Below are positions 1 to 64,000 of a stretch of DNA of 64,000 nucleotides, in pieces. Below the pieces are notes generated by a model that saw only the letters and a program-made list of their open reading frames with translations, was not told the origin of the DNA and ran no database searches. A program made the position numbers and the translations under genes. Origin of the DNA: a phage; sequence record PQ327946.1. One strand, given 5' to 3'. Each line of letters opens with the position of its first letter. Position 1 is the stretch's first letter.

Positions 1-387
1 ACACTTAAACATGTTGAAACCATTATTAATAAATACAAAAACTATAAGTGGGATTCTGGATTACCGACTAAATATGCAGACCGAGTGGCTAAATTAGACC
101 CACAAGGAAATGTTGAGTTTAACCCTATTACAGGTGAAGCGATATATGAAATAGGCCCTATGGCTGGTCAAGATTATCCATTACCTGAAGATTATAACGC
201 TGAAAACAATAACTCCATATTTCAAGGTCAACTTCCATCGGAACGACGTAAACTGATGAGCCCATTATTTGATGCGTCCGGAACAACATTCTCTAGATTT
301 AGAGATTTGGTTGAACAACGGTTAATCGATAATGTAGGAAATCCAAGAGACCCCGTGAATCCACCACAGGTTAAATTAGATGAATGA
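1..387 (+). CDS. 7: baseplate wedge protein gp7, C-terminal part (gene continues upstream of window)
   Basis: Frame 1 open from base 1 to stop at 385-387; overlaps start of gp8 as in T4 order 7-8-9; identity rests mainly on synteny. Confidence 0.6.
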   Translation, partial: TLKHVETIINKYKNYKWDSGLPTKYADRVAKLDPQGNVEFNPITGEAIYEIGPMAGQDYPLPEDYNAENNNSIFQGQLPSERRKLMSPLFDASGTTFSRFRDLVEQRLIDNVGNPRDPVNPPQVKLDE

Positions 388-1384
388 TTCAAGTGTTATC
401 TATCGTGCAATAGTTACATCAAAATTTAGAACAGAGAAAATGCTGAATTTTTATAATTCAGTTGGGGATGGAGATGATAAGAACTCCATTTATATTACGT
501 TTGGACGTTCAGAGCCTTGGGCGTCAAATGAAAATGAGGTGGGCTTCGCCCCACCTTATCCTACAGATTCTGTTCTTGGTGTTACTGATATGTGGACCCA
601 TATGATGGGTACTGTTAAAGTTTTACCTTCAATGTTAGATTCTGTTATTCCTAGACGTGATTGGGGAGATGTGCGATATCCAGACCCTTACACGTTTAGA
701 ATTAACGATATAGTCGCATGTAATACTGCTCCGTACAACGCGACAGAAGTTGGAGCTGGTTGGTTAATTTACCGTTGTTTAGATGTCCCTGACGTAGGGC
801 TCTGTTCAATAGAATCTTTAGATAATAAAGATGAATGTCTTAAATTAGGTGGTAAATGGACTCCGTCTGTTCGTTCTATGTCTCCTCCTGAAGGCAGAGG
901 CGATGCTAATGGGGTTATCGAAACCGGTGATGGATATATTTGGGAATATCTTTATGAGATTCCTGCCGATGTGTCAATTAACCGTTGCACTAATGAATAT
1001 CTTGTAGTTCCATGGCCGGAAGAAATTAAAGAAGACCCCACCCGTTGGGGATATGAAAATAACTTAACTTGGCAACAAGATGACTACGGCTTGATTTACC
1101 GTGTTAAAGCCAATACGATGCGGTTTAAAGCATATTTTGATTCTGTTTATTTCCCTGAGGCAGCTTTGCCTGGTAACAAGGGTTTTAGACAGATATCAAT
1201 TATCACAAACCCGTTAGAAGCTAAGAAAAATCCAAATGACCCTAATGTTAAAGCAGAAAAGGATTATTACGACCCTAGAGACCTGCAGCGTCATTCCGGT
1301 GAAATGATTTATATGGAAAACCGACCACCTGTTATTATGGCAATGGACCAAACAGAAGAAATTAACATTTTGTTTATGTTTTAA
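380..1384 (+). CDS. 8: baseplate wedge protein gp8
   Basis: 334 aa; N-terminus MNDSSVIYRAIVTSKFRTEKMLNFYNS and length match T4 gp8; synteny. Confidence 0.93.
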   Translation: MNDSSVIYRAIVTSKFRTEKMLNFYNSVGDGDDKNSIYITFGRSEPWASNENEVGFAPPYPTDSVLGVTDMWTHMMGTVKVLPSMLDSVIPRRDWGDVRYPDPYTFRINDIVACNTAPYNATEVGAGWLIYRCLDVPDVGLCSIESLDNKDECLKLGGKWTPSVRSMSPPEGRGDANGVIETGDGYIWEYLYEIPADVSINRCTNEYLVVPWPEEIKEDPTRWGYENNLTWQQDDYGLIYRVKANTMRFKAYFDSVYFPEAALPGNKGFRQISIITNPLEAKKNPNDPNVKAEKDYYDPRDLQRHSGEMIYMENRPPVIMAMDQTEEINILFMF

Positions 1385-1387
1385 TTA

Positions 1388-1412
1388 GGGAGCCTTCGGG
1401 CTCCCATTTTTG
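1388..1412 (+). terminator. intrinsic terminator after gene 8
   Basis: GGGAGCCTTCGGGCTCCC hairpin followed by ATTTTTG. Confidence 0.7.
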
Positions 1413-1416
1413 TATC

Positions 1417-1424
1417 TATAAATA
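1417..1424 (+). promoter_or_regulatory. late promoter (TATAAATA) for gene 9
   Basis: Exact T4 late consensus TATAAATA 33 nt upstream of gene 9 ATG. Confidence 0.7.
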
Positions 1425-1456
1425 GAATATAATATCGGACAACAAAAGGCAGAATT

Positions 1457-2329
1457 ATGGCATTTTTTAAGCAAACTCCTAAACAATTAATCGATACCGG
1501 CGAAATTGGTAATGCCTCAACAGGTGATATCTTATTCGACGGTGGTAATAAAATAAATGACGATATCAACGCTATTTACAATGCATTTGGCGATCAACGT
1601 AAAATGGCCGTAGCAGATGGAACCGGACCAACAGGTCAAACTATTCATGCCACAGGCTATTATCAAAAAGGAAAGGCTGTCGATTATCAAACTCCTATTA
1701 AACCAGGCACTATGCATGATATTGATGCTTCTGATGGCGGTGTGATTGTTATTATTGACCGTCCTGAATTAGGTGACTCTGTAGAATTCATAAACTCTAA
1801 TGGGTCTATTTCTGTTAACAATCCTTTAAGTATCCAAGTAACCGATGGTTCAATTAAAGGCGTTCTTAATAATCTTGTTATTTCCACCCCTTATACCCAT
1901 GTTGTTCTTCGTTGTATTGAAATTAATGGGCCAACTTCAGTATGGAATTATTCTACTGATAGCATGTTTGGGCAGAAAGAATCTCCTGTCGATGGGACTT
2001 GGAGTCTTACAGGAAACACAGTTTCTATTCCTCTCTTTTATCGTACAGATTATAACATGGCTAAATTGCTTGTTACATGCCAATCCGCTGACGGTAGAAA
2101 AATAAAAACATGCGAAATAAATATTCTAATAGATACAATTAACTCAGAAGTTCTTTCTACCGAATTTGCAGTAATGCGAGTTGGTAATGTAGATGAAACC
2201 GACGAGATTGCTAATATTAGCTTTAGTATTATTAACAACTTTGTTACTATGACGATTACATCTGATATTATTGGATTACGTTCGGCAGTTAAAATTATCT
2301 CAACTCAGAAAATTGGGGTCGCTCAATAA
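1457..2329 (+). CDS. 9: baseplate wedge protein gp9 (long tail fibre socket)
   Basis: 290 aa, T4 gp9-like sequence and size; preceded by TATAAATA late promoter; synteny. Confidence 0.9.
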   Translation: MAFFKQTPKQLIDTGEIGNASTGDILFDGGNKINDDINAIYNAFGDQRKMAVADGTGPTGQTIHATGYYQKGKAVDYQTPIKPGTMHDIDASDGGVIVIIDRPELGDSVEFINSNGSISVNNPLSIQVTDGSIKGVLNNLVISTPYTHVVLRCIEINGPTSVWNYSTDSMFGQKESPVDGTWSLTGNTVSIPLFYRTDYNMAKLLVTCQSADGRKIKTCEINILIDTINSEVLSTEFAVMRVGNVDETDEIANISFSIINNFVTMTITSDIIGLRSAVKIISTQKIGVAQ

Positions 2330-4134
2330 TGAAACAAAATATTAAAATTGGTAACGTCGTTGATGACGGACAAGGCGATTACCTTCGTCGAGGTGGTGAA
2401 AAAATAAATGAGAACTTTGACGAAATCTATTATGAATTAGGTGATGGTGAAGTTCCTTATTCCGCTGGCGCATGGAAGACTTATGATGCGGCTGATGGTC
2501 TTAATCTTAAGGCGGCTTGGGGTAAATCTTATGCAATTAATACTACTTCTGGCCGGGTTTCGGTAAATCTTCCTAAAGGGACAATTGCAGACTATAATAA
2601 AGTTATTCGTGCTCGTGACGTATTTGCAACTTGGAACATTAACCCTGTTACTTTAATTCCGGCAAACGGAGACACGATTAAAGGTTCTTCATCTCCGGTA
2701 GAAATTAACGTTCAGTTCTCTGATTTAGAATTAGTTTATTGTGCTCCTGGACGTTGGGAATATATCAAGAACAAACAAATTGATAAAATAGTTAGCTCTG
2801 ACATTAGTAATGTTGCTCGTAGAGAATATCTGGTTGAAACCCAAGGACAGACCGATTTCATGGATGTTTTTAACGGGACCTCTTATAACGTTAACAACAT
2901 TCGCGTAAAACATCGTGGCAACGAATTGTATTATGGTGATGTATTCAGTGATAATAGTGATTTTGGTTCTCCAGGCGCTAATCCCGGTGAACTGGTTGCA
3001 CTTGATGGATTTAATATCAGATTACGCCAACCATGTAATGTTGGGGACACCGTACAAATTGAGACATTCCTAGATGGTGTTTCTCAGTGGCGTAGTTCAT
3101 ATACTCGTCGCCAAGTTCGCATTTTAGATAGTAAATTGACTGCTAAAAAGTCTATTGACGGAAGTATTTACGTCACTGATTTGAGTACGTTCCGGTCTAT
3201 TCCATTTACAGCATTTGGTATTAATCCTACGGAACCACCTAACCCGAATTCGTTAGAAGTTCGCTTCAATGGTATTCTCCAAGAATTAGCTGGCACTGTT
3301 GGTACTCCTATTTTCCGTTGTGAAGGTGTGGATGCTGATTCTGAAGAGTCATGCACAAACCTCGGCGGGACATGGACTCAATCGTATACAGATTATGCGA
3401 TTGAGTATACTGATAATATCCCTAGCGCAATTTTGTTTGATCGTCAATTTGAAGACCAAGACATTATTACCATCACATGGTTTAATAACGATTTAGGAAC
3501 TCTTCTTGAAATGGACGAAATCCTTGATGTCGCTGATGAGAAATATGTTTCTCAAGGGTCTAACATTGAAATTACTGGTGACGTTGCATTAACCGATTTC
3601 GATAAAATTGGATGGCCTAATGTAGAACCTGTTCCTAAGTATGAACGTGAATTCTCGACTATCTCAGCAATATTTGATACAATTTATCCTGTCGGGACTA
3701 TTTACGAAAATGCGGTTAACCCTAATAATCCGGCAACTTATTTAGGTTTTGGTTCGTGGAAAATTTGGGGACAAGGCAAAGTATTAGCAGGTTGGAATGA
3801 TGACGCGTCAGATCCTAATTTTGCATTAAATAATAATGACCTTGACGTCAATGGTAACCCTACTCATACCGCAGGTGGTACCGTTGGTGTAACAACCATC
3901 ACATTAGAAAATGCTGATTTACCAGCTACACAAACCGATGAAAAGGTTCTTATTTCTGATGATAATGGTACAGTAATTATAGGCGGTTGCCAATATGACC
4001 CAGATGAAGAAGGTCCTATTTACACTAAATATCGTGAAGACCATGCAAAGACTAATGGATCTCATGTTCCAGCGCGTTCTATAACTAATATTCAGCCATC
4101 TATAACTGTATACCGTTGGGTAAGGATTGCATAA
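2329..4134 (+). CDS. 10: baseplate wedge protein gp10
   Basis: 601 aa, size and position as T4 gp10; ATGA-type overlap with gp9 stop. Confidence 0.9.
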
Positions 4135-4793
4135 TGACTGTACTTAATACAAAGGCGGGAGTTATTTCCCGTCATGCTGATTTTTTAAATTACAGAAAAA
4201 ATCCAGCTCAAATTGATGTTTTAAACAACCAAGCTGTAGGTTCCGTGACTATTTCTCAGTTAGCTCGCGGTTTTTATGATGCTAACGTAGAATCTGCAAT
4301 AAATGATGTCCATAATATGGCACGAGCTGATATTGGTACTGTTATCACAAACACTTCAGGCATATCACCTGAAGGTACAGCACAAGTTGATTATTGGACT
4401 TTTTCTGGTGATGTTCTCGACGATACTTTGGCCCCTGGAACGCCGGTCGTTATTAACGTATTTGGACTTGCTGTTAAAGCAACAATCGGTATGACTGATA
4501 ACGAATTAACGGCACAAGTTCGTATAGCTTTACAAGAAGCCATTGCTAATCAAATCGCTATTTCTTCTTATAAAGACCATCCGACCGAAGGTAATAAACT
4601 TCAGGTGACATATTTAGATAACCAACGTCATGTGTTGCCAACATATGCTTCGTTTGGTGTAACAATTTCACAAGAAATTTTGTCTGAAGCAAAATCCGGA
4701 TACGGAACATGGAATTTATTGGGTGCCCAAACGGTTACTCTTGATAACCATAACACTCCTACCGTTTTCTACCACTTTGTGAGAGCCTCATGA
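4134..4793 (+). CDS. 11: baseplate wedge protein gp11 (short tail fibre attachment)
   Basis: Start moved to the ATG overlapping gp10 stop (TAATG); product [17 protein letters not shown]... matches T4 gp11 N-terminus; track ORF starts 6 codons earlier. Confidence 0.9.
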
Positions 4794-6373
4794 GTAATAA
4801 CAATACATACCAACACGTTTCAAACGAATCCATTTACGTTGAATTCGACCCTACGGGGTCGAATTTTCCAGATACAGTCACTAATGTCCAAGCCGCATTA
4901 GCTGCTATTTCTCCTTCAGGTGTTAATGGCGTACCGGAAGCAACAACTACTACACCAGGAATTATTCAAATAGCTACTCCACAAGAAGTTATTGATGGAT
5001 TAGATAATAGTAAAGCTGTTACTCCGGCAACACTGAATGCTCGTCTACAATATCCTAATGCAACCGAAACACAATATGGCTTAACTCGTTATGCTACTGA
5101 AGATGAAGCAGTAACCGGAGCTATTGACGATGCATCAATTACTCCGCTTAAATTGAATCAAAAAATAGACAATGTATTTCAGACAAAAGTGTCAACAGAA
5201 GCAACAAATGGTGTAATTAAAATTTCAACTTCTGCCGCGGCATTAGCTGGTTCTGACGATACAACGGCAATGACTCCGTTAAAAACGCAACAATTAGCAA
5301 TTAAACTTATTTCGCAAATTGCTCCAAATAATAGTGACGCCACCGAATCTATTACAGGTGTTGTTCGTTTGGCTACAGTTGCTCAAGCACAACAAGGCAC
5401 CCTGCGTGAAGGCTATGCAATTTCACCTTATACCTTTATGAATTCAGTAGCATCAGAAACTAATAAAGGTGTCGTTAAACTAGGGACACAGACTGAAGTA
5501 AATAGTAACAACTCTTCAGTTGTAGTGACCGGCGCAACATTAAACGGGCGTGGGGCTACAACTTCTTTACGTGGAGTTGTTCGTTTAACTACACAAGCGG
5601 GTAGCCAATCAGGTGGTGATGGTTCTTCTGCCCTTGCTTGGAATGCTGATGTTATCCACCAACGAGGTGGACAAACTATTAATGGCACGCTTCGCATTAA
5701 TAATACGTTGACGGTTGGTTCTGGTGGCGCTAATATAACGGGTAATGTCAATATGACTGGTGGTTATATTCAAGGCAATCGTATTGTGACTCAAAATGAA
5801 TTAGACCGAATTCTTCCAGTTGGCGCTATTACAATGTGGGCTGCAGATAGTTTACCGAGTTCTGACTGGCGTTTCTGTCACGGTGGGACTGTTTCTGCTT
5901 CAGAATGTCCGGTATATGCTTCCAGAATTGGAACACGATATGGTGGTAGTTCTTCTAACCCAGGCTTGCCTGATATGCGTGGATTATTTGTTCGCGGCTC
6001 AGGTCGTGGTAACCATTTAACTAACCCTAATGTTAATGGTAATGACCAATTCGGTAAGCCTCGTCTGGCGGTAGGTTGTACTGGTGGATATGTTGGTGAA
6101 GTGCAAAAACAACAGATGTCATATCATAAGCATGCTGGTGGTTTTGGTGAACATGACGATTCCGGTGCATTTGGTAATACTCGTCGTTCAAACTTTGTTG
6201 GTACTCGTAAAGGACTTGACTGGGATAACCGTTCGTATTTTACTAACGAGGGATATGAAATTGATCCAGCGTCTCAGCGTAACTCTAAATATACCATGAA
6301 TCGTCCGGAATTAATTGGAAATGAAACTCGCCCATGGAATATTTCTTTAAACTATATCATTAAGGTAAAATAA
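4790..6373 (+). CDS. 12: short tail fibre protein gp12
   Basis: 527 aa as in T4 gp12; repetitive Thr/Gly/Val-rich fibre sequence; synteny. Confidence 0.92.
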
Positions 6374-7821
6374 TGACTGATATAACTCTGGTAGATTTAC
6401 CATATGTTGACGGCCCGCCAGACGCGGGTCAGAGTCGTATTGAATGGATTAAAAACGATGAAGAAATAACAGGTGCTGACACAAAATACGGTTCTGAAGG
6501 TGTAATGAACCGTCCTATTGTTGAAGTTCAACGTAACGTAGAAGCGTTAGATGTTAATATTAAAACTATAGCATCTTCTTTGAATACGGCCAATGAAGAT
6601 ATCAAAGTTATTCAAGGTATTTTAGATGTTTCCGGGGATGTTGATGCTCTTGCACAGATAGGCCAGAACACCCAAGATATCGATGTCATTAAAGTCACAG
6701 TTCAAACCCATGCTAGTGAATTGAATGATTTGAATAAACATATTGATGCGAATACTGATGATATTGGCGTTTATAATCAGGAAACAGATTCAGTTTATAG
6801 AACGGTTCGTAACGACCTGCTTTGGATTAAAAATGAATTAGGACAATATACCGGTCAAGATATTAATGGGGTTCCTACTCCAGGAAATGATAGCACTGGT
6901 ATGAAACGCCGTATTATGACTAATAGCTCCGTGATTGTTGACCACGGTGTTCGATTAACTGATCTAGAAACTAAATTTGCTGATTCTGACGTCGGCTCTT
7001 TAACTAATGAAGTCGAACACTTACGCGAAGAAATGGGACCTCGCACTTCTTTCACTACTCCAGTATTTAGTCGTCTTTCCGGTATTGATTTAACTTTGTC
7101 GCGTCAAAATGCTGACTTAGATGGCATTAAACAGTCTATTGGGTATCCTAATACGACTTCTATTATTACTACAACTAATGCGAATAGTTCAGCAATAAAC
7201 GACATTAATCTTGAGCTCAATCAATCGGGTGGTATTAAACCTCGTTTGACTACAGTAGAAACTGCCATTGGCACCGATGATTTGCCTACTACAATCCAAG
7301 GACGTATTAAACTCAATACTGATGCTATCGGAGCATTGAACACTGTTGTCGGCTCTGATTCTTCGTCAGGATTGCGTTTTAATGTGTCATGGTTAAATAA
7401 CGTAGTCGGTGTTGACGCTTCAGGTGGGAAACCTGAACCAGACGGCTCTTTGCTTTATCGTACTCGAGCGCTTGAAGGATCTATCGGTGAGATGAGTAAT
7501 GACGTTCAGAACATTCAAACTGATGTTGGGACTAATACCACAGGGATTAAGGGTTCTGTAAACACATTAAATACTCTTATAAATGGCACCAACCCAAATG
7601 GTTCGACTGTTGAAGAACGTGGTATATTGCCTACAGTTAAAAGTCATGATACGACAATTAATGGTTTAACTTCTAGAATTGCTACTCTTGAAACTGATTT
7701 AGCCGCCGCAGAAGCTGAAATCCAAACTCTTAAGGAAGCTGGATATATTGAAGATGCTCCTTCAGACGGTAAATTCTATGTTCGCAAAGATGGTGCATGG
7801 GTTGAACTTCCTACAGCTTAA
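6373..7821 (+). CDS. wac: fibritin (whisker/neck fibre) Wac
   Basis: 482 aa coiled-coil-rich protein ending in a foldon-like C-terminus GYIEDAPSDGKFYVRKDGAWVELPTA; synteny. Confidence 0.92.
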   Translation: MTDITLVDLPYVDGPPDAGQSRIEWIKNDEEITGADTKYGSEGVMNRPIVEVQRNVEALDVNIKTIASSLNTANEDIKVIQGILDVSGDVDALAQIGQNTQDIDVIKVTVQTHASELNDLNKHIDANTDDIGVYNQETDSVYRTVRNDLLWIKNELGQYTGQDINGVPTPGNDSTGMKRRIMTNSSVIVDHGVRLTDLETKFADSDVGSLTNEVEHLREEMGPRTSFTTPVFSRLSGIDLTLSRQNADLDGIKQSIGYPNTTSIITTTNANSSAINDINLELNQSGGIKPRLTTVETAIGTDDLPTTIQGRIKLNTDAIGALNTVVGSDSSSGLRFNVSWLNNVVGVDASGGKPEPDGSLLYRTRALEGSIGEMSNDVQNIQTDVGTNTTGIKGSVNTLNTLINGTNPNGSTVEERGILPTVKSHDTTINGLTSRIATLETDLAAAEAEIQTLKEAGYIEDAPSDGKFYVRKDGAWVELPTA

Positions 7822-7827
7822 TGAAAA

Positions 7828-7841
7828 GGGCCTTCGGGCCC
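7828..7841 (+). terminator. GC hairpin (UUCG loop) after wac
   Basis: GGGCCTTCGGGCCC; no clear U-run, so possibly an RNA-stabilising hairpin rather than a terminator. Confidence 0.4.
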
Positions 7842-7853
7842 TAAAGGATTTAT

Positions 7854-8780
7854 ATGTCAGGTTATAATGCACAAAACCCTAAAGAATTAAAGGACGTAAT
7901 ATTACGTCGTTTAGGCGCTCCTATTGTAAATGTTGAATTAACTACAGACCAAATTTATGATTGTATTTCACGAGCGTTAGAACTTTATGGCGAATACCAT
8001 TTTGACGGGTTGAATAAAGGTTTCCATGTATTTTTTGTTGATGACGAAGAAAAATACCGTCACGGCGTATTTGATATGCGCGGTTCTAACGTATTTGCTG
8101 TAACAAGAATTATAAGAACAAATGTTGGCTCTATTACTTCAATGGATGGTAATGCAACTTATCCATGGTTCACTGATTTCCTTTTAGGAATGGCAGGTGT
8201 TTCAGGTGGTATGGGTAGTAATTGTGGTAAATTCTACGGTCCGAACGCTTTTGGCGCTGACCTCGGGTATTATTCTCAATTAGTATCTTATATGGGTATG
8301 CTTCAAGATATGATTGCTCCTCTTCCAGATTTTTGGTTTAACTCTGCAAACGAGCAATTAAAAGTAATGGGTAACTTTAGACAGAAAGATGTCATTATCG
8401 TTGAATCGTATGTTCGCTCTTATATCGAGACCCATAAGATGGTAGGAAATACAGTAGGGTACGGACAGGTCGGTCCTCGTGATTCATGGTCTATTTCTGA
8501 ACGTTATGATAATCCAGACCATAATTTGGTCGGACGTCTAGTTGGTGAAGATCCTGCAACTAAACAAGGCGCATATAACAACCGCTGGGTTAAAGATTAT
8601 GCAACTGCATTAGCTAAAGAGCTTAACGGACAAATTCTTGCTAGACATCAAGGTATGATGTTACCTGGTGGCGTCACTGTTGATGGTGTTCGATTAATTG
8701 AAGAAGCTCGTTTAGAGAAAGAAGCTTTACGAGAAGAGTTATATTTACTGGACCCTCCTGCAGGTATTTTGGTAGGTTAA
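7854..8780 (+). CDS. 13: neck protein gp13
   Basis: 308 aa, T4 gp13 size and position. Confidence 0.9.
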
Positions 8781-8781
8781 T

Positions 8782-9417
8782 ATGGCAACATACTACAGAT
8801 TGTATATTACAACATTTGAAACATCCACCGGTATAAAGATTTATGGTGGTAAACACAAATCAGTTTACGAAGACCCTTCAAAAGACCCTTATACTGGGTC
8901 TGGCACCTTTATACGAAGGGCCAAAAGAAAATACGGTCCGTCTTGTATAAAAGAAATTATATGGTCTAAGCCATTTGAATCTAAAGCTCTAATGGATGAA
9001 GCTGAAGAGTTACTGGTAGATGAATTATCCATTTTAGAAAATTGCGCAAATCTTGTTAAAGGTGGTGCAGGCGGAAGGTCGTATATTAACCCAGAAGATA
9101 ATCCATCTATAGGACAAAAACGTTCAGCCCAATCTAAAAAGAAAATGTCTGACGCCGCAAAATCAAGAAAATGGACTGAAGAAGGGTTAAGAAAACGTAA
9201 AGAATCTACAGCAAGAATGTGGAAAGATTTCAAACATAGACATCCTGATTTTTCTGGTTCAAAAAATCCAGCAGCTCGAAAAGTTAGTGTAAATGGTAAA
9301 ATATTTAACACCTGCAAAGAATGTGGTGAAGAATTTAATATCACATCAAGCGCGGTTATAGGCCGATGCAAAAACAACAAACCTAAATGGGCAGGATGGA
9401 ATTATGTCGACGTATAA
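8782..9417 (+). CDS. seg-like GIY-YIG homing endonuclease (putative), inserted between genes 13 and 14
   Basis: N-terminal [21 protein letters not shown] (degenerate GIY-x10-YIG), shared D-x-Y-x-GSG...KYG motif with the two other seg-like ORFs in this window, basic K/R-rich C-terminal half; no counterpart at this position in T4. Confidence 0.6.
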
Positions 9418-10168
9418 TTCAAATTTATTTGCAAAGTTAGAAAACCGAGAAGGCTATTCTAAAACTAATGAAACCGAGATTTTAAACAAATACGTGAACT
9501 TCAACAAATACGAAAATAGCCAGACATTAGCCGATGTTCTAGTGGCAGAAAGCATACAGATGCGCGGTATTGAATGTTTTTATGTTCCACGTGAATATGT
9601 TGCCGTGGACCTTATCTTTGGTGAGGACCTTAAAAATAAATTTACTAAAGCATGGAAATTTGCTGCATATCTGAACTCTTTTGAAGGTTATGAAGGAGCG
9701 AAATCGTTCTTCAGCAACTTCGGAATGCAAGTTCAAGACGAAGTTACATTATCTATTAACCCAGGTCTTTTCAAACACCAGGTCAACAATCAGGAGCCCA
9801 AGGAAGGTGATTTAATATACTTCCCAATGGATAACAGTTTGTTTGAGATTAACTGGGTTGAACCATATGACCCATTCTATCAAGTAGGTAAAAATGCGAT
9901 TCGTAAAATTACTGCAGGCAAGTTTATTTACTCTGGCGAAGAAATCAATCCGGTGCTTCAGAAAAATGAAGGTATCAATATACCTGAATTTAGTGACTTG
10001 GAACTTAACCCTGTTAGAAATCTTGACGGTATCCATGACATTAATATCGATGAATATTCTGAAGTTGAGCAAATCAATTCAGAGGCAAGTGAATACGTTG
10101 AGCCGTATGTAGTAGTTAACAACCGTGGTAGACAAAATTCACCATTTGACGATGGGTTTATGAATTAA
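9404..10168 (+). CDS. 14: neck protein gp14
   Basis: 254 aa, T4 gp14 size and position. Confidence 0.88.
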
Positions 10169-10220
10169 TAAATAGATAAGATAAAGCAAACACCGGTCGA
10201 AAGGCCGGTTAGGAGAAATG

Positions 10221-11042
10221 ATGTTTGGTTATTTTTACAACTCGTCGTTCAGGCGATATATCACAATGATGGGCGATTTGTTTTCAAATATCCAAGTTAA
10301 CCGTCAATTGTCTACAGGCAATAAATTAATTAGAGTTCCTATTACGTACGCATCTAAAGAGCACTTTATGATGAAACTTAATAAATGGACCTCTATAAAC
10401 TCACAAGAAGATGTGGCTAAAGTCGAAACTATTCTACCGCGTATAAATCTTCAAATGGTAGATTTCGTTTATAACCCAACGTTTAAAACGAATATATTGA
10501 ATAACTCTCTTTTGAGTAAATCGACTAAGGATATTGTAGACCAATACAACCCATCACCAATTAAAATGATTTTTGAACTGAGCATCTTTACTCGTTATGA
10601 AGATGATATGTTCCAAATCGTTGAGCAAATTATTCCATATTTTCAGCCGCATTTTAATACGACTATGATTGAGCAATATGGGCAGGATATTCCATTTGAA
10701 AGGGATATTAAAGTCGTATGGATGTCAGCAGCAATGGATGAACAAATAGACGGTGATAATTTATCCCGTCGACGTTTAGAGTGGTCATTAACATTTGAAG
10801 TAAATGGATGGATGTATCCTCCGGTAGGCGCAGCAGAAGGCCTTATTAAAACGACTTATCTTGATTTTCATGCTAATGAACGAGACCTTCAATCAGCCGC
10901 CAGCGTTTTTGAATCAGTTGATACAGAAATTAAACCGAGAGACGTTGAAGCACAAGATTGGAATGGCGAAGTTGAACAAACTTATACTCATGATATTCCA
11001 ATCCCGACTCCACCAACCCCTCCTGGTCCTAGAAAACAATAA
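10221..11042 (+). CDS. 15: tail sheath stabiliser / tail completion protein gp15
   Basis: MFGYFYNSSFRRY... matches T4 gp15 N-terminus; second ATG chosen for SD spacing (AGGAGA). Confidence 0.92.
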   Translation: MFGYFYNSSFRRYITMMGDLFSNIQVNRQLSTGNKLIRVPITYASKEHFMMKLNKWTSINSQEDVAKVETILPRINLQMVDFVYNPTFKTNILNNSLLSKSTKDIVDQYNPSPIKMIFELSIFTRYEDDMFQIVEQIIPYFQPHFNTTMIEQYGQDIPFERDIKVVWMSAAMDEQIDGDNLSRRRLEWSLTFEVNGWMYPPVGAAEGLIKTTYLDFHANERDLQSAASVFESVDTEIKPRDVEAQDWNGEVEQTYTHDIPIPTPPTPPGPRKQ

Positions 11043-13368
<2,326 letters not shown>

Positions 13369-13395
13369 AAATAAAGCAAATTAAGAGGAATTAAA

Positions 13396-15378
13396 ATGGC
13401 ACTTCTCTCTCCGGGCGTTGAGCTCAAAGAAACTACCGTACAGAGTACTGTAGTTAATAACTCCACTGGTACCGCTGCCCTGGCTGGAAAATTCCAATGG
13501 GGACCTGCATTCCAGATTAAACAAATCACTGATGAAGTTGCATTGGTTGATATGTTTGGTACTCCTAATACGGATACAGCAGATTATTTCATGTCTGCTA
13601 TGAACTTCCTTCAATATGGTAATGACCTTCGTGTTGTACGCGCAGTTGATCGTGATGCTGCTAAGAACTCATCTCCTGTAGCAGGCAATATTGAATTCAC
13701 AATCTCTGCTGCTGGTAGTAACTATGCAGTTGGTGATAAAATTATCGTTAAGTATTTGACCGAAACTGTTGAAGCAGATGGTTATGTCACTTCAGTTGAT
13801 GTCGATGGTAAAATTCTTAACATTTATATCCCAACCGGTAAAATTATTGCTCGTGCAAAAGAAATTAATGAATATCCGGCATTGGGTTCTAATTGGACCG
13901 CCGAAGTTGCCAGTTCTTCTTCTGGACTTTCTGGCGTTATTACAATTGGTTCTATCGTAACCGATTCAGGTATTCTGTTAACTGAAGTTGAAACTTCTGA
14001 AGAAGCTATTACTTCTCTAACTTTCCAAGAATCTATTAAAAAATACGGTGTCCCAGGCGTAGTTGCTCTTTATCCTGGTGAACTTGGCGACCAGCTCGAA
14101 ATTGAAATCGTATCTAAAGCAGACTATGACAAAGGTGCTTCAGCCCAGTTAAAAATTTATCCTGATGGTGGTACTCGTGCGTCTACTGCTAAAGCAATCT
14201 TTGGATATGGCCCACAAACTGATGACCAATATGCAATTATCGTTCGTCGTAACGATGCTGTAGTTCAGAGCGTAATTCTTTCTACTAAGCGTGGTGAACG
14301 CGATATTTATGGTAGTAATATCTTTATTGATGATTTCTTTGCTAAAGGCGCAAGCAATTATATTTTCGCTACTGCACAAGGTTGGCCAAAAGGTTTCTCT
14401 GGCGTAATCAAACTGAGTGGTGGCTTATCATCTAATGAAACGGTTGACGCTGGTGATTTAATGGAAGCTTGGGATTTGTTTGCTGACCGTGAATCTGTTA
14501 ATGCGCAGTTGTTTATTGCCGGTTCTTGTGCAGGTGAATCTTTAGAAGTTGCTTCTACAGTTCAGAAACATGTTGTAGCAATTGGTGATTCTCGCCAAGA
14601 TTGTTTGGTTCTTTGCTCACCGCCACGTGCAACTATAGTCGGTATTCCTGTTAATCGTGCAGTTGATAATCTGGTCGATTGGCGTACTGCGTCAGGAACT
14701 TACACTGATAATAACTTTAATATAAGTTCTACTTATGCTGCTATTGACGGTAACTATAAATATCAATATGACAAATATAATGACGTGAATCGTTGGGTTC
14801 CATTAGCTGCTGATATTGCTGGTCTTTGTGCTCGCACAGACAATATTTCTCAGCCTTGGATGTCTCCTGCCGGTTATAACCGTGGACAAATTCTTAACGT
14901 TATTAAGCTTGCAATTGAAACTCGCCAACCACAGCGTGATCGTTTGTATCAGGAAGCTATTAACCCTGTTACTGGTACCGGTGGTGATGGGTATGTTCTG
15001 TATGGTGATAAAACTGCCACTTCTGTTCCTTCACCATTTGACCGTATTAACGTTCGTCGTTTGTTCAATATGGTTAAAACGAACATTGGTTCAGCATCTA
15101 AATATCGCCTGTTTGAATTGAACAACGCATTTACCCGTTCTTCTTTCCGTACAGAGACTTCTCAATATCTACAGGGTATTAAAGCTCTTGGTGGTGTATA
15201 TAACTTTAAAGTTGTTTGTGATACTACCAATAACACCCCAGCAGTTATCGACCGTAATGAATTTGTAGCTACTTTCTACTTACAACCTGCCCGCTCGATA
15301 AATTATATTACGTTGAACTTTGTAGCAACAGCAACTGGTGCCGATTTCGACGAACTAATTGGTACTGTAAGTGGCTAA
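13396..15378 (+). CDS. 18: tail sheath protein gp18
   Basis: 660 aa; MALLSPGVELKETTVQSTVVNN... as T4 gp18. Confidence 0.95.
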   Translation: MALLSPGVELKETTVQSTVVNNSTGTAALAGKFQWGPAFQIKQITDEVALVDMFGTPNTDTADYFMSAMNFLQYGNDLRVVRAVDRDAAKNSSPVAGNIEFTISAAGSNYAVGDKIIVKYLTETVEADGYVTSVDVDGKILNIYIPTGKIIARAKEINEYPALGSNWTAEVASSSSGLSGVITIGSIVTDSGILLTEVETSEEAITSLTFQESIKKYGVPGVVALYPGELGDQLEIEIVSKADYDKGASAQLKIYPDGGTRASTAKAIFGYGPQTDDQYAIIVRRNDAVVQSVILSTKRGERDIYGSNIFIDDFFAKGASNYIFATAQGWPKGFSGVIKLSGGLSSNETVDAGDLMEAWDLFADRESVNAQLFIAGSCAGESLEVASTVQKHVVAIGDSRQDCLVLCSPPRATIVGIPVNRAVDNLVDWRTASGTYTDNNFNISSTYAAIDGNYKYQYDKYNDVNRWVPLAADIAGLCARTDNISQPWMSPAGYNRGQILNVIKLAIETRQPQRDRLYQEAINPVTGTGGDGYVLYGDKTATSVPSPFDRINVRRLFNMVKTNIGSASKYRLFELNNAFTRSSFRTETSQYLQGIKALGGVYNFKVVCDTTNNTPAVIDRNEFVATFYLQPARSINYITLNFVATATGADFDELIGTVSG

Positions 15379-15410
15379 TAAGACGCCTGATGGGCTATTT
15401 CGGTAGCCCA

Positions 15411-15418
15411 TATAAATA
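15411..15418 (+). promoter_or_regulatory. late promoter (TATAAATATAACTATA) for gene 19
   Basis: Extended motif TATAAATATAACTATA shared with the gene 20 and uvsW sites. Confidence 0.7.
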
Positions 15419-15491
15419 TAACTATATCGTTTAAAAATTAATTCTATGGGCATCTGGTTAATCCTAAGCCCATATTACTACAGAGGCTAAT

Positions 15492-15983
15492 ATGTTTGTA
15501 GATGACGTAACTCGTGCCTTCGAATCAGGTGATTTCGCTCGCCCTAACCTGTTTGAAGTAGAAATCTCTTATCTTGGGCAAAACTTTAGCTTCCAGTGTC
15601 GTGCTACGGCTCTTCCTGCTGCGATCGTTGAAAAGGTTCCTGTTTCTTATATGAACCGTAAAATTAACGTGGCCGGTGATCGTACATTCGATGATTGGAC
15701 TATTACAGTAATGAACGATGATGCTCATAGCATTCGTCAGAAATTTGTTGATTGGCAAGGTATTGCAGCAGGACAAGGTAATGAAATTACCGGTGGTAAA
15801 CCTGCTGAATATAAAAAGACTGCTATCGTTCGTCAATTTGCTCGTGATGCTAAAACCGTCACTAAAGAAGTTGAAATTGTCGGCTTGTGGCCTACTAACG
15901 TTGGTGAAGTATCTCTTGACTGGGACAGCAATAACGAGATTGAAACGTTCGAAGTAACTCTTGCTCTTGATTGGTGGGAATAA
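15492..15983 (+). CDS. 19: tail tube protein gp19
   Basis: 163 aa; MFVDDVTRAFESGDFARPNLFEVEISYLG as T4 gp19. Confidence 0.95.
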   Translation: MFVDDVTRAFESGDFARPNLFEVEISYLGQNFSFQCRATALPAAIVEKVPVSYMNRKINVAGDRTFDDWTITVMNDDAHSIRQKFVDWQGIAAGQGNEITGGKPAEYKKTAIVRQFARDAKTVTKEVEIVGLWPTNVGEVSLDWDSNNEIETFEVTLALDWWE

Positions 15984-16031
15984 TCTGGTTGGGGAGAAAT
16001 CCCCAGCTTCCCGTGATGACGGAGAAGTCCA

Positions 16032-16039
16032 TATAAATA
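16032..16039 (+). promoter_or_regulatory. late promoter (TATAAATATAACTATA) for gene 20
   Basis: TATAAATA 29 nt upstream of gene 20 ATG. Confidence 0.7.
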
Positions 16040-16067
16040 TAACTATAATTCCCATTCGGAGAATACA

Positions 16068-17639
16068 ATGAAATTTAATATCTTAAGTTTGTTTGCTCCA
16101 TGGGCAAAAATGGACGAACGTGATTACAAAGACCAAGAAAAAGAAAATTTAGAATCTATCACCGCACCAAAATTGGACGACGGCGCTAAAGAATATGAAG
16201 TATCTGAAAATGAAGCACAGCAAACATATAATGCTATGTTTCAGAGAATGTTCGGTAGTCAAGAACCAGGGCTCAAATCAACCCGTGAATTAATCGATAC
16301 GTATCGAAATTTGATGACGAACTATGAAGTGGATAACGCGGTCTCTGAAATAGTTTCTGATGCTATCGTGTATGAAGATGATACAGAAGTCGTTTCTATA
16401 AATTTAGACAACACAAAATTTAGTCCAAATATCAAATCAATGATGTTGGATGAATTTAACGAAGTGTTAAATCATTTATCTTTCCAACGTAAAGGTTCAG
16501 ATCATTTTAGACGTTGGTATGTGGATTCTCGAATTTTCTTCCATAAAATTATTGACCCTAAACGCCCTAAAGAAGGTATTAAAGAGCTTCGTCGTTTAGA
16601 CCCACGTCAAGTTCAATATGTCCGTGAAGTTATTACAACCACTGAAGCCGGTGTTAAAATAGTCAAGGGTTATAAAGAATATTTCATTTATGACACATCA
16701 CAAGAATCTTATGCTTGCGATGGTCGCATATATGAAGCTGGCACAAAAATAAAAATCCCTAAAGCCGCGATTGTTTATGCCCATTCTGGTTTAGTTGATT
16801 GTTGTGGTAAAAATATCATCGGTTATTTGCATCGGGCTATTAAGCCAGCGAACCAATTAAAACTTCTTGAAGATGCCGTAGTAATTTATCGTATTACTCG
16901 TGCTCCCGATCGTCGTGTATGGTACGTTGATACAGGTAATATGCCTTCAAGAAAAGCAGCAGAACATATGCAACATGTTATGAATACGATGAAAAACCGT
17001 ATTGCATATGACGCTACTACAGGCAAGATTAAAAACCAGCAGCATATTATGTCGATGACCGAAGATTATTGGTTACAACGACGTGATGGTAAAGCAGTAA
17101 CAGAAGTTGACACATTACCAGGTGCAGATAATACCGGGAATATGGAAGATGTACGTTGGTTCCGTAATGCGCTTTATATGGCTTTACGTATTCCTATTAC
17201 CCGTATTCCAAGTGACCAAGGTGGTATACAGTTTGATGCTGGTACTTCTATTACACGAGATGAATTGACATTTGGTAAATTTATTCGTGAGCTGCAACAT
17301 AAATTTGAAGAGATATTCCTAGACCCGCTTAAAACTAATTTAATTCTTAAAGGAATTATTACAGAAGATGAGTGGAATGATGAAATAAATAATATTAAGA
17401 TAAAATTTCATCGGGATAGTTATTTCTCGGAATTAAAGGATGCTGAGATTCTGGAGCGTCGCATTAATATGCTTCAGATGGCCGAACCATTTATTGGTAA
17501 ATATATTTCTCACAGAACAGCTATGAAAGATATTCTTCAGATGTCTGACGAGGAAATTGAACAAGAGGCTAAGCAAATTGAAGAAGAGTCGAAAGAGGCT
17601 CGTTTCCAAGACCCCGACCAAGAACAAGAGGATTTTTAA
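16068..17639 (+). CDS. 20: portal vertex protein gp20
   Basis: 523 aa; near-identical to remembered T4 gp20 sequence. Confidence 0.96.
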
Positions 17640-17875
17640 TGGACGATTTAATTCAAGCTATTAAATCAAACGACCTCGTTGCTACTCGAAAGTTTTTTGA
17701 AAGTGCAATGGCAGAAAAAACGGTTCGTTTGATTGAAGCACGCAAAGCAGAAATCGCTTCTCAATTTTTGATTGAAGGCGAAGAACCTGAAGAAGAAAAG
17801 AAAGCTAAAGCTTCGGAAGACGACGCTGATGAAGGCGATGACGACGAAGACGAAGATGATGAGGACGATGAATAA
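17639..17875 (+). CDS. 67: prohead core protein gp67
   Basis: 78 aa with acidic D/E-rich C-terminus; position between 20 and 68. Confidence 0.85.
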
Positions 17876-18300
17876 TGTATCTTATCCCTGAATCTTATGA
17901 ATTGGTACTCGAAAATGTCGAAGCACTTATTCCTGAAGCACAGGGCCGAATCGATGCATTGTCTTCTGCTCTCGATATTGACGATATAAATACTATTATC
18001 GAGAACATGCTTGAAACTGAAACGGATTTAGCTGTTGCAATGGCTTCCATTATTAATGAAGAACAGTTAAATGAGTTTATCGTTAAACATGTTTCTTCTC
18101 GTGGTGAAGTCACTCGCACTAAAGACCGTAAAACTCGTGAACGTAACGCGTTCCAAACAACTGGTCTTTCTAAAGCAAAACGTAGACAAATCGCTCGTAA
18201 GGTCGTTAAAGCTAAAAAAGCTAACCCTTCAGGCCAAGTTAAAGGCTTGCGTAAGCGTAAAAAAGCTCTTAAACGTCGTAAAGCATTAGGATTAAGCTAA
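17875..18300 (+). CDS. 68: prohead core protein gp68
   Basis: 141 aa, basic C-terminus; T4 synteny. Confidence 0.85.
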
Positions 18301-18941
18301 TGAATAAACCCGAGTTACTTATTGAAACTTGGGGTCAACCCGGTGAGATTATTGATGGCGTTCCAATGTTGGAATCTCATGATGGAAAAGATTCTGGCTT
18401 AAAACCAGGGCTTTATATAGAAGGTATTTTTCTTCAGGCAGAGGTTGTTAACCGAAATAAACGTTTATATCCTAAACGTGTTTTGGAAAAAGCAGTAAGT
18501 GACTATATTAAAGAACAAGTCGAAACCAAACAAGCCCTTGGAGAATTAAACCATCCACCTCGTGCAAATGTTGACCCTATGCAAGCCGCTATCATTATTG
18601 AAGATATGTGGTGGAAAGGAAACGATGTATATGGACGTGCTAGAATTATTGAAGGCGACCATGGTCCCGGCGATAAATTAGCTGCTAATATACGCGCTGG
18701 TTGGATTCCAGGTGTTTCCTCTCGTGGTCTTGGTTCTTTAACCGACACCAATAAAGGGTACCGTATCGTGAACGAAGGATTTAAATTAACCGTCGGCGTA
18801 GATGCCGTATGGGGACCTTCTGCTCCAGATGCTTGGGTTACTCCTAAACAAATATCAGAATCAGAAAATTCGGTGGAAATCACCAAAAACAGTGCTGATG
18901 AAGCATTTAAAGCTCTCACAGAGAGTTTAAAAGCATTATAA
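18300..18941 (+). CDS. 21: prohead core scaffold protease gp21
   Basis: 213 aa; T4 gp21-like, position before 22/23. Confidence 0.92.
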   Translation: MNKPELLIETWGQPGEIIDGVPMLESHDGKDSGLKPGLYIEGIFLQAEVVNRNKRLYPKRVLEKAVSDYIKEQVETKQALGELNHPPRANVDPMQAAIIIEDMWWKGNDVYGRARIIEGDHGPGDKLAANIRAGWIPGVSSRGLGSLTDTNKGYRIVNEGFKLTVGVDAVWGPSAPDAWVTPKQISESENSVEITKNSADEAFKALTESLKAL

Positions 18942-18944
18942 ATA
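18937..18944 (+). promoter_or_regulatory. late promoter (TATAAATA) for gene 22
   Basis: TATAAATA overlapping gene 21 stop, 31 nt upstream of gene 22. Confidence 0.65.
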
Positions 18945-18974
18945 ATAATGTAATCTAAACCACAGGACACTAAA

Positions 18975-19787
18975 ATGATCAAAGAACAACTTTTGAAAGA
19001 AGCTCAAAACATCGAGACTTCAGTTGCTCTTAATAGTGTTTTCGAATCAGTAGAACTGTCTCCGGACGTTAAAGCTAATTTCAGCACTGTATTCGAAGCC
19101 ACCGTTAAGCAGGAAGCAGTCAAACTGGCTGAATCTCATATCAAAGCCATCGCCGAAAAAGCCGAAGAAGAAGTTGAAAAGGCTAAAGAAGATGCTGAAG
19201 AGAAAGCTGATAAAAAATTGGCTGAACAAGCTTCTAAATTCCTAGACCATCTTGCAAAAGAATGGCTCGCAGAAAACCAAATCGCAGTTGATAAAGGCAT
19301 TAAAGCTGATTTGTTCGAATCCATGCTTGGTGGTCTGAAAGAACTGTTTGTTGAACATAACGTTGTTGTTCCAGAAGAATCTGTAGATGTTGTAGCAGAA
19401 ATGGAAGAAGAGCTGGCCGAACATAAAGAAGAAACCGCTCGTTTGTTCGAAGAAGTTACCAAACGTGATGCATATATCAATTACGTTCAGCGTGAAACCG
19501 CTATTAATGAAAGCGTAAAAGACCTGACTGAATCTCAGAAAGAAAAAGTTATTGGCCTGGTTGAAGGTATGGATTATTCTGACGCATTTGGTACTAAGTT
19601 AACTGCTATTGTAGAAATGGTTAAAGGTTCTACTAAAGAAGAAGCCGCTATCACCGAAAGTATAAATACAGTTGACAATGACGCTGCCGGTCTTAATTTT
19701 GTTGCCGAAGCAGTTGACACTACCACAACTCAGGTAGAACAGAATTCTAATGTAAGTTTATATGCGAAAGTCGCATCTCGTTTCTAA
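18975..19787 (+). CDS. 22: prohead core scaffold protein gp22
   Basis: 270 aa, highly acidic coiled-coil-like (KEDAEEKADKK...) as T4 gp22. Confidence 0.92.
   Translation: MIKEQLLKEAQNIETSVALNSVFESVELSPDVKANFSTVFEATVKQEAVKLAESHIKAIAEKAEEEVEKAKEDAEEKADKKLAEQASKFLDHLAKEWLAENQIAVDKGIKADLFESMLGGLKELFVEHNVVVPEESVDVVAEMEEELAEHKEETARLFEEVTKRDAYINYVQRETAINESVKDLTESQKEKVIGLVEGMDYSDAFGTKLTAIVEMVKGSTKEEAAITESINTVDNDAAGLNFVAEAVDTTTTQVEQNSNVSLYAKVASRF
19661..19668 (+). promoter_or_regulatory. late promoter (TATAAATA) for gene 23, inside 3' end of gene 22
   Basis: TATAAATA 137 nt upstream of gene 23 ATG. Confidence 0.6.
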
Positions 19788-19804
19788 TTTAAAGGTTAAC
19801 ACAA

Positions 19805-21373
19805 ATGACTACTATCAAAACTAAAGCTCAGCTCGTAGACAAATGGAAAGAACTGCTGGAAGGTGAAGGCCTGCCGGAAATCGCTAATAGCAAGCAGGCT
19901 ATTATCGCTAAAATCTTCGAAAACCAGGAAAAAGATTTCGAAGTATCCCCTGAATATAAAGACGAGAAAATCGCTCAGGCATTTGGTTCTTTCTTGACCG
20001 AAGCTGAAATTGGTGGGGACCACGGTTATAATGCTCAGAACATCGCAGCAGGTCAAACCTCCGGTGCAGTAACCCAGATTGGGCCGGCAGTTATGGGTAT
20101 GGTTCGTCGTGCTATTCCTAATCTGATCGCTTTTGATATTTGTGGTGTTCAGCCTATGAACAGCCCTACCGGTCAGGTATTTGCTCTCCGTGCAGTATAT
20201 GGTAAAGACCCTATCGCTGCTGACGCTAAAGAAGCTTTCCATCCGATGTATGCTCCAGACGCGATGTTCTCTGGTCAGGGTGCTGCTAAGAAATTCCCAG
20301 CTCTGGCTGCTAGCACACAAACCGTTGTAGGTGATATCTATACTCACTTCTTCCAGGAAACTGGTACTGTGTATCTACAAGCTTCCGCTGTAGTAACAAT
20401 CGATGCTGGCGCTACCGATGCAGCTAAATTAGATGCTGAAATTAAGAAACAAATGGAAGCTGGTGTACTGGTAGAAATCGCTGAAGGTATGGCTACTTCT
20501 ATCGCTGAACTTCAGGAAGGTTTCAATGGTTCTACCGACAACCCGTGGAACGAAATGGGCTTCCGTATCGACAAACAAGTTATTGAAGCTAAATCTCGTC
20601 AGCTGAAAGCAGCTTACTCCATCGAATTGGCACAAGACCTCCGTGCAGTACACGGTATGGATGCTGATGCTGAACTGAGCGGTATTCTTGCTACTGAAAT
20701 TATGCTGGAAATCAACCGTGAAGTTGTTGACTGGATTAACTACTCCGCTCAGGTTGGTAAATCTGGTATGACTAATATCGTTGGTTCTAAAGCTGGTGTA
20801 TTTGACTTCCAGGACCCGATTGATATCCGTGGTGCTCGTTGGGCCGGTGAAAGCTTTAAAGCTCTGTTGTTCCAGATTGATAAAGAAGCAGTTGAAATTG
20901 CTCGTCAAACCGGTCGTGGTGAAGGTAACTTCATTATCGCTTCCCGTAACGTAGTTAACGTACTGGCTTCAGTTGATACTGGTATTTCTTACGCTGCACA
21001 GGGTCTGGCTTCTGGTTTTAATACCGACACTACTAAGTCTGTATTTGCCGGTGTACTTGGTGGTAAATACCGCGTATACATCGACCAGTATGCTAAACAG
21101 GATTACTTCACCGTTGGTTACAAAGGCGCTAACGAAATGGATGCAGGTATTTACTATGCTCCTTACGTTGCACTTACCCCACTGCGTGGTTCCGATCCTA
21201 AGAACTTCCAGCCGGTAATGGGCTTTAAAACTCGTTACGGTATCGGTGTTAACCCGTTTGCTGAAAGTTCCCTGCAGGCTCCAGGTGCTCGCATCCAGTC
21301 CGGTATGCCGTCTATCCTGAACAGCCTTGGTAAGAACGCTTACTTTAGACGCGTCTACGTTAAAGGAATTTAA
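19805..21373 (+). CDS. 23: major capsid protein gp23
   Basis: 522 aa; near-identical to T4 gp23 (…GLPEIANSKQAIIAKIFENQEKDF… to C-terminal NAYFRRVYVKGI). Confidence 0.98.
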   Translation: MTTIKTKAQLVDKWKELLEGEGLPEIANSKQAIIAKIFENQEKDFEVSPEYKDEKIAQAFGSFLTEAEIGGDHGYNAQNIAAGQTSGAVTQIGPAVMGMVRRAIPNLIAFDICGVQPMNSPTGQVFALRAVYGKDPIAADAKEAFHPMYAPDAMFSGQGAAKKFPALAASTQTVVGDIYTHFFQETGTVYLQASAVVTIDAGATDAAKLDAEIKKQMEAGVLVEIAEGMATSIAELQEGFNGSTDNPWNEMGFRIDKQVIEAKSRQLKAAYSIELAQDLRAVHGMDADAELSGILATEIMLEINREVVDWINYSAQVGKSGMTNIVGSKAGVFDFQDPIDIRGARWAGESFKALLFQIDKEAVEIARQTGRGEGNFIIASRNVVNVLASVDTGISYAAQGLASGFNTDTTKSVFAGVLGGKYRVYIDQYAKQDYFTVGYKGANEMDAGIYYAPYVALTPLRGSDPKNFQPVMGFKTRYGIGVNPFAESSLQAPGARIQSGMPSILNSLGKNAYFRRVYVKGI

Positions 21374-21402
21374 TGCTTTAACGTTAAAATACATAACCTT
21401 AT

Positions 21403-21430
21403 GGGAGACTCCGGTCTCCCATTCTTGTTT
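21403..21430. terminator. bidirectional terminator between gene 23 (+) and segD-like gene (-)
   Basis: GGGAGACTCCGGTCTCCC then ATTCTTGTTT. Confidence 0.65.
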
Positions 21431-22090
21431 CTATAGCTTAAAACAATCATCGCGTTCATTAATCCAATTTCTTATAGTTTTTGCGGATACGTTAAAGAAT
21501 TCGGCAGCGTAATCGTAGTGGTTAAATTCATGACCTTTAATAGAAATATCCACAAATACAAATTTCTTACCTTTATTAGAATTCTTTCTAATTTTTGCTT
21601 TATGCTCTTCTGATAGTTTTCTACCTTTAAGATGAGAATCTCTATTTTTATAAAACTTTTTATTTGATATAGATTTGTTTTCTCGATGTTCTTTAGATTC
21701 TTTAGAACCTAATTTCTTTTTAGATATTTTGGCCCGAACTTCTTCAGTCATACCAGCTTTTGTCTTTTCGGATAACATCTCACGATACCCAGGTTCCTGT
21801 AAAGCTACTATAACAGGATTACCCTTGCCGCCTAAGGCGGCATTATAAGTATCTGTTCTCATGACAAAAGCCTCGTCAACTAGTTCGGCTTCCTTAGCAT
21901 ACATCTCTTCAGATGTTTCGAAATTGAAAAGGATTTCCTTTTTAAAATTCTCTAAGCCGTATTTCTTTATGGATTTTACTATGTTAACCCCGGAACCCAT
22001 ATAAGAATCGTTAACATCTGTAGTGGCATGGGCTCCAATATAAATCTTGTTATTAATGAGATTGGTTATTTTGTAAATTAAATAATTCAT
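21431..22090 (-). CDS. segD: seg-like GIY-YIG homing endonuclease (segD position)
   Basis: N-terminal YLIYKITNLINNKIYIGAH (GIY...YIG) plus DSYMGSG...KKYG motif; sits between genes 23 and 24 on the opposite strand, as T4 segD. Confidence 0.8.
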   Translation of the reverse strand: MNYLIYKITNLINNKIYIGAHATTDVNDSYMGSGVNIVKSIKKYGLENFKKEILFNFETSEEMYAKEAELVDEAFVMRTDTYNAALGGKGNPVIVALQEPGYREMLSEKTKAGMTEEVRAKISKKKLGSKESKEHRENKSISNKKFYKNRDSHLKGRKLSEEHKAKIRKNSNKGKKFVFVDISIKGHEFNHYDYAAEFFNVSAKTIRNWINERDDCFKL

Positions 22091-22093
22091 AAT

Positions 22094-22360
22094 TTACGCT
22101 GCTTTGACACGACGGTTGATGATATCACGGAAGTCAATACGATTTTCTTGGATTTTCAGCCAGTTACCAGATTTGTCTTTGGTATGGGTAGAATATTCAC
22201 CGTTCCACCAGAAGTCGGTTTCATAAGCCAAGGCTTCGTATTTCTTAACCAATGCATTAACTGCATTACCGTTAGGATTGGTACCAAATTTTTCTACCAG
22301 AGCTTTGATGTCTTTGTCAAGGTTAGAAAGTGTGGTACGGATAAAGTTTAATTTGTTCAT
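22094..22360 (-). CDS. hypothetical protein (88 aa) upstream of segD-like gene
   Basis: Start moved to MNKLNF... (ATG 22358-22360) preceded by GAGGAG; the track's first 5 codons are the conserved early-leader ATGAGGAG. Confidence 0.55.
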   Translation of the reverse strand: MNKLNFIRTTLSNLDKDIKALVEKFGTNPNGNAVNALVKKYEALAYETDFWWNGEYSTHTKDKSGNWLKIQENRIDFRDIINRRVKAA

Positions 22361-22389
22361 TTTTAATCTCCTCATGTTTTGATAGGTCT

Positions 22390-22419
22390 ATAGTAACACA
22401 ACGCTTTTTGTGTGTAAAC
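22390..22419 (-). promoter_or_regulatory. early (sigma70-type) promoter for the 88-aa ORF and segD-like gene
   Basis: Minus strand GTTTACA-N17-TACTAT, then leader ...CAAAACATGAGGAG. Confidence 0.6.
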
Positions 22420-22425
22420 CACTTT

Positions 22426-22433
22426 TATAAATA
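22426..22433 (+). promoter_or_regulatory. late promoter (TATAAATA) for gene 24
   Basis: TATAAATA 31 nt upstream of gene 24 ATG. Confidence 0.7.
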
Positions 22434-22463
22434 AAATTATATTCTCAATAAGGAAAAAATGCA

Positions 22464-23747
22464 ATGAGTAAAATCCAAAAATTATTGCGTGAATCTACAA
22501 CGTCTATTAGCAACTCAATTGGTCGCCCAAATCTCGTTGCTTTGACTCGCGCTACGACTAAACTAATATATTCTGACATTGTAGCAACACAAAGAACTAA
22601 TCAACCTGTTGCTGCTTTTTATGGTATCAAATATCTTAACCCGGATAACGAATTCACATTTAAAACTGGTGCTACTTATGCTGGCGAAGTTGGATATGTA
22701 GACCGAGAAAAAATTACTGAGCTCACAGAAGAATCAAAAGTCACACTAAATAAAGGCGATTTTTTCAAATATAATAATATCGTCTATAAAGTGTTAGAAG
22801 ATACACCATTTGCAGATATTCAAGAAAGTGATCTAGAATTAGCTCTTCAGATTGCGGTCGTTCATTTAAAGGTACGGTTATTTTCAGATGCAGCGGTAAC
22901 AAGCAAATTTGAAAGCTCTGATAGCGAAATTTCTGATGCAAGATTCCAGATTAATAAATGGCAAACTTCGGTCAAATCTCGTAAACTTAAAACTGGACTC
23001 ACGGTTGAATTAGCGCAAGATTTGGAAGCGAATGGATTTGATGCCCCTAACTTCTTAGAAGATTTGCTTGCTACTGAAATGGCTGATGAAATTAATAAAG
23101 ATATTCTTCAGTCTTTAATTACTGTATCGAAACGTTATAAAGTTACTGGAATTACTGACACCGGATTTATTGACTTGAGCTATGCATCCGCTCCAGAAGC
23201 AGGTCGTTCATTATATCGAATGGTGTGTGAAATGGTATCACACATTCAAAAAGAGACAACTTATACTGCAACGTTTTGTGTAGCCTCAGCTCGTGCAGCT
23301 GCTATTCTTGCTGCTTCCGGTTGGTTGAAACATAAGCCAGAAGATGACAAGTATCTTTCACAAAATGCTTATGGATTCTTGGCAAATGGATTACCTCTTT
23401 ACTGCGATACCAACAGCCCGTTAGATTATGTTATTGTGGGTGTTGTAGAAAATATCGGTGAAAAAGAAATTGTAGGGTCCGTCTTTTATGCTCCATACAC
23501 TGAAGGAGTAGATTTAGATGACCCGGAACATGTTGGTGCATTTAAAGTTGTAGTTGATCCAGAAAGCTTGCAACCGTCTATCGGATTATTGGTTAGATAT
23601 GCTTTATCAGCAAATCCTTACACAGTAGCAAAAGATGAAAAAGAAGCGAGAATAATTGATGGCGGGGACATGGATAAAATGGCAGGACGTTCAGACTTGT
23701 CTGTTTTACTCGGTGTTAAATTGCCTAAAATTATCATTGATGAATAA
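22464..23747 (+). CDS. 24: capsid vertex protein gp24
   Basis: 427 aa, gp23 paralogue; T4 gp24 size and position; TATAAATA upstream. Confidence 0.93.
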   Translation: MSKIQKLLRESTTSISNSIGRPNLVALTRATTKLIYSDIVATQRTNQPVAAFYGIKYLNPDNEFTFKTGATYAGEVGYVDREKITELTEESKVTLNKGDFFKYNNIVYKVLEDTPFADIQESDLELALQIAVVHLKVRLFSDAAVTSKFESSDSEISDARFQINKWQTSVKSRKLKTGLTVELAQDLEANGFDAPNFLEDLLATEMADEINKDILQSLITVSKRYKVTGITDTGFIDLSYASAPEAGRSLYRMVCEMVSHIQKETTYTATFCVASARAAAILAASGWLKHKPEDDKYLSQNAYGFLANGLPLYCDTNSPLDYVIVGVVENIGEKEIVGSVFYAPYTEGVDLDDPEHVGAFKVVVDPESLQPSIGLLVRYALSANPYTVAKDEKEARIIDGGDMDKMAGRSDLSVLLGVKLPKIIIDE

Positions 23748-23776
23748 AAAAAAAGGGACCTTACGGTCCCTTTTTT
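23746..23776. terminator. bidirectional intrinsic terminator between gene 24 (+) and rnlB (-)
   Basis: A9-GGGACCTTACGGTCCC-T6: hairpin with A-run and T-run on either side. Confidence 0.8.
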
Positions 23777-23777
23777 A

Positions 23778-24785
23778 TTATGATACTAATTCAATCCATG
23801 CAGGACGCAGAACATCTTGCACCATTCGGACCAATTCTTTCTTAACAAGATTCGGATTATCAGATGATGTTAATACAATACCTTCACGAGAAGTTTCTTC
23901 CAGAATATCTTGAACAGTCAATCCCATCACTTTGCCAAAATCTTTTGGCGTTACAGTCCCAATCTTAGAAATCACATTATTAACACGATTTAATGTAACA
24001 TAACAAGCTAGAACATTAAGCAAGTTTTTGTCAATTTCGGTTAATGGAACCTGAGTTTTAATAGGCTTATCAGACTTTTTCTTTTCACTGAATTTAGAGT
24101 TCTTGCACTTAATAGCTACACGAGTACCGTTTGGCAGCCATTTAGGGAAACAAGGCTTCAGAACATAACCTTCTGCTGTATTATCGCCAATAACATTAGC
24201 ATCAAATACACAATTATTTGCTTCGACAAGGTCTTCTGACGCAGTAGCATTATAAGCGGCTAAGACTGAATCAAGGTCATTTGGAATCATGATAAGAGAA
24301 TCAAATGTTCCACGACCAAGCATTGGTGCCATTTTAAAACCAAACGTATTACAGAAATCTTGCATTTCGTAATCACTCATATAATAAGTATCATCACTTT
24401 CCGTGTTTATGATGATATCGAACACATAAAAATCTTTTTCACCGTAGTCAACACCTTTCTGGATTCCACCACCGGCGAATTCACCAAAGACTTGATATGA
24501 CACCGGCACTGAAGTTGAAATACTTTCCATAACTTCTTGAACACCTTTAATAGCTTTATCATACTTCTTGAGTACGATTTCATAGCCGTAAAAATCTTCT
24601 GCTGGAAGAATAGGGCCTGTGCGCTTGGCGCATGTGACGTTGTCACGTTCAATTATTAACGAGAAGTTGGTCCCATGGATTTTCTCACGTGCTACCCAAA
24701 CACCAGTAGTCAAACCATTAGTGTAGAGTTTTTCAATAAACTTGGAGTTGTAGTGGTTTTCAAGACTGCTGTATTTCTTAAACAT
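23778..24785 (-). CDS. rnlB: RNA ligase 2 (Rnl2)
   Basis: 335 aa; [20 protein letters not shown]... and KIHGTN nucleotidyltransferase motif I as T4 Rnl2. Confidence 0.93.
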
Positions 24786-24877
24786 AAATCACCATTATAA
24801 ATAATAATATCAAAATAATTAGCAGAGACTCTGTCTCCGACCCAATGTTTAATTTGAATGGATAGAACCTAGATTCA

Positions 24878-24902
24878 TTATACCATCAAAAAATGTAAAG
24901 CA
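24878..24902 (-). promoter_or_regulatory. putative middle (MotA-dependent) promoter for rnlB
   Basis: Minus strand TGCTTTA, 12-nt spacer, TATAAT. Confidence 0.4.
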
Positions 24903-24904
24903 TA

Positions 24905-25156
24905 CTAGAACTTGATTTCTATCCAGTGCCCATCACGCTGGTCGTGATTAATTTTGTACTGAAAGCCGTTATCACGGAACCACTGGCCGATTTGCTCGGT
25001 GATAGTTAAATCATTCTTTGACGGATAGTATGTAAATTGTGTCTGGCCTTTGTCAGCGGCTTTCTCTGCCATCACAGAGAAGTTAGCAATAAAATCTTTC
25101 AACAAATTGGCTTTAGTGGCCAGGGCCCTTTCTCTTAATTCCTGTGCAAAACTCAT
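24905..25156 (-). CDS. 24.2: hypothetical protein (T4 24.2 position)
   Basis: 83 aa ORF between rnlB and hoc; synteny only. Confidence 0.6.
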   Translation of the reverse strand: MSFAQELRERALATKANLLKDFIANFSVMAEKAADKGQTQFTYYPSKNDLTITEQIGQWFRDNGFQYKINHDQRDGHWIEIKF

Positions 25157-25347
25157 TTCTTCACCTTTCTGTTAATCAAACGTTTACGGTATACAACTTT
25201 TTCTTTTGCTTTAAACTTTGACCGAGCTGTCTCGGCTTTAGTCCATAATAATCCAACTTCTTTAGGTTGTAAACCGATTTTTTGAGCAATTTCTACGAAT
25301 GAAAATCCCGCCTCATGTAATGTATAAACTTCAACTTCAGCTCTCAT
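25153..25347 (-). CDS. 24.3: hypothetical small basic protein, possible HTH (T4 24.3 position)
   Basis: 64 aa; AGFSFVEIAQKIG resembles a helix-turn-helix; synteny. Confidence 0.55.
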   Translation of the reverse strand: MRAEVEVYTLHEAGFSFVEIAQKIGLQPKEVGLLWTKAETARSKFKAKEKVVYRKRLINRKVKK

Positions 25348-25413
25348 AATAAATCCCGTATTATTTGGTTTGTGCCATTATACATCAATCTCAAGATGTG
25401 TTTTGTATGCTTT

Positions 25414-25440
25414 AAAAACGAAGAAAGGGGCCGAAGCCCC
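25414..25440 (-). terminator. intrinsic terminator after hoc
   Basis: Minus strand GGGGCTTCGGCCCC (UUCG loop) then TTTCTTCGTTTTT. Confidence 0.65.
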
Positions 25441-25446
25441 TTACGA

Positions 25447-26577
25447 TTATGGATAGGTATAGATGATACCAGTTTCTAAAGCAGTTTTATGAATGATGTA
25501 TCCATTACGTGATTCTTGAACATCAACTTCTGGATAGTCTTTCATCATCTTCTGAAGGGTGTAACGATGCAAGTAGTACTTACTATCTGGGTCGTCAGTT
25601 TTCCAATCTTTACCTTCTTCAGTCATTTTTTGGATTTCATCCATAACCCACCAACCGCACCAGATATAAGCTGAAGTACGATGTGGAAGAGGATGAACAT
25701 AAGGTAATTCACCTTCTGGTTCCGGAGCAACTTTATCAGTTACCTGAACTTGACCTGTTGTTTTAACTGTTTTGCTATCATAGTCAGTTGCTGTAACGAC
25801 AGCAGTAACTTCAATAGTTTGACTTCCAACAGATGAGGTATCAATAGTATATACGTTAGTTGACCCTTCTACAGGAGAAGAATCTTTCTTCCACGAGTAA
25901 GTAATTTGTGCTGCGTCAGGTGCGCCAGTAACATTAGCAGTAAATGTAGCCGAAGCATCTTGCTGAACGTTAATAGAAGGAGGAGTCAATGCAATCTGTG
26001 GATTCATTGTCTTCTTATTAACCGTCAATGATACTTCATTAGAAGTAACGCTCAGTGCATCATAATCTGTCGCTGTTACTTGAGCTACACACTTGATTTT
26101 TTTAACTCCGCTTGTAGTAGGAGTGTAATTGAATGTAGCGCTAGTTGCTTCGCTCACAGGAGAACCATCTACATGCCACTGATACGTAGCAGATGCGCCT
26201 GGTGGTTGAGAAGCTAAGGCAGCAGTAAATTGAACTGGGGTTCCAATTACTCCAGCTGAAGGACTATCAGGAGTTACAGCTAAGGTAGTCGTCTGTGTCT
26301 TGTTTTGAACTGTGATAGTTGTAGTAGCTTCTGCTGTTTCAGCATCAGAATCAGGAATAGTATTTGTTGCAACTACCTTAATAGTCTTTTGACCGGCAGG
26401 TCCTTTTAATACATAATCAAAAGTTGCTTCAGCTCCATCTTGTGGAACATTATCTACAGTCCAAGCATATGTAATAGGTCCATCTCCAGTTTGACCACTG
26501 GGTGTAGCAGTAAACTGCTTGGTTTCATCAATAACTCCTGTTGGTGTTTTAGGAGTTATATCAACTGTAAAAGCCAT
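25447..26577 (-). CDS. hoc: highly immunogenic outer capsid protein Hoc (Ig-like repeats)
   Basis: 376 aa, Thr/Val-rich repeated beta-strand pattern; size and position as T4 Hoc. Confidence 0.9.
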   Translation of the reverse strand: MAFTVDITPKTPTGVIDETKQFTATPSGQTGDGPITYAWTVDNVPQDGAEATFDYVLKGPAGQKTIKVVATNTIPDSDAETAEATTTITVQNKTQTTTLAVTPDSPSAGVIGTPVQFTAALASQPPGASATYQWHVDGSPVSEATSATFNYTPTTSGVKKIKCVAQVTATDYDALSVTSNEVSLTVNKKTMNPQIALTPPSINVQQDASATFTANVTGAPDAAQITYSWKKDSSPVEGSTNVYTIDTSSVGSQTIEVTAVVTATDYDSKTVKTTGQVQVTDKVAPEPEGELPYVHPLPHRTSAYIWCGWWVMDEIQKMTEEGKDWKTDDPDSKYYLHRYTLQKMMKDYPEVDVQESRNGYIIHKTALETGIIYTYP

Positions 26578-26586
26578 AAGTTATCC

Positions 26587-27255
26587 TTATTTTAATGTTA
26601 CGAAAGAAGAATTACGAGATTCACGAATTAGAACTGATCCATCGCGATTAATATAATAAATTAAGCTAAATAATGTTTGGTGAGCAGAAGCATGCACAAA
26701 ACTAGTTGGGCGAGATTTCCAATCTGGGGTTTCGGCTATCCATTGATAAATCCACCAAGGAACAGTAACATATCCTGGGGCTTTGCCTAATTTAATGAGT
26801 GTAGGACTAAAATTTTCAGGCAGAACAAAGTTTACTTCTTTATTTACCTCTGCCTCAGGCTCTTTTTCGGATTCAACAACCTGAGTAATTGCTTCTTCGA
26901 ATTTATCATGGTCGAATTCTTTTTCTTGTTCGACAACTTCTAATACTTCAACTTGTTCTGTTGGAGAATCAAACAACAGAATAGCTTCTTCTTTAACTTC
27001 TTCGTTGGTGAAATTAACACCGTCTACATCATCTGCGGCAGTAATTAAATCGGTGATAGATAATCCATCAGTTTCAGGTAATGGTTCATCAGCCAGTGCG
27101 TTAAGAGCTTCTTCGATATCAATAACAATATTGTCGAATGATTTTGTTTTCTTAACACTAATGCCAAATTGTTCCGCATATTCAAACAGTTTAGCTTTGG
27201 CTTCCTTTTTATCAGAAAGAGCACGTAACTCTTCAATATAGTCTTTATCGATCAT
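26587..27255 (-). CDS. inh: inhibitor of prohead protease Inh
   Basis: 222 aa acidic protein between hoc and uvsW as in T4. Confidence 0.8.
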   Translation of the reverse strand: MIDKDYIEELRALSDKKEAKAKLFEYAEQFGISVKKTKSFDNIVIDIEEALNALADEPLPETDGLSITDLITAADDVDGVNFTNEEVKEEAILLFDSPTEQVEVLEVVEQEKEFDHDKFEEAITQVVESEKEPEAEVNKEVNFVLPENFSPTLIKLGKAPGYVTVPWWIYQWIAETPDWKSRPTSFVHASAHQTLFSLIYYINRDGSVLIRESRNSSFVTLK

Positions 27256-27268
27256 GGTATTTCCTCAT

Positions 27269-27276
27269 TATAAATA
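27269..27276 (+). promoter_or_regulatory. late promoter (TATAAATATAACTATA) for uvsW
   Basis: TATAAATA 30 nt upstream of uvsW ATG. Confidence 0.65.
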
Positions 27277-27305
27277 TAACTATATTTATTACATGGTAAT
27301 TTGAC

Positions 27306-28820
27306 ATGACTGACATTAAAGTACATTTTTATGATTTTAGTCACGTGCGCATTGAATGCGACGAAAGTACGTTTTACGAACTTCGTGACTTTTTTAGCTT
27401 TGAAGCTGACGGGTATAAATTTAACCCAAAATATCGCTATGGGCAATGGGATGGTAGAATTCGACTTTTAGATTACAATCGTTTGTTACCATATGGACTT
27501 GTAGGACAAATAAAAAAGTTCTGTAACAATATGAGTTATTCTGTATGGATTGATCCTAAAATCTTTGAGACAGAAGACCTTACCAGGGAAGATTTTGACG
27601 CATGGCTTTCTAAACAAGAAATTTATTCTGGCAATTCCAAAATCGAACCACATTGGTATCAAAAAGATGCAGTATACGAAGGACTAGTTAATCGTCGTCG
27701 AATTTTAAACCTTCCGACATCAGCAGGTAAATCGCTAATCCAAGCACTTTTAGCTCGATATTATCTAGAGAACTATGAAGGTAAAATTCTCATTATCGTC
27801 CCTACAACAGCATTGACAACCCAGATGGCTAATGATTTTGTTGATTATCGCTTGTTTAGTCATTCGATGATTAAGAAAATTGGCGGTGGTGCTGATAAAG
27901 CAGACAGAGATAAAAACGACGCTCCAATTATTGTTGGCACATGGCAAACAGTAGTTAAGCAGCCTAAAGAATGGTTCTCTCAGTTCGGTATGATGATGAA
28001 CGATGAATGCCACTTAGCAACAGGCAAAAGTATTTCTTCAATCATCTCAGGATTAAATAATTGCATGTTTAAATTCGGTTTATCTGGCTCATTAAGAGAC
28101 GGAAAAGCCAATGTAATGCAGTACGTAGGTATGTTCGGCGAAATCTTCCGTCCTGTTAGCACGTCTAAATTAATGGAAGACGGACAGGTAACTGAGCTTA
28201 AGATTAATAGTATTTTCCTTCGTTATCCAGACGAATTCACTGTTAAATTAAAAGGTAAAACATACCAAGAAGAAGTTAAAATTATTACCGGACTAAAACG
28301 ACGTACAAAGTGGATTGCTCAACTTTCAGTCAAATTGGCTAAGAAAGACGAGAACGCCTTTGTAATGTTTAAACACGTTACACATGGTAAAGAAATATTT
28401 GAAGCTATTAAAGAGCTTGGATACGAAAAAGTTTATTACGTATCAGGTGAAGTTGATACTGAAACACGTAACGCGCTTAAAGTCATGGCAGAAAATGGTA
28501 AAGGCATTATTATTGTCGCATCATATGGAGTATTCTCTACTGGTATTTCAGTCAAGAATCTTCATCATGTTATTTTCGCCCATGGTGTTAAATCAAAAAT
28601 TATCGTACTTCAAACCGTAGGTCGTGTGCTTCGTAAGCATGGTTCTAAAGCTGTTGCTACAGTTTGGGATCTCATAGATGACGCAGGTGTAAAACCTAAA
28701 TCATTAAATACTAAAAAGAAGTATACTCATCTTAATTACTTGTTAAAACACGGTATTGATCGTATCCAACGTTACGCTGATGAGAAATTTAACTATGTAA
28801 TGAAAACAATTAATTTATAA
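27306..28820 (+). CDS. uvsW: UvsW DNA/RNA helicase
   Basis: 504 aa; MTDIKVHFYDFSHVRIECDESTFYEL...; SF2 helicase motifs (PTSAGKS, DECH). Confidence 0.95.
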   Translation: MTDIKVHFYDFSHVRIECDESTFYELRDFFSFEADGYKFNPKYRYGQWDGRIRLLDYNRLLPYGLVGQIKKFCNNMSYSVWIDPKIFETEDLTREDFDAWLSKQEIYSGNSKIEPHWYQKDAVYEGLVNRRRILNLPTSAGKSLIQALLARYYLENYEGKILIIVPTTALTTQMANDFVDYRLFSHSMIKKIGGGADKADRDKNDAPIIVGTWQTVVKQPKEWFSQFGMMMNDECHLATGKSISSIISGLNNCMFKFGLSGSLRDGKANVMQYVGMFGEIFRPVSTSKLMEDGQVTELKINSIFLRYPDEFTVKLKGKTYQEEVKIITGLKRRTKWIAQLSVKLAKKDENAFVMFKHVTHGKEIFEAIKELGYEKVYYVSGEVDTETRNALKVMAENGKGIIIVASYGVFSTGISVKNLHHVIFAHGVKSKIIVLQTVGRVLRKHGSKAVATVWDLIDDAGVKPKSLNTKKKYTHLNYLLKHGIDRIQRYADEKFNYVMKTINL

Positions 28821-28832
28821 GGGCTTCGGCCC
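28821..28832 (+). terminator. GC hairpin (UUCG loop) after uvsW
   Basis: GGGCTTCGGCCC immediately after stop; followed by the SD of uvsW.1, so likely a stability element. Confidence 0.35.
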
Positions 28833-28845
28833 TTAGGAGATAAAA

Positions 28846-29079
28846 ATGGTACTTGAATTTAAACAATTTTTATACGAAGCATCTATTGACGAATTCATGG
28901 GTAAAATTGCTAGTTGTCATACCTTAGAAGGGCTTGAAGAATTGGAAGCTTATTATAAGAAACGTATAAAAGAAACGGAATTAAAAGATACAGATGATAT
29001 TTCTGTCAGGGATGCCTTAGCAGGTAAGCGTGCCGAACTTGAAGGCGACGATGATGAGGATGAGGAAGAAGACTTCTAA
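28846..29079 (+). CDS. uvsW.1: UvsW.1 small acidic protein
   Basis: 77 aa immediately after uvsW with SD AGGAGA; synteny. Confidence 0.85.
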   Translation: MVLEFKQFLYEASIDEFMGKIASCHTLEGLEELEAYYKKRIKETELKDTDDISVRDALAGKRAELEGDDDEDEEEDF

Positions 29080-29136
29080 TTAAAAAAAGGCCCGACCTTT
29101 TTGGAAGGGCCAAAAACCATAGGCAAAAAGGTAACA

Positions 29137-29304
29137 CTATAGTAAAAGTTGGGTTTCGTTCAATTGCTCTTCTGAACTTTCTGAAACCGGCATTTGTTGG
29201 ACATAATTATAACAAGGACCAGGATGTGCTGGACCTTTGTCTGTTTCAACAACCAATGCAGAATCGATTGGAGTTTTACAGACAACACAAATCTTATCTG
29301 ACAT
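29137..29304 (-). CDS. small Cys-containing protein (55 aa), not in ORF track; T4 uvsY.-2 position
   Basis: Hand-translated: MSDKICVVCKTPIDSALVVETDKGPAHPGPCYNYVQQMPVSESSEEQLNETQLLL; AGGAGG 7 nt upstream of ATG; TATAAATA late promoter 28 nt upstream. Confidence 0.6.
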   Translation of the reverse strand: MSDKICVVCKTPIDSALVVETDKGPAHPGPCYNYVQQMPVSESSEEQLNETQLLL

Positions 29305-29333
29305 GATTGCCTCCTAAGTTGAAATTACATATC

Positions 29334-29341
29334 TATTTATA
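29334..29341 (-). promoter_or_regulatory. late promoter (TATAAATA on minus strand) upstream of the 55-aa ORF
   Basis: Plus-strand TATTTATA at 29334-29341. Confidence 0.55.
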
Positions 29342-29561
29342 CCATTCGCATGCACATATCGATACCCATATCTTTTGTATAAAAATACTCGTCGATGTAC
29401 CCAGCAAACTTCCCTTTAATATAAAGGACGTCTTCGCCACAAGGGTGGTCTGCCAGAATACGAATATCCTGACGACGTAGATGATACTTTTCCATTAAGA
29501 ATTTAATTTCAGTTTCAAATTCTTCATCATTATTAAAGGCATCTTCAATTGAATACCGCAT
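29337..29561 (-). CDS. hypothetical protein (T4 uvsY.-1 position)
   Basis: 74 aa ORF directly downstream of uvsY, sharing its stop/start junction. Confidence 0.65.
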   Translation of the reverse strand: MRYSIEDAFNNDEEFETEIKFLMEKYHLRRQDIRILADHPCGEDVLYIKGKFAGYIDEYFYTKDMGIDMCMRMV

Positions 29562-29974
29562 TATTGCCCCGCTTCAAATTCTCGCATATCCTGGATATGT
29601 TTAAGTGCAAAACTACGAGACTTAACTGCGTCAAGTGCACCACTACAGAACTCAAGTAAAATTCCCCAGTATTGTAAAGTAGTCTCTATTTTAAGCACAT
29701 CTTTATCTGCAGCCAGGACAGTTTTCATTTCAGATTTCTCGTATCGGTCCATACTGAATTCATCACCGTCACCTCGTCCCGAGTAGTAGTCTAATCTTGC
29801 TTTTAGAGCAGTTTTCTTCTGAGTCTCTATACGCAACATTTCTTTACGAATAAATGAGTGCTTACGTAGCCATTTGCTATATAACTTAACATTATTCGCC
29901 GTCTCATATTGCAACTTTGTCATATCAATAGCTAAGTCTGCGTCTAACTCTTCCTGTAAATCTTCCAGCTTCAT
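29561..29974 (-). CDS. uvsY: UvsY recombination mediator protein
   Basis: Start moved to MKLEDLQEELDADLAIDMTKLQYETANNV... (137 aa) matching T4 UvsY; track ORF begins 27 codons upstream. Confidence 0.92.
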   Translation of the reverse strand: MKLEDLQEELDADLAIDMTKLQYETANNVKLYSKWLRKHSFIRKEMLRIETQKKTALKARLDYYSGRGDGDEFSMDRYEKSEMKTVLAADKDVLKIETTLQYWGILLEFCSGALDAVKSRSFALKHIQDMREFEAGQ

Positions 29975-30054
29975 AATGTTCTCTCTTTTAACTAATAATC
30001 TCCCGGCTGTATCGGAAGGACCTAAAACCATTATACATAGGTTGCCTTGAAGCA

Positions 30055-30453
30055 TTACACTCTATTGCTTGACGCTAACTGAAGTTTAATTTGTTCAATA
30101 TCGTCAGGGTTGTCTACGACCGAAAATCTAATCTCTACTATAACCGTATAGTCATCATATACTGGCGTTACACTTACAGAAAGTTTATCGATGCGTGGCT
30201 CATAGTTACGAACAGCTGCCTGTATATTACGCTCAATCGTATCGGCTGTAAGTGGTGTCATGTTCTCGAAAAGTTCGTCGACCAAATCGCATCCAAATTC
30301 AGGGTCGAAGGGGCGTGAGCCTTTTCTAGTTGTCACTATGCCAAGAAGACTATTTTTAATAGAACGAAGTCCTACAGAACGAGCAACGTCCTTGTTCCAA
30401 TCCATACGCATTTCTGGGTCGATATCTGAATAAAGTTTATTGATATTAGACAT
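30055..30453 (-). CDS. 25: baseplate wedge protein gp25 (lysozyme-like fold)
   Basis: 132 aa; T4 gp25 size, sequence and position. Confidence 0.93.
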   Translation of the reverse strand: MSNINKLYSDIDPEMRMDWNKDVARSVGLRSIKNSLLGIVTTRKGSRPFDPEFGCDLVDELFENMTPLTADTIERNIQAAVRNYEPRIDKLSVSVTPVYDDYTVIVEIRFSVVDNPDDIEQIKLQLASSNRV

Positions 30454-31079
30454 TATAGTAACTCAAAGAATTCTTTGAGGCCTCGTATTGTGTGAACGTG
30501 TGACGCCCCACATTTGGGACATTTAATAGGGGTTGCCAGATAAATTGATGGCGATACTAAAAGATTTTTAATATTGATCATGTCATCTTCTGTTATAAGG
30601 CCGTAAAGGTCGTTTATTTCTGCTTCAGTTAAATCTTCAACAGGGATGGACTCTCCATTGACAAAAACGGCCTCAATACATGAAGCAATCATTAATGCGA
30701 TATTTTTATCGTCAAATAATTTAGGTTGACGGAACTTAATTTTAATACCGCTGAACGAATACCAGGGATCGGCCTGTTCATCTAATTGAGTGTGCAATAA
30801 ATTCATATAGACTTGAAATGAATGCCCACAGGAACAATTCCAGGTGTGTTCTTGATTCACTTCACCTAATGAATGTGCCCACAGATTTACCAACAATAAC
30901 TCGGCTTCTTGTTTAGTCAAGTTTTTAGCGTTAGAGCAATTAGTGATAATATTGTTCACTGCTGATTCAATAGTACCGGTAGCCCGCGCACCTATGAGTC
31001 CTAAATATTCTTTTAAAGTAAAGGCTCTACAATTCACTTCTTTATCGCCTAAACGTACGGTAAATGTATATTTGTACAT
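30453..31079 (-). CDS. 26: baseplate hub protein gp26
   Basis: 208 aa; divergent from gene 51 across a shared late-promoter region as in T4. Confidence 0.85.
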   Translation of the reverse strand: MYKYTFTVRLGDKEVNCRAFTLKEYLGLIGARATGTIESAVNNIITNCSNAKNLTKQEAELLLVNLWAHSLGEVNQEHTWNCSCGHSFQVYMNLLHTQLDEQADPWYSFSGIKIKFRQPKLFDDKNIALMIASCIEAVFVNGESIPVEDLTEAEINDLYGLITEDDMINIKNLLVSPSIYLATPIKCPKCGASHVHTIRGLKEFFELL

Positions 31080-31097
31080 GTTAACTCCTTTATTGTG

Positions 31098-31105
31098 TAT
31101 TTATA
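31098..31105 (-). promoter_or_regulatory. late promoter (TATAAATA on minus strand) for gene 26
   Basis: Plus-strand TATTTATA at 31098-31105, 19 nt upstream of gene 26 start. Confidence 0.65.
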
Positions 31106-31109
31106 AATA
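31102..31109 (+). promoter_or_regulatory. late promoter (TATAAATA) for gene 51
   Basis: TATAAATA 18 nt upstream of gene 51; overlaps the opposing gene 26 promoter in the palindromic core TATTTATAAATA. Confidence 0.7.
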
Positions 31110-31126
31110 ATAGAAAAGGAGTAATT

Positions 31127-31879
31127 ATGGCTAATATAATTCGTTGTAAATTACCGGATGGTGTTCATCGTTTTAAGCCGTTCACTGTGGCGGATTATAG
31201 AGACTTTTTACTAGTTAGAAATGATATCGAACATCGTTCGCCGCAAGAACAAAAAGAAATAATTGCCGATCTGATTGATGATTATTTTGGCGAGTACCCT
31301 AAAACATGGCAACCATTTATATTCCTGCAAGTTTTTGCAGGCTCTATAGGCAAAACAAAAGTTCCCGTTATTTTCACTTGCCCTAAATGCTCTAAAGAAA
31401 AAACTGCACCATTTGAGATATATCAAAAAGAACTAGTCGAACCTGAACTTGACGTTGCTGGTATAAAAATACGTTTTTCTTTCCCTGAAAAGTTTTATGA
31501 CAATAAGGCATTAATGATAAGTGAAAACATAAAAGAAATATATTATAATGATGAATGGTACCCATGGAATGATTTGACTGAAGAGAACCAAATCCAAGTA
31601 ATAGAAGCAATAGACATTGACTCACTCGAGAAGGTTATTGCTTCTATGAACCCTATTAATTTGACCCTTAGATTAGGTTGTTGCGAACGTCATGTTAAAA
31701 CATATACTGATATCTTAGAGGTTTTTAAATTGTTAGTTAACCCTGATGAGATTTTTACATTCTATCAGATAAACCATTCACTAGTAAAGAGTCAATACAC
31801 ATTGGATTCTATTATGCAAATGATTCCTGTTGAACGTGGTATTGCTTTAACATTAGTAGAAAAGGACCATAAAAAATGA
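31127..31879 (+). CDS. 51: baseplate hub assembly protein gp51
   Basis: 250 aa; position upstream of 27. Confidence 0.85.
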
Positions 31880-33048
31880 CAGTATTCCAACGTCCAGGAT
31901 ATCCTAACTTAAGCGTTAAATTATATCAAGATTATTCGGCTTGGCAAGAAAATAGATACGTTGAACTCGCGGCAACAATAACAACTTTAACCATGCGAGA
32001 TTCGCTATATGGAAGAAATGAAGGGATTCTTCAATTTTATGACACTAAAAACATCCACACTAAAATGGATGGTAGACAGATAGTCCAAATCTCTGTTTCA
32101 AATTCAAACACACCTCTCCAAGTTAGAACTCGAATTTACGGATGTAGACATTATTCTGTGTCTGTGGACTCAAAAGGTGACAATATTATTGCAATTGAGC
32201 TTGGAACAATACATTCTATAGAGAACCTTAAATTTGGGCGACCATTCTTCTCAGACGCAGGAGAATCTATACGTGAAATGTTAGGTGTCATATATAAAGA
32301 CCGTACGTTAATTACTCCGCCAATAAACACTATTAATGCTTATGTTCCTGATATTCCTTGGACAAGCACATTTGATGATTATTTGGCATATGTCAGAGAA
32401 TTAGGACTTGCTACAGCGAGTGATAAGTTCGTATTCGTATGGCAAGATATTTTAGGCGTAAACATGATTGACTATGATACTCTTATTGGTCAGGAAGGCA
32501 TTAAGATGATTGTAGGCGAGCCAAATACTGTAGGTCAGTATATTCAAGAGCTTGAGTATCCATTAGTATGGGATTTCACCTGGATGACTAAAGCTAACCA
32601 ATTTACAAGAGACCCTATTAAAAACGCCACGGTATTCGCTCATTCATTTTTAGATACATCTATTCCGGTTATTGTTACAGGTGATGGTGATAATGCTATT
32701 CTTGTGTCAAGATCAGGTGGATATTCTGAAATGACCTATCGTAATGGATTTGAAGAAGCAAGTCGTCTTCAGACAATGGCTCAATATGACGGATATGCTA
32801 AATGCACTACTACAGGTAATTTTAACATAACGCCTGCCACTAAAATTATATTTGTTGACCAAAAGAACCAATTCAAATCTGAATTTTACGTGGATGAAGT
32901 TATTCATGAGTTATCAAATAACAACTCACAAACTCATCTGTACATGTTTACCAACTCAATGGTGTTAGAACCTGTTAACCCAGTTAAGGTTAAAAATGAA
33001 CTTAAATCTGATTCTACCTCTAAAGAAAATAATTCTACCACAGTCTAA
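31876..33048 (+). CDS. 27: baseplate hub protein gp27
   Basis: 390 aa; T4 gp27 size and position. Confidence 0.9.
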
Positions 33049-33529
33049 TAAAAAGGTAATGATTCCCAAATTAGGGCTCAAACATTATAATCTTTTAAAG
33101 GACGTTAAAGGTCCTGACGAAAACATGAAAATCTTAGCTGATTCTATTTGTAAAAATATGAGTCCCGCAGATTTTGATTTTGCATGTCTACACATATTGG
33201 AATTTAATAACAAACTTAAGTCTGAAGTTGAAAAAGATGGATTCACTTATAAACTAGATGACGTCTATGTATGCCAACGAACAGAATTCCAATTTCAAGG
33301 TAATACTTTTTATTTTAGGCCCCCAGGCAAATTTGAACAATTCGCTACAATCAGTGAAATGCTATCAAATTGCTTAATAAAAGTTAATGACGAAGAGAAA
33401 GAAATTTCTTTCCTTGAGATGCCTGCTTTTGTAATCAAATGGGCAGAAGACCTTTCGACAACTATTGCTATTCCAGGCCCTAATGGCCCTATTAAGGGTA
33501 TAGCAGAAATTATTGGATTGCTTGAATGA
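32996..33529 (+). CDS. 28: baseplate hub distal subunit gp28
   Basis: 177 aa; overlaps end of gene 27 in another frame, as in T4. Confidence 0.85.
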
Positions 33530-35301
33530 AACCTGAAGAAATGAAATCCATGCGTAGAAATAAGGTCATTGCCGATAATAAACCACAAAAAGTAGCTGCA
33601 ACAGCAGCTACTGATTCATTAGAAGCATTGAATGACATTTCATCAAAACTAGACGATGTCCAAGCCGCGTCTGAACTCACATCGCAAAGTGTAGAAGATA
33701 AAGGCAATGGAATTATTGAATCAATTGGAGACTTAAAGAATTCGACAGATAATACTGCTGAAGGCACAGAGCTTATCGCAGAAGTTATTGAAAAACAAAC
33801 TGAAGTCACTAAAAGTATAAACGAAGTTTCTAGTGCAATAAGCTCCAAGTTAGACCGATTAGCTACATTATTAGAGCAAAAATTACAAACATCTACCGCT
33901 ATTCAAAATACAGGAGGCACCTCTCTTGAAGTAATTGAGAACGCAATACCTGTTAAAGTGGTTGATAACGAAACTTATGATGAGTTGTTTAAAGCATTAC
34001 CTACACCTGAAAAGATTGATAATAAGCCAGACGAAGATTTCTTCCCAGCCCCGGTTCAAGAAAGTGCTAATTCTACTTCTTCTGATTCTAAAGGCGGAAT
34101 TAGCTTTAAATTGAGCGATAAAATTGCAATGCTCACCAAAACAGTTCAAGCCGGGTTTAATAAATCAATATCAATTTCAGACAGAATTGCTGGAATGCTT
34201 TTCAAATACACTATAACGGCTGCTATTGAAGCAGCAAAAATGGCCGCACTTATTCTTGGTATTGTTATCGGTATTGATTTATTGATAGTCCATTTCAAAT
34301 ATTGGACAGACAAGTTCACTTCTGCCTGGGATTTATTTGATGAAAACTTTACTAAATTCTCCGATGAAGCTAAAGAGTGGGGTAAATTCTTAAGTGATAT
34401 ATTCACTTCTATTGACTCTATAAAACAATTGTGGGAAGCTGGAGACTGGGGCGGTTTAACCGTTGCTATTGTCAAAGGTGTAGGAACAGCATTAATGAAC
34501 TTAGGTGAACTAATTCAATTAGGAATGGCTAAACTCTCCGCGTCTATATTGCGTGCTATAGGTTTTGGTGATACCGCAGACGAAATAGAAGGACGTGCTT
34601 TGGAAGGATTCCAAGAAACTACTGGGAACAAATTAAAGAAAGAAGACCAAGAGAAAGTCGCTAAATATCAAATGAAGCGTGACGATGGAGAATTAGGAAC
34701 CGTTTCTAAAGGTCTTGATATGTTACAACGCGGCAAAACATTCGTTACTAACTGGGTTCGTGGTAATGACAATAAAGAAGAGTTTAGTACAAGCGATGAG
34801 CGTGCTGCGGAATCAGCAAAATTAAAAGAGTTACCTGAAGAGGAGCGTAAAGAGGCGTATATAAAAGCTAATGAAACTCGTGCAGCACTGGTTAGATTTG
34901 AGGATTATATCGATAAAATCGATATGACTAATCCAGAAAATGCTAAAAACGTCGAGAAGTCTTATGCTGATTTAAGTAAACTTATTAAAGACCCTGAACT
35001 TAATAAAACTCCTGTTGTTAAAAAGGAATTAGATGCTAGATTTGAAAAGCTAAATAATAAAATGGCTGAAGCCAAAAAGGCCCAGACAACAGTTAAGCCT
35101 GAATCTTCGACTAAATCTCCTGAAGCAAAACAAGTTCAGTCAATAGAGAAAGGACGTGCTTCTGAATCTAAACAACAGCAACCGGTAGCGGCGATTAGTA
35201 ACACAAATAATGTCGTCAAAAAGAATACCGTAGTCCAGAATATGACCCCTGTAACAAGTACAACGGCTCCTGGAATTTTCCATGCCACCGGTGTTAATTA
35301 A
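33526..35301 (+). CDS. 29: tail tape-measure / baseplate hub protein gp29
   Basis: 591 aa with central hydrophobic segment; size and position as T4 gp29. Confidence 0.9.
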   Translation: MKPEEMKSMRRNKVIADNKPQKVAATAATDSLEALNDISSKLDDVQAASELTSQSVEDKGNGIIESIGDLKNSTDNTAEGTELIAEVIEKQTEVTKSINEVSSAISSKLDRLATLLEQKLQTSTAIQNTGGTSLEVIENAIPVKVVDNETYDELFKALPTPEKIDNKPDEDFFPAPVQESANSTSSDSKGGISFKLSDKIAMLTKTVQAGFNKSISISDRIAGMLFKYTITAAIEAAKMAALILGIVIGIDLLIVHFKYWTDKFTSAWDLFDENFTKFSDEAKEWGKFLSDIFTSIDSIKQLWEAGDWGGLTVAIVKGVGTALMNLGELIQLGMAKLSASILRAIGFGDTADEIEGRALEGFQETTGNKLKKEDQEKVAKYQMKRDDGELGTVSKGLDMLQRGKTFVTNWVRGNDNKEEFSTSDERAAESAKLKELPEEERKEAYIKANETRAALVRFEDYIDKIDMTNPENAKNVEKSYADLSKLIKDPELNKTPVVKKELDARFEKLNNKMAEAKKAQTTVKPESSTKSPEAKQVQSIEKGRASESKQQQPVAAISNTNNVVKKNTVVQNMTPVTSTTAPGIFHATGVN

Positions 35302-35309
35302 GGATTATT

Positions 35310-36419
35310 ATGATTAGTGTAAAAGAAATAGTAGTAGATGCAAAGGATTTAAATAAAGCAATCCCAGTCTCAGAAAGTGCTGGGCAAAGCACTAAAACCG
35401 AAACAACTACTAAAACTTATGTTGCTCAATTTCCTACAGGAAGAGCAGCCGGAAATGACTCCACAGGAGACTTCCAGGTAACAGACCTTTATAAGAATGG
35501 ATTATTATTTACCGCGTACAATATGTCTGCACGCGATTCAGGATCCCTCAGGAATTTACGTCCGGCATACGCCGGCACTTCATCTAATGGTATCATATCA
35601 GATTTAACTGATAATGTGAAAGATGCAGTGACTAAATTCTCTAATGGGTTGCTTCCTGCCGGAGCTAATAAACCTACTATAAATAAAACTCCTGTTGCTA
35701 ATATACTTTTGCCACGTTCCAAATCTGACGTTGATACAACTTCACATCGTTTTAATGATGTTGGTGATAGCCTTATTACTAAAGGTGGAGGTACTGCTAC
35801 GGGTGTTTTAAGTAACATTGCTTCTACTGCAGTTTTTGGTGCATTAGATTCTATTACTCAAGGGCTTATGGCTGATAATAACGAACAGATTTATACGACT
35901 TCTCGTAGTATGTATGGCGGTGCAGAGAACCGTACTAAAGTCTTTACATGGGATTTAACTCCACGTTCAACTGAAGACCTTATGGCTATTATAAACATTT
36001 ACCAGTATTTTAACTATTTCTCATATGGTGAGACCGGTAAATCACAGTACGCCCAAGAGATTAAAAGTTATTTAGACGAATGGTACCGTTCAACGTTTAT
36101 TGAGCCTATGACACCAGACGATGCAGTAAAAAATAAGACATTGTTTGAAAAGATTACTGCGTCATTAACAAACGTATTAGTTGTAAGCAACCCTACAATT
36201 TGGATGGTTAAAAACTTTGGTTATACGTCTAAATTTGATGGATTAACTGACGTATTTGGCCCATGTCAAATTCAAAGCGTACGTTTTGATAAAACTCCAA
36301 ATGGACAATTTAATGGTCTTGCTGTTGCTCCTAACTTACCATCAACATTTACGTTAGAGATAACAATGCGAGAAATTATTACATTAAACCGTTCTTCACT
36401 TTATGCGGGGACTTTCTAA
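35310..36419 (+). CDS. 48: baseplate tail tube cap protein gp48
   Basis: 369 aa; synteny. Confidence 0.88.
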   Translation: MISVKEIVVDAKDLNKAIPVSESAGQSTKTETTTKTYVAQFPTGRAAGNDSTGDFQVTDLYKNGLLFTAYNMSARDSGSLRNLRPAYAGTSSNGIISDLTDNVKDAVTKFSNGLLPAGANKPTINKTPVANILLPRSKSDVDTTSHRFNDVGDSLITKGGGTATGVLSNIASTAVFGALDSITQGLMADNNEQIYTTSRSMYGGAENRTKVFTWDLTPRSTEDLMAIINIYQYFNYFSYGETGKSQYAQEIKSYLDEWYRSTFIEPMTPDDAVKNKTLFEKITASLTNVLVVSNPTIWMVKNFGYTSKFDGLTDVFGPCQIQSVRFDKTPNGQFNGLAVAPNLPSTFTLEITMREIITLNRSSLYAGTF

Positions 36420-37381
36420 TGTACTCTTTAGAAGAATTTAATAACCAAGCTATAAATGCAGATTTCCAACGAAACAATATGTTTAGTTGTGTATTTGCTA
36501 CTACACCATCGACTAAATCATCTTCACTAATTTCGTCAATTGGTAGTTTTGCTTATAATAACTTAGGGTTGGATTCAGATTGGCTAGGATTGTCTCAAGG
36601 TGATATCAATCAGGGCGTAACAACCCTGATTACAGCAGGAACACAGAAATTAATTCGAAAATCAGGTATAAGTAAATATCTGATTGGAGCAATGAGTCAA
36701 CGTACGGTACAAAGCTTGTTAGGCGAGTTCACAGTAGGATCTTATCTGATAGACTTCTTCAATATGGCATATAATAATACAGGTTTAATGATTTATTCTG
36801 TAAAAATGCCTGAGAACCGATTATCTTATGAAACGGATTTCAACTATAACTCCCCGAACATCCGAATTACCGGCCGTGAAATGGACCCGTTAGTAATAAG
36901 CTTTAGAATGGATTCCGAAGCATCTAACTTTAGAGCAATGCAAGACTGGGTAAACTCAGTCCAAGACCCTGTAACAGGTCTTCGTGCTTTACCACAAGAC
37001 GTCGAAGCAGATATTCAGGTTAATTTACACGCACGAAATGGTTTACCACATACCGCTGTCATGTTCACAGGATGTATTCCTGTTAGTGTCTCTTCTCCTG
37101 AGTTAACGTATGATGGTGATAATCAGATAACAGTTTTTGATGTAACATTTGCTTATCGCGTTATGCAATCAGGTGCTGTAAATAGACAGGCTGCTTTAGA
37201 ATGGCTGGAATCAGGACTTATTAGTAGTGTTTCAGGAATGTTTGGAAATAATCAGAATGATTCTGGACTAGGAAGTGCAGTATCAAGACTTTCTAGATTA
37301 GGTGGGACTGCTGGTGGTGTGTCTAATATAAACACATTGACAGGTGTGGTGAATTCTGCGTCAAGAGTTTTAGGACTATAA
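36419..37381 (+). CDS. 54: baseplate tail tube initiator gp54
   Basis: 320 aa; synteny. Confidence 0.88.
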   Translation: MYSLEEFNNQAINADFQRNNMFSCVFATTPSTKSSSLISSIGSFAYNNLGLDSDWLGLSQGDINQGVTTLITAGTQKLIRKSGISKYLIGAMSQRTVQSLLGEFTVGSYLIDFFNMAYNNTGLMIYSVKMPENRLSYETDFNYNSPNIRITGREMDPLVISFRMDSEASNFRAMQDWVNSVQDPVTGLRALPQDVEADIQVNLHARNGLPHTAVMFTGCIPVSVSSPELTYDGDNQITVFDVTFAYRVMQSGAVNRQAALEWLESGLISSVSGMFGNNQNDSGLGSAVSRLSRLGGTAGGVSNINTLTGVVNSASRVLGL

Positions 37382-37387
37382 GAAAAA

Positions 37388-37410
37388 GGGAGACAACGTC
37401 TCCCTTTAGG
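37388..37410. terminator. bidirectional terminator between gene 54 (+) and alt.-1-like ORF (-)
   Basis: A5-GGGAGACAACGTCTCCC-TTT. Confidence 0.65.
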
Positions 37411-37413
37411 GGT

Positions 37414-37707
37414 TTATTTACGGAATGAAAGGAATGCTGGTGCTCGGAATGGAGTATCATCTTTAGAGTATTTAACTAATACGACCATTGGCACCTCTGT
37501 TTCTAAATGACCTGTCACTACACCGATAAAAATTTGATCAGTGTGCTCAGGGTCACGAAAGTTTTTAAGAGGTTCCATAGCAATATGGAATGCACCTGGG
37601 AATACTCGATTCAATTCGTCAATCACAGCTTCGTTAAAAACATCATCCGCCGGGATAACATCTTCAACTACTAGTTCTTGACCATTAAAGCGAAGCATAG
37701 ATTTCAT
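37414..37707 (-). CDS. hypothetical protein (97 aa), alt.-1-like position
   Basis: Start moved to MKSMLRFNGQ... preceded by leader CAACATGAGGAAAACGTT; the track's N-terminal 24 codons run through the early promoter and leader. Confidence 0.6.
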   Translation of the reverse strand: MKSMLRFNGQELVVEDVIPADDVFNEAVIDELNRVFPGAFHIAMEPLKNFRDPEHTDQIFIGVVTGHLETEVPMVVLVKYSKDDTPFRAPAFLSFRK

Positions 37708-37736
37708 AACGTTTTCCTCATGTTGTTGATGGGATG

Positions 37737-37766
37737 ATAGTATCACACATTCATGTGTTTGTAAAC
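37737..37766 (-). promoter_or_regulatory. early promoter for the alt.-1-like ORF
   Basis: Minus strand GTTTACAAACACATGAATGTGTGATACTAT, then leader CATCAACAACATGAGGAAAACGTT-ATG. Confidence 0.6.
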
Positions 37767-39853
37767 TATCCTTGGACAAATTTAAACGGAACTGATTCTA
37801 AATCCATTAAAGATGCTAACAATTTCAATCCTTTAGGAGCACTAGTTTTTTCTACAAACGTGGAGAACGATACCAGCTCATCTGATTCGATTTCACCCGT
37901 CATAGCAACCACCTCGCCTGTTTCCATGAGAACATCACCGTCGTAAATGACAGCTTCGTCCAACTGGTCCGAGGACATGACTTCAGCTTGAATAAATTTA
38001 AGGTTGGATTCTAAACCTGCACCAGTGTCAGATGACGCATCTGTAATTTTATTTATCTGCAAGAGAATACCTCTAGGCAAAATAATTTCTTGCTCGTTAG
38101 GGTGATTACTCAACTGTCCAGGATAAATCACGTTAACTTTATGGGCGCCATCAATAGCCCATCCAACGTTAACACGGATTTGGTCTGGTGCATGCATAGC
38201 TGTTCTTACTTGACTAGGAGAAATAGTAACACCTTCGTCATTATTATCAATGTTAAGCTCTTTGCGAACTTCTTCAGGAGCAAGTCCAAGGGCAACGTTC
38301 TCTTTAAACCCACCGAAAATAATAGGAGCTAGTGAAGTGGAAACATAGTTTCTGAAGTAGAATACCTTATTTTTAACCATTGCTTCGTAAATAGGCATTC
38401 TGATAGACTGGGCTCTATATAACGTTAGTCCTTCAGGTAAACGGTCTCCATTTAAAAACGCTGAATCAAGACCATCAATAGCGCGTTTAACTTCATCTTC
38501 ATCTGCAACATCGTAAAAATCTGGTTTATAACGACCTAACAGCATATTATTGATATCGGTATACGCAGAAGAGGCATATTCACGAATAGCTCGTTTTTCA
38601 GCAACAGAGTATTGATTAGGGACCCGATTCATTGTTATATTAAAGGTGCCTCTAGCCGATTCTCGTGCATAAGTATACATCACATTAGACAAGAACGCTG
38701 ATTTACGTTGTTTCCAAGTTCTTTCAGATACTTCAGCTAAAACGTCGTCGGGCAGTTGGAAATTATCACGTCTAAAATCTTCAAACCATTCGTCTTTAAT
38801 AGAGTCTGCAATTTCATTTGCAGCTTCAACAAAAGCAGCTAATGCTTTAACAGATGTTGTTTTTTCAGTTTTAATTTTCTTAGCAAACTTTTCTAAAGTC
38901 GGCTTAATAACACTACCATAAGAAACTTCATCAGCAAATTTAAAGGATTCATCAATACGATTATAAATCTTATTTTCGATATCAGCAACTAAAGTGCCTT
39001 TTGCTGTGGACGATGCTTGGGCTAGTACGATTTCATATGCTTCAGGAAGTAATTCGGCTGTAGCTGGGCCACTAACTTCTTTAGCAGAATTTTCATATTT
39101 CTGGAATAACTCACCTTCTTGGCGGTCAGCTTCTAAAGATTGACTTGCTGCAATAGCACGACGAGAAATTTTAGTACGAGCAATAACAGGCTTATCTTTA
39201 CGTTTTTCTTCTACAGCAGCAATAGAACCAGCGATAGCCGTTTCTTTGGTGACCTTTTCACCAGTCTTTTTACTCACATAAACTTCGCCAACTTCAGAAT
39301 CTACTTTCGTGTACAACTCTGTGTTAATGTTAGGGATGCCTTTAATATCTTCAATGTTGGCATTTTTACGAACCATCATCACATAGGTGTGTTTACCTGT
39401 GAATTGATACATTGCTGACAATACTTTAAAACGACCGCCAGTTTTAGTAGAAACTAAACGAGCAAGAAGAGTTTGAAGCTGTTGTCCACGTCCTTTCAAT
39501 TTCTTGGTAGGGAATCGGAACAGAACTGCATCCATACGAAGAGCTTTAACCTGTTCATATACTGTATTGAAAATGGTGTTGATTGCATCAATAGGAGCAG
39601 GACCAAGGCCGTTTTTCAATTCAGCGAGATTACCCTTTTCAGACAGACTCATAATAACAACATGAGCGTATTTGTCGCCAAGTTTAACTTGTTTTACAGC
39701 ATCGCCTTCAGAAAGGTAAGAGAATAAGCGAACTACGATGTTTGTATCAACATCACCAATTTTCCAGACTTGTGGAACTTTAGCTTTAGGGTTCAAATTG
39801 ACGACAGGAAGACTGCCTTCAGATTCAAACACTTCATTTAATTGTTCAGACAT
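37766..39853 (-). CDS. alt: Alt-like ADP-ribosyltransferase (capsid-packaged, modifies host RNA polymerase)
   Basis: 695 aa; size and position between gene 54 and ligase as T4 Alt. Confidence 0.8.
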   Translation of the reverse strand: MSEQLNEVFESEGSLPVVNLNPKAKVPQVWKIGDVDTNIVVRLFSYLSEGDAVKQVKLGDKYAHVVIMSLSEKGNLAELKNGLGPAPIDAINTIFNTVYEQVKALRMDAVLFRFPTKKLKGRGQQLQTLLARLVSTKTGGRFKVLSAMYQFTGKHTYVMMVRKNANIEDIKGIPNINTELYTKVDSEVGEVYVSKKTGEKVTKETAIAGSIAAVEEKRKDKPVIARTKISRRAIAASQSLEADRQEGELFQKYENSAKEVSGPATAELLPEAYEIVLAQASSTAKGTLVADIENKIYNRIDESFKFADEVSYGSVIKPTLEKFAKKIKTEKTTSVKALAAFVEAANEIADSIKDEWFEDFRRDNFQLPDDVLAEVSERTWKQRKSAFLSNVMYTYARESARGTFNITMNRVPNQYSVAEKRAIREYASSAYTDINNMLLGRYKPDFYDVADEDEVKRAIDGLDSAFLNGDRLPEGLTLYRAQSIRMPIYEAMVKNKVFYFRNYVSTSLAPIIFGGFKENVALGLAPEEVRKELNIDNNDEGVTISPSQVRTAMHAPDQIRVNVGWAIDGAHKVNVIYPGQLSNHPNEQEIILPRGILLQINKITDASSDTGAGLESNLKFIQAEVMSSDQLDEAVIYDGDVLMETGEVVAMTGEIESDELVSFSTFVEKTSAPKGLKLLASLMDLESVPFKFVQG

Positions 39854-39909
39854 AGTGTTTTCCTTTTAGTAATAATTTATATTTATGCCAAAAAAGAGCC
39901 CGAAGGCTC

Positions 39910-40098
39910 TTAATCCACAATCGGGAGCAAAGTACGATAAACTTCAAAATTAGGGCCTTTTTCGTACTTATCAAAATTGTCCATAAAAATACGATAGGAA
40001 TCGTTATTAGGAAAATCTAATACAATTTGGGAACAAGAGGTGGAAACATTGCGACCATCTTTATTAGCGACAACTACTGTTTCTAAATAAGCTTTCAT
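39910..40098 (-). CDS. hypothetical protein (62 aa)
   Basis: Start moved to MKAYLETVVV... whose ATG overlaps the ligase stop (TAATG); track ORF starts 7 codons earlier. Confidence 0.5.
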   Translation of the reverse strand: MKAYLETVVVANKDGRNVSTSCSQIVLDFPNNDSYRIFMDNFDKYEKGPNFEVYRTLLPIVD

Positions 40099-41591
40099 TA
40101 TAAACCTGTCTGGGACCACGGTCCAAATACGTCTTCAAATGAATCCGCTTCTGTTTTATCAAAACGGAACCCTTTAATAATTGGAAGGAAAATACCTACA
40201 GTACCTTCACGGCCTTTAGAATGAACCCAACCATTACATTCACAATCAGCGATACGTCCAATTAATTTACCTTCACGGGCTTCTGTCATTAATCGTTCAC
40301 GGTCTAAATCATGACGCTCGTCTAAAGGAATAAGAACCTTTACACCGTCAACTGTTTTATGAGTTGTATCTTTAAACCCTGAACCACAATCGGTTGTAAT
40401 ACGACGACAACGTGATACGAGTTCGACACCACCTAATTTGTTAGGGTCTTTAGAGTGTTCATAGTATCCTACAACTTCTAAAGCGATATCAATAACTTCT
40501 TTAAATTTAATTAGGTTCTTAGAGCGTTTGTTTTCCCAATATGAATCACGGTTTTTAAGGATAATACCTTCAAGGCCTTGGTCAACATATTTTTTATAAA
40601 CCACTTTAGCTTCGTCAAGATTACGAACTAACTGGTTTTCGATAGGTTCAATTCGCTTAAAGCCTTCAGCCATATTTTCAAGAGCAGCAAAACGAACATC
40701 GTATTTCTGACCTTTAATTTTGCCATCAGAATAGACTTCATCTAAAGGAACATAGTCCCAGGCTTGAAGAACCATACCTTCCGCTTCTTTAGGAGAAATA
40801 GTCCCTTGAAGAGATTTATTTGCTAAACCATTTGAAGTGCTACGGTCTGCAACTTGTACTTCTTCGGATTCTTCATTATCACCAAATAAGAACGACAGAT
40901 CATTTCCTGAGCTCACAGCCTTTTTAATATCGAATGAATGATAAACTAATTCACCGTCGATTAAAACCCCATTAGGGTGTCTTTCACGAGCTTCTTTAGT
41001 CATTTCCATTAGTTCATCCGCTAATAGAGTAAGACCATGGTATTCGTTACCGGCACGAGAAAAGAATTGAACACCACCATCGCGGACTTCAGCGAAACAA
41101 CGAGCACCATCTGCTTTTAATTGGGCAAATGCGGGCCATTTAATATTTTTAGTAATCAATTTCTCATCATATGCAGATGCTAACATCTGTGGTTGCAATT
41201 GAATAAGTCCAGGCCACACCTTATTCGCGATAGACACTGAAGCACCTACTTCAAGGTCTCGCATCATTACACGGCGTAGTACTTCAACATCATCAGGTTT
41301 ACCGTCGGCGATATAACCCATGAGCTCTTTAATTGCTGCATTACCAGTGAGTTTACGAGTGGCCAATGTGAACTCAATAAAATCCAACATGTCATCTAAT
41401 TCAAGAAGGCCATACGCTTGAGACCTTTCACCTGGCCCCGGCCATTTCTTAATATAATACTGAATGCCATGTGCATACGTTAAACGATATACACGTTCAA
41501 GTAATTTGTTGTCCTTATTTTTCTTAAGGATTTCCTGTTTTGTTTTAGTAGAACCGATCGCAGCTATTTGGTTTAAAATATCTAAAATCAT
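40098..41591 (-). CDS. 30: ATP-dependent DNA ligase gp30
   Basis: 497 aa; MILDILNQIAAIGSTKTKQEIL...; adenylation motif KADGAR; closely matches T4 DNA ligase. Confidence 0.96.
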   Translation of the reverse strand: MILDILNQIAAIGSTKTKQEILKKNKDNKLLERVYRLTYAHGIQYYIKKWPGPGERSQAYGLLELDDMLDFIEFTLATRKLTGNAAIKELMGYIADGKPDDVEVLRRVMMRDLEVGASVSIANKVWPGLIQLQPQMLASAYDEKLITKNIKWPAFAQLKADGARCFAEVRDGGVQFFSRAGNEYHGLTLLADELMEMTKEARERHPNGVLIDGELVYHSFDIKKAVSSGNDLSFLFGDNEESEEVQVADRSTSNGLANKSLQGTISPKEAEGMVLQAWDYVPLDEVYSDGKIKGQKYDVRFAALENMAEGFKRIEPIENQLVRNLDEAKVVYKKYVDQGLEGIILKNRDSYWENKRSKNLIKFKEVIDIALEVVGYYEHSKDPNKLGGVELVSRCRRITTDCGSGFKDTTHKTVDGVKVLIPLDERHDLDRERLMTEAREGKLIGRIADCECNGWVHSKGREGTVGIFLPIIKGFRFDKTEADSFEDVFGPWSQTGL

Positions 41592-41857
41592 TTGATATCC
41601 TCGATTTTGGTTACGGTTCTATTATAAGCCACTTCATCTAGAAGCGATTTCAGCGTTTTCTGATAAGTGGTAATCCATTTACCGAGTCCTTCAACATAAT
41701 ATTCTGAAATGTAGATGAACCCTTGTTCAACACACTCTTTAAATATTTCTGCGTCTTTTACTGAACGAAACATTGGCCAGTCTCTAAAGAACATGTTAAC
41801 GTGACCGTAGTCACGCGTTGTGTTTTTGCCATCTGTAATATCATGAACTACAAACAT
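41588..41857 (-). CDS. 30.1: hypothetical protein (T4 30.1 position)
   Basis: 89 aa; synteny. Confidence 0.6.
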   Translation of the reverse strand: MFVVHDITDGKNTTRDYGHVNMFFRDWPMFRSVKDAEIFKECVEQGFIYISEYYVEGLGKWITTYQKTLKSLLDEVAYNRTVTKIEDIK

Positions 41858-41866
41858 AATTAACCC

Positions 41867-42682
41867 TTAACAATTTATAGACCAAGTCCATTTGGACGAA
41901 TCTAAAGGAAAGTTTTGAATCGTCCACCATGGCTGCATATCGGTTGGTCCTTGGTTTCGCCAGGTATACGGATTCGACGGAGTGCCAATTTGATTAGGCC
42001 ATGCACCTGGACTTGTTGCACCAGATTCTTTAAGCAAATCTGCCAATCGTTTTAAAAGGTCTTCACTATCTGAATCTGAATTATGCTCTGGCGGAACCAA
42101 TCGAGATTCAATATCATCCCACGTGTGTACACGTTGTGCAGTACGAGGAATGGCATCACGTTCACCACGAGCCAACCAATAAATCGGTACATTAAGAATT
42201 TCTGCTGCATGGTCACAGTGATGAGCTAAATCGTCAACGTAACAAATCACGTTATATTTTGTTTTAGCTAGTTCAAATAATTGTTCCTTTGAAGAATCAT
42301 GACCACACATCATTACTTCAGAGAAAGCGCCTGGGAACAAAGCATTCAAATTAAATTGTCTATTCAATCGAGCATCAATTGAATCACCTAGCGCCGTCAC
42401 GGCTACAAAATTATAGTCTTCTTTTAGTTTATTGATAACTCGAAGAGCATCAGAATAAGGCGCTAAGTAACGAATAAAATCAGAGCTATTATATTTTTCT
42501 ATTAATTGTTTACCAAGGTTATCGTCGGTATTGAACAGTTTACCAGGAGAAATAAATTTTTCGTCCTGAATCATTTTTAAAATATGTTCTAATGGAAGAT
42601 TATATTTTTGGGCAAAATAAGGAAGTCCAGATTGCCAGCTTAAACATACACCATCAATATCAGTCAAAATAGTAGGCTTCAT
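41867..42682 (-). CDS. 30.2: HAD-superfamily hydrolase-like protein (T4 30.2 position)
   Basis: 271 aa; N-terminal ILTDIDGV resembles HAD motif I (DxDG). Confidence 0.65.
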   Translation of the reverse strand: MKPTILTDIDGVCLSWQSGLPYFAQKYNLPLEHILKMIQDEKFISPGKLFNTDDNLGKQLIEKYNSSDFIRYLAPYSDALRVINKLKEDYNFVAVTALGDSIDARLNRQFNLNALFPGAFSEVMMCGHDSSKEQLFELAKTKYNVICYVDDLAHHCDHAAEILNVPIYWLARGERDAIPRTAQRVHTWDDIESRLVPPEHNSDSDSEDLLKRLADLLKESGATSPGAWPNQIGTPSNPYTWRNQGPTDMQPWWTIQNFPLDSSKWTWSINC

Positions 42683-43146
42683 AAAGAGTCTCTTAATAGG
42701 TTTAACACATCAATAAATTCGGCTTCGGTTAATATTGTATCATCTTTTGTTAGGTGGCTGGCCATGCTGTGCTTCAAAATTTTTCCTTTAGAGGCTTGTA
42801 AGGCATCGCGAAACCCCTTGTTTTGGATCGCGGCTTCAAAATATGCATTTGTGTATAATTCTTTCCACGCTTCAGAGTATCTTGAAAATGGAACTCCTAA
42901 CCAGAAGAGAGTCCCACGGTCCTGAGCTCTTGCATAAGACCTTCCAGCTTGCTGTGCGGCCAGACCTGACAGCCCAAATATACGTCTTTGTTGTTCAACA
43001 TTTTTCACCTTACATCCTTGGAGAAATCCTTCAAGACCTCCGAATTGAATACCATCCATAACAAAAGGCCATTGAGCAAAGTTACTTAATGCACATGACG
43101 GCCACTTGAAATTACTTCTTATTTCTAATTCAGACATCTTTAACAC
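42679..43146 (-). CDS. 30.3: NADAR (YbiA/DUF1768) family protein (T4 30.3 position)
   Basis: 155 aa; LSNFAQWPFVMDGIQFGGLEGFLQGCK aligns with E. coli YbiA FSNFAAWPIKVDGKTWPTSEHYFQAQK. Confidence 0.7.
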   Translation of the reverse strand: MLKMSELEIRSNFKWPSCALSNFAQWPFVMDGIQFGGLEGFLQGCKVKNVEQQRRIFGLSGLAAQQAGRSYARAQDRGTLFWLGVPFSRYSEAWKELYTNAYFEAAIQNKGFRDALQASKGKILKHSMASHLTKDDTILTEAEFIDVLNLLRDSL

Positions 43147-43342
43147 TTATAATTTCAACATCAGCCCAATGACCGTAACTAGGCAGACGGTCTTCAATGG
43201 ATAAACCACCGTCATTTTTAAGCATTTTAATTGTCTTGATATACGGTTCATCCTGTGGATGAATAGGCGAGCAGTCAGTCACACGATAAGTAACTTCGAC
43301 CATTTCCGTGCCTAACAATTTCTGGATTAATTTATTCAACAT
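43130..43342 (-). CDS. hypothetical protein (70 aa)
   Basis: ORF in the 30.x cluster, tightly packed with neighbours. Confidence 0.5.
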   Translation of the reverse strand: MLNKLIQKLLGTEMVEVTYRVTDCSPIHPQDEPYIKTIKMLKNDGGLSIEDRLPSYGHWADVEIISVKDV

Positions 43343-43529
43343 GTTTCAACCCTTTAATAGGAGATAACTCTTTACCCATACGTATGTCAGAAGTCCAATC
43401 AACCCATTGAACAGCATACGCTTCATTGATAATTCCAGCGGCGGTTTTAAATTCAGGGAGAACTTTAAAAATCACCCCAGGGATTCCAACACCTTTTAAT
43501 TGGACTGTTTGTGCTATTAAAAATTTCAT
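43332..43529 (-). CDS. hypothetical protein (65 aa)
   Basis: Start moved from the track's GTG to ATG (MKFLIAQ...); sigma70-like promoter upstream. Confidence 0.5.
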   Translation of the reverse strand: MKFLIAQTVQLKGVGIPGVIFKVLPEFKTAAGIINEAYAVQWVDWTSDIRMGKELSPIKGLKHVE

Positions 43530-43555
43530 ATTTTTTTCCACTTACTAAAGAAATC

Positions 43556-43585
43556 ATTATACTCTAATCCGTCCTTGGATGTACA
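43556..43585 (-). promoter_or_regulatory. putative early promoter (TGTACA-N18-TATAAT)
   Basis: Minus strand TGTACATCCAAGGACGGATTAGAGTATAAT upstream of the 65-aa ORF; weaker -35. Confidence 0.4.
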
Positions 43586-44200
43586 CTACTTAATGAAATT
43601 AATTTCTACCGGATGAACAACAGGTTGAGCAGTGATATATTGAGTAATTGCTTTCATGACTAGAGCTTCAGAACCAGGATTTTTCTCAACGAATTCACGT
43701 GCTCGGTTATGAGCTTCGAGTTCACTCAATAAACCGGAACGTTGGCATCCACGGTCTTGAGTACCCTGTTCAGATAAAAGGACTACTACATATTTTTCAT
43801 CGTCGTAGGGCTTAGCCAGTTGAGCAAATGTTCCTTTACTTCCAAAAGGAGAGTTATGTCGCCACATCACGCCGTGAGGAGTTTCAACCTTCGTATATTC
43901 GTGCGGGCCATTTTTCTTAGTTTCTTGATGTGGAACTTCATAGACCTTAGGGTTAGGACATTCAATAAAATGCTCATCTAAATCGGTCGAGAATATTAAA
44001 GTAAAACAATTACTGAATTTACCAACACCCGCCTGATAAATTTTACCTTCAGAAGTTCTAATTTCACAAACCGAGCCGGCATCAGTAACTTCTAAAACTT
44101 CAAAAGGCTCAATAAGGTCATATGAGAACATGTTTTTAAGGCGTGGAGTAATATCCCCATTTTTAAAATTCATTTTATAAAAAGTATTAACTTTAAACAT
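43586..44200 (-). CDS. hypothetical protein (204 aa)
   Basis: Start moved to MFKVNTFYK... with SD GAGGAA; the track's TTG-initiated extension (MGASAPTEEI) is a read-through of the upstream GC hairpin. Confidence 0.6.
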   Translation of the reverse strand: MFKVNTFYKMNFKNGDITPRLKNMFSYDLIEPFEVLEVTDAGSVCEIRTSEGKIYQAGVGKFSNCFTLIFSTDLDEHFIECPNPKVYEVPHQETKKNGPHEYTKVETPHGVMWRHNSPFGSKGTFAQLAKPYDDEKYVVVLLSEQGTQDRGCQRSGLLSELEAHNRAREFVEKNPGSEALVMKAITQYITAQPVVHPVEINFIK

Positions 44201-44212
44201 AATTTCCTCAGT

Positions 44213-44228
44213 GGGAGCCGAAGCTCCC
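44213..44228 (-). terminator. GC hairpin (UUCG loop) between two minus-strand ORFs
   Basis: Minus strand GGGAGCTTCGGCTCCC; no U-run. Confidence 0.4.
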
Positions 44229-44235
44229 AATTAAT

Positions 44236-44601
44236 TTAGATATCAAATTCGTTAAGAACTACATCAAAGATTGCTTCGAGATGTTCAGGTTTAGCTCGGT
44301 TACTCAGGATATGACGAATCCAAGTTTTAACCAGAAGTTTACGATTAACACCATTCCAGCAAGGATGAGTACCTAAATCACGCTGACGGAAATCATCATC
44401 TAATGCAATTTTAAAATTTGAACCTTCCATCGTGATTGAAACCGTGATACCATTTTCAAATCGCATATAAACGTAATTAGGAGTCATGCACTGTTCGATT
44501 TCACAAACTGTACCATTTTCGTGTTTCCATAAGCAAATAACTTCAGAAGAACCAGCAATACCGTTAGAAACATATTTACGTTCGAAGTTGGTGTAGTTCA
44601 T
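44236..44601 (-). CDS. hypothetical protein (121 aa)
   Basis: ORF with early promoter and SD (GGAGAA) upstream. Confidence 0.6.
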   Translation of the reverse strand: MNYTNFERKYVSNGIAGSSEVICLWKHENGTVCEIEQCMTPNYVYMRFENGITVSITMEGSNFKIALDDDFRQRDLGTHPCWNGVNRKLLVKTWIRHILSNRAKPEHLEAIFDVVLNEFDI

Positions 44602-44642
44602 TTTATTCTCCGGATGTTTAAGTTGTTTGTTGGTACAGGTCT

Positions 44643-44671
44643 ATAATAACATAACCTGTACCAAAGTAAAC
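44643..44671 (-). promoter_or_regulatory. early promoter (GTTTAC-N17-TATTAT)
   Basis: The -10 lies in the loop of a 9-bp inverted repeat (GGTACAGGT...ACCTGTACC). Confidence 0.55.
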
Positions 44672-44675
44672 TGTT

Positions 44676-45044
44676 TTATGCAACTTTAATCCAATTGTCT
44701 AAATTTAAAACACCTTTGGCTTTCATTTTTTCGATCAGGTTATCTGCTGTAATGCGTCCATTTTGATACCATGTAACATCTTCAGAGTAACCAGTTTCTT
44801 CGTCAACATATGTTTCTGAACGAATTTTACCGGTAATAATAGTTTTTAATTCGTATGTGTCACCTGTGAAAAAGTTTGCTAACACAATTTTCCAAGAGAA
44901 ATCATCTGAAGGACCTTCAGGGGTCATACAACCTACGAACTCAAATTGCTCTTTGTATAACATCCACTGGAATTCTTTAATTTCGATAGCTTTATAACCG
45001 TCTTGGTCTTTACATTTGATGTATGAGTTCAGATTGATTTTCAT
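44676..45044 (-). CDS. hypothetical protein (122 aa)
   Basis: ORF with early promoter and SD upstream. Confidence 0.6.
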   Translation of the reverse strand: MKINLNSYIKCKDQDGYKAIEIKEFQWMLYKEQFEFVGCMTPEGPSDDFSWKIVLANFFTGDTYELKTIITGKIRSETYVDEETGYSEDVTWYQNGRITADNLIEKMKAKGVLNLDNWIKVA

Positions 45045-45085
45045 TTTATTCTCCGATTGTTTTATTGATTAGGCGGTACAAGTCT

Positions 45086-45114
45086 ATAGTAACACATCCT
45101 ACAGGAGAGTAAAC
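45086..45114 (-). promoter_or_regulatory. early promoter (GTTTAC-N17-TACTAT)
   Basis: Minus strand GTTTACTCTCCTGTAGGATGTGTTACTAT upstream of the 122-aa ORF. Confidence 0.55.
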
Positions 45115-45147
45115 ATCTTTTTTAAACTTTTTCTGCCCTAAACGCAC

Positions 45148-45169
45148 AAAAGGGAGACCGAAGTCTCCC
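45148..45169 (-). terminator. intrinsic terminator after the 59-aa basic ORF
   Basis: Minus strand GGGAGACTTCGGTCTCCC then TTTTGTG; same 23-nt core as the gene 32 terminator. Confidence 0.7.
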
Positions 45170-45174
45170 TAAAA

Positions 45175-45354
45175 TTATGCAACAACCTTTCCAAAACGAG
45201 AAGCATCATCTCGAAGAACTGCACGTGCTCTGCGCATGATCTTCTCAACTGTTTGATTAATACGAGAGTTCGACCCACGCTTGTATCCAGCGCGTTTAGA
45301 GGTACCATCAACTTTCTTTTCAACTGCTTTCTTTGCTTTAGCTTGTTTTGCCAT
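45175..45354 (-). CDS. small basic protein (59 aa), not in ORF track
   Basis: Hand-translated: MAKQAKAKKAVEKKVDGTSKRAGYKRGSNSRINQTVEKIMRRARAVLRDDASRFGKVVA; followed by a GC hairpin plus U-run; replaces the track's 45138-45323 ORF, which reads through the hairpin. Confidence 0.55.
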   Translation of the reverse strand: MAKQAKAKKAVEKKVDGTSKRAGYKRGSNSRINQTVEKIMRRARAVLRDDASRFGKVVA

Positions 45355-45616
45355 TATAAATTCTCTTTAAATGAAAATGCAGGACTTATTGACATTGCCT
45401 GCTCAAGCCCTCAAGGGGAACATAGGTTTTGGATATTTAACGACAGGATAACCATAAACCCGTCATCATACCTACCACGACTTACACAGATAACACTTTT
45501 CTGACGCATGATAGTAACATTCAAGAGGTACACCGTAAAATTGTCGGGGCGGTACTTCTAAAACATACCGATTCGCAAATCGATAATCAGACAATTCGAC
45601 GGCTCCTCGATTTAAC

Positions 45617-45865
45617 TTACTTCAGGGTAATAACAAAATGACGAACTGCTTTGCGTGCTGCAGAAGCCAGAGGCTTAGCATATTTCAATTCATCTTTAGC
45701 TTCCAGTTCAGAAGCCAGAGTAGCCTGAGCAGGATTCAGATGTTTGAAATATCGCAGGATTTCCAGTGCTTCGGCTTCAACATCAATTGACGCACCGTAG
45801 TTTTCGTGACCGTTATTCCATGCGTTTCGTTGCAGTTCAAGAGCGTGTTGTAATTGTTTAATCAT
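45617..45865 (-). CDS. rIII: RIII lysis inhibition accessory protein
   Basis: 82 aa; MIKQLQHALELQRNAWNNGHENYGASIDVEAEALEILRYFKHLNPAQ... near-identical to T4 RIII. Confidence 0.93.
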   Translation of the reverse strand: MIKQLQHALELQRNAWNNGHENYGASIDVEAEALEILRYFKHLNPAQATLASELEAKDELKYAKPLASAARKAVRHFVITLK

Positions 45866-45989
45866 TTTAAATTCTCAATTCGAGATAATATTTAGTAGCC
45901 ACGTTCGTCTGAATTTCACCTTCTTTCGACAGGTCTCTCAGTTGTAGGCTACCGCTTAGAAGAGTGTTCTCTTCATATAGTTATTTATA

Positions 45990-46322
45990 TCACTTATAAA
46001 GACACGGAATAGCTTTATAGTGGCATGTTACGAATTTCTGTTTAATTTCTTTAGGTTGTTTAAGTCCCAAAGCCACAAATGGATGTGGAACATTTCGAAT
46101 TTGTCCAACTGGTAGTGGAGTCAAATCACCGACTTCAACAAAACCTTCAGGAACATCAGGACCTACAGAATGAACTACACATAGTTCAGGAACTTCACCT
46201 TGAACACGTTTACCAATCACAAGTCCTGATTCTGTAACTTCTTCATCACCTGCTTGAGCGGGTTCAGAAACCAGAATGACATATTCACCAACAGCACGAA
46301 TTGGGAGTTGTACTTCAGACAT
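45990..46322 (-). CDS. 31: co-chaperonin gp31 (GroES analogue)
   Basis: 110 aa; [34 protein letters not shown]... near-identical to T4 gp31. Confidence 0.96.
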
Positions 46323-46352
46323 CTTATTTCCTTGTTGTTTGACGATAGATTA

Positions 46353-46379
46353 ATAATACCATACTATTCGTAAAGCATA
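46353..46379 (-). promoter_or_regulatory. putative middle (MotA-dependent) promoter for gene 31
   Basis: Minus strand ATGCTTTA (MotA-box-like), 12-nt spacer, TATTAT, upstream of gene 31 ATG. Confidence 0.4.
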
Positions 46380-46688
46380 TTACATAAGAAGCAAACGCTC
46401 CGCCGGAGTACCATCAACCGAAATTACTTTATCAAGGCGGAAAGAACGCCACTGGCCTAACTTGGTATCGAATGCTCGAACTGATTCACGAGGTTCATAA
46501 CGAACTTCTGTTGCTGGATTGTTATTTTCATATTTGACTTCAAGTTCATCGCGCGAAGCAAACATAGTGCGTACCTCGCCGTTAGCCTTTTCAAATACAA
46601 CACAATGAACGCCTACAGACAGAATAGTTTTAATACGTTCACGAAGAACCATAGTTTCTTGTTCAGTTAAAATCATATTATTCACCAC
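46380..46688 (-). CDS. 31.1: hypothetical protein (T4 31.1 position)
   Basis: 102 aa between cd and 31; alternative start at 46676 (MILTEQ...) lies 1 nt after the cd stop. Confidence 0.6.
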   Translation of the reverse strand: MVNNMILTEQETMVLRERIKTILSVGVHCVVFEKANGEVRTMFASRDELEVKYENNNPATEVRYEPRESVRAFDTKLGQWRSFRLDKVISVDGTPAERLLLM

Positions 46689-47259
46689 AAAAGTTTCGGA
46701 TTTGTTCCCAATTCAGAGAACGAAGATTATTACGAGAGTACTGAATTACTTCAATACCAGCTTGTTTAAGAATGTCTGCCCAATTTTCAGGAGATCGGTC
46801 ATATAATTCTGCATATACAACCTTTTTAATACCTGACTGTGTAATAGCTTTAGTGCAATCAGGACATGGAGAAAGTGTCGTATACAACGTAGCACCTTCA
46901 ATAGAATTACCTTTGCGAGCAGCAAACAAAATGGCATTCAATTCTGCATGGATTTCATTATTAGCAGACCATGCACTATGAGCGGCCCGATGTTCTTTAG
47001 CCAAAACAAAATTATCTGCCCGTCCAAATGATGTAGTGCCTTCTTTATGCCCAGCAACGATGACCGGGCTTGGTTTATTCTTCAACCAACCGTTTTCGGA
47101 TGCATGTTCACAACAGTTAACACCACCTGCAGGTGAACCATTATATCCGGTAGAAATAATGCGTCCATCTTTTTCAATGACGGCACCAACTTTCCATGAA
47201 CAACATTTTGATTCTTGAGAAATCAGATATGCAATCTGAAGGTATGTGCTAGCTTTCAT
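46678..47259 (-). CDS. cd: dCMP deaminase
   Basis: 193 aa; zinc-binding cytidine/dCMP deaminase motifs (CEHA...SPCPDC); matches T4 Cd. Confidence 0.95.
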   Translation of the reverse strand: MKASTYLQIAYLISQESKCCSWKVGAVIEKDGRIISTGYNGSPAGGVNCCEHASENGWLKNKPSPVIVAGHKEGTTSFGRADNFVLAKEHRAAHSAWSANNEIHAELNAILFAARKGNSIEGATLYTTLSPCPDCTKAITQSGIKKVVYAELYDRSPENWADILKQAGIEVIQYSRNNLRSLNWEQIRNFCGE

Positions 47260-48251
47260 TATTGAACCTTATTAATATAAGTTAACAGCTCTTTAGTTTG
47301 TTCCCAACTGATGCACGCATCGGTAATGGAAACGCCATAGGACATATTATCAGAAATTTTTTGATTTCCTTCATGTAGGAATGATTCTATCATAATTCCT
47401 TTGACCAAATCATTAGCTGCTAAATTTTTACCAATACCAATTTGATTGCTATAATGTCCAGCAGCGTTTGCATGGCTACAGTCAACCATTACATAATGAT
47501 TCAGACCTACTGCACTTGCTTTGTTAGAAGCTTCTTGAATATCAGAAGAATGATAGTTCGGGCCGTTGGTCCCGCCACGCAATACGATATGCGTATTCTG
47601 ATTACCTTCAGCTTCAACAATGCCTACAGTACCATCGACGTCCATACCCATATACCGATGAGGCCAGGCGGCACTATACATCGCGTCTGTAGCTACTTTA
47701 ATAGAACCATTGGTTGCGTTCTTGAAGCCTACGCACATCGGTAGACCTGAAGCAATTTCACGATGTGTCTGACTTTCAGTCGTACGGGCGCCAATAGCAA
47801 CCCATGAGAAAATACCAGAAAGATACTTAATCGTGAATGGGTCTAATACTTCAGTTGCTAATGGAAGTCCCATACGTAGAAGTTTACGACACAATGTTCG
47901 TGCAACTATAAGACCGTGGTTCATATCAAAACTTCCGTCAAGATATGGATCATTTACAAGACCTTTCCAACCTACGGTAGTTCGAGGCTTTTCAAAATAA
48001 ACGCGCATCACTAACAGAACATTAGGAAGACGAGTTTGAAGTTCAGCCAGACGTTTGCCGTATTCAACAGCAGCAATAGGGTCATGAATTGAACAAGGAC
48101 CTACAACAATAAGTTTGCGTGGGTCTTCACCGTTCATAATCGAATTAACTTGTTCGCGATGAGAAGCCACTTGTGATGCGTAAGCTTCCGACAAAGGAAT
48201 AATCTCAGCCAGTTCTTTTGGAGAAATAAGTTTTCTGATGACAGGTAACAT
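47259..48251 (-). CDS. 3-deoxy-7-phosphoheptulonate (DAHP) synthase, class I (AroG/AroF/AroH-like)
   Basis: 330 aa; LIVVGPCSIHDP, RVYFEKPRTTVGWKGLVNDP, IGARTTESQTHREIASGL, ITDACISWE all align with E. coli AroG; stop overlaps cd start (TAATG). Confidence 0.85.
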   Translation of the reverse strand: MLPVIRKLISPKELAEIIPLSEAYASQVASHREQVNSIMNGEDPRKLIVVGPCSIHDPIAAVEYGKRLAELQTRLPNVLLVMRVYFEKPRTTVGWKGLVNDPYLDGSFDMNHGLIVARTLCRKLLRMGLPLATEVLDPFTIKYLSGIFSWVAIGARTTESQTHREIASGLPMCVGFKNATNGSIKVATDAMYSAAWPHRYMGMDVDGTVGIVEAEGNQNTHIVLRGGTNGPNYHSSDIQEASNKASAVGLNHYVMVDCSHANAAGHYSNQIGIGKNLAANDLVKGIMIESFLHEGNQKISDNMSYGVSITDACISWEQTKELLTYINKVQ

Positions 48252-48371
48252 AACAATCCTTAGGAGATATAAACAGATTCTGATTCAACAATACCTTTAA
48301 CCGGATTAGACAGGCTAAGTTGGTAGTTCTCAGATTTATGACCATTCACGATAGTAATGAGATAGCTCTCA

Positions 48372-48608
48372 TTATAGTGTTCCATATACTCGAGTTGCTT
48401 CAACAAGACCATCACTGCCTAATTTAAGATTAGTAATTTGGTCACCATCTTTAGGATTAACGATTATGAGAAAAGAACGTGGAGATTCTTGAATAACTCG
48501 TAATGTTGCATCTTGGAAACGTTCAGACACTTTATTGATGAGTGCTTGAGCAAATTCTTTTACTTTAATCTGAAATTCGTGTACTGTAATTGGGTTTTCA
48601 CTTAGCAT
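48372..48608 (-). CDS. hypothetical protein (78 aa)
   Basis: ORF with early promoter and conserved leader upstream. Confidence 0.55.
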   Translation of the reverse strand: MLSENPITVHEFQIKVKEFAQALINKVSERFQDATLRVIQESPRSFLIIVNPKDGDQITNLKLGSDGLVEATRVYGTL

Positions 48609-48636
48609 TTCTATTTCCTCATTTGTTGGTAGAGTT

Positions 48637-48666
48637 ATAGTATCACAACTCCACCATGTTGTAAAC
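48637..48666 (-). promoter_or_regulatory. early promoter (GTTTACA-N17-TACTAT)
   Basis: Minus strand GTTTACAACATGGTGGAGTTGTGATACTAT, then leader CCAACAAATGAGGAAATAGAA-ATG. Confidence 0.6.
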
Positions 48667-48668
48667 CA

Positions 48669-48944
48669 TTAAATTGCTTTGCATTCAATTTTTTGTGTAC
48701 CGAAATTGATATCACATTGGATAACTAAATCGCCGTCAAGATCAAATACCACTATGACGTGTGCAGACCCAGGGAGAAGAGTAATAGCAATAGAATCTAC
48801 TTGGTCTGGGAGCAAAGCATTGAGTACATGAGTTAGTTGAGCATGAACTCTGAGTTCGGCTGCATTATCAAGCACTTCAAACATATTATTAGCAATAATC
48901 TGACTGAAGACTACCTTTACAATTTCAGAATAAGTTGGGAACAT
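48669..48944 (-). CDS. hypothetical protein (91 aa)
   Basis: ORF in cd-pseT interval. Confidence 0.5.
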   Translation of the reverse strand: MFPTYSEIVKVVFSQIIANNMFEVLDNAAELRVHAQLTHVLNALLPDQVDSIAITLLPGSAHVIVVFDLDGDLVIQCDINFGTQKIECKAI

Positions 48945-48951
48945 AATTACC

Positions 48952-49176
48952 TCAGTGCACAGTATTTACTTTAACTCGAACAACAAATCGCTCGGTTGGT
49001 TCACCTACAGGAACAAACTCTACATGATATTCACCTTTGTAACGAGTATTCAGATCGTTACGAATTCCTGCGAGTTTGTTGATTAATGTAGGACTCATAT
49101 TAAGTCCCACTAGTTTACGAAGCATTTTGTATGCTTCATCTTCGATTTCATGATGTTTATCGTACATAGTTTTCAT
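48952..49176 (-). CDS. hypothetical protein (74 aa)
   Basis: ORF in cd-pseT interval. Confidence 0.5.
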   Translation of the reverse strand: MKTMYDKHHEIEDEAYKMLRKLVGLNMSPTLINKLAGIRNDLNTRYKGEYHVEFVPVGEPTERFVVRVKVNTVH

Positions 49177-49357
49177 TTAACCATTCAATTGCCTGGTCGA
49201 CGTTATCAAATATACTGCCGTCCAACCATTCTTCATGTTCATAGTCCAGCACATCAATACCGAACCGTCCATTTACTAAAGGCCATACGCAGAAGAAAAA
49301 GCATTTACGTTTTTCAATTTCTTCGATTGTACGAAAAATCTTTTCGATATTATTCAT
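49157..49357 (-). CDS. hypothetical protein (66 aa)
   Basis: ORF in cd-pseT interval, overlapping neighbours by a few codons. Confidence 0.45.
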   Translation of the reverse strand: MNNIEKIFRTIEEIEKRKCFFFCVWPLVNGRFGIDVLDYEHEEWLDGSIFDNVDQAIEWLNENYVR

Positions 49358-50072
49358 AGGTTTTCCATTTGCGGCCTAATTGCCAATCAGGATGGCTCAA
49401 TCTAGGGTCGTTTTCATCTGTTGTAGAAGATTTCTTACCTGAAATATGGATAAGCCATTTTCTGGATTTAGCTGCTTTAGAATAGTTTTCTTTTGCCTTA
49501 TCTGAACGAATCTTACCTTTATTCGCTTCGGATATTTTATTACCCCATTCTATAATAGCTTCTTCGCTCATAAAATCTTTTACATTTTTACCGTACATAG
49601 GATTATTTTCGCCTTCAAATGAATTACCATTTTTAAGACGACTTTCTTTAGATTTAATCCCATGCCCTGGTAATTTCTTGCCTTTAATCCATGGCACGGC
49701 ACCGTTTTTATATCTCTGTTTTTGTGTTTCTGAAATTTTTAATGAAGTTTCAGGGCTGGAATTAACATTAATACGGTTTTCATTGATATAATCCCAGCCT
49801 CCTTCTCCACCAGGTTTCAAATTATAATTAGTATCCAATTTTATAAATTCTTTAGTTACTAATTCGGCTTCTAAATCATATGCTTCTTGTTTAGTTTCAA
49901 ATATTTTTATGATTTCTTTATTAAAAGAATCTTTACCATATTTTGATTCGGCATTTTTAAAAGCTGTACCAGAACCTAAATAAGAATCATTTTCTTTTAA
50001 GGTCTTATGAACCCCTATATAAATTTTGTTGTTAACCAAACATGTGGTTTTATACACAGTGTACTTTTCCAT
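49350..50072 (-). CDS. seg-like GIY-YIG homing endonuclease
   Basis: Start moved to ATG (MEKYTVYKTTCLVNNKIYIGVHKT); GIY-YIG module plus DSYLGSG...KYG motif; TATAAATA late promoter 20 nt upstream; no seg gene at this position in T4. Confidence 0.75.
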   Translation of the reverse strand: MEKYTVYKTTCLVNNKIYIGVHKTLKENDSYLGSGTAFKNAESKYGKDSFNKEIIKIFETKQEAYDLEAELVTKEFIKLDTNYNLKPGGEGGWDYINENRINVNSSPETSLKISETQKQRYKNGAVPWIKGKKLPGHGIKSKESRLKNGNSFEGENNPMYGKNVKDFMSEEAIIEWGNKISEANKGKIRSDKAKENYSKAAKSRKWLIHISGKKSSTTDENDPRLSHPDWQLGRKWKTYE

Positions 50073-50091
50073 TAGAATCACCTCTATAGAT

Positions 50092-50099
50092 ATTTATAC
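50092..50099 (-). promoter_or_regulatory. late promoter (TATAAATA on minus strand) for seg-like endonuclease
   Basis: Minus strand reads GTATAAATATCTATAGAGGTGATTCTA-ATG. Confidence 0.6.
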
Positions 50100-50119
50100 T
50101 TAACTATGGAGATTTCTAA

Positions 50120-51206
<1,087 letters not shown>

Positions 51207-51207
<1 letters not shown>

Positions 51208-51506
51208 TATTTTATTCCTAAGAAAATTTCAAGAATACGAATGTTATGCTCGCGCCGGTCTTTATTAATTTCAGCAACGTTTTTATTAATTGACGTACTT
51301 CTAACGTTTGAAGAAATAAATTTAATCATATGACTTTTGAGTTGTTGCAAATCCAACCCTTTTTCTTTAGCAGCTTTACGAAGAGCTTTACCTGCTTCAT
51401 CTAGTGCCTTTGCTGCATCTTTGTCATAATTGCCGAGTGACATTCCACGACAGATATCAATATACTCATCAGACCGTTTGATGTAATTCTCTAGTAATGT
51501 TTTCAT
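51207..51506 (-). CDS. hypothetical protein (99 aa)
   Basis: ORF with early promoter (TATAAT) and SD GAGGAAAT upstream. Confidence 0.55.
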
Positions 51507-51534
51507 TTAGATTTCCTCAATTATCCATAGGAGC

Positions 51535-51564
51535 ATTATACTCTGCTCCTGAGAGTTTGTAAAC
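51535..51564 (-). promoter_or_regulatory. early promoter (GTTTACA-N17-TATAAT)
   Basis: Minus strand GTTTACAAACTCTCAGGAGCAGAGTATAAT; -10 flanked by inverted repeat AGGAGCA/TGCTCCT. Confidence 0.6.
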
Positions 51565-51788
51565 TATTTTACTAAAGATTCAATATACTCGTGAAGAGCT
51601 TTAGTCGCTACTGCCCACTTATTCTGATATTCATTTTTCAGATTAGCACGAGACTGAACTAACAATCGGTCATTAGTCGGAGGCAAAGATTCTAATCGTT
51701 GAATCTGGCGCCCATAAATCATAGCCGCCATTTCAGATTCATAGATAAGCCCTTTAATGTATTCATGTTGTTCTTTAGTCATTGGCAT
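51564..51788 (-). CDS. hypothetical protein (74 aa)
   Basis: ORF downstream of the spanin pair. Confidence 0.5.
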   Translation of the reverse strand: MPMTKEQHEYIKGLIYESEMAAMIYGRQIQRLESLPPTNDRLLVQSRANLKNEYQNKWAVATKALHEYIESLVK

Positions 51789-52069
51789 TTTTCCTCTTTT
51801 AAACCACTACGATAATAACATATCATAGTCTTCTGGTCATGTACATATCTTTTTACATCGTTTAACCAGATACGAAATTCTTGAGAGTCTTCAAACGGCA
51901 TTCCAACCCACGGATTACCATCAATAACCTTTACTTGCCATTTCTGGTTATATTCAACAATAGATTCAGGCCATGGCGGATGTAAAGTTTCTTTAGGGCT
52001 TAAGGGCACATCCTGGGCACATCCAGCCAAAATACTAATAGATAATACAACTGCGGTTAATTTAATCAT
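51779..52069 (-). CDS. pseT.2: outer-membrane spanin (o-spanin) lipoprotein
   Basis: 96 aa; signal peptide with lipobox ILAGC, periplasmic Cys residues; directly follows the i-spanin as in T4 pseT.3/pseT.2. Confidence 0.8.
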   Translation of the reverse strand: MIKLTAVVLSISILAGCAQDVPLSPKETLHPPWPESIVEYNQKWQVKVIDGNPWVGMPFEDSQEFRIWLNDVKRYVHDQKTMICYYRSGLKEEKCQ

Positions 52070-52422
52070 TCTGAGAGCTTCCTGAGGTCTTCTGCAAAGG
52101 AATCGAAGGACCTGTTGATTTGTTTTTCGACCAATCCTGGTTTACTTGCCACCACGTTCTTCTTCTTCGAATCCTTACGGAGCTTTTCATTTTCGGCCTT
52201 AAGTTGGTCAACTAAAACACGGTTCTTATAAGTCATTTCTTCGATTGACTGATATTGAACCTTGAAGTCGTCTAATACTTTAGCATTGTTTTTAGCGGTC
52301 TCTTTGACAGAAGCTAATTCAGTATTCAACGAATCAACTTTGTTGTTTAAGACAACTATTGTTACCGTAGAAACTAGAGCAAAAGCTGCTACTATAGCAT
52401 AAATCGGATTTACTTTAAGCAT
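52066..52422 (-). CDS. pseT.3: inner-membrane spanin (i-spanin)
   Basis: 118 aa; N-terminal TM helix (IYAIVAAFALVSTVTIVVL) followed by coiled-coil-like periplasmic domain. Confidence 0.8.
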   Translation of the reverse strand: MLKVNPIYAIVAAFALVSTVTIVVLNNKVDSLNTELASVKETAKNNAKVLDDFKVQYQSIEEMTYKNRVLVDQLKAENEKLRKDSKKKNVVASKPGLVEKQINRSFDSFAEDLRKLSE

Positions 52423-52910
52423 GTTTTAATAATCTCAATGATTTCATCTCGGGATAATCCATTGATAAGAACGGTTTTCGGACCATCGCACTGGATTTTG
52501 TACGATTCAAACAATACACACAACTCTTCTGCTGTATGATACGGACTTGAGATTCCGAGACGGTTGAATTTGTCGGTAAGAGGGTCGCAAATAATGTAGA
52601 ATTTTATACCTGCAATATGTACGTTTGGTTGACTAATATTAATGAATACATTAGCGTCATATTTAGTCAAATTGTTTTGAAGAAATTCTATCATGGCATT
52701 AACTGCTTCCGGCATCGCTTCACGTTTCTCTTCGGTGTAACGTGTTGAATATTCCTTTTGCTTTAACTTCTTTTTAGCATTTTTCGCTAGAGTAACACGT
52801 AGGTCAGTAAGATAACCAACTGGACGTCCTTTCTTAAAGACTCGGATTCCATCTGTAGAATCACCAAATGCTGCCACAACCATATCATTAGTAATCAATT
52901 GCATATTCAT
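52410..52910 (-). CDS. alc: Alc-like protein (host transcription unfolding/termination factor)
   Basis: Start moved to MNMQLITNDM... (166 aa) with SD GAGGAG; track ORF starts inside the promoter -35 element; position between spanins and rnlA as T4 alc. Confidence 0.6.
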   Translation of the reverse strand: MNMQLITNDMVVAAFGDSTDGIRVFKKGRPVGYLTDLRVTLAKNAKKKLKQKEYSTRYTEEKREAMPEAVNAMIEFLQNNLTKYDANVFINISQPNVHIAGIKFYIICDPLTDKFNRLGISSPYHTAEELCVLFESYKIQCDGPKTVLINGLSRDEIIEIIKTCLK

Positions 52911-52940
52911 AATTTTCTCCTCGTGTTGTTGATAAAAACC

Positions 52941-52970
52941 ATAGTAACACCTTCCTTGGTGTTTGTAAAC
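52941..52970 (-). promoter_or_regulatory. early promoter for alc
   Basis: Minus strand GTTTACAAACACCAAGGAAGGTGTTACTAT, then leader TATCAACAACACGAGGAGAAAATT-ATG. Confidence 0.6.
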
Positions 52971-52972
52971 CA

Positions 52973-54106
<1,134 letters not shown>

Positions 54107-54122
54107 TCAGTTAGTTTTTTTA

Positions 54123-54152
54123 AATTGTACCACAATCCTTGTGGCATGTAAA
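54123..54152 (-). promoter_or_regulatory. early promoter for rnlA
   Basis: Minus strand GTTTACATGCCACAAGGATTGTGGTACAAT, then SD GAGGA and ATG. Confidence 0.55.
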
Positions 54153-54563
54153 CTACTTTTTCTTATGTTGGATATTCCAAGGCGGGTTGAACTTTTTGAT
54201 AAAAAGCGGTTCTTCAAGGTCCATTGTTGCGATGGTCATTGAACCAAGTTCGTTGGTGACTGAAAGGTCAAAACATTGGCGGGCCCAGAATTCAACCTTT
54301 TTGCCTTGCATTAAGGCATCCAAAATCATAAGTGATTTTCTTGAATCTGAAGTCTGGTCTTTTCGATTTATGGCTGTTCGATAATAGTTAATGCGTTTCT
54401 TTAAATTCTTGGTTTTACCAATATACACAAGTTCGTCATCTATAGCAATAGCGTATATGACATTTTTCTTATTAGGGACATCAACTGTTTTAATTGTTGC
54501 ATCTTCTAATAGCTCCAATTCTGTATATTTAATAAAGGAATATTCGGCGGCAATATCTTTCAT
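54153..54563 (-). CDS. denA: endonuclease II (GIY-YIG family)
   Basis: 136 aa; VIYAIAIDDELVYIGKTKNLKKRINYY; matches T4 DenA. Confidence 0.93.
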   Translation of the reverse strand: MKDIAAEYSFIKYTELELLEDATIKTVDVPNKKNVIYAIAIDDELVYIGKTKNLKKRINYYRTAINRKDQTSDSRKSLMILDALMQGKKVEFWARQCFDLSVTNELGSMTIATMDLEEPLFIKKFNPPWNIQHKKK

Positions 54564-54571
54564 AATAAAGT

Positions 54572-54585
54572 GGGACCGAAGTCCC
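54572..54585 (-). terminator. GC hairpin (UUCG loop) between nrdB and denA
   Basis: Minus strand GGGACTTCGGTCCC. Confidence 0.4.
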
Positions 54586-54589
54586 GTCC

Positions 54590-55768
54590 TTAGAAATATT
54601 TTTTGTATGAATTGATTACATTTTGGTCTACATCATTATCAATTTGTGCGACAAGATAAGAACTGATTTCAACTTCTTGAGGAGCTGCTTGAACTAAATC
54701 AGAGTTCAGATATTCACGAATCCAAGGATACGGATGCTTGGTCGGAGCATCAGTGATTGGGCATGGCAAACCGCACTGTTTCATACGAGACACAGTCAAG
54801 TAATCAACAAAAGCACACATACTCTGCGTATTGATACCTGGACATGTACCATCTTTAAAGAGGTGTGCAGCCCATTCCTTCTCTTGACTATTTACTTCCA
54901 TAAAGATATCTACTGCTTCTTGCTCACACTCTTTAGCAATTTGAACCCATTCATCCCCATCAACGCCAAGTTGGAGCTGTCGAATAATGTACTGAGTGCC
55001 TTTAAGGTGGAGTTGTTCGTCACGAGCGATGAACTTCATAATCTTTGCATTACCTTCCATGATTTCCATGTTCTTATGGAAGTTGAAAGTACATGCAAAA
55101 GATACATAAAAACGAATAGCTTCTAAGGCGTTAATAACGTGTAAGCAGAGATAAAGAGACTTCATTAATGCACGTTTACATTCTTCCACATGCATAAGAC
55201 TATTTGAATATGCATCCAAATCATATTCATTTTCGGAAAAACATTTAAAAATTTCTTTAGCATTTTCCCATTCACGTGTTTTAACTAGAATATCATCATA
55301 ATATTTGCCGATTGATTCCGCACGTTTCATGATTGCTTCGTCTAATACAATTTCATCAAATACCTTAGATGGATCCGTATAAAGATTTCGCATAATATGA
55401 GTATACGAACGAGAGTGAATAGTTTCACTGAATGTCCATGTTGCAACCCACGTATCTAATGAAGGGTCGGAAATCAGTGCCATAAGTACCGCAGATGGGG
55501 CCCTGCCTTGGATAGAATCTAATAATGATTGATACTTAAGATTGTTTGTAAAGATGTCCTGTTGGAACTGAGGAAGCTTATTGAACTGCGCAGAGTCCAA
55601 CATCAAGTTTACCTCTTCTGGGCGCCAAAAAAACGAGAGCTGACGTTCAATAAGTTCTTCAAAAACTTTATGACGCTGAATATCATAACGTGCGAGACCA
55701 AGACCAGAACCAAAGAACATCGGCTCATTCAAAACATCGACTTGTTGTGTGTTAAAAACTGTACTCAT
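54590..55768 (-). CDS. nrdB: ribonucleotide reductase small (beta) subunit NrdB, intronless
   Basis: Start moved to ATG (MSTVFNTQQVDVLNEPMFFGS...); diiron/tyrosyl-radical R2 fold; contiguous ORF, unlike T4 nrdB which carries a group I intron. Confidence 0.93.
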   Translation of the reverse strand: MSTVFNTQQVDVLNEPMFFGSGLGLARYDIQRHKVFEELIERQLSFFWRPEEVNLMLDSAQFNKLPQFQQDIFTNNLKYQSLLDSIQGRAPSAVLMALISDPSLDTWVATWTFSETIHSRSYTHIMRNLYTDPSKVFDEIVLDEAIMKRAESIGKYYDDILVKTREWENAKEIFKCFSENEYDLDAYSNSLMHVEECKRALMKSLYLCLHVINALEAIRFYVSFACTFNFHKNMEIMEGNAKIMKFIARDEQLHLKGTQYIIRQLQLGVDGDEWVQIAKECEQEAVDIFMEVNSQEKEWAAHLFKDGTCPGINTQSMCAFVDYLTVSRMKQCGLPCPITDAPTKHPYPWIREYLNSDLVQAAPQEVEISSYLVAQIDNDVDQNVINSYKKYF

Positions 55769-55820
55769 TATATTTCTCACTTAGTTTAACTCATCCATGA
55801 GTAAATTATAATCAAAAGTC

Positions 55821-56810
55821 TTAAAGCTTACAAGCAGAACAATCTTCAGCTTTAGGTGTTTCTAATTCATAGTCATCTGTACCTGACCCATCACGAGTGT
55901 TATGATAGTAGAGGTTTTTTCCGCCAAAGTACCAGAAGTAAAGCAGATCGTCAAGCATTACCGACATTGGCACTTTACCTTTCTCAAATACTGCAGGGTC
56001 ATAGTAAGTATTAGCAGAAGCAGATTGGCATACCCATTTCAACATGATAGCAACTTGGGTCAAATAAGGTTTATTACCTTTCTTAGCAAGTTTCCACGCA
56101 TAGTCGTAAAGACTCATGTTATGTTCGATATTAGGAACAACCTGTCGGAAGTTGCCTTCTTTAGATTCTTTAATACTTACTGGACCACGTGGGGGCTCAA
56201 TCCCGTTTGTAGAGTTCGATACTTGACTGCTTGACTCACAAGGCATGAGTGCAGACAACGTTGAGTTACGAATTCCGTGTTCTTTGAGTTCAGCTCGAAG
56301 TTCTTCCCAGTCACAGACGTAGTTCGGGGCTGCGATTTGGTCAATTTTTTTATTGTACCAGTCGATAGGTAATTCGCCTCTAGACCATTTAGTGTCTGAA
56401 TAATACTCACAAGGTCCTTTTTCTTTGGCGAGTTTGATTGAAGCTCGGATAAGCCCATATTGTAATCTCTCAAACAGTTCATGAGTTAAATCGTTTGCGT
56501 CTTCATAAGAAGCAAAGTTGCTTGCTAACCATGCAGCATAGTTCGTAACACCAACACCGAGGTTTCGACGCTTTTTAGCTTTTAAAGCTTCTGGAACCGG
56601 ATAATCTTGATAGTCTAACAGGTTATCAAGTGCACGTACTTGTACTTCAGCAAGTTCATTAATTTTATCTTGGTCTTGCCAATCAAATTTATCAAGAACA
56701 AAGGCAGAAAGAGTGCAGAGGCCCACTTCACCTTTGTTTTCAATAACTTGTATTGTTGTATACTCATCATCTTCGTAAAATTCATCTACAAATTCATAAT
56801 CAATATTCAT
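55821..56810 (-). CDS. nrdA: ribonucleotide reductase large subunit NrdA, C-terminal fragment (split gene)
   Basis: 329 aa; from ...GEVGLCTLSAF onward aligns with the C-terminal third of class Ia NrdA, ending in redox tail CSACKL; own ATG plus 24 non-NrdA leading codons. Confidence 0.85.
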   Translation of the reverse strand: MNIDYEFVDEFYEDDEYTTIQVIENKGEVGLCTLSAFVLDKFDWQDQDKINELAEVQVRALDNLLDYQDYPVPEALKAKKRRNLGVGVTNYAAWLASNFASYEDANDLTHELFERLQYGLIRASIKLAKEKGPCEYYSDTKWSRGELPIDWYNKKIDQIAAPNYVCDWEELRAELKEHGIRNSTLSALMPCESSSQVSNSTNGIEPPRGPVSIKESKEGNFRQVVPNIEHNMSLYDYAWKLAKKGNKPYLTQVAIMLKWVCQSASANTYYDPAVFEKGKVPMSVMLDDLLYFWYFGGKNLYYHNTRDGSGTDDYELETPKAEDCSACKL

Positions 56811-57510
56811 TTAATTCTTCTACCTTTTTTCGAGATATTCCTAGAGCTTTAGATGCTCGATGTATTGATTGATATTCTATACCGTTTATTTTTACAGCAA
56901 TTAAGTTATGGGGTTTTAATCCCTTTGGATGAGGTTTACTGACGTATTCTTGATTATCGTTTTCAGAGATATTATCAAGCTTTCGACACTTAAAGCCTTT
57001 ATGTTGAGACCTTTTGCCTTTGCATACGGCCGACATTGCCGAAGCATTGAGTGAATGTAGTTCGCAAAATTCTCTTAGGCCTTTATGGATTTCTTCATGA
57101 CCGTCTGGGAAAGTAAATACCCAAGTTGTTTGAAGTTTTTCTCTATGCTCGTCAGTTACCGGAATACCTTTGTTCCAAGCTGGTTTGCCTTTATTATTTT
57201 CAGATACAGAAATAGCCAATTTTCTTCTAAGCCACCCATGGCGTTTATTGGTGTTCTTTCGTTCAATATTATCTTCAGAATAAACACACATCATATTAGC
57301 GGCAAATACCAATTTATAATTATCTGGATATATCTTTACTAATAATTGATGAGCTATGTAATGCTCTTCGGGTGTCAAATCTACCAGGTTTTCCTTTGTA
57401 TCAGAACCACCAATACACAGAGGTATAATATGGTGTGATTCGGTATAGCAATCTAATTTTCTGTTCTTAGCTTTAGAAATAAGGTTATTGTAAATTTTAG
57501 AATAATCCAT
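56800..57510 (-). CDS. HNH homing endonuclease (mobE-like) inserted within nrdA
   Basis: 236 aa; HNH motif ESHHIIPLCIGGSDTKENLVDLTPEEHYIAH; strong SD AAGAGGAAAAGTT-ATG; stop overlaps start of the nrdA C-terminal fragment. Confidence 0.85.
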   Translation of the reverse strand: MDYSKIYNNLISKAKNRKLDCYTESHHIIPLCIGGSDTKENLVDLTPEEHYIAHQLLVKIYPDNYKLVFAANMMCVYSEDNIERKNTNKRHGWLRRKLAISVSENNKGKPAWNKGIPVTDEHREKLQTTWVFTFPDGHEEIHKGLREFCELHSLNASAMSAVCKGKRSQHKGFKCRKLDNISENDNQEYVSKPHPKGLKPHNLIAVKINGIEYQSIHRASKALGISRKKVEELNEY

Positions 57511-57555
57511 AACTTTTCCTCTTGTTATGGATTATTTATTAACGGTCTGTGTACT

Positions 57556-58980
57556 TTATTTGCTTTGAATTATACCGCCAGGATTAGCTTCATAAAACTT
57601 AGCTACATCCGACTTCTTAATTTTGATTAAACGGGTTTGTTGGCTATTCACATCATTAGTTGGAATAGCGATTTCACAACATAAGTTACTCTGACGAATT
57701 GGAGCTTTTTCACGAATAAATGGAGTGTAGTTATTCGTGTTATCAACAAACTGTGGATAAATTCGAGCAGTACCAGAACGTTCAGTCATGAACAATTCAA
57801 AGAGTTCTAGTGCTTTGATTCTTTTCTTTCTGATTGTTGGGTCTTTTTCAGCTTTCTCATAAAGCTCACGGAATTTATCTTGGTCTTCAAAGAACGAGTA
57901 GTATAGTTCGCCTGACATTTCGTGAGGGCTAAATAAAGTAATATAATCATTTTTACCAAGGCGTTCCATCATAAGGTCATTAATCTGAATTCCGTAGTCC
58001 ATATGACGAATACGGTTTTCATCCACACCTTTGTTATTTTTCAGAACTAATAGGTTCTCTACTTCTAAGTGCCACATCGGATAATACGCTGTAGCAGCAC
58101 CACCACGAATACCACCTTGAGAACAAGATTTTACTGCAGTTTGGAAATGTTTCCAGAATGGAATAACACCTGTATGTCGAACTTCACCCATACCGATCTT
58201 AGAACCTTCTGCACGAAGCATACCAACGTTGATACCGATACCAGCTCGTTTAGAAATATATTCAATAATTGATGCTGAAGTTTTGTTAATAGATTTTAAC
58301 GAATCACCTGCTTCAATAACTACACAACTAGAGAACTGGCGAGTCGGAGTACGAGCACCTGCCATAATTGGGGTAGGCAATGAAACTTGATGAGTAGAAA
58401 CGGCATCATAAAAACGAATAATATGTTTCAAACGGTCATGAGTTTCGTCTTGGTGTAAGGCCATACCAATAGCCATGATAGCAAACTGTGGAGTTTCATA
58501 AATCTTCCCAGTTGTTTTATCTTTAACTAGATATTTTTCTTTAAGCTGCATAGCACCAGCATAAGTCAGGTCAAAATCTCGTTCATGTTTAATCTGTGAA
58601 TCGAGATAAATGATTTCTTCTGCTGAATATTGAGACAACAGCTCAGGGTCGTATTTGCCTTCATTAACACAGTAAGAAATATGGTCGATAAAAGCAGGCG
58701 GTTCAAACTGTCCGTATACATCTTTACGAAGTGCAAACATTAGCCCTTTGGCTGCGACATACTGATAATCAGGTTCTTCGACAGAAATCGAGTTAGCTGC
58801 AACTTTAATACAAATCTTCTGAATATCTTTGGTGCTCATCCCGTCGACAAGATGGGTCTTAATTTCTTCGTACAATTCATATGGGTCAATTTGTGTTCCT
58901 TCACATTGCCAAGTTAAGACTTGAATAATTTTCTGTGCATCAAAATTTTGGGATACCCCACTGCTCTTAGTTACTTGCAT
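57556..58980 (-). CDS. nrdA: ribonucleotide reductase large subunit NrdA, N-terminal fragment (split gene)
   Basis: 474 aa; ATP-cone and catalytic core through active-site loop SNLCCEIAIPTNDVN, then 29 non-NrdA codons and TAA. Confidence 0.88.
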   Translation of the reverse strand: MQVTKSSGVSQNFDAQKIIQVLTWQCEGTQIDPYELYEEIKTHLVDGMSTKDIQKICIKVAANSISVEEPDYQYVAAKGLMFALRKDVYGQFEPPAFIDHISYCVNEGKYDPELLSQYSAEEIIYLDSQIKHERDFDLTYAGAMQLKEKYLVKDKTTGKIYETPQFAIMAIGMALHQDETHDRLKHIIRFYDAVSTHQVSLPTPIMAGARTPTRQFSSCVVIEAGDSLKSINKTSASIIEYISKRAGIGINVGMLRAEGSKIGMGEVRHTGVIPFWKHFQTAVKSCSQGGIRGGAATAYYPMWHLEVENLLVLKNNKGVDENRIRHMDYGIQINDLMMERLGKNDYITLFSPHEMSGELYYSFFEDQDKFRELYEKAEKDPTIRKKRIKALELFELFMTERSGTARIYPQFVDNTNNYTPFIREKAPIRQSNLCCEIAIPTNDVNSQQTRLIKIKKSDVAKFYEANPGGIIQSK

Positions 58981-59276
58981 ATGTCCTCTATATTAAATTC
59001 ATCTTTAAAAAGTTTATTAACCACTAGAGCTATTATATCACCATGACAGGCTTTTGGTTTACATGTGCATCCTAATCGCATCCCACGTAAAGGTTCAAGA
59101 TGAGCTTTTGTGATTTCTCCACTTCTAATTCTTTTAATAAAATCCTTTTTGAAAAGCTCAATAGCTTCTTCTCGAGAAGAGGCATCCTTGCCTACATAAT
59201 TTCCCCAGAATGTGCCACGATGAATATTAACATCAAAATCTGATTTGTATTTATTCACTACGCGGCATATTTTCAT
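58971..59276 (-). CDS. hypothetical Cys-rich protein (101 aa)
   Basis: Contains GCTCKPKACHGD motif; directly upstream of nrdA. Confidence 0.5.
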   Translation of the reverse strand: MKICRVVNKYKSDFDVNIHRGTFWGNYVGKDASSREEAIELFKKDFIKRIRSGEITKAHLEPLRGMRLGCTCKPKACHGDIIALVVNKLFKDEFNIEDICK

Positions 59277-59494
59277 GTTACGTCAACCTCAAACCAACAG
59301 TCATAAACATTATCCAAAAGATTATGCTTATTATATTCATACACCTTTGTAACAGAGAGAACTCTCTCTTCAAAGCCGTCAACATTAATTGTCTCAGTTT
59401 TAATAGGGAGCTCAAGAGGATTAGCATTATAAAGTTCAGCTAACACCTTTTTACTACCATGTCCTTTACGAACAATACGAATATTGATACCCAT
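59273..59494 (-). CDS. hypothetical protein (73 aa)
   Basis: ORF between td and nrdA. Confidence 0.5.
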   Translation of the reverse strand: MGINIRIVRKGHGSKKVLAELYNANPLELPIKTETINVDGFEERVLSVTKVYEYNKHNLLDNVYDCWFEVDVT

Positions 59495-59742
59495 TAGTTA
59501 CGTTCCAATTCTTCGTATTCTTTAGGTGTCAAGACTGTGATATCGAAATAAACCAACGGTTCTTTTTCTATACCGTAACCACCACAAAATTCACGATATT
59601 CATAAATTCGTTCGTGTGAATAGCAAATGAATCGTTCACCTTTAACTGTGATTTCACTATTCGGTGAAGGGATATCCAGTTCGGTAGGATTTTTCATTTC
59701 AAAAATTGTGGTGCCGTATGAATTAATAAAACGTAAAATCAT
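59494..59742 (-). CDS. hypothetical protein (82 aa)
   Basis: ORF between td and nrdA. Confidence 0.5.
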   Translation of the reverse strand: MILRFINSYGTTIFEMKNPTELDIPSPNSEITVKGERFICYSHERIYEYREFCGGYGIEKEPLVYFDITVLTPKEYEELERN

Positions 59743-59743
59743 T

Positions 59744-60604
59744 TTATACCGCCATTTTAGCTTTGATAGCTGGATGTGATTCGTAATTTTTAAGAATAAA
59801 GTCTTTAGGACGAAGTTTTAATACATATTCAATTTGTTCTTCGGTTGATAGATGTCTAAATTTGTATGGTAATCCGTTAATAACTAATTCACACAGTTCT
59901 TTAGGCTCACGACGTAAAACTTCTTTGCATTGCTCTACGTGGTTGCTGTAGATATGCGTATTGCCGCCTGAGAACACTAAATCACCTGGGATAAGGTTAC
60001 ACATCTTCGCTACAATATGTGTCAAGGCAGCGTACGAGGCAATGTTGAACGGCAAACCCAAGAAAACATCGACACTGCGTTGATACCATTGTAAATCAAG
60101 ATGACCATTACGCACATTGAACTGATAGAACATATGGCAAGGAGGAAGTGCCATTTGATTTATTTCAGCTGGATTCCAGGCAGAAACAATTTGACGACGA
60201 TCAGTTGGTAATTTTTTAATACGGTCGATTGTTTCAACTAATTGGTCTACACCGCCGAAATCACGCCATTGTTTACCATATATAGGACCAAGTTCACCGC
60301 TATGGTACCCAAGGTCTTTTGCCTGATTTTCGTAATTATCGTCCCAAATAGTTTTACCTTCAATTAGACTACCATGGGTACGAAGACGTAATTCGTTAAC
60401 ATTAGTAGAACCGGACATGAACCACAGTAGTTCGGCAATACAAGCTTTCCATGCTAATTTCTTAGTTGTTACTGCAGGGAATCCTTTAGTCAGGTCCCAA
60501 CGTAATTTAGTTCCGAACAGGGCAATTGTTCCTGTGCCTGTACGGTCGTCTGTTTCATAGCCGTTTTCAAGGATATTTTTAATTAAATCTTGATATTGTT
60601 TCAT
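59744..60604 (-). CDS. td: thymidylate synthase, intronless
   Basis: 286 aa; ...AWNPAEINQMALPPCHMFYQFNV... active-site Cys motif; contiguous ORF, unlike T4 td with its I-TevI-containing group I intron. Confidence 0.96.
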   Translation of the reverse strand: MKQYQDLIKNILENGYETDDRTGTGTIALFGTKLRWDLTKGFPAVTTKKLAWKACIAELLWFMSGSTNVNELRLRTHGSLIEGKTIWDDNYENQAKDLGYHSGELGPIYGKQWRDFGGVDQLVETIDRIKKLPTDRRQIVSAWNPAEINQMALPPCHMFYQFNVRNGHLDLQWYQRSVDVFLGLPFNIASYAALTHIVAKMCNLIPGDLVFSGGNTHIYSNHVEQCKEVLRREPKELCELVINGLPYKFRHLSTEEQIEYVLKLRPKDFILKNYESHPAIKAKMAV

Positions 60605-60617
60605 TTAGCACCTATAA

Positions 60618-61575
<958 letters not shown>

Positions 61576-61857
61576 TCAAAACCCCTTTTCAATAAACCAT
61601 TCAGTGGCTTTATTAGCGTCAAAGAATAACTCTTCATATGTCTTTTCTTTGTTTTCAAAAACTGTCACACAAACACGTTGACATTCTCCGCAGTATTCTT
61701 CTGACATACTCAAAGCGTCAGAAAACATTTCATTAAATTCACTTAAATCGGGATTATGCAATGCGTTAAAAATTGCATAATCGAATTCGTCATTCATAAA
61801 TTCAAATACAAAAATCATATTATTTTTCCTCAAACAGACTTTTTCACAATTTTCCAA
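61576..61857 (-). CDS. hypothetical protein (frd.1 position)
   Basis: 93 aa ORF upstream of frd; true start may be the internal MIFVFEF... Confidence 0.5.
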   Translation of the reverse strand: MENCEKVCLRKNNMIFVFEFMNDEFDYAIFNALHNPDLSEFNEMFSDALSMSEEYCGECQRVCVTVFENKEKTYEELFFDANKATEWFIEKGF

Positions 61858-62072
61858 TCAGCTTTAAACGATTCAATGTCAGAGTGGTAAATCCAGAATC
61901 CTGCACTTTCACCATCTTCATAGAGTGGACATCCATCGCATTCATCTTCCCAACCCATATCGCGTAAAAGATGTTCAGCTTTTTCAACAAGTTCAGCGTC
62001 TTTACCGACGATGTTGAAGTACCATTTACCTCTAACTTCAGAATCTTTGATGCTCTGGCGTTGCAATCTCAT
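61830..62072 (-). CDS. hypothetical protein (80 aa; frd.2 position)
   Basis: Start moved to MRLQRQ... (ATG at 62070-62072) with SD AAGGAG 7 nt upstream; the track's GTG start lies inside the SD. Confidence 0.55.
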   Translation of the reverse strand: MRLQRQSIKDSEVRGKWYFNIVGKDAELVEKAEHLLRDMGWEDECDGCPLYEDGESAGFWIYHSDIESFKADWKIVKKSV

Positions 62073-62104
62073 TTTATTCTCCTTCACTTTTATTTGATAG
62101 GGCT

Positions 62105-62134
62105 ACTATAACATAGCCCTATCTTGTTATAAAC
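62105..62134 (-). promoter_or_regulatory. early promoter (GTTTATA-N17-TATAGT)
   Basis: The -10 sits inside a 9-bp inverted repeat ATAGGGCTA...TAGCCCTAT. Confidence 0.5.
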
Positions 62135-62526
62135 TACTTTTTAAAAGTTTTTTGCAAAAGTTTGATGATTTCGTCGACGTTGGTTTCGTCTACGATACAA
62201 TGGATTTTTGTTACACCTAAAGTTATACCTTCGTTAGTAGGTTGAGGCTTTACTAAATCTACCTCAATAAAGTATTTGAACTCGTCAGGATAAATCTCAA
62301 AATAAGTTTCAATTCCACCACCGGCAGAACATACAGTACCATCTTCCATAGTTACACTTACTACGTTTGACGTATCGCTATCATAATCAGGTTCCATTCC
62401 GTTTACAACAAAACTAGGCCCGTGGAGTTCAATTAATTTTAACATCTTAGCGTTATTGTGTGGTGCTTCTTGAACAAAGTCGTCTTTAAATAAAGGGTTA
62501 ATGATATAAGATTTTCCGATTTCCAT
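62134..62526 (-). CDS. hypothetical protein (130 aa; frd.3 position)
   Basis: ORF with early promoter and leader CAACATGAGGAAATCAAA-ATG upstream. Confidence 0.6.
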   Translation of the reverse strand: MEIGKSYIINPLFKDDFVQEAPHNNAKMLKLIELHGPSFVVNGMEPDYDSDTSNVVSVTMEDGTVCSAGGGIETYFEIYPDEFKYFIEVDLVKPQPTNEGITLGVTKIHCIVDETNVDEIIKLLQKTFKK

Positions 62527-62555
62527 TTTGATTTCCTCATGTTGTTGATAAGTCT

Positions 62556-62584
62556 ATAGTATCATGTTTAAAGGAAAAGTAAAC
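62556..62584 (-). promoter_or_regulatory. early promoter (GTTTAC-N17-TACTAT) for the 130-aa ORF
   Basis: Minus strand GTTTACTTTTCCTTTAAACATGATACTAT, then leader TATCAACAACATGAGGAAATCAAA-ATG. Confidence 0.6.
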
Positions 62585-62610
62585 AACTTTTTCGGTAATT
62601 TACAGATACT

Positions 62611-62633
62611 CAAAAGGGAGACCGAAGTCTCCC
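62611..62633 (-). terminator. intrinsic terminator after gene 32
   Basis: Minus strand GGGAGACTTCGGTCTCCC then TTTTGAG directly after the gene 32 stop. Confidence 0.7.
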
Positions 62634-62639
62634 AATTTA

Positions 62640-63542
62640 TTATAGACCAGCTAACAGGTCGTCGAGGTCGCCATCATCAGAGGATGAGGTAGAGCTCATG
62701 AAGTCATCTTCAGTTTTTGCAGAACTAAAGGCTTCCATATCTTTATCAAAATCGTCAAGGTCAGAAGCAACTTTATCTGCAACAGAAGCTGCTGCGGCTG
62801 CTGCACCACCAAGAGCGGCAGTACCAAGAACCTTAGCGAAAGATTCATTTAATTTTTCAAAGGATTTGAACTGGTCTTTAGCCGTCAAAGTAGTAAGGTC
62901 TACCATCTGGTCATACAGTTCTTTCTGGAATGCTTCGTCATTAATACGAGGAATTTCAGATTGACCCAAGAATTTAGATTCGTCATAGTTGCTAAAACCT
63001 GAAACCTGCTTAGCTTTCAGAACAAAGTTAGCACCTTCAAACGGACAAGTAACATCAACTGGAGTTTCACCCATTTCGGTATCAACTGCAATCATTGCAT
63101 TGATTTTGTCCCAAATCTTTTTACCGAAACGATATTTAAATACTTTACCTTCGTTATCTGGAGCTTGAGGGTCTTTAACAACCAGAATATTAGCCCAATA
63201 AGAAGTTTTACGTTTCAGTTGAGAATATTCAGTTTTGTTGGTATTGTACAGGTCATTTTTACTAATGTACTGACATACAGGACAAGAGTCGTAATCACCA
63301 TGTGTAGAAGAGCAATTTTCAATATACCATTTACCATTTTTCTTGAAACCGTGGTTAACGAGAATTGCAAATGGTAGTGCATCATCAGTTTTTGCTGGCA
63401 AGAAACGAATTACCGCTTGACCATTACCGGATGCATCTAGCTTCAGCTTCCATTCGCCTTTATCTTCTGAAGAGAAACCTTTGTTACCATTCAGTTTAGC
63501 CATTTGAGCAGCGAGGTCAGCAGTAGATTTACGTTTAAACAT
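62640..63542 (-). CDS. 32: single-stranded DNA-binding protein gp32
   Basis: 300 aa; [36 protein letters not shown]..., zinc ligand region and acidic C-terminal tail; near-identical to T4 gp32. Confidence 0.97.
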
Positions 63543-63623
63543 GGATTATTACCTTTTATTTAGATTATTTAATTTATTTACAGTTGGTTGCTACGACACT
63601 TATACCTCGTAGCTGGTATGATT
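63543..63623 (-). promoter_or_regulatory. gene 32 mRNA leader: putative autoregulatory translational operator
   Basis: Leader reads ...CTACGAGGTATAAGTGTCGTAG (hairpin)...GTAAATAAATTAAATAATCTAAATAAAAGGTAATAATCC-ATG: structured element followed by an A/U-rich unstructured tract with repeated UAAA(U) units, as described for T4 gene 32 autoregulation. Confidence 0.5.
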
Positions 63624-63631
63624 TATTTATA
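63624..63631 (-). promoter_or_regulatory. late promoter (TATAAATA on minus strand) for gene 32
   Basis: Plus-strand TATTTATA at 63624-63631 upstream of gene 32 leader. Confidence 0.55.
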
Positions 63632-63660
63632 AAGTAATTTTAACACACAAGAAATAAAGC

Positions 63661-64000
63661 TTAATACTTACATGATTTGATTGTTTCTATGAACAATTTC
63701 TTAGCAGCATTTCCATCGATTTGAAGTATTTTTCGATATGCCTTTAATTTGGTAGAATAATTTTGCCAGACTAAGTTATCGGTGAGTTCGTCGTGCTTAT
63801 CTATAATATTCAAAAATGAGTCCAACAATAAGAAAGTCTCAAATGAAATTATATTGCTTTGTAGCAATTTGAATATGTAGCTCGACTGAACGTTGTTATT
63901 ATAATCAAATATCTCTTGAAGCGCACTAACTTCAACTTTCTTACTGAAATAGTAGATGTTACGTACATCTTCAGCAAACGTCTCCTTGGCTTGTTTGAGA
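63661..64000 (-). CDS. 59: probable gene 59 helicase loader, C-terminal part (gene continues beyond window end)
   Basis: Minus-strand frame open from stop at 63661-63663 to the window edge; T4 places 59 next to 32; the track's 68-aa ORF begins at a TTG inside this frame. Confidence 0.45.
   Translation of the reverse strand, partial: LKQAKETFAEDVRNIYYFSKKVEVSALQEIFDYNNNVQSSYIFKLLQSNIISFETFLLLDSFLNIIDKHDELTDNLVWQNYSTKLKAYRKILQIDGNAAKKLFIETIKSCKY

Follow-up and report, generated by a model that had tools for sequence, protein, structure and literature searches.

A Seg-type homing endonuclease gene with a predicted late-only switch at the pseT/cd.4 junction of a Mosigvirus genome

The window analyzed here, a stretch of 64,000 nucleotides of phage DNA (PQ327946.1), is from an RB69-like Mosigvirus. 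On its minus strand, pseT (polynucleotide kinase/3'-phosphatase; 50120..51019) is followed by a 47-nt spacer, an open reading frame of 240 amino acids that we term seg (49350..50072), and the ortholog of cd.4, the start of which (49357) overlaps the 3' end of seg by 8 nt. The list of open reading frames gives a version with a GTG start (49350..50081, minus strand); an earlier note, made from the letters alone, had moved the start to an internal ATG, and this correction is right. The in-frame ATG lies at 50072..50070 (stop TAA, 49350..49352) and is preceded at 8 nt by the Shine-Dalgarno motif GAGG (50084..50081), and all orthologs begin at an ATG aligned to it (MEKYTVYKT...). The gene is free-standing: it has a Shine-Dalgarno and an ATG of its own and lies in the interval from the pseT stop (50120) to the cd.4 start. 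An Rfam scan of 48800-50600 matched no family, group I introns included, and we rejected a group I intron, or any other known RNA family, as its context. The frame is intact in 9/9 orthologs read through, dN/dS is 0.08-0.10 against close orthologs and 0.08-0.25 over the orthologs compared, and the DNA is ∼84% identical to the copy in Gaprivervirus P896.

The seg protein matches three Pfam families above their gathering scores, namely GIY-YIG (E = 6.4e-7; 30 bits vs. a cutoff of 22.6), SegE_GIY-YIG (5.9e-6), and NUMOD3 (7.2e-6), along with PHROG 314 "homing endonuclease" (1.2e-43), in agreement with the GIY-YIG module read earlier from the letters. The catalytic domain spans residues 1-95 (49788..50072, minus strand), as supported by invariant columns, a PDB profile search, an AF2 model, and Foldseek. 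Its motif A is TVY(7)-x10-IY(18)IG, which has the form GIY-(10/11 residues)-YIG, and the residues invariant in a 35-sequence alignment of the family (Y7, Y18, G20, H22, Y31, G33, S34, G35, E68, and N84) are all kept in the window's copy; in a profile alignment, E68 and N84 fall on I-TevI positions 75 and 90. Within residues 1-95 of the 35 aligned sequences there is no invariant Arg: the I-TevI segment KRWKRH, which contains the motif B Arg (R27), is an insertion relative to the seg family with no aligned counterpart in the profile alignment, and in its place the family has the invariant H22 and Y31-x-G33-S34-G35. Since T4 SegB is active with the same motif-B arrangement, this deviation is no argument against activity in seg.

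The I-TevI catalytic domain ranks first in the PDB profile search (E = 0.13). Foldseek comparison of the AF2 model (pLDDT 83.7, with residues 1-90 at 85-95) against the PDB returned three I-TevI entries at the top (1MK0, 1LN0_B, and 1LN0_A; prob 1.00), with a TM-score (target) of 0.63 over 92-94 columns, and the model thereby predicts that seg has the same alpha/beta fold as the catalytic domain of I-TevI. This relationship was reached only by profile and fold searches; when the PDB sequences were searched with the seg sequence alone, the only match was to eIF5 W2 (E = 0.17) and was rejected as spurious. The remainder of the protein, residues ∼125-240 (49353..49700, minus strand), includes the NUMOD3 motif (residues 141-162) and a conserved end, WQxGRKWK, and would constitute the site-specific DNA-binding part.

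Seg-type enzymes make site-specific double-strand cuts, with 2-nt 3' overhangs, in the allele that lacks their gene. Together with the Pfam, PHROG, and Foldseek matches, the best T4 paralog, SegB (34% identity over 239 aa, E = 3e-32), upholds the Seg-like identity suggested earlier: by its sequence, seg belongs to the free-standing GIY-YIG endonuclease genes of the T-even Seg class, and its product is a real and probably active free-standing homing endonuclease. The copies in PNJ-9 and P896 are named SegD in GenBank. SegD orthologs would have T4 SegD as their closest T4 relative and would lie in antisense in the interval of genes 23 and 24; as the best T4 match here is segB, orthology to SegD was rejected, and the label is a misnomer. 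A different Seg-like gene of the window, at 21431..22090, does lie in antisense in the interval of the gp23- and gp24-like genes.

Occupancy of the interval varies among relatives. Alignment of the region, which the earlier note had proposed as a way to find the empty site, identified a precise one (pseT-TAATG-cd.4) in RB69, TH58, and JS98, and the seg-plus genomes (the window and PNJ-9) are near-isogenic with the seg-minus TH58 and RB69. The insertion is not fixed: only 3 of 675 phage records matching the window's flanks carry seg, and 13 phage records have a protein at ≥60% identity. As had been stated, T4 has no seg gene at this position; the order there is pseT, cd.5, cd.4, with the ORFan cd.5 in the slot, and the gene adjoining the insertion in the window is the cd.4 ortholog. 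The possibility that cd.5 is a degenerate seg was rejected, as a profile comparison gave no homology (hhalign probability 0.12), and the match is limited to the last 5 codons and the cd.4 junction. T4 thus seems to retain at most a short 3' footprint of seg, and the 3' end of cd.5 probably originates from it. In Klebsiella phage EI the seg copy is fragmented, as would be expected if the homing cycle had reached its decay stage there.

The sequences flanking seg are mosaic. Upstream, pseT differs from that of gene-less Mosigvirus relatives only in its last 28-40 nt (50120..50159, minus strand), a stretch that would be the left co-conversion tract and is also a candidate for the target region. 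Downstream, the first ∼81 nt of the cd.4 ortholog (49277..49357, minus strand), the putative right tract, are of Dhakavirus/Gaprivervirus type, with 1-2 mismatches to JS98/P896, whereas the rest of cd.4 is of Mosigvirus type. Mismatches to the seg-less Mosigvirus relatives are limited to 50159..50120 and 49357..49286, and the co-conversion boundaries are resolved to ∼10 nt. Compared with P896, whose seg copy is ∼84% identical in DNA, the window's flanks show roughly 5-20 mismatches in every 30 nt. In WFbE185, the right-hand crossover differs and is shorter than the window's; dS between these two seg copies is 0.50, yet their flanks are nearly identical. We read these mosaic flanks as a population-level signature of homing with co-conversion; the shortness of the tracts could be due to trimming by later recombination. 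The last pseT codons were also considered as a mark of immune (seg-plus) vs. sensitive (seg-minus) alleles and rejected as inconsistent across genera, the ending ...QVNHGDF being common to Ent31 (seg-plus) and RB69 (seg-minus).

The linkage to pseT extends well beyond the close relatives, pseT being the upstream neighbor in every full-length homolog examined. Among the fetched loci, to which this count applies, 15/15 near-full-length matches, which take in the C-terminal region, follow pseT or a PNKP-phosphatase gene at a distance of 44-80 nt, vs. none of the 77 partial matches, which are mostly of the catalytic domain only (Fisher p = 1.5e-17 for pseT or HAD-PNKP linkage). The 15 linked loci are from Mosigvirus, Gaprivervirus, Karamvirus, Gualtarvirus, Marfavirus, and Asteriusvirus, as well as metagenomic contigs; in one case, in a non-T4 context, the neighbor is a stand-alone HAD-PNKP gene. 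The linkage lends indirect support to a site-specific cut by seg in the gene-less allele. The association of the C-terminal region with the pseT site exemplifies the rule of one catalytic cassette joined to a site-specific DNA-binding tail.

The spacer between pseT and seg contains an exact T4-type late promoter core, TATAAATA (50091..50098, minus strand), 18 nt from the ATG; the earlier note had placed it about twenty nucleotides upstream. The box occurs 18 times in the window, vs. 7.9 ± 2.5 in shuffles, and with only 5 of these on the minus strand in 64 kb, a chance occurrence inside the 47-nt spacer is improbable (an estimate of roughly 0.003). The exact box is found in nine distinct orthologous loci, always within or abutting the hairpin described below, while the surrounding sequence varies; near-consensus boxes occur in Ent31, EI, P0014, and TH47 (AATAAATA) and in L022 (CATAAATA), and the P0018 ortholog has no late-promoter box at the equivalent place. 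Because the empty sites have no spacer at all, the late-promoter core is part of the inserted cassette. The late transcript would start near 50085, with a predicted 5' UTR of ∼13 nt that places the Shine-Dalgarno almost at the 5' end. Further upstream, there is a sigma-70-type early promoter-like site (51535..51563, minus strand; TTTACA-17-TATAAT, 11/12, a consensus match only), and no minus-strand terminator-like site was found between it and seg, so early transcripts would read through pseT into seg.

The other half of this switch, which the earlier note missed, is a predicted hairpin in the early read-through RNA that buries the ribosome-binding site and has the late-promoter core in its loop. 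The 5' arm, TTAGAAATCTCCATAG (50104..50119, minus strand), includes the anti-Shine-Dalgarno TCTCC (50108..50112), and the 3' arm, CTATAGAGGTGATTCTAA (50072..50089, minus strand), includes the GAGG (50081..50084) and extends to the A of the ATG. The predicted late start near 50085 lies 3' of the 5' arm, which the late RNA would therefore lack. The MFE is -12.7 kcal/mol and the z-score, -2.06, is modest by itself. The predicted unpaired probability of the start region (-15..+3) is 0.25 in the read-through RNA vs. 0.54 in the late RNA, and a similar change is seen for the orthologs' start regions; the seg start region is the 6th most buried among 86 crude genes in the window.

The hairpin is also predicted in other lineages. 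The sequence TTAGAAATC(T/G/A)CC follows the pseT stop directly in nearly all orthologs, and in P896 an A-to-G change converts the single C.A mismatch of the stem to a C:G pair. Folded one by one, the ortholog spacers form lineage-specific stems (ATAG/CTAT, ACAG/CTGT, ACAATT/AATTGT, AAGTCTCC/GGAGACTT, AAATACCTC/GAGGTATTT, CCTTATAAAT/ATTTATAAGG, and TAGTGCATATA/TATATGCACTA), all of which are predicted to occlude the Shine-Dalgarno or the AUG. A MAFFT-based consensus fold of eight spacers captured only 6 pairs and one compensatory change, since the 3' arms are out of register from one lineage to the next, and no formal covariation statistic is claimed. A late promoter combined with an RBS-sequestering hairpin has been published for I-TevI/II/III, segB, and Aeh1 mobE (PMC2988022; PMC2330249).

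Taken together, these observations point to a T-even Seg-type homing endonuclease cassette that homes at pseT/cd.4 and has late-gated expression, a reading to which we assign a probability of about 0.78. The pseT/cd.4 junction of a Mosigvirus genome would have received a cassette of ∼880 bp (roughly 50159..49277). When a phage with seg and a relative without it infect the same cell, the enzyme would cut the latter's allele at the pseT 3' end or close to it, and recombinational repair from the seg-bearing genome would copy in seg with short flanking tracts; the outcome would be intronless homing, which in genetic terms would appear as localized marker exclusion. In early read-through RNA from the pseT operon, the spacer would fold and bury the Shine-Dalgarno, while late transcripts from TATAAATA, starting near 50085 without the 5' arm, would be translatable. 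Points that weigh against this reading are the lack of an aligned counterpart of R27 (a deviation shared by the active SegB), the modest z-score and sparse consensus fold of the hairpin, the short predicted late 5' UTR, the failure of the last pseT codons to part seg-plus from seg-minus genomes cleanly, and the possible later trimming of the tracts. The nuclease activity, cut position, transcript start, and translational gating are what we infer for seg, and we found in the literature no experiment on the seg protein or any pseT-linked ortholog and no description of the gene at the pseT/cd junction.

An alternative, which we consider unlikely, is that the nuclease is kept mainly for the benefit of the phage, by excluding the pseT alleles of competitors or by spreading or amplifying the adjacent pseT RNA-repair (anti-defense) locus. 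T4 PseT and RnlA repair tRNA cleaved by the PrrC anticodon nuclease. The strong purifying selection on seg and its linkage to pseT across very distant phages, including the stand-alone HAD-PNKP neighbor, are in line with such a benefit, as is the role of SegB in driving the amplification of anti-defense loci, with tRNA genes (PMC13096335). However, seg is rare (3/675 flank-matching records and 13 records at ≥60% identity), it decays in phage EI, no repeats or amplification are seen at the window's locus, and a selfish site-specific element predicts the site linkage equally well. A phage benefit is compatible with homing and does not exclude it.

It is also possible, at low probability, that the TATAAATA box is non-working and that seg is expressed only by early or middle read-through, with the hairpin, or else weak coupling to pseT, holding the level down. 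Marker exclusion arises when the rival genome is cleaved and gene conversion follows. The earlier note had tied it in T4 seg genes to late expression, which over-generalizes: seven free-standing endonuclease genes of T4 have no promoter of their own, and of the endonuclease-specific promoters five are middle and two late (PMC2988022). This precedent, the very short predicted late leader, and the orthologs with near-consensus boxes only, or none (P0018), speak for read-through alone. Set against them are the exact box in nine distinct orthologous loci, at or in the hairpin despite varying surroundings, the rarity of minus-strand boxes in the window, and a geometry that matches the validated I-TevI arrangement. 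It is very improbable that the frame is left over from an earlier invasion, is inactive and without present function, and has stayed open by chance: homing endonuclease genes often degenerate once fixed, the EI copy is broken, and T4 seems left with only the footprint in cd.5, but nine orthologs have intact frames, dN/dS is 0.08-0.25, the family-invariant residues are all present, and the regulatory elements are conserved.

There is a resemblance between GGTGATTCTAATG, at the start of seg, and GGTGATTTTTAATG, the junction of the empty site. A speculative extension, which we regard as doubtful, is that the pseT-linked clade is more than a selfish passenger, in that its members (a) cut within ∼40 bp of the insertion point and bind a target-like sequence at their own promoter/start, and (b) drive the spread or amplification of the pseT anti-defense locus, as SegB does for tRNA genes. 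Binding at its own promoter, if true, would make seg an I-TevI-style autorepressor among the free-standing endonucleases.

The pseT-linked Seg is a further member of a well-known class, with a predicted late-only switch of the kind usual for that class, and it leaves the current understanding of homing endonucleases unchanged. It adds a Seg lineage that is clearly bounded and whose target neighborhood, the pseT 3' end, is new; the insertion explains the local pseT/cd.4 mosaic; and the annotations "SegD" and "intron endonuclease" are corrected. The lineage-varying hairpins provide comparative support for the late-only translational gate of I-TevI and mobE. Furthermore, the near-isogenic seg-plus and seg-minus genomes and the resolved boundaries are natural material that eases experiments.

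Among characterized systems, T4 SegB is like seg in being free-standing and mobile with co-conversion, and in having a predicted hairpin over its ribosome-binding site (PMC2330249); both proteins have YxYK, KIYIGVH, DxYxGSG, KYGxxNF, E, YNLKxGGEGGWD, and a C-terminal WxxGRKxK. Their C-terminal halves diverge, and so do insertion site and target, which are tRNA genes for SegB and the pseT 3' end (as candidate target) for seg. No promoter is mapped close to segB (PMC2330249) and a late one is only predicted (PMC2988022), whereas seg has the exact TATAAATA in the loop; SegB has been characterized experimentally, and the seg protein is known from sequence. The closest solved structure is the catalytic domain of I-TevI. 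This enzyme is divided into modules like seg, with GIY-YIG at the N terminus and DNA binding, by a region that bears a NUMOD3-type motif, toward the C terminus, and it has the expression logic predicted for seg, in which late transcripts lack the RBS-sequestering hairpin (PMC2988022). I-TevI cuts 23-25 nt from its insertion, and the short seg tracts suggest a similarly close cut. Unlike seg, I-TevI is encoded in an intron (T4 td); sequence similarity between the two is barely detectable (profile E = 0.13), R27 has no counterpart in seg, and operator autorepression is demonstrated for I-TevI but speculation for seg.

T4 SegF, SegG, and SegE are, like seg, free-standing genes between conserved genes; they cleave the corresponding allele in a related phage, and the ensuing repair carries over the gene together with flanking markers (PMC2988022). 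Their cleavage sites are at least hundreds of bp from the gene, in contrast to the seg flanking tracts of only ∼30-80 nt, and segF and segG are promoter-less cassettes (PMC2988022), whereas seg has a predicted late promoter of its own. The mobE gene of Aeromonas phage Aeh1 is of the HNH family and splits nrdA, where seg is a GIY-YIG gene at pseT, but it is likewise free-standing in an early/middle operon and combines a late promoter with an RBS-sequestering hairpin (PMC2988022), the arrangement predicted for seg.

The window belongs to a Mosigvirus genome (RB69 group), and its closest record is phage PNJ-9 (98.3% identity over 48900-50500). Along the minus strand come rnlA, alc, pseT.3, pseT.2, pseT.1, a pair of small ORFs, pseT (50120..51019), the seg-like gene (here seg), and a cd.4 ortholog (49157..49357), followed by more cd-cluster ORFs, a gene for DAHP synthase, and cd. 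The seg ORF runs on the minus strand from an ATG at 50072 (or a GTG at 50081) to a stop at 49350, with a 240-aa product from the ATG. An earlier note had proposed a Seg-like GIY-YIG ORF here and corrected its start to the ATG, and both proposals hold: the product matches the Pfam families GIY-YIG (E = 6.4e-7), SegE_GIY-YIG (5.9e-6), and NUMOD3 (7.2e-6), each above the gathering score, as well as PHROG 314 'homing endonuclease' (1.2e-43), and the aligned ATG (MEKYTVYKT...), preceded at 8 nt by GAGG (50084..50081), is the start shared by all orthologs. A match to TIGR01453 'group I intron endonuclease' falls below the cutoff.

The nearest T4 paralog of the product is SegB (34% identity, same motif set). 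The orthologs in PNJ-9 (3451..4173 of its locus) and P896 (3345..4064 of its locus) bear the misleading GenBank product name 'SegD homing endonuclease', which is rejected here on the basis of this paralogy and of a separate gene at the segD position of the window. This second Seg-like GIY-YIG gene (21431..22090, minus strand, 219 aa; PHROG 314 at 5e-54) is flanked by the major head protein gene (gp23-like, 19805..21373) and a gp24-like paralog (22464..23747) and is antisense to them, matching T4 segD in both position and orientation; its product is 50% identical to that of seg over the catalytic domain, and there is no TATAAATA directly upstream. The GenBank name of the WFbE185 copy, 'putative intron endonuclease', is also misleading, since the gene does not lie within an intron. 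A third Seg-like gene (8782..9417, plus strand, 211 aa; PHROG 314 at 2.6e-37) is inserted in the late region, on the same strand, between a gp13-like adaptor gene (7854..8780) and a gp14-like head-closure gene (9404..10168), and its matches to the I-TevI DNA-binding domain and NUMOD3 are both below the Pfam gathering scores. In the part of its Table 1 covered here, a review of these endonucleases (PMC2988022) lists no T4 seg gene at the gp13-gp14 site.

The seg protein looks functional from its sequence and predicted structure. Pairwise comparisons give dN/dS of 0.08-0.10 with close orthologs (0.06-0.25 overall), and an alignment of 35 homologs has invariant Y7, Y18, G20, H22, Y31, G33, S34, G35, F50, E68, Y83, N84, and a GGxGG motif. 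A PDB search with the profile of this alignment ranked the I-TevI catalytic domain first, as a weak match (E = 0.13) that pairs Y7/Y6, Y18/Y17, E68/E75, and N84/N90 (seg/I-TevI). In the AlphaFold2 model (mean pLDDT 83.7; 85-95 over residues 1-90), the three best Foldseek matches are I-TevI structures (1MK0/1LN0; probability 1.00, TM 0.63). In neither alignment does the seg family have an aligned equivalent of the I-TevI motif-B arginine; since T4 SegB, which has been shown to be an endonuclease (PMC2330249), shares 34% identity and the same motif set, this absence is more likely a trait of the subfamily than a sign of inactivity.

Comparison of the pseT-cd.4 interval bears out the insertion relative to T4, RB69, and JS98 that had been proposed. 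In RB69 and JS98, as well as in TH58, the stop of pseT and the start of cd.4 overlap (TAATG) with zero spacer, forming a precise empty site, and the T4 slot has no seg and instead holds a 75-aa ORFan, cd.5. Because the empty sites lack any spacer, the late promoter and the 47-nt spacer between pseT and seg are part of the inserted cassette. Nor is the insertion fixed among relatives: 3 of 675 phage records matching a 1.6-kb query cover at least 80% of it, namely the Mosigvirus members PNJ-9 and WFbE185 and the Gaprivervirus P896, and the other records among the matches listed align in two pieces spanning ~829 bp, i.e., without seg.

Against the seg-less Mosigvirus TH58, the window has 0-2 mismatches per 30 nt over pseT and downstream of cd.4, barring two tracts: the last 40 nt of pseT (50159..50120; 28 nt against RB69) and the start of cd.4 (49357..49286). 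The cd.4 tract (49357..49277) differs at 1-2 positions from JS98 (Dhakavirus) and P896, which outside it are ~30% divergent from the window. Such mosaic flanks are the pattern expected of double-strand-break repair with co-conversion, and the unit transferred into the window would be about 50159..49277. The WFbE185 seg has a right-hand crossover shorter than, and different from, that of the window, and its dS to the window seg is 0.50, yet the flanks are nearly identical; the comparison suggests that seg entered Mosigvirus more than once. As the foreign flanking tracts measure only ~30-80 nt, the cut is probably near the insertion point, although the tracts may have been shortened by later recombination. 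A near cut is closer to that of I-TevI (23-25 nt from the insertion) than to the distant cuts of several T4 seg enzymes (PMC2988022).

Orthologs with 61-76% identity lie directly after pseT in Karamvirus (Ent31), Gualtarvirus (MP1), Klebsiella phage EI, and several metagenomic contigs; matches in PM2 and Providencia phages are as similar as that in MP1, the one among these in which the neighborhood was inspected. Homologs at just 44-48% identity also directly follow a pseT-like gene, including one from an Asteriusvirus jumbo phage and another next to a stand-alone HAD-PNKP gene (152 aa) whose surroundings are not T4-like. Across all fetched loci, a pseT/PNKP homolog lies 44-80 nt upstream of the near-full-length match in 15 of 15 cases (counting the fragmented EI copy), compared with 0 of 77 IMG/VR loci where the match is partial, mostly to the catalytic domain only (Fisher p = 1.5e-17). 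This linkage points to the pseT 3' end as the predicted recognition site of the clade, and the variation of downstream genes among loci speaks against a downstream target. The pattern is the modular one known from GIY-YIG homing enzymes, which couple a shared catalytic cassette to a site-specific DNA-binding tail.

Two loci carry candidate remnants. The EI copy (2001..2720 of its locus), recovered as four tblastn pieces and annotated as two short CDS, reads as a decaying ortholog that still has an upstream TAATAAATA box and hairpin. In T4, the last five codons of cd.5 (5806..6033 of the T4 locus), WKTYE plus the stop, equal the end of seg (window 49350..49375), and the junction to cd.4, ATGGAAAAC(T/C)TATGAATAA, is common to both; in addition, T4 is similar to the seg-plus haplotype at the end of pseT (QVASGDF) and at the start of cd.4 (MNNLEKI...). 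The remainder of cd.5 has no homology to seg (hhalign probability 0.12), and its 3' end is probably the footprint of a lost seg.

The surrounding cluster is variable in other respects. The full-length DAHP synthase gene (47259..48251, minus strand; aroFGH type, TIGR00034 at 2e-128), between cd and a cd.2-like ORF, also occurs in PNJ-9, WFbE185 (same position, annotated only 'hypothetical protein'), EI, and one metagenomic contig, and is absent from RB69, T4, JS98, and P896, which marks it as a variable auxiliary metabolic gene of the same hypervariable cluster. In the EI locus, a MobE-like gene lies just past it. Between pseT.1 and pseT, two small minus-strand ORFs of 63 and 99 aa (51016..51506), with no family match, are positional counterparts of RB69 ORF230c and ORF231c, which T4 lacks.

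A strong sigma-70-type consensus match (TTTACA-17-TATAAT; 51563..51535, minus strand) lies upstream of pseT, and the window scan found no terminator-like site on the minus strand between it and seg, such that early transcripts from this predicted promoter would continue through pseT into seg. The exact late-promoter core reported upstream of seg is present: TATAAATA at 50098..50091 on the minus strand, 18 nt before the ATG. Such boxes number 18 across the window, compared with 7.9 +/- 2.5 in shuffles, and just five lie on the minus strand, where the genes here are early. The earlier note's view of late expression as the means of marker exclusion was looser, given that exclusion arises through cleavage and gene conversion and that the majority of T4 free-standing endonuclease genes are promoter-less or on middle promoters (PMC2988022).

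Missing from that account was a hairpin, predicted in the 47-nt spacer (MFE -12.7 kcal/mol, z = -2.06), with a 5' arm TTAGAAATCTCCATAG (50119..50104), a loop containing TATAAATA, and a 3' arm CTATAGAGGTGATTCTAA (50089..50072) that holds the Shine-Dalgarno sequence and extends to the ATG, all on the minus strand. In a 110-nt read-through context, positions -15..+3 have a predicted mean unpaired probability of 0.25, the sixth lowest of 86 crude window genes (median 0.48), and it rises to 0.54 in an RNA begun 6 nt past the box (~50085). In the orthologs, the pseT stop is likewise followed by a 5' arm, a late box, a 3' arm that includes the Shine-Dalgarno sequence or the AUG, and then the ATG. Their stems differ: a single mismatch is restored to C:G in P896, the arms are ACAG/CTGT in P0009, ACAATT/AATTGT in P0007, AAGTCTCC/GGAGACTT in P0021, AAATACCTC/GAGGTATTT in Ent31, and CCTTATAAAT/ATTTATAAGG in MP1, and the AUG itself is paired in TH47 and L022. 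Because the arms shift register, an automatic consensus fold of the ortholog spacers was uninformative, and support for the hairpin is thus comparative and descriptive rather than a formal covariation score. The spacer is bracketed by a 12-13-nt near-repeat on the minus strand, GGTGATTTTTAG at the pseT end (50120..50132) and GGTGATTCTAATG at the seg start (50070..50082), the latter resembling the RB69 empty-site junction GGTGATTTTTAATG. This could be an operator-like target mimic or a relic of the spacer's origin, or could be chance, Gly-Asp-Phe-stop being similar to a Shine-Dalgarno sequence and its spacer.

The seg gene family, its mode of mobility, and its regulatory scheme are already known, and GenBank already calls the orthologs homing endonucleases, though under wrong names; no paper on a seg gene at the pseT/cd junction was found in the literature. 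The strict pseT linkage of the clade, the co-conversion boundaries resolved here, the hairpins that differ by lineage, and the probable T4 cd.5 footprint appear to be new, as incremental advances. In the published scheme for I-TevI, I-TevII, I-TevIII, segB, and Aeh1 mobE, early or middle read-through RNA is the only RNA that folds into the hairpin, and transcripts made late begin inside it and can be translated (PMC2988022; PMC2330249); the promoter-plus-hairpin layout predicted here for seg is of the same design.
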